This document shows, in pieces, positions 1 through 17,352 of a stretch of DNA of 17,352 nucleotides (its first letter is position 1; every line of letters starts with the position of its first letter). This DNA is from an uncultured Clostridia bacterium (GTDB taxonomy: Bacteria > Bacillota > Clostridia > TANB77 > UBA1234), in assembly GCA_947624765.1 (NCBI GenBank), contig CANQLS010000007.1:1-17352 (forward strand). The letters run 5' to 3'. The notes below the pieces were generated by a model. It did not search any database and was not told where the DNA came from. It saw only the letters and a program-made list of their open reading frames with translations. The translations under genes and the position numbers were made by a program.

Positions 1-933
1 TACACTAAATGTCATAGATACGGTTGGTTCATCAATATCTACAAATGGAATAGCTTCTGGATGCTCTACATCTGCAATAGTTTCTCCTATATTAATATCT
101 GGAATACCTACAACTGCAATAATATCTCCAGCATTTGCCTCTGGAATTTCTATTCTTTTCAAACCAGCATATGTATAAATTTTTCCTATTTTCAAGTTTT
201 GAATTGTTCCGTCTTTACGACAAACAGCGACATTCTGTCCTTGCACAATAGTACCACGCTCTAACCTACCAATTGCTATTCTTCCAACATAATTATCATA
301 ATCAATACTAGAAACTAGCATTTGCATTGGTTCGTCAGGCTTTACATTTGGTGCATTTACATACTTGATAATAGTATCAAATAAAGGCTTCATATCAGTT
401 CCAGGCTCATCTAATTTTAGAGATGCAACACCTTGTTTTCCAGAAGCATAAACAACAGGAAAACCTAATTGCTCATCTGTTGCTGCTAAATCAAAAAATA
501 AATCTATTACTTCATCTACAACAGCTTCTGGTCTAGCACCTGGTCTATCAATTTTATTTAATACAACAATCGGTTTTAAATTAAGTGCTAATGCTTTTCT
601 TAACACAAATCTAGTTTGTGGCATAACACCTTCAAAAGCATCAACAAGTAAAATAACACCATCTACCATTTTTAATACTCTTTCAACTTCTCCACCAAAA
701 TCAGCATGACCTGGAGTATCAATAATATTAATTTTTACATCACCATAGTGAACCGCAGTATTTTTAGCTAAAATAGTAATGCCTCTTTCTTTCTCCAAAT
801 CATTAGAATCCATTACCCTTTCCTCTACATGTTCATTAGCTCTAAAAGTACCCGATTGTTTCAAAAGTGCATCAACCAATGTTGTCTTACCATGGTCAAC
901 GTGTGCAATAATCGCAACATTTCTAATTTCCAT
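1..933 (-). CDS. typA: GTP-binding translational GTPase TypA/BipA, N-terminal 311 codons (3' end lies beyond the left window edge)
   Basis: The reverse complement reads ATG at 933..931, then MEIRNVAIIAHVDHGKTTLVDALLKQSGTF...DTPGHADFGGEVERVL...LNKIDRPGARPE. It is open with no stop to position 1 (933 nt = 311 codons). The G1/G3/G4 GTPase motifs and overall sequence are typical of TypA/BipA. It is absent from the ORF track only because it has no stop inside the window. Confidence 0.9.
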   Translation of the reverse strand, partial: MEIRNVAIIAHVDHGKTTLVDALLKQSGTFRANEHVEERVMDSNDLEKERGITILAKNTAVHYGDVKINIIDTPGHADFGGEVERVLKMVDGVILLVDAFEGVMPQTRFVLRKALALNLKPIVVLNKIDRPGARPEAVVDEVIDLFFDLAATDEQLGFPVVYASGKQGVASLKLDEPGTDMKPLFDTIIKYVNAPNVKPDEPMQMLVSSIDYDNYVGRIAIGRLERGTIVQGQNVAVCRKDGTIQNLKIGKIYTYAGLKRIEIPEANAGDIIAVVGIPDINIGETIADVEHPEAIPFVDIDEPTVSMTFSV

Positions 934-979
934 TTATTTTCCCTTCTTCCATTTTCTTATACGCAGTATTTCATTTAAT

Positions 980-1005
980 TTGCCCGAGGTAACTTCCTCG
1001 GGCAA
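980..1005. terminator. GC-rich 10-bp hairpin between the S1 gene and typA
   Basis: TTGCCCGAGG (980-989) / CCTCGGGCAA (996-1005) with a 6-nt loop. The T-run (TTGATTTTTT, 1006-1016) lies on the + strand side. On the minus (gene) strand the hairpin is followed by ATTAAATGAAAT, a weak U-tract. Confidence 0.5.
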
Positions 1006-1045
1006 TTGATTTTTTAATAAACATCTATCTAATTGTCTTTTAAAT

Positions 1046-2116
1046 CTATTCTTCTGGTGTAACTTCTTCTAATTCCCTAATTGAAAGTTCAATTCTCTTT
1101 TTGTCTAAGTCAATTTCTACTACTTTAGCTCTTACTACTTGACCTAATTCTAATACATCTTGTGGCTTAGAAATTCTTTTATGTGTGATATTAGAAATAT
1201 GTACTAATCCTTCTAATCCATTATCTAATTGTACAAAAGCTCCGAAAGGCTTCATACTAGTAACTTCTGCTTCTACAATATCGCCTACTTGATATTTCAC
1301 ATTTAACCAAGGATTATCTTCTGGTCTTTTATATCCTAAAGAAATTTTCTTAGTTTCTTTATCGAATGATAAAACATGAACTTGTATTGTTTGACCTACC
1401 TTTAATACTTCATTTGGATGTTTTATTGGTACCCAAGAAATCTCTGAAATATGAAGTAATCCATCAACACCGCCAATATCAACGAATGCACCATAATCAT
1501 TTAATTGTTTTACTGTTCCTTGATACTCTTTACCAACTTCAATATTGTTCCAAACTTCTTGTGAAGCTTTTTCTCTTTGCTCACTTACTACTTTTCTTTC
1601 AGAACCAACGATTTTTCTCTTTTCTGGATGATATTCAATAACTTTTAAAGTTAAGTTTTTACCTCTATATTCTGTTAAATCTGTAACTTTTTTTGCTAAT
1701 TGCGTTTGTGGTACAAATATTTTAATACCAACAGTTTCAGCAATTACACCACCGTTTACAACGTTTGTAACTTTAGCTTGTACTGGATTATTTTCTTTTA
1801 CATCATTTTCAAATTTTTCTCTCAATTGCTTTGTTTGTAATCTCTTTGTAGAAAGTAAAACATTACCTCTACCATCATTCATTTTCAAAATATATGCTTC
1901 TATTGTATCTCCAACTTTATATTTTTCAGACGGTACTTCATCACCATAAGAGAATTCCTCTTTTGGAACAATTCCATCTGCTTTGTAACCTAAGTCTACA
2001 AATATTTCATCACCTACAATATCTACAATTGTACCTGAAACTACAGTTCCTTCCTCTAATTTTTTCAATGAGTTTTCATATAACTCTGCAAAATTTTGTT
2101 CTTCATTTTTTGCCAT
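1046..2116 (-). CDS. rpsA: S1 RNA-binding domain protein with four S1 repeats (Firmicute short ribosomal protein S1 homologue)
   Basis: Four repeats of the S1 OB-fold signature (G.V..I....FVD.G...GL.HISE...) in the 374-aa ORF. I prefer the start at MAKNEEQ (ATG 2116), preceded by AAAGGAA, although the spacing is long. The upstream in-frame ATGs (2170, 2137) have no RBS. Confidence 0.8.
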   Translation of the reverse strand: MAKNEEQNFAELYENSLKKLEEGTVVSGTIVDIVGDEIFVDLGYKADGIVPKEEFSYGDEVPSEKYKVGDTIEAYILKMNDGRGNVLLSTKRLQTKQLREKFENDVKENNPVQAKVTNVVNGGVIAETVGIKIFVPQTQLAKKVTDLTEYRGKNLTLKVIEYHPEKRKIVGSERKVVSEQREKASQEVWNNIEVGKEYQGTVKQLNDYGAFVDIGGVDGLLHISEISWVPIKHPNEVLKVGQTIQVHVLSFDKETKKISLGYKRPEDNPWLNVKYQVGDIVEAEVTSMKPFGAFVQLDNGLEGLVHISNITHKRISKPQDVLELGQVVRAKVVEIDLDKKRIELSIRELEEVTPEE

Positions 2117-2193
2117 AATTAAAACCATTCCTTTCATGCTATCTGCTAATTTGTTATTTTTCCATAACATTGTATATTATCTTACAAAACACC

Positions 2194-2784
2194 TTAATTG
2201 TCAACTAATTTTTTTATTTCTTCCATCAAATGATTAGTTAACGTAATTAAATCTCGAGGATTAATTGGATCTCTTTGATATGTACTTGTATCAATTGGCT
2301 TACCAACATGCATAGTAATTTTAGTAAAAGGCTTAAAAGTTCCCGAAATTCCCATAGGAATAATAGGCACGCCTCCAGCTTTAATAGCAATTAATGCAGC
2401 ACCTTTTTTAGGCTTTACGCCCTTTGCTAATCCATTTCTAGTTCCTTCCGGATAAATTGCTACCATATTCCCTTCATTTAAATATTGAATTGCCTTCTGA
2501 ATAGCTTCCTCACTTGCAGGTCCACGTTTTACTGGAAAACACCCCATATTAGTCATAAACCAACTTTTAAATTTTGTTTTAAAAAGTTCCTCTTTTGCCA
2601 TAACATAAAGCATTCTTTTTAGATGTATAACATATGCTACCGAGTCAAGTGCATGTATATGATTAGAACACAATAAAACCGGTCCTTCTTCAGGAATATT
2701 TTCTAATCCAGTTATTTTTATACGATAAATCAAATGGCCAATTATCCTAGAACCATTTACCACTAGCGATCTCCAAAAATTCAT
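2194..2784 (-). CDS. plsC: 1-acyl-sn-glycerol-3-phosphate acyltransferase
   Basis: Acyltransferase motif I NHIHALD (HX4D) and motif III YPEGTR. About 196 aa with an N-terminal hydrophobic segment. The plsC-then-S1 order is common in Firmicutes. Confidence 0.85.
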   Translation of the reverse strand: MNFWRSLVVNGSRIIGHLIYRIKITGLENIPEEGPVLLCSNHIHALDSVAYVIHLKRMLYVMAKEELFKTKFKSWFMTNMGCFPVKRGPASEEAIQKAIQYLNEGNMVAIYPEGTRNGLAKGVKPKKGAALIAIKAGGVPIIPMGISGTFKPFTKITMHVGKPIDTSTYQRDPINPRDLITLTNHLMEEIKKLVDN

Positions 2785-2855
2785 TTTTTATTCTCCCATC
2801 CTCTTTTAATTTTTACCATTATATTATGCAACAATTCATTTCAAAAATAATATTC

Positions 2856-4589
2856 TCACTCCATCTCAAACTCTTCTTCAGGTTCTTCTGGAACAATTTC
2901 TTCATTAGGTATTCTAGTAAAAGAAGTACCAAGTAATCCCTGTTCGGCCAAGAATTTTCTATGCAATTCTTTATTATAACCAAATTGACGTCGCACCGAA
3001 GAGAAATTTATAGCTTTTTCCCATTCAACCAATGAATATGACATTGAAGTACCTGCTGCTATATATCTTTTCTTGCACACTTCTGTCATATCACGCACAA
3101 CATTTTGCATACTATCTTTATCACTATTCTTTTTAAACTCAGTAAAATCCTTCAATAAATTTTCGAACTCTTTTGGTACAGGATTATTTTTTTCCCACTT
3201 GATACTTCCCACATTATTTATAGCGATACTTTCTTCTTTTCCAAGCGAAGTAATAACGGAAATTTCATAACTTGGAAGCGCTTTTTCAAAATCACTAAGA
3301 TAATATTCCCATTTTACATCTTTCGATTTAGTTTTATAGTATTGTACTTCGTTCCAGCCATTTGCAATGGTTGTTTTTATATAATTTTCTACAACATTAT
3401 TAAAAACTGTTGCGTAAAATTCTTTACCATTACCATTTTCATAAGCATCTTCTAATCCGTCAAAAAACATGATTAATGCATCTTTATCCTCTAAATCTTT
3501 ATTTACGTTTTGATTTTTTAATGCTCTACTTAAATAAGTAATAGCAGCAGGTCTAACATCATATACTTCATTTATCCAATCTGATAGTTTTGGTTCTACT
3601 TCGACAACAGATTCTGTTGGATTATTTGGTATTATTTCAGGTATATGTTTTATAGCATAAGTGCCAAATTTAGCAATAGCAGCTGCAAGAATAAATGCCT
3701 TTATTCTTCTTTTATTTTTAGAATATATTTTTCTTGTAACTTTTGCCAATTGTTTCAAAATTTTTAATGTAACTTTTTTCCCAGTTTTTTTGCTTCTCAT
3801 TTCTCTATATAAAGGCGCAGAAGAATATTTCCCTCTACTTTGTCCTGGCTGTTCTTCATTTCGAATTTCTCTTTGCACTTTTTTAGGCGCATTTTTTTGT
3901 TGATGTTTAACTTCTTTTTCCCAATTAGTAAGTGCTTTTCTCATTTGCAACATATTTTTGTTATCTAATTCCTCAAGCAATGTTAAAAGAGTTTTCATAG
4001 CATTACCTTTTTCATTAATTTTCCAATCAGGTTTAAAATATAACTTATCAACTCGCTTCACATCATCTACTAAACTATCAATCCAATAATTTAAATCCGT
4101 ACAAATTCTGAGACTTTCTTCCATGTAATTATTTGTTTTCAATTTTTCTCTATATTCATCTGGAACTAATTTCTTAGCTTGCAGACCTTTAGATTCCATT
4201 TTTCCTTTACACGTAAGATAATAACATCGTCTATCAGAAATAATTTCGTTTAATCTTTTTATAAGTTCACGAATAGTCTCATTTTCTCCTACTGTTAAGC
4301 CATTTTTCTCTTTTCGAGCTAATCTATTTTTTTCGTACTCTTTATCTAATCCTAGCCAATGATACAATTTTTCAGCAAGAATTTCTGACTTAGTTCGTTT
4401 TACAGGAAGTTTTATTTCTTCTTTTGGAACATCATAATATCTTTTTAATCCTTCTAGCCTTGTACGCAAAAGGACTACGTCTCTGACATAATAATAAAAT
4501 TCAGTTCCTTCGGGTATCCCTAAAGTATAAGAAACAATATCATCTGCTTCAGATTCTAATGAGCCAGATTTAAAATCTTTTCTCCTCAT
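2856..4589 (-). CDS. Hypothetical bitopic membrane protein, 577 aa, no recognisable domain
   Basis: Long ORF with RBS TGGAGG 7 nt before the ATG. There is one central hydrophobic helix (AFILAAAIAKFGTYAI), preceded by a very basic stretch (KNKRRIK). The N-terminal half is K/E-rich, the C-terminal half is W/Y/N-rich, and the tail is acidic (PEEPEEEFEME). Confidence 0.75.
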   Translation of the reverse strand: MRRKDFKSGSLESEADDIVSYTLGIPEGTEFYYYVRDVVLLRTRLEGLKRYYDVPKEEIKLPVKRTKSEILAEKLYHWLGLDKEYEKNRLARKEKNGLTVGENETIRELIKRLNEIISDRRCYYLTCKGKMESKGLQAKKLVPDEYREKLKTNNYMEESLRICTDLNYWIDSLVDDVKRVDKLYFKPDWKINEKGNAMKTLLTLLEELDNKNMLQMRKALTNWEKEVKHQQKNAPKKVQREIRNEEQPGQSRGKYSSAPLYREMRSKKTGKKVTLKILKQLAKVTRKIYSKNKRRIKAFILAAAIAKFGTYAIKHIPEIIPNNPTESVVEVEPKLSDWINEVYDVRPAAITYLSRALKNQNVNKDLEDKDALIMFFDGLEDAYENGNGKEFYATVFNNVVENYIKTTIANGWNEVQYYKTKSKDVKWEYYLSDFEKALPSYEISVITSLGKEESIAINNVGSIKWEKNNPVPKEFENLLKDFTEFKKNSDKDSMQNVVRDMTEVCKKRYIAAGTSMSYSLVEWEKAINFSSVRRQFGYNKELHRKFLAEQGLLGTSFTRIPNEEIVPEEPEEEFEME

Positions 4590-4621
4590 TCACACGCCTC
4601 CATATACAAACTTATATTTTA

Positions 4622-4650
4622 ATTATACCATTTCATTGCTTTGGTGGCAA
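4622..4650 (-). promoter_or_regulatory. Sigma-A type promoter for the 577-aa gene
   Basis: The minus strand reads TTGCCA (4650-4645), a 17-nt spacer, then TGgTATAAT (extended -10, TATAAT = 4627-4622). A 6-bp inverted repeat CATTGC/GCAATG (4634-4652) overlaps the -35. Confidence 0.6.
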
Positions 4651-4736
4651 TGCTTAGAAACAAAAATGTATTATCTTAGAGGCATAATAATTTCAGCTAC
4701 TTGATAATCGCTTTATATTAAATAATTCTTCAATCT

Positions 4737-4772
4737 ATGAAATCAAAATGGCGGTCACTGGCCGCCACTACA
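4737..4772 (-). terminator. Intrinsic terminator of the MMPL operon; also a copy of the GTAG+GC-hairpin repeat family
   Basis: The minus strand reads GTAG-TGGCGGCCAGTGACCGCCA followed by TTTTGATTT. The stem is 7 bp (4750-4756 / 4760-4766, one G-U) with a 3-nt loop. It lies 22 nt after the stop of the 689-aa gene. Confidence 0.75.
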
Positions 4773-4793
4773 TTCTCTTTTATTTTTTGAAAA

Positions 4794-6863
4794 TTATTTA
4801 ACAAATATTTTAAAAATCCAACCAAATAATTGATTTAAAATATATAATAATCTTTGTCCAAAGTTAAGAGTTTCATTTGTGTTTTCCATATCGTCATTTT
4901 CAACTTTAATCTTTTTTATATCTGGCGTTTTCAAAATAAATTGTACACTTTCCACATTCTCATTTTCACTATTTCCAAATGAAACTACCTTTGCATCTTT
5001 CTCAATATTAAATATTGTTGTTTTTTCTTCTACTTCGTCCCATTTATCATCTAAGATATTTTTCACTTCATTTTTAGAATTTTTTATAGCATTTGATTCT
5101 TTCGCAATGTTAATTAATTGATTATTTACATTTAGTAATTCATCTGTTGTCTTATCAGAACCTTGATAAATACTTGAACTTAAAGCGTTTAACATTGTTT
5201 GAAGATTATTAATCATACTTAAACTTAATACATCCATTTCATTAATTTCATTGATAAGTTGCTTCATATTATTAATTAAAGTATAAACATCTTCTTCATT
5301 TTCTGATAATTTATCACTATATTCTGTTGCAATGTTTATCATATTTTCCAAAGAAGTTACTACTTTTCTAGTATCACTTATAGTATCTTCAAACACCTCT
5401 GCATCTTCAGCATCTAATAATTTAGAAATAGTTCTTAACTGTGAACTTAATTCTTGCAAATCTTTAGAAGTATTTTTAGTATTTGGCAAATTGCTAGACA
5501 AACTCGACAATGTGTTACCTAAAGCATATAAACTTTTGCATACGCTTTGTGATTCTTCACTAATGTCCTCTAATGCCTCTGTTAATGCAGGATTAACTCC
5601 TCCTGTTAATTGTATTAATGTTTCTGATTGCACAGTGATTTTAGATAGAGTTTCTATCATATCACTCATGCTTTGCTGAATTTCGGCAAGCTCTGTACTT
5701 TTTGCACTCGACATATCTTCCAAAAGTTTATCTAAATCTTTCGTAACCATAGAAAGAGTTTTCATTAAATCGTTTAATTCATTAACATCTTTTGGCAAAT
5801 CCTCCGACATATCTTCAAGGATTTCTAAATCATCATCTAAATTAGAAATATTTGCTTTTAAATTTTTTGCCTCATCTGTTAAAGCATTTGATAATTCCAT
5901 AAAAATGCTGTATGTATTAGTCATATTATCTAAATCAACTTGAACATTTTGTATAATTGGTAAAACATCACTTAATATTTTTTTCAAATTTTCTATATCT
6001 TGATTACGTAATGAATTTAAACCATGAATTTCATTCACACCGCTTTTTATTTCTTTTACCCCCTCTGAAATTCCTGTTAACCCACTTGTCATACCATATA
6101 ACGAATTAAGTACCACATCTGTACTACTATTCATTGCATCAATAGCATTTTCCATTTCTCTTTTGTCCTCTGCCATTTCTGCAACTTCGTTTAATAAATC
6201 TCCACTTAGTGGAACCATCGCCATTGTAATACCATCCATTTGAAAATCATCTGTGCCTATTTCAATTGTCAAATTTGTAGACTGACCTGGTAACACAATA
6301 AACATTAATGTTTTAGAATTTCCATTATCAGTAATCATAGCTTCTTCTGATGATACACTTAAATATTGACTCATATCATAACTACCAGTTATTTCAAGAA
6401 TATAATTATTTTGATAATATGAATTTGCTTCTTTATTAGCATTAATTTTCAATTTAATTTTAACAAGTCCACTAGCGCCAAGCAATTCTTCTTTTTGAAT
6501 TTCCACACCATTTAATTCATACGAAATATTAAATGTCCAAGGAATTAAATTATAATATTCCTCCCCAACCTTTCCTGTATATGAAAAGCTCTTCTGCCCA
6601 CTAACATTCCACGTAATACCCGCTTCATTTTTTTCATAGTCTTCTTTGTTTGAAAGATTAGTTACCTCAGTAAAGTTTGTGTAATCAGTAATAGTATTAC
6701 TTCCATTCACTTCGCATTTATTGTATATATTTATCTCACTTACTTCTCCGTAATCACTTAAATTAATATATACCGTTTCGTTCTTCTTTTGTGTTGGCAC
6801 TGCTAATGCAATGCTATGAAATAAAATCATAGTAATCAATATAAAAACAACACATTTTTTCAT
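4794..6863 (-). CDS. Secreted or membrane-anchored coiled-coil protein, 689 aa, possibly YhgE/Pip-like, encoded directly after the MMPL transporter
   Basis: I prefer the start at MKKCVVFILITMILFHSIALAVP (ATG 6863), a signal-peptide-like N-terminus with RBS AAAGGAAG 8 nt upstream. This ATG lies 1 nt after the MMPL stop. A beta-rich N-terminal domain is followed by about 400 aa of heptad-like D/E/L/N/S-rich helix (for example SGLTGISEGVKEIKSGVNEIHGL). The C-terminus is hydrophobic (RLLYILNQLFGWIFKIFV). Confidence 0.7.
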   Translation of the reverse strand: MKKCVVFILITMILFHSIALAVPTQKKNETVYINLSDYGEVSEINIYNKCEVNGSNTITDYTNFTEVTNLSNKEDYEKNEAGITWNVSGQKSFSYTGKVGEEYYNLIPWTFNISYELNGVEIQKEELLGASGLVKIKLKINANKEANSYYQNNYILEITGSYDMSQYLSVSSEEAMITDNGNSKTLMFIVLPGQSTNLTIEIGTDDFQMDGITMAMVPLSGDLLNEVAEMAEDKREMENAIDAMNSSTDVVLNSLYGMTSGLTGISEGVKEIKSGVNEIHGLNSLRNQDIENLKKILSDVLPIIQNVQVDLDNMTNTYSIFMELSNALTDEAKNLKANISNLDDDLEILEDMSEDLPKDVNELNDLMKTLSMVTKDLDKLLEDMSSAKSTELAEIQQSMSDMIETLSKITVQSETLIQLTGGVNPALTEALEDISEESQSVCKSLYALGNTLSSLSSNLPNTKNTSKDLQELSSQLRTISKLLDAEDAEVFEDTISDTRKVVTSLENMINIATEYSDKLSENEEDVYTLINNMKQLINEINEMDVLSLSMINNLQTMLNALSSSIYQGSDKTTDELLNVNNQLINIAKESNAIKNSKNEVKNILDDKWDEVEEKTTIFNIEKDAKVVSFGNSENENVESVQFILKTPDIKKIKVENDDMENTNETLNFGQRLLYILNQLFGWIFKIFVK

Positions 6864-6864
6864 T

Positions 6865-8932
6865 TTACTTTGCTTCCTTTCTTTTCCTAAAAGTGGTTTT
6901 TTCAATAGCCTTATCAAATAGAACTAATATATGTGGTAAAAAGAAAATAACTAAAAACATACTTAACAATGTTCCTCGTCCAATTAATCCCCCAAGCTCT
7001 GATACAGCATTCATAGTTGAACCGAATTTAATTAGATAAGCTGCCGATACCAAAATTCCACCTGATGTAAGAATAGATGGTATACTCTTCGATACCGCAA
7101 TATCTGATGCTTCTCGTTTTTGATTATTTTTTCTTGCCTCCAAATAATGATTTGTCATTAATATAGCATAATCAATTGTTGCTCCGTAATTGAATGGAAC
7201 TTACAATTAAATATCCTAAAAACATCATAGATTGACCAGTATAATAAGGAATAGCCATATTAATAAATATTCCACTTTCAATTACTATAATTAATAATAT
7301 TGGTAAAATAAATGACTTAAAAGTAAATAATAATATTATCATTACCATTAATATGGAAATCCAATTTACTATATTATAATCTTTATTAACAACATTTTTT
7401 ATATCCATTGTAACTGGAATGGTTCCTGTTATTTCATAATTGTCTCCATAATATTTCTGAACAATATTTTCTATTTCATTAACAGCATTAAAAGCAACTT
7501 CGCTTTCTGATGATGTTTTTACATAAATAACAAATCGTGAATAATTTTCAGTTCTAAATTTCTGATAACTATCAATTGGAATAAATGAATCTGGAATTCC
7601 TTCTGCAACCATATTTGCAAGTGATTGAACCTTTTTCACTACTTCTAAATTTTCTAATTCTTCTGCCATATTCTTTTCACTCAAGTAATCTCCAACAGGT
7701 ACTAAAACAATCACAGGATTACTTCTTCCAAACTTTTCAACAATTAATTTTTCATCTTCATATACTTTTGTTCCTTCACCACCTCCAAATGATGCAGCAC
7801 CATAAAGAAACTCATTTTGCTTTTGCGTAACATAAGATGGTATAGTAATTACTAATACTATAGCTATAATAAAATAAGCAAGTTTTCTAGTATGTTTAGC
7901 AAACTTATCAAAGTTAGGTAAAAATGGTTTATGATTAAATTTAGTTACAATAGGATAAAATTTCAATATTAAACATGGCATAAAAAATATAACACTAATT
8001 AAACTCAACACAATTCCTTTTGCGAACACTAATCCCATATCTTTACCAATCGTAAAGCCCATAAATACTAATGCAACAAAGCCAGCAACTGTTGTTAATG
8101 CACTAGAGCAAATAGATGTGCAAGATTTTGTAAGCGTTCTCACCATTGCCTCTTCTAAATTACTCTTATCTTCTTCTTCAAACTGATGTAATACAAAAAC
8201 AGAGTAATCCATCGAAACTGCTAATTGCAATGCAGCAACAATACTATATGTAAGAAAAGATACATGTTTAAAAATAATATTTGTTCCCATATTTAGCAAA
8301 ATAGATGTGCCAATTATTGTTAAAAATAATAATGGTGAAACATATGAATCAGTTGTTAAAATCAATATAACAATAACTATAGGAATCAATATAATCATGA
8401 TTTTTCCTATTTCAGTTTGCACTTTTTCTCTTGATGATTTTGTATCAATTGCGGAACCTATTAAATTACTATCATTTGGAATAATTTTATTAATCTCATC
8501 AATTGCCTTATCTGTTTTTGATGAATATTCGTCCTCTTCAAACATAATTTCAAAAATAGCAGAACCGTCTTTGTAATAATCTTTTAATAAATCTTCAGAA
8601 ATAAATTCAACTGGTCTATAAATATCAACGCTATCATCAAGCCATAAAACTAAGTCAACGCCGTCAATTGCTTCAATTTTATCCTTATACTCTTTTGCTT
8701 CTACAAGTGAAACATTATTAATCATGACTCTTGCAAAGCCTTGCATTGCAAACTCTTCTTTCACAATATTCATGCCCTGCTTAGATTTTTCTGTGTCTGG
8801 TACATATTCTGATAAATCATAATTAATATTTACAAATTGCATTAGCATTAAGCTAACAATAATTAAAATTATAAAAATAACTCCAATCTTATTTCTCTTT
8901 TGCACGATAAATCTTGCAAGCTTTTCTATCAT
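6865..8932 (-). pseudogene. MMPL/RND-superfamily transporter (YdfJ/YdgH-like) interrupted by a 1-nt frameshift
   Basis: ORFs 7172..8932 (586 aa) and 6865..7158 (97 aa) are two frames of one gene. The first frame ends ...FLGYLIVSSIQLRSNN*. Shifting one base at about 7186 gives ...SSIQL-GATIDYAILMTNHYLEARK..., which restores the conserved G-x-x-x-DY-x-I helix and the last TM helices. Topology is TM1, loop, TM2-6, TM7, loop, TM8-12. Confidence 0.8.
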
Positions 8933-9544
8933 TTACAAATTCCTTTCTTTTTTAATAGTTTCTATTACTTTTAATCCTAAATCTTCTATCATTAATTTTT
9001 GATAAATTTCTAAATTCTTTTTCATCAAGTTTATATCATCTAAATTATTTTTTACAATATAAGTAAAACCTTCAAATTGTGCACGTGCAACCGCTTCACA
9101 CACACTAATATATTCTTCATTATCAATCTTAATACTATTTAAAATTTGAATCATCTTTTTAGTAAACAATTCTAACAAATTTTCTTTAAATGAAATAAAT
9201 TGACTTTCATTCTGAGATTGAAACAAAATTTTTAAAGTATCATTTTTTTCTTTTGCAATCTTAGTAGTAAAAGAAATAATAAGTTCAAACAAATTCCCCA
9301 GCTTGATTTCTTTGTAATCAGATGGAATTTGATTAAAAAAATCTTCGATTTCAACTTCTATCTCCATCAAAATTTCATTTAGCAAATGTTTCTTAGTTAA
9401 AAAATATCGATAAATATTTCCCGTACTAATACCTGCATCTGTTGCAATATCCTTCATAGAAGTATTTTCATATCCATATTTTTTAAATCTCTTCTTTCCC
9501 ATATCTATAATCTTTTGTTTAACATCTTCTTTTAATATTTGCAT
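8933..9544 (-). CDS. TetR/AcrR family transcriptional regulator
   Basis: N-terminal HTH: GYENTSMKDIATDAGISTGNIYRYFLTKKHLL. It is 203 aa. Its stop codon directly abuts the MMPL ATG at 8932. Confidence 0.9.
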   Translation of the reverse strand: MQILKEDVKQKIIDMGKKRFKKYGYENTSMKDIATDAGISTGNIYRYFLTKKHLLNEILMEIEVEIEDFFNQIPSDYKEIKLGNLFELIISFTTKIAKEKNDTLKILFQSQNESQFISFKENLLELFTKKMIQILNSIKIDNEEYISVCEAVARAQFEGFTYIVKNNLDDINLMKKNLEIYQKLMIEDLGLKVIETIKKERNL

Positions 9545-9564
9545 ATTTATCGCCCTTTCAAAAA

Positions 9565-9578
9565 TGAATGTTAATTCA
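9565..9578. promoter_or_regulatory. Palindromic operator O1 (TGAATGTTAATTCA), probable TetR site
   Basis: TGAAT-N4-ATTCA dyad, downstream of the -10 of the TetR operon promoter. It is part of a 23-nt block repeated in inverted orientation at 9615-9637. Confidence 0.55.
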
Positions 9579-9587
9579 CTATTAAAT

Positions 9588-9616
9588 ATAGTATACCCGT
9601 TTTAATATTTTGTCAA
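9588..9616 (-). promoter_or_regulatory. Sigma-A type promoter of the TetR-MMPL operon
   Basis: The minus strand reads TTGACA (9616-9611), a 17-nt spacer, then TACTAT (9593-9588). An alternative is TATACT with a 15-nt spacer. The promoter is bracketed by the two operator dyads. Confidence 0.55.
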
Positions 9617-9619
9617 TAG

Positions 9620-9633
9620 TGAATTGCAATTCA
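9620..9633. promoter_or_regulatory. Palindromic operator O2 (TGAATTGCAATTCA, perfect 14-bp dyad)
   Basis: Perfect palindrome immediately upstream of the -35. Its flanks (AATAGTGAAT...ATTCATTTT) mirror those of O1. Confidence 0.55.
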
Positions 9634-9690
9634 TTTTTAAAATATACGCAACAAATAAGTATGTAAATTTTTTTCTTCATTCGATTTTCA

Positions 9691-9719
9691 TTGAATTTTA
9701 AAAGGTTTTGTTGTATAAT
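9691..9719 (+). promoter_or_regulatory. Sigma-A type promoter of asnS
   Basis: TTGAAT (9691-9696), 17-nt spacer, TATAAT (9714-9719). The RBS AGGAGG lies about 8 nt before the ATG at 9752. Confidence 0.6.
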
Positions 9720-9751
9720 TTTCCCATACTAATTTTAGGAGGTGTGTAGGC

Positions 9752-11134
9752 ATGGAAAAATTTACAATAAAAGATTTATATAAAGATACAGAAACATTTG
9801 CAGATAAAGAAATTTCACTTGCCGGTTGGGTTAGAACCAATAGAAATTCTAAAACATTTGGATTCATTGAATTAAATGACGGTTCATTTTTCAAAAATGT
9901 ACAAGTAGTTTACGATACTACACTTTCGAATTTCAATGATTTAGTAAAACTTACAATAAGTTCATCTATTCATGTAACTGGTGTTTTAGTAAAAACGCCA
10001 GAAGCAAAACAACCATTTGAGGTAAGGGCTACAAATGTTACTATTGAATGTCTTTCTCCAAACGATTATCCATTACAGAAAAAAGGACATACAGTAGAAT
10101 TTCTAAGAGAACAAGCTTATCTAAGGCCAAGGACAAATTTATTTAGTGCCGTATTTAGAATTAGAAGTGCTGCAGCAATTGCTATTCATAACTATTTTCA
10201 ATCGAAAGGATACGTATATTTTCATGCTCCACTTATCACTGCTAATGATGGTGAAGGTGCTGGTGAAATGTTTCAAGTAACTACACTTGATTTAGATAAA
10301 GTTGCTTCTAGTGGAAAAGTAGATTATGATAAAGATTTCTTTGGAAAACATGTTGGACTTACAGTAACAGGTCAATTAGAAGGCGAAGCTTTTGCTATGG
10401 CATATGGTAAAATTTATACTTTTGGTCCTTCTTTCCGTGCCGAAAACTCTAACACTAAAACACATGCATCTGAATTTTGGATGATTGAACCTGAAATTGC
10501 ATTTTGCGATTTGGACGAGCTTATGGATATTGAAGAGGATATGTTAAAATATATTGTTAAAGATGTATTAGAGAGATGTCCAGAAGAAATGGAATTTTTA
10601 AATAAATTTATAGCACCTAATTTAATCGAAAAATTGCAAAAATTATTAACAAGCAAATTCACTCGTATTACACATGAAGATGTTATTACAATTTTAAAAG
10701 ATGCAAAAGTAGATTGGGAATTTAAACCAGAGTATGGTGAAGATATTGCAAAGGAACATGAAAAATATATTACAGAATATTTTAATGGACCAGTTTTCAT
10801 TACGAATTGGCCAAAGGATATTAAAGCATTTTATATGAAACAAAATGCAGATGGCAAAACAGTTGCAGCTGTTGATTTAGAAGTACCTGGTGCTGGTGAA
10901 TTAATGGGTGGAAGTCAAAGAGAAGAAAACTACGATAAATTACTAAATCGTATGCATGAATTAGGTATGAAAACTTCAGAATTAGATTGGTATTTAAATC
11001 TTAGAAAATATGGAAGTTGCGTACATTCAGGTTTTGGTATGGGATTTGAAAGATTATTAATTTATCTAACTGGCGTAGAAAATATACGAGATGTAATACC
11101 ATTCCCTAGAACACCTGGAAATTGCGAATTTTAA
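9752..11134 (+). CDS. asnS: Asparagine--tRNA ligase
   Basis: 460 aa class IIb aaRS: N-terminal OB domain (LAGWVRTNR), motif 2 FRAENSNTKTHASEFWMIEPE, motif 3 GFGMGFERL, and the characteristic C-terminus IPFPRTPGNCEF. Confidence 0.95.
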   Translation: MEKFTIKDLYKDTETFADKEISLAGWVRTNRNSKTFGFIELNDGSFFKNVQVVYDTTLSNFNDLVKLTISSSIHVTGVLVKTPEAKQPFEVRATNVTIECLSPNDYPLQKKGHTVEFLREQAYLRPRTNLFSAVFRIRSAAAIAIHNYFQSKGYVYFHAPLITANDGEGAGEMFQVTTLDLDKVASSGKVDYDKDFFGKHVGLTVTGQLEGEAFAMAYGKIYTFGPSFRAENSNTKTHASEFWMIEPEIAFCDLDELMDIEEDMLKYIVKDVLERCPEEMEFLNKFIAPNLIEKLQKLLTSKFTRITHEDVITILKDAKVDWEFKPEYGEDIAKEHEKYITEYFNGPVFITNWPKDIKAFYMKQNADGKTVAAVDLEVPGAGELMGGSQREENYDKLLNRMHELGMKTSELDWYLNLRKYGSCVHSGFGMGFERLLIYLTGVENIRDVIPFPRTPGNCEF

Positions 11135-11159
11135 AATCAAATTAAAAAATTTATATTTT

Positions 11160-11219
11160 AAAAAAATCTTAGTGAAGAATGAATAGTAAAACTACTTATT
11201 CTTTGCTAAGATTTTTTTA
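11160..11219. terminator. Bidirectional intrinsic terminator between the convergent asnS and M23 peptidase genes
   Basis: ATCTTAGTGAAGAAT (11166-11180) pairs with ATTCTTTGCTAAGAT (11198-11212), with an internal TG/TG mismatch. It is flanked by an A-run on the left and a T-run on the right. Confidence 0.75.
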
Positions 11220-11225
11220 ATGCAA

Positions 11226-11978
11226 CTATTTCTTTACGGTAGAAAAGTCTATAGCCTCACCATCTTTTTGAATTTCAAAATGAATATGCGATCCTTCTTC
11301 TACTTCAAATCCATAGCCAGCCCCAACACCTGATATAATTTCACCTTTTTTTACTTCTTGACCTACTTGTACTAAATCTAACGTTGAAAGATTAGCATAA
11401 ATAGTTTTGTAACCATCATCATGTTCTATCATAATAGTATTGCCATATCGTGGATCTACCTTTTTATCTTTAATTTTTCCGTCAGCACTTGCTTTAATTG
11501 GTTCTGCCTCTTCCCCTTTAATATCAATGCCATCATGCGTAGTCCATTCCTCCAACGTATTTGAATATACTAGTTTATCTTTAGCATATTCTAAAATAAT
11601 TTCTCCATCTAGTGGCATATCAAATGTAATTTCTTTTTTTATAGGAATAGTTGAAACCTCAACCGTATTAACTTCCTCCTCTTTCTTCGTTACAACTGGT
11701 TCTGGCTTTACTTCTTCTTTCTTTTCTTCTTTAGGCTCATCTTCTTCAGATTTATGAATTGCCTCTGGATTTAATCGAATAGAAGATTCGTCTTTTTGAT
11801 AAGCATATTCATCAATAATAACAGGATCTTTTTTTACCAATTCGTTTGATGGTTTTTCTTGATAAGTTAATACAGTAATAACAAACGAGGCCACTCCTAG
11901 TGCGAGCGCTCCACTACCAATATAAATATATTTTTTGTATTTTTGAAACCAAGTTAGTCGTTGCACTCTTCTTCTCAT
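11226..11978 (-). CDS. Membrane-anchored M23/LytM family peptidase (spoIIQ-like by position next to spoIID)
   Basis: N-terminal TM helix (IYIGSGALALGVASFVITVL), an E/K/P-rich linker, and a LytM domain with HxxxD (HDGIDI) and HxH (SHIHFE) motifs. Confidence 0.8.
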   Translation of the reverse strand: MRRRVQRLTWFQKYKKYIYIGSGALALGVASFVITVLTYQEKPSNELVKKDPVIIDEYAYQKDESSIRLNPEAIHKSEEDEPKEEKKEEVKPEPVVTKKEEEVNTVEVSTIPIKKEITFDMPLDGEIILEYAKDKLVYSNTLEEWTTHDGIDIKGEEAEPIKASADGKIKDKKVDPRYGNTIMIEHDDGYKTIYANLSTLDLVQVGQEVKKGEIISGVGAGYGFEVEEGSHIHFEIQKDGEAIDFSTVKK

Positions 11979-12075
11979 TTTTATATCATTCCTTTCTAAT
12001 ATTTTTCGAGCTTTTCATACCACTATTCGTAAGTATAGTGATATTATTGCCAATATTAGAAAATTTATACAAATA

Positions 12076-13002
12076 CTATTTTGTTTTTTCTAACTCTACA
12101 CCTGTGTAATAATGACAAATTATTTCTTGATAGGTACTTCCGTTTAAGGCCATTTGATTAGCTCCTTCTTGACTCATGCCTACTCCATGCCCATAACCTA
12201 TAGTTTCAAAAGTGATATTATCACCATCTATTTTAATATCAAAATGCGTAGAACGTAAACCTAATAAACTTCTAACATCTGTAGCCAGTAATGTTAAATT
12301 ACCTATTTTCACGTGATAAGCACGTTCACTTATAGTATGATCTATAATAGCAATATTATTAATTTCTTCGTTATAATTTTGATATTTTTCTTTTAAAATC
12401 TTTTTTAATTCCTCTTTTGAAAATGTCTTACTATCCTGAAAAGCATAACTTTCATTACCTTCCACGCTTTTTAAATATGGTATTGCCTCTTGCCCCCATA
12501 TATACCTAGCATCTTCAGTTTTTCCACCACTATGTGCATGAAAAAAAGCATTTATAATATTTCCTTGATATGTTATTATTTCTCCGCTTGTTTCTTCTAC
12601 TGCAGATTCAATTTTGTTCCATTTATCCTGCTCCTCTGCATCTTCCCAAACTGGAAAAGCATATTCTTTAGATAAATATGCTTGACAGTGATTAATATCA
12701 TTGCACATATCTGCTCCTTCATGAGAATTAGGAGCATTTTTTAATTTATATAATGTATAAGTTCTTGCCACTACAGCTTGTGCTTTTAAGGCTTCCATTT
12801 CGTACGAAGCAGGAACTTCTCCAATTAACACTCCTTTTATATAATCTTCAAAATTCATTTCTACAATTTCATTTGTTTCTGTTAAAAGGAGTTTGATTTT
12901 ATCAACATACTCTACAATTTCTGGTGTTTTTCTAATAAAACAATTAGGTATCAAAAAACAAAACAGCATATAACAAATAATAAAAATAATCCATTTTTTC
13001 AT
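12076..13002 (-). CDS. spoIID: Stage II sporulation protein D (lytic transglycosylase, SpoIID/LytB family)
   Basis: N-terminal signal anchor, then the motifs EALKAQAVVARTY, FHAHSGGKTE and GHGVGMSQEGAN, typical of SpoIID. Confidence 0.85.
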   Translation of the reverse strand: MKKWIIFIICYMLFCFLIPNCFIRKTPEIVEYVDKIKLLLTETNEIVEMNFEDYIKGVLIGEVPASYEMEALKAQAVVARTYTLYKLKNAPNSHEGADMCNDINHCQAYLSKEYAFPVWEDAEEQDKWNKIESAVEETSGEIITYQGNIINAFFHAHSGGKTEDARYIWGQEAIPYLKSVEGNESYAFQDSKTFSKEELKKILKEKYQNYNEEINNIAIIDHTISERAYHVKIGNLTLLATDVRSLLGLRSTHFDIKIDGDNITFETIGYGHGVGMSQEGANQMALNGSTYQEIICHYYTGVELEKTK

Positions 13003-13050
13003 ACAAAAACCCCCTGTCCGTCATTTCATTTTATGAGGACAAGGGGGGTT
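13003..13050 (-). terminator. Intrinsic terminator after rplT, ending 5 nt before the spoIID ATG
   Basis: The minus strand reads AACCCCCCTTGTCC, a 17-nt loop, GGACAGGGGGTT, TTTGT, then ATG. The G-rich 3' arm doubles as the only Shine-Dalgarno-like sequence for spoIID. Confidence 0.7.
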
Positions 13051-13072
13051 ATAGAACTACTATTTATTAGCC

Positions 13073-13423
13073 TTATTTACCTACTGCAACTTTAACTAAT
13101 TCGCTGAAAGCTTTTTCATCATTTACTGCCATTTCAGCTAACATCTTTCTATTAATATTAACTTCAGCTTTCTTCAAACCATTTATTAAAGAACTATAAT
13201 TTGTTCCATTTGCTCTTGCAGCAGCATTAATTCTTGCAATCCATAATTTTCTAAAATCTCTTTTCTTTAATTTTCTACCAACATATGCATATTGGCCAGA
13301 TTTCATAACGGCTTGTTTTGCCATTCTAAATCTAATGCTTTTAGCTCCATAATAGCCTTTTGCCATTTTCAAAACTTTTTTATGTTTTTTTCTTGTTATT
13401 TTTGCAGTCTTTACTCTTGCCAT
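13073..13423 (-). CDS. rplT: 50S ribosomal protein L20
   Basis: MARVK...GYYGAKS...[13 protein letters not shown], 116 aa; the third gene of the infC-rpmI-rplT operon. Confidence 0.97.
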
Positions 13424-13449
13424 TTTTCATTCTCCTTTCTTAAACCCTA

Positions 13450-13650
13450 TTAGTTTCCATATGGTAACATTTTCTTAACAGTTGTTTCCATTGTTTTATC
13501 TACTGTTGTTGGCTTTCTAAGTCTTGCCTTTCTCTTACTTGTTTTAACATTAAGTAAATGTCTTTTATTCATTCTGTTTCTCTTAATTTTTCCTGTAGCT
13601 GTAAATTTAACTCTTTTTGCCGTTGCTCTGTGTGTTTTCATTTTAGGCAT
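13450..13650 (-). CDS. rpmI: 50S ribosomal protein L35
   Basis: [24 protein letters not shown]..., 66 aa and highly basic. Confidence 0.97.
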
Positions 13651-13670
13651 ATTAAAAACTCCCTTCTTTT

Positions 13671-14183
13671 TTAACTATTTTTTGGATTAATTAGCAGAAT
13701 CATACTTTTTCCTTCTAATTTTGGCTCTTTATCGATGGTTCCAACATCTGCTAAAGCTTCTGCAAATTTATTTAAGACATTAACGCCAAATGAAGTATTA
13801 TTTAGCTCTCTGCCTTTAAACTTAATAGTAGCTTTTACTTTATCGCCATCCTCCAAGAATTTTCTTGCATTTTTAGCCTTAAATTCAAAATCATGTGTAT
13901 CAATAGTAGATGACAAACGAATTTCTTTCACATCTACCACTTTTTGTTTCTTCTTGGCTTCTTTTTCTTTTCTGGCTTGTTCATATTTATATTTTCCATA
14001 ATTCATTAATCTGCAAACAGTAGGTTCTGCACCAGGTGCAACTTCTACTAAATCTAGCTCTTTCTCTTCTGCGATTTTTAATGCATTATCTAATTTCATA
14101 ACACCAAGTTGTTCGCCATTCTCACCAATTAGTTTTACTTCTTTTGCACTGATTTCTTCATTAATTCTCAATTCTTGCTTAAT
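13671..14183 (-). CDS. infC: Translation initiation factor IF-3, probable ATT start codon
   Basis: [29 protein letters not shown]... is canonical IF-3. The track ORF begins at TTG 14198, but that TTG lies inside the RBS GGAGGGG. ATT at 14183 sits 8 nt after GGAGG, matching the non-canonical AUU start used for infC autoregulation. Confidence 0.85.
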
Positions 14184-14198
14184 AGAAATCCCCTCCAA

Positions 14199-14320
14199 AC
14201 TAAAAAAAACTTGAGCAAGCTCAAGTCATTCCACAAAATACAAATATTATAAAATAATGTATTAACTAACCATACGCATCATAATGGTATGGTGAGAAGT
14301 GGATGACTTCTTCTTGAACT
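14199..14320 (-). promoter_or_regulatory. infC 5' leader with an attenuator terminator (L20-leader-like ribosomal protein leader)
   Basis: About 120-nt leader on the minus strand. It contains the hairpin CCATAC...GTATGG (about 14270-14295). A terminator, CTTGAGCTTGCTCAAG + TTTTTTTT (14226-14202), sits immediately before the infC RBS. This matches the Firmicute L20-mediated attenuation architecture. Confidence 0.5.
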
Positions 14321-14326
14321 TTTAAT

Positions 14327-14355
14327 AGTATAGTACCATTTTTTCGTTTTGTCAA
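14327..14355 (-). promoter_or_regulatory. Sigma-A type promoter of the infC-rpmI-rplT operon
   Basis: The minus strand reads TTGACA (14355-14350), a 17-nt spacer, then TATACT (14332-14327). Confidence 0.65.
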
Positions 14356-14373
14356 TAAAATTTGTCAAAATTG

Positions 14374-14402
14374 TTGACTTTTTTCCATAATTATATTAGA
14401 AT
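14374..14402 (+). promoter_or_regulatory. Sigma-A type promoter of rplM-rpsI
   Basis: TTGACT (14374-14379), 17-nt spacer, TAGAAT (14397-14402). Confidence 0.6.
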
Positions 14403-14409
14403 AATGAAG

Positions 14410-14488
14410 CATGATATTAAAGCTAACCCGGAAGGTTTTAATATCAATACAGAGAAATATATATTGAAATGGAGGTTTAAGTATTACC
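14410..14488 (+). promoter_or_regulatory. rplM 5' leader hairpin (L13-leader-like)
   Basis: GATATTAAA (14413-14421) pairs with TTTAATATC (14437-14445) around a C/G-containing apical region (GCTAACCCGGAAGG). It sits between the promoter and the RBS GGAGG, as described for Firmicute L13 leaders. Confidence 0.4.
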
Positions 14489-14914
14489 ATGAATAATACT
14501 ACACATAGCGTTAAAGCTAGCGAAATCGAAAGAAAATGGTATCTTATTGATGCAGATGGTAAAGTTTTAGGTAGACTTGCATCAGAAGTTGCTAAATTGT
14601 TAAAAGGAAAACATAAGCCAACTTACACCACTCATTTAGACGTTGGTGATCATGTTATTGTAATCAATACAGATAAAATGATTTTAACAGGAAAGAAAAT
14701 GGAAGATAAAGTTTATAGAAGACATACTGGTTATATTGGAAATATGAAAGAAATTCAAGCTAAAGATATGGCTTCTGATAAAATGTTAATGCTTGCTGTT
14801 AAAGGAATGTTACCAAAAAACAGCTTAGGCAGAAAAATGTTAACAAAATTAAGAGTATATGCTGGTAGTGAACATGAAAATGCAGCTCAAAAACCAGAAG
14901 TATACAACTTTTAA
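14489..14914 (+). CDS. rplM: 50S ribosomal protein L13
   Basis: [48 protein letters not shown]..., 141 aa. Confidence 0.97.
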
Positions 14915-14927
14915 GGAGGTAAAATAG

Positions 14928-15338
14928 ATGCCTAGAGGAGTAAAAAAAGATTCAAATACAAATTATGGTACTGGTAGAAGAAAATGTTCTATCGCAAGAG
15001 TTAGAATTATGCCAGGAAAAGGAAAAATCACAATTAACGGATTAGATATTGATGAATATACATCAACAGATGTATTAAAAGTAATTATTAGACAACCACT
15101 TGTTGCAACTAATACTGAAGGAAAATATGATGTTGTTGTAAAAGTTACTGGTGGTGGCCTATCTGGTCAAGCTGGAGCTATTAGACATGGCTTAGCAAGA
15201 GCTTTAGTAAAAGCAAATGAAGAAAATAAACCTGCTTTAAAAACTGCTGGTTTCTTAACAAGAGATCCAAGAATGAAGGAAAGAAAGAAACCAGGATTAA
15301 AGAAAGCAAGAAAAGCTCCACAATTCTCAAAGAGATAA
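14928..15338 (+). CDS. rpsI: 30S ribosomal protein S9
   Basis: [13 protein letters not shown]...[19 protein letters not shown]...RKAPQFSKR, 136 aa. The RBS GGAGG precedes the ATG. Confidence 0.97.
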
Positions 15339-15353
15339 TATTTTCAAAAATAC

Positions 15354-15392
15354 AACCCCTACAGTTACAGATGGCTGTAGGGGTTTAAGTTT
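15354..15392 (+). terminator. Intrinsic terminator of rplM-rpsI
   Basis: CCCCTACAG (15356-15364) / CTGTAGGGG (15375-15383), followed by TTTAAGTTT. Confidence 0.8.
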
Positions 15393-15438
15393 AATAAGAA
15401 TTAGTTAAATAATTTTTCAAAATCCATGTTGCTGCAGC

Positions 15439-15463
15439 TGTAGCGGCGCCCATTGGACGCCAT
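15439..15463 (+). repeat. GTAG + GC-rich hairpin element (REP-like), copy A
   Basis: TGTAGCGGCGCCCATTGGACGCCAT: GTAG at 15440-15443, then a 7-position stem (one C/A mismatch) with a 3-nt loop. It matches the reverse complement of copy B at 23 of 25 positions. Confidence 0.6.
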
Positions 15464-15537
15464 TTAAGCAAGGATACAACAAAATCTTTTCTTTAGCGCA
15501 CTACAACAAATTATGAAAAAGAAATATTCTTCTATTT

Positions 15538-15562
15538 ATGGCGGCCAATGGCCGCCGCTACA
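15538..15562 (-). repeat. GTAG + GC-rich hairpin element (REP-like), copy B, inverted relative to copy A
   Basis: The + strand reads ATGGCGGCCAATGGCCGCCGCTACA (reverse complement TGTAGCGGCGGCCATTGGCCGCCAT). The stem is a perfect 7 bp, GGCGGCC/GGCCGCC. It is separated from copy A by 74 nt. The copy at 4748-4772 has the same orientation and the same flanks (AT...RCTACAYTC). Confidence 0.6.
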
Positions 15563-15592
15563 CTCGCACTGCTTTAATTTCTAATCTTTTGG

Positions 15593-15620
15593 TTGATTTT
15601 TTTCAAAATTCATATATAAT
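15593..15620 (+). promoter_or_regulatory. Sigma-A type promoter of the MazF-like gene
   Basis: TTGATT (15593-15598), 16-nt spacer, TATAAT (15615-15620). This gives a leader of about 125 nt before the ATG at 15753. Confidence 0.6.
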
Positions 15621-15678
15621 ATGGGCATAGCGATTTATAATGATACTTATAAATAAAAAGTTCAAAATGCACTATAAA

Positions 15679-15697
15679 ATTAAGCAAATATTTGAAT
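15679..15697 (+). repeat. 19-nt direct repeat ATTAAGCAAATATTTGAAT, copy 1 (contains the 10-bp palindrome CAAATATTTG)
   Basis: Identical 19-mer at 16419-16437. It lies in the 5' leader of the MazF-like gene. Confidence 0.8.
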
Positions 15698-15752
15698 ATT
15701 TAGTATTTTAGAAAAAAGTTATAGTAGATTAAATAAAAATAGGAGAAATAAT

Positions 15753-16253
15753 ATGTTATTAAATGCTGTTATAACAGAAATTAAAAAAATTATAAATAGA
15801 ATTGACTTTGACAATTATTTTAATTGGTTTATTAAAAAATTTGATTTTATAGACATTTCTAAGCAATTAAATAGCAAAAAAACGAATGGACTACATCCAA
15901 TTAGGCCACGCAAAGGCGAAATATATACTGTTGAATTTGGGCAAAATGTTGGCTCCGAATTAAGTAATATGCATTTAGGTATAATTGTTCAAGATTCTTT
16001 AAAAAATAGTGTCTCAAGTACAGTAGTTGTAATTCCTATCTCAAGTTCACCTAAATTATATGATACTCATCAATTAATAACAGCTAACGATGTCATTAGT
16101 GGTAAATTGAATAAATTACCTTCTAAAGCCAAAGCAGAACAAATAACTTGCATTGATAAAGCCAGATTAATACATAAGGTTGCCGAACTATCCCCTACTT
16201 TTATGGCTAAATTGGAACAACGTATTAAAAAGACTTTAGATATTAAATCATAA
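15753..16253 (+). CDS. MazF/PemK-fold toxin-like protein with a ~50-aa N-terminal extension
   Basis: Residues about 51-160, RPRKGEIYTVEFGQNVGSELSNMHLGIIVQDSLKNSVSSTVVVIPISSS...ITCIDKARL, align by eye with MazF/EndoA ([47 protein letters not shown]...IRTIDKQRL). Strong RBS AGGAGA 6 nt before the ATG. There is no internal Met that could give a shorter protein. Confidence 0.75.
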   Translation: MLLNAVITEIKKIINRIDFDNYFNWFIKKFDFIDISKQLNSKKTNGLHPIRPRKGEIYTVEFGQNVGSELSNMHLGIIVQDSLKNSVSSTVVVIPISSSPKLYDTHQLITANDVISGKLNKLPSKAKAEQITCIDKARLIHKVAELSPTFMAKLEQRIKKTLDIKS

Positions 16254-16338
16254 AAAATAGGATGGGCTAACCCCATCCAAAATCAACCATATACATTTCT
16301 GTATATGCAAGTACCACTTAACGTGGAAAATATTTGTT
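16252..16338 (-). ncRNA. Candidate ~85-nt sRNA convergent with and abutting the MazF-like gene
   Basis: It has a consensus promoter (next feature). The predicted transcript is TTATTTAACAAATATTTTCCACGTTAAGTGGTACTTGCATATACAGAAATGTATATGGTTGATTTTGGATGGGGTTAGCCCATCCTATTTTTT. It contains two internal hairpins (CCAC/GTGG and the 8-bp CATATACA/TGTATATG). A terminator hairpin GGATGGG/CCCATCC (16278-16260) is followed by a U-tract (16259-16252) that overlaps the toxin TAA. No RBS or credible ORF is present. Confidence 0.55.
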
Positions 16339-16344
16339 AAATAA

Positions 16345-16373
16345 ATTATAGCAAATATTTCTACTGATGTCAA
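16345..16373 (-). promoter_or_regulatory. Near-perfect sigma-A promoter on the minus strand driving the candidate sRNA
   Basis: The minus strand reads TTGACA (16373-16368), a 17-nt spacer TCAGTAGAAATATTTGC, then TATAAT (16350-16345), with TGC forming an extended -10 (TGnTATAAT). Confidence 0.65.
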
Positions 16374-16418
16374 GTTGCACAATTTATTATATGTAAAAAA
16401 CCTAAATTTATGTAGTAG

Positions 16419-16437
16419 ATTAAGCAAATATTTGAAT
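16419..16437 (+). repeat. 19-nt direct repeat ATTAAGCAAATATTTGAAT, copy 2
   Basis: Identical to 15679-15697. It is preceded by TAGTAG, so that TAGTAGATTAA (16413-16423) also repeats 15722-15732. Confidence 0.8.
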
Positions 16438-16554
16438 TAAACTAGGTAGATACTATTGTAATAATGATTTATTTAGTTTTAAGTTTTATAAGAATTAATT
16501 CTAAAGATACTTTTATTTTGACTTTTATAAACTTTTAGCTTAAAATATAGATAG

Positions 16555-16641
16555 ATAGATAGTATATTAAATATTCATAGAGAAGAAATGATGGCTATGT
16601 GGGCCACGCAAGAATTTAAGCAATTGCCACCGCTAGATTAA
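16555..16641 (+). pseudogene. 3' remnant (about 28 codons) of a DUF4160-family gene
   Basis: The open frame IDSILNIHREEMMAMWATQEFKQLPPLD* resembles the C-terminal end of DUF4160 proteins (...H.EEL...W......KIEPL.). Its stop lies just upstream of the DUF2442 start, as in intact DUF4160-DUF2442 pairs. The N-terminal two thirds, including the His-rich core, is missing, and an in-frame TAG lies at 16552-16554. Confidence 0.5.
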
Positions 16642-16646
16642 AGGAG

Positions 16647-16898
16647 ATGATTTTTTTGTTTCACAAAGTAAAAAAAGTTGAGCCTTTGGATAATTATAAG
16701 ATACTAGTAACTTTTGAAGATGGTACAACAAAAGTTTATGATGTTAATATCTTATTTGATAAATTCGTGATTTTCAACCAGTTAAAATTAGTACAAGGAC
16801 TTTTTGAACAAGTAAAAGTTGATACTGGCGGTTATGGAATTTACTGGAATGATGACATTGATTTATCTTGTAATGAATTATGGGATAATGGAATTTAA
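16647..16898 (+). CDS. DUF2442 domain protein
   Basis: KVKKVEPLDNYKILVTFEDGTTKVYDV...VKVDTGGYGIYWNDDIDLSCNELW matches the DUF2442 pattern (V.PL.dy.L...F.nG....D......V.vd..G..i.W....DisPe.LY). The ATG at 16647 touches the RBS AAAGGAG, so TTG at 16656 (MFHKVKKV...) is probably the real start. Confidence 0.75.
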   Translation: MIFLFHKVKKVEPLDNYKILVTFEDGTTKVYDVNILFDKFVIFNQLKLVQGLFEQVKVDTGGYGIYWNDDIDLSCNELWDNGI

Positions 16899-16986
16899 TT
16901 AAAATAAAAATTAGCCACAGAAAATTATAACGCTATGTAGTTTTAAAATTTTAATTAAGGATATGTAGGGATTTTTTAAAAATCTA

Positions 16987-17015
16987 TTGACTAATTATGT
17001 AAATTATGCTATAAT
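16987..17015 (+). promoter_or_regulatory. Near-consensus sigma-A promoter with no downstream protein gene
   Basis: TTGACT (16987-16992), 17-nt spacer, TGcTATAAT (extended -10, TATAAT = 17010-17015). Confidence 0.65.
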
Positions 17016-17021
17016 GTATAT

Positions 17022-17228
17022 AATCTAATAAGGTATTGATATCCAATAGCGATGGAAGATGTTCCACAGATATTGAGGTGTTTAATTTAGTAAACCTAGG
17101 AGAAAATTCCGGAGATGGTTGAAAAATTATTGATGTACCAAATTAGAAAATTATAAAGAAGGAGCTTATATGGAAGAGTCATCTATGTAAAAGGCACATA
17201 CTAATAATATTGTAGTATGTGTCTTTTA
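17022..17228 (+). ncRNA. Candidate ~205-nt orphan RNA or small-peptide transcript
   Basis: It is bounded by the promoter above and the terminator at 17191-17227. The next gene (prfB) is convergent, so this is not a leader of a + strand gene. It contains three micro-ORFs. The last one (17170-17190, MEESSM*) has a strong RBS AAGAAGGAG and ends exactly at the foot of the terminator. Confidence 0.45.
17191..17228. terminator. Bidirectional intrinsic terminator shared by prfB (-) and the orphan RNA (+)
   Basis: GGCACATACTA (17193-17203) / TAGTATGTGTC (17213-17223), 11 bp including one G-U, with a 9-nt loop. AAAA lies on the left and TTTT on the right. Confidence 0.8.
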
Positions 17229-17235
17229 CGTTATA

Positions 17236-17352
17236 TTAATTCTTTATACTCTGCTTTAAATATGCATCAATAAAATCATTAATTTCGCCATCCATTACAG
17301 CCTGAACATTTCCTGTTTCGAAATTAGTTCTATGATCTTTCACTAATGTATA
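17236..17352 (-). CDS. prfB: Peptide chain release factor 2, C-terminal 38 codons plus stop (5' part beyond the right window edge)
   Basis: The reverse complement reads [38 protein letters not shown]. This matches the RF2 C-terminus (.KD.RTG.ET.N.QAVLDG.LD.FI.A.LK). It is not in the ORF track because it is open at the window edge. Confidence 0.8.

Follow-up and report, generated by a model that had tools for sequence, protein, structure and literature searches.

MazF is the textbook toxin of type II toxin-antitoxin systems, and all characterised MazFs are, to our knowledge, held by a protein antitoxin. As far as we know, RNA antitoxins directed at a protein are confined to the ToxN, CptN and TenpN families and invariably take the form of repeat arrays: in these type III systems the antitoxin consists of short direct repeats in tandem, which lie upstream of the toxin, with a terminator in between, and are processed by the toxin. 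In type I systems of Firmicutes, such as txpA/RatA and bsrG/SR4, the toxin is a membrane peptide of less than 60 aa, and the sRNA comes from a strong constitutive promoter, the two convergent genes meeting at their 3' ends. A conserved RNA structure beside Firmicute pemK genes, the pemK motif, was reportedly described by Weinberg et al. in 2017, and is classed as a cis-regulatory 5' element. The motif corresponds to Rfam family RF02913 (10.1101/2021.11.03.467129). Finally, Sma, a solitary MazF-like gene forming a single-protein system, is placed by two papers that cite it in the accessory region of a phage-inducible chromosomal island or defence island (PMC12409344, PMC12829572).

The locus described here shares traits with each of these. 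It lies in a window, by which we mean the whole stretch of DNA analysed, of 17,352 nt. The toxin gene (15753-16253, plus strand, with its TAA at 16251-16253) encodes a 166-aa, N-terminally extended, putative endoribonuclease of the PemK/MazF family. A putative sigma-A promoter, TTGATT-16-TATAAT, called purely by its match to the consensus (10 out of 12 positions), is found on the same strand at 15593-15620, a position corresponding to a 5' UTR of about 125 nt; GGAG is read 8 nt ahead of the ATG. An earlier note, made from the letters of this DNA, had pointed to this gene, its own promoter and ribosome-binding site, the lack of a MazE/PemI-sized ORF around it, and an sRNA unit of promoter, two hairpins and terminator on the opposite strand, the U-tract of which overlaps the toxin TAA: whatever it stated about the sequence between 15593 and 16373 was borne out.

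In a profile search, toxin residues 54-161 match PF02452 (PemK_toxin) with an E-value of 9.7e-21 and 74.5 bits, against a cut-off of 23.1, and PemK_toxin alone, no further family, was returned by the Pfam search. Sequence matches in the PDB are the S. aureus and B. subtilis MazF (E 1e-8). An AF2 model, based on an alignment from three subfamilies, reached a pLDDT of 93.8 and predicts a MazF/CcdB-type SH3-like barrel: the top 50 PDB structures retrieved by Foldseek are all MazF (E down to 5e-11, target TM 0.85-0.90, rmsd 1.6-2.4 Å), and no ToxN, CptN or AbiQ chain is found among these best 50 matches. The structure prediction proposed in the earlier note has, in other words, returned a MazF-like protein. 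The barrel (residues 53-161; 15909-16235, plus strand), as delimited by PF02452, Foldseek and the alignment to S. aureus MazF, is 28% identical to that of the S. aureus and B. subtilis proteins, with a target TM of about 0.9. Judging from the model, the toxin has a genuine MazF/PemK fold.

Alignment to S. aureus MazF places the invariant H74 at the position of the catalytic Arg, and S97, within an invariant PISSS motif, at that of the catalytic Thr; in B. subtilis MazF these two residues are R25 and T48. All putative active-site positions, H74, S97-S99 and E69, are invariant among homologues. The conserved Arg to His substitution may still be catalytic, and the protein is, by analogy, probably a sequence-specific single-strand RNase.

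Two features were not mentioned in the earlier note: the toxin clusters with true MazF and not with ToxN, and it carries an N-terminal extension of about 52 residues (residues 1-52; 15753-15908, plus strand). The latter is predicted to form two helices, 3-11 and 19-41, at a pLDDT above 90; it is absent from canonical MazF and falls outside the 119 columns aligned to MazF by Foldseek. The homologue alignment reveals conserved F19, F23, W25, F26 and K29 within the extension, which bears aromatic and acidic residues.

The type II systems MazEF, PemIK and EndoA-EndoAI, to which the S. aureus and B. subtilis MazF belong, share the same catalytic barrel. In contrast to them, the present family features the two-helix extension, a His in place of the catalytic Arg and a dedicated sRNA gene, and has no upstream co-transcribed MazE/PemI gene at any locus. 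The 360 nt upstream of the toxin contain only ORFs of 20-30 codons, none conserved in relatives, and no MazE-sized gene was found at any homologous locus, over more than 12 different genomic contexts, from which the Sporomusa carbonis homologue is left out. In loci L001-L011 and L109-L121, likewise, gene calling placed nothing between the toxin and its neighbours. The toxin gene stands alone in unrelated neighbourhoods, stretches without called genes extending for about 180 nt on its upstream side and for 235-1100 nt on the other; a small protein antitoxin gene consistently preceding the homologues, an outcome which the earlier note had envisaged, was not observed.

The candidate RNA antitoxin is encoded on the minus strand. 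Its promoter (16345-16373), TTGACA-17-TGnTATAAT, is a perfect consensus, 12 out of 12 positions plus TG, against the 10 out of 12 of the toxin promoter; it is the sole perfect site detected by a promoter scan of the region, and its TTGAC and TATAAT are kept at all homologous loci, in both orientations. The transcript, of about 87 nt (16252-16338, ends inferred from promoter and U-tract), is made up of a 5' tail, a P1 hairpin, a linker, a P2 hairpin, a second linker and a terminator. The single-stranded motif UAUUUU (16327-16332, minus strand), directly 5' of P1, is invariant (columns T13-C20). P1 (CCAC/GUGG, 16314-16326) and P2 (CAUAUACA/UGUAUAUG, 16288-16307), both predicted by folding of the minus strand, are followed by the conserved single-stranded linker GUUGAUUUU (16279-16287), where A62, T63, T64 and T65 are invariant and T59, T60 and G61 reach at least 90%. 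The length of the P2 loop differs among loci. The intrinsic terminator (16252-16278) has its stem at 16278-16260, followed on the minus strand by TATTTTTTAT, with the U-tract at 16259-16252; the T-run at 16257-16252 is the part that overlaps the toxin TAA.

When folded, the 96-nt minus-strand RNA forms two hairpins plus the terminator at -26.6 kcal/mol (z = -3.4, with 1 out of 200 shuffles as good), and model R1 of this RNA scores 101.6 bits at 16251-16344 (E 2e-18). No Rfam match to the sRNA was found in the window at the gathering threshold, in the 15300-16700 region at E up to 10, or in 20 related loci at E up to 0.1. Like the pemK motif, it is a conserved RNA adjoining pemK-type genes; unlike it, it is a free-standing downstream gene, without an RF02913 match in the Rfam scans.

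Wherever the flanking sequence of a close homologue is long enough, at about 30 loci with toxins at least 55% identical, the same RNA adjoins the toxin stop codon. There, R1 scores 80-111 bits in every full close-family locus, and 53-55 bits in the outgroup loci L031 and L032, while nothing comparable was found on about 60 loci of ordinary PemK genes. R1 matches of 20-32 bits were not counted alone, because one of 28.6 bits falls inside a phage DNA polymerase gene (L096). Recurring beside a homologous gene at some 30 independent loci, the promoter-RNA-terminator unit is far beyond chance. In the alignment, 98.8% of cells are paired, the same figure being recorded for helix 1, and compensatory changes are seen in 12 out of 20 pairs, one of them in helix 1, 5 out of 7 in helix 2 and 6 out of 9 in helix 3, the terminator; none of 500 shuffles was as good. 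This pattern argues that the sRNA structure is under selection.

Two decayed loci retain an intact RNA: in L019 an in-frame deletion has removed the catalytic core of the toxin, and in L018 the toxin lacks the N-terminal extension. Among the genomes, plasmids and mobile islands of Clostridia, toxin-RNA pairs number in the dozens. By these comparisons, the sRNA appears to be real in an evolutionary sense and tightly coupled to the toxin gene. The survey of homologues suggested in the earlier note gave a divided answer: the promoter-RNA-terminator unit always accompanies the toxin, while the convergent layout is confined to the clade of the window.

These data also bear on another explanation of a MazF gene standing alone, namely that it is the remnant of a mazEF operon which lost mazE and came by chance to neighbour an unrelated sRNA or terminator. 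In keeping with such a remnant, the protein is annotated by Pfam and NCBI alike as a PemK/MazF toxin of type II. More than 200 full-length homologues, however, keep the whole 165-aa protein, the RNA found beside it at about 30 loci of unrelated context is the same one, mazE being present at none, and covariation points to selection on that RNA; this explanation retains hardly any probability, and is effectively refuted.

The association extends beyond close homologues to subfamily 2, with toxins of about 50% identity, and subfamily 3, of about 30%. In both, one or two non-identical RNA genes are found downstream of the toxin. In subfamily 2, which includes a 6.5-kb RepB plasmid of the cultured Paraclostridium sordellii C171 (NZ_CP124284), promoter-hairpin-hairpin-terminator RNA genes, usually two, come straight after the toxin on the same strand, and their sequences have diverged alongside it. 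For subfamily 3, the same toxin-RNA layout was recognized in L065, which was read directly and is the sole locus providing an independent check. In place of UAUUUU, subfamily 2 has UAUUUAG and subfamily 3 has CAUUUAG.

Only the window's clade has the RNA convergent with the toxin gene. In the sister clade (L008-11, L015, L016, L018, L019, L028, L029), the outgroup pair L031/L032 and both of the further subfamilies, 2 and 3, RNA and toxin share a strand; by parsimony, the tandem arrangement is ancestral, and the layout of the window is best accounted for by a single inversion in its clade. This distribution bears on the main idea of the earlier note, a type I-like mechanism, in which the convergent sRNA would be the essential antidote by pairing with the 3' end of toxin transcripts that read through, causing their degradation or blocking their expression. 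Throughout the window's clade, indeed, the sRNA terminator reaches up to or into the toxin stop codon, with an RNA-ORF overlap of 3-15 nt, and this layout has persisted despite toxin divergence down to about 62% identity. Moreover, the shared hairpin is followed on the plus strand by AAAATC, without a U-tract, and a terminator scan called no plus-strand terminator there, so that about 85 nt of any read-through toxin mRNA would be complementary to the sRNA. In the tandem loci, however, complementarity to the toxin mRNA is impossible, since the RNA is on the same strand, and no significant complementarity in trans was found between the sRNA and the toxin 5' region. Furthermore, while the strong constitutive sRNA promoter is a trait in common with Firmicute type I systems, the toxin is a 166-aa soluble RNase and no small membrane peptide, only the terminator tail overlaps, barring read-through of the toxin mRNA, and the meeting of convergent 3' ends is not kept across the family. 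Given that convergence is restricted to one clade, the 3' antisense overlap is most likely a derived trait, produced by one inversion, and is not supported as the core mechanism: as an essential antidote, cis-antisense pairing is unlikely.

Comparison of the loci suggests that the RNA functions independently of its orientation; as both orientations trace back to one inversion, this independence is based on few evolutionary events. An orientation-independent way of acting would be that of a base-pairing sRNA, repressing toxin translation in trans near the ribosome-binding site. Between the 5' part of the sRNA, UAUUUUCC, and the Shine-Dalgarno region of the window's toxin mRNA, GGAGAAAUA, a short, imperfect duplex is conceivable. 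The CC of the motif is, however, locked in P1, its complement is missing from the Shine-Dalgarno contexts of subfamily 2, and, over 10 loci, RNAduplex pairing of the sRNA with toxin 5' regions was no better than with shuffles (z from -1.9 to +1.2), the best duplex sites varying between loci. Pairing in trans is accordingly very improbable.

The reading we prefer, compatible with both orientations and raised as an alternative in the earlier note, is that of a type III-like module, in which a MazF-family toxin would be neutralised through direct binding by a dedicated, strongly expressed, non-repetitive sRNA; we put its probability at roughly 0.5. An RNA which always accompanies a MazF-type toxin devoid of a protein antidote gene is probably its restraint, and it is probably RNA, rather than protein, that keeps this toxin in check. 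The fold of the protein, the lack of an antitoxin gene, the conservation and covariation of the RNA in either orientation and the mobile-element settings are observed here; from them we infer the toxicity of the protein, its binding to the RNA and the parts of the RNA contacted. For direct binding, indirect support comes from the orientation-independence of the RNA, the lack of an antisense target and the invariant single-stranded motifs. According to this model, the endoribonuclease would be produced from a moderate promoter, and the structured sRNA, from its own perfect-consensus promoter, in excess over it; the sRNA would then bind the toxin protein directly and neutralise it. The single-stranded, U-rich UAUUUU before P1 and GUUGAUUU before the terminator may act as pseudo-substrates in the RNA groove of the MazF dimer, with specificity provided by the sRNA hairpins and perhaps also by the N-terminal helices of the toxin. 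These motifs sit in AT-rich DNA, and their conservation could partly reflect the needs of an RNase or of the terminator. Should transcription stop, for instance because of phage shut-off or the loss of a plasmid or island, decay of the RNA would set the RNase free. Inversion of the RNA gene in the window's clade would make read-through toxin transcripts antisense to the RNA, possibly adding a second, derived layer of control.

Some observations weigh against this type III-like module. Toxin activity is assumed, a His being present at the catalytic Arg position; the conserved N-terminal extension could serve as an intramolecular inhibitor, leaving the RNA with another role; and the locus has no repeat array, unlike known type III antitoxins (none was detected by TRF in 15300-16700). 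In addition, since single-protein MazF-like defence genes exist, a MazF without a protein antitoxin does not in itself demand an RNA one. The protein and RNA might form a ribonucleoprotein or an enzyme-substrate pair instead of a toxin-antitoxin system: the protein, harmless owing to its N-terminal extension or to low activity, would employ the adjacent RNA or RNAs, process them or be targeted by them; the RNA might confer specificity or sensing as a cofactor, or else be a regulatory RNA that the protein matures.

This alternative would account for the conservation of the aromatic and acidic extension and for the Arg to His change, and has a precedent in Sma, described as a solitary MazF-like antiphage protein (PMC12409344, PMC12829572). 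It would also fit the presence of two paralogous RNAs in most subfamilies, one antidote not obviously needing a second, and a phage N-extended PemK-like gene (L096) which has no RNA partner. On the other hand, decayed toxin genes beside an intact RNA are what an antidote predicts, and a perfect constitutive RNA promoter suits an inhibitor made in excess. The genomic settings of the homologues point in the same direction: they include the RepB plasmid, PICI-like islands (with D5 primase, DUF1492 and HNH genes), an AbiEii neighbour and transposases, all typical of addiction or defence modules, and a small plasmid and the accessory slots of mobile islands suit addiction or abortive-infection modules. 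On balance, a ribonucleoprotein or enzyme-substrate pair seems doubtful.

As a type III-like module, the locus has in common with ToxIN, CptIN, TenpIN and AbiQ/antiQ an endoribonuclease without a protein antitoxin, a tightly linked small non-coding RNA gene, plasmid and mobile or defence settings, an RNA probably in excess and, as proposed here, direct inhibition of the protein by the RNA. It differs in that the toxin is a PF02452 MazF/PemK protein, and no member of ToxN, AbiQ, CptN or TenpN. Furthermore, where those systems have 36-45-nt repeats arrayed in tandem ahead of the toxin gene, the present RNA genes, one or two in number and about 70-100 nt long, stand by themselves downstream, each with its own promoter and terminator. 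Release of the units requires no processing by the toxin. The likeness to Sma, the protein of SaPIpT1028, consists in a MazF-like gene without a protein antitoxin, several of the present relatives lying in PICI-like contexts; the papers citing Sma report no RNA partner, the comparison being one of descriptions only.

No Rfam family or PADLOC model describes the toxin-sRNA module, PADLOC models giving no match, and our literature search found no MazF/PemK system with an sRNA antitoxin. Tentatively, and at odds a little short of even, these pairs would represent a previously undescribed, widespread toxin-antitoxin or defence class in Clostridia and other Bacillota, composed of a true MazF with an N-terminal helical extension, bound directly and thereby neutralised by one or two dedicated, independently transcribed, non-repetitive structured sRNAs, with no MazE. 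If this is true, a MazF lineage with an sRNA in place of its protein antidote would be a new family in the repertoire of RNA antitoxins: the type of antitoxin would be evolutionarily exchangeable on one toxin fold, and a new route to RNA antitoxins would join type II toxins to type III logic. It would also account for 'orphan' PemK/MazF annotations in gut and rumen Clostridia, and imply that RNA partners have been overlooked for some of the MazF-like genes described as 'solitary' or 'single-protein'. Such a compact two-part module, of about 0.75 kb, might be of use as a plasmid-stabilisation or phage-defence tool. With three subfamilies, both orientations, natural covariation and decayed toxins, the pairs identified offer material for binding and rescue tests.

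A few minor features were considered and set aside. A tiny ORF inside the sRNA (AUG GUU GAU UU..., MVDFGWG) has no Shine-Dalgarno sequence, and its AUG is AAG in the tandem clade. Direct repeats flanking the locus, evaluated as att sites or as part of the module, are present in the window and absent from five other loci. A search of a phage collection gave no match, and viral contigs contain only distant PemK genes, without the RNA. Weak Rfam matches in 15300-15590 (WsnRNA46 and others) merely correspond to a long GC-rich hairpin upstream.

The window comes from the chromosome of a spore-forming Firmicute and is AT-rich. Among its gene products are ribosomal protein L20, SpoIID, an M23 peptidase, a class II aminoacyl-tRNA synthetase and a protein with an S1 domain, along with IF-3, L13 and S9, recognized by reading their translations by eye. 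Past the terminator of the S9 gene a gene-poor stretch begins, in which the toxin ORF is located (15753-16253, + strand, 166 aa). Residues 54-161 of its product match PF02452, PemK_toxin, with an E-value of 9.7e-21; a GGAG lies 5' of the ATG, and a promoter-like site, TTGATT-16-TATAAT, at 15593-15620 (+). The sRNA is encoded on the opposite strand, with a perfect TTGACA-17-TATAAT promoter featuring an extended TG (16373-16345, -, 12/12) and a terminator made of a GC hairpin (16278-16260, -) followed by TATTTTTTAT, whose T-run overlaps the toxin TAA. For the RNA between these signals, the predicted fold comprises the terminator and two further hairpins (-26.6 kcal/mol, z -3.4). An earlier note had described this locus from the sequence alone, and ORF, both promoters, RBS, hairpin and TAA overlap were all correct. 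It had also regarded the hairpin as a poor terminator for the toxin mRNA: on the + strand the shared hairpin is indeed followed by AAAATC, and the terminator scan called no terminator there. No tandem repeat array was found around the module.

The lack of a MazE/PemI-sized ORF, equally pointed out in that note, extends to the homologous loci examined: ORFs 5' of the toxin are 20-30 codons long in the window, and no small ORF in this position is common to different loci. Gene calling placed nothing between the toxin gene and the unrelated genes around it in any context examined, and so no gene for a protein antitoxin. These neighbors include an IS66 fragment, Y1 and IS110 transposases, AbiEii, DUF4258, RepB, and sets of D5-primase, DUF1492 and HNH genes, the latter typical of phage-inducible islands.

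Homologues of the toxin, 164-170 aa long, gave 211 matches covering 99% of the query, with 58-100% identity among the 120 listed; the N-terminal extension of about 52 residues thus belongs to the family. Within it F19, F23, W25 and F26 are conserved and K29 is nearly invariant in the homologue alignment. An AlphaFold2 model, built on an alignment of three subfamilies (pLDDT 93.8), shows two helices (3-11 and 19-41) ahead of a beta barrel that carries a helix at its C-terminus. All of the best 50 Foldseek PDB matches are canonical MazF toxins, such as those of S. aureus, B. subtilis (YdcE/EndoA), B. anthracis (MoxT) and M. tuberculosis (MazF-mt1, mt3 and mt9), with a target TM-score of about 0.9 across 119 columns, corresponding to the core only; no ToxN, CptN or AbiQ chain is found among these 50. 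The MazF/PemK-like nature of the protein, initially proposed by eye, is thereby borne out. In a profile alignment with S. aureus MazF, the invariant H74 occupies the position of the catalytic Arg, and S97, within the invariant PISSS motif, that of the Thr, these being the residues regarded as catalytic in studies of MazF from B. subtilis. The protein is not covered by any PADLOC model.

The RNA unit recurs each time in the DNA 3' of homologous toxin genes, as read directly, and was confirmed in 20 distinct sequences by BLAST and MAFFT. A consensus, derived from an alignment of 18 RNAs, consists of a 5' tail ending in AAAUAUUUU, P1 (CCAC/GUGG), the linker AACUU, a 7 bp P2, the linker GGUUGAUUU and the terminator. 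In a set of 21 distinct RNAs the proportion of paired cells is 98.8%, and compensatory double changes occur in 12 out of 20 pairs; none of 500 shuffles reaches this covariation, and slid registers fall to 31-53% paired. In the RNA alignment, UAUUUUCC and the second linker's AUUU, both single-stranded, are invariant. R1, a covariance model of the sRNA of the close family (toxins at least 55% identical), was used to look for the co-occurrence that the note had proposed to check. Each close-family locus with flanking DNA contains one strong match (80-111 bits), which touches the stop codon of the toxin gene; the window scores 101.6 bits (16251-16344, -) and the outgroup L031/L032, whose toxin is 55% identical, 53-55 bits. 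Nothing comparable was found in about 60 loci of ordinary PemK genes. R1 E-values are rough, matches of 20-30 bits can be false, and the survey covers the loci retrieved for homologues, a subset of genomes. No Rfam family matches the sRNA, the pemK motif RF02913 included.

The convergent layout noted in the window holds throughout its clade, with the U-tract overlapping the stop codon (3-15 nt). The RNA shares the toxin's strand in the sister clade (L008-L011, L015, L016, L018, L019, L028 and L029), in L031/L032 and in the more distant subfamilies 2 and 3. Sister-clade loci have a -35 TTGACA made of the last toxin codons (Leu-Asp-Ile), and the RNA model begins 14 nt past the stop there; in L031/L032 it starts 42 nt after it. 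The window's layout is explained by one inversion, because a neighbor-joining tree of the toxins separates the convergent and tandem layouts cleanly; the argument from orientation is based on this one inversion, together with a consistent tandem layout in three other groups. Since an RNA transcribed from the toxin's own strand cannot have an antisense relation to its mRNA, conservation applies to the RNA and its adjacency, not to the antisense overlap. Judged from these orientations, the 3' overlap put forward in the note, a cis-antisense, type I-like mechanism, cannot be the general mode of control. A trans-antisense mechanism has no support either, the energies of sRNA duplexes with the toxin 5' region being equal to those of shuffled controls.

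Subfamily 2 toxins are about 50% identical and 185-242 aa long, and include genes of Niameybacter, Gudongella, Tissierella and Sporomusa, and a member beside RepB on a 6.5-kb plasmid of Paraclostridium sordellii C171. Every copy examined is solitary, with CTTGACAT within the last codons in all, and is usually followed by two same-strand RNA genes: RNA1 (UAUUUAG, P1, CAC, P2, GUUUUUUAG, terminator) and RNA2 (UAUUUAG, P1, CAC...UAUUUCUUAG, terminator). Both covary, RNA2 in 11 of 15 pairs. R1 does not recognize them, hence RNA and toxin have diverged in parallel. Subfamily 3 toxins are about 30% identical, many being 244-275 aa long; in L065, a locus of this subfamily, a promoter and two RNA genes lie past the stop, each RNA starting with ACAUUUAG or ACAUUUAA and a hairpin. 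The tandem clade of the close family likewise has another, weak RNA paralogous to the first, as in L008 (3641-3739). A U-rich single-stranded AUUU[A/U] directly 5' of a hairpin is common to all these RNAs.

The model fitting all these observations is that of a protein-binding RNA antidote, as in type III systems. Such an antidote would work in either orientation and diverge in step with its toxin, and a perfect constitutive sRNA promoter against a weaker toxin promoter would suit it. Invariant single-stranded motifs flanked by covarying hairpins are suggestive of a protein-binding RNA; the U-rich ones are candidate pseudo-substrates for the MazF RNA groove, to which the N-terminal helices may add a docking surface. 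Within the clade of the window, toxin mRNA extended by read-through would in addition be antisense to the sRNA, possibly a derived second layer. According to the main rival explanation, the protein would be self-restrained or non-toxic, and would use or process the RNA; a precedent is Sma, a solitary MazF-like antiphage protein described as acting without a partner. In L019 (1501-1749) an in-frame deletion removes toxin residues ~41-115, the catalytic core, and in L018 (1480-1866) the N-terminal extension is lost; in both, the sRNA is intact and full-scoring (88-90 bits with R1). A further decayed toxin gene, truncated after residue ~79, is found in L034 (1213-1437).

With the RNA acting as antidote, the module would work most like type III systems, but it lacks two features defining the known families, their toxin family and the upstream repeat array. 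Its protein belongs to MazF/PemK, but without the protein antitoxin that defines type II, and likeness to Firmicute type I loci is confined to the derived gene layout of the window. No description of such a MazF and sRNA module was found in Rfam, PADLOC or the searchable literature; it would represent an RNA-partnered RNase toxin module built on MazF.

Second paralogous RNA genes are found in most tandem loci, 30-60 nt past the first (L008 3641-3739, L106 about 2385-2490, L109 about 2865-2935, L065 about 1795-1885), each with a separate promoter-like box and terminator and, like the first gene, an AUUUAG-hairpin start at the 5' end. In connection with subfamily 3, several 240-280-aa relatives from a representative search show two PemK-like stretches, possibly a single-chain pseudo-dimer. 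In L062, L064, L065 and L072 this takes the form of two overlapping ORFs in different frames (888-1133 and 1081-1647 in L065), which could be due to frameshifting, to misassembly or to a genuine split.

Genes for a D5_N/DUF5906 primase, a DUF1492 regulator and HNH flank several subfamily 2 modules (L116-L119; genes 1-1093 and after 2629), which thereby occupy the accessory slot known from PICI-like phage satellites; another module (L120, 1-1032) is located in a defence or TA island, next to genes for AbiEii and DUF4258. In L013 a tRNA gene (2217-2289, -) lies directly beside the sRNA promoter and, since tRNA genes are common integration sites, the module may have come with a mobile element. 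In the phage contig L096, the gene for an N-extended PemK-like protein of 167 aa (2444-2947) is squeezed in between that for a DNA polymerase and the one that follows, leaving no room for an RNA partner beside it; a 28.6-bit R1 match in this contig falls inside the polymerase gene and was rejected as a false positive.

In the window, the DNA that separates the toxin promoter from the rpsI terminator holds a GC-rich inverted repeat (15439-15562), with 38-nt arms that are 79% complementary and a spacer of 48 nt. It folds with -53.7 kcal/mol (z = -5.8) and looks like a REP/MITE-type repeat; a partial third copy of its arm is found in another intergenic region, at 4748-4771 (chance expectation 0). 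Weak Rfam matches at this repeat reflect the hairpin only and were dismissed. Direct repeats flank the module, at 15647-15697 and 16387-16437 (51 nt, 73% identity, 19 nt exact, ATTAAGCAAATATTTGAAT) and at 15384-15406 and 16478-16500 (23 nt, 91%). They are specific to the window's genome, because they are absent from the five other loci checked, and may be the footprint of an insertion or rearrangement. Downstream, at 16647-16898, lies a gene for a DUF2442 protein (E 1e-14), a family usually paired with DUF4160 as a putative TA pair; a 17-codon ORF just 5' of it (16588-16641, MMAMWATQEFKQLPPLD) could be what is left of the 3' end of a DUF4160 gene after truncation. Just past the sRNA promoter, at 16470-16512 (+), a UAUUUAG motif, with an AT-rich palindrome and then a T-run behind it, may represent a degenerate remnant of the RNA2 gene known from tandem loci.
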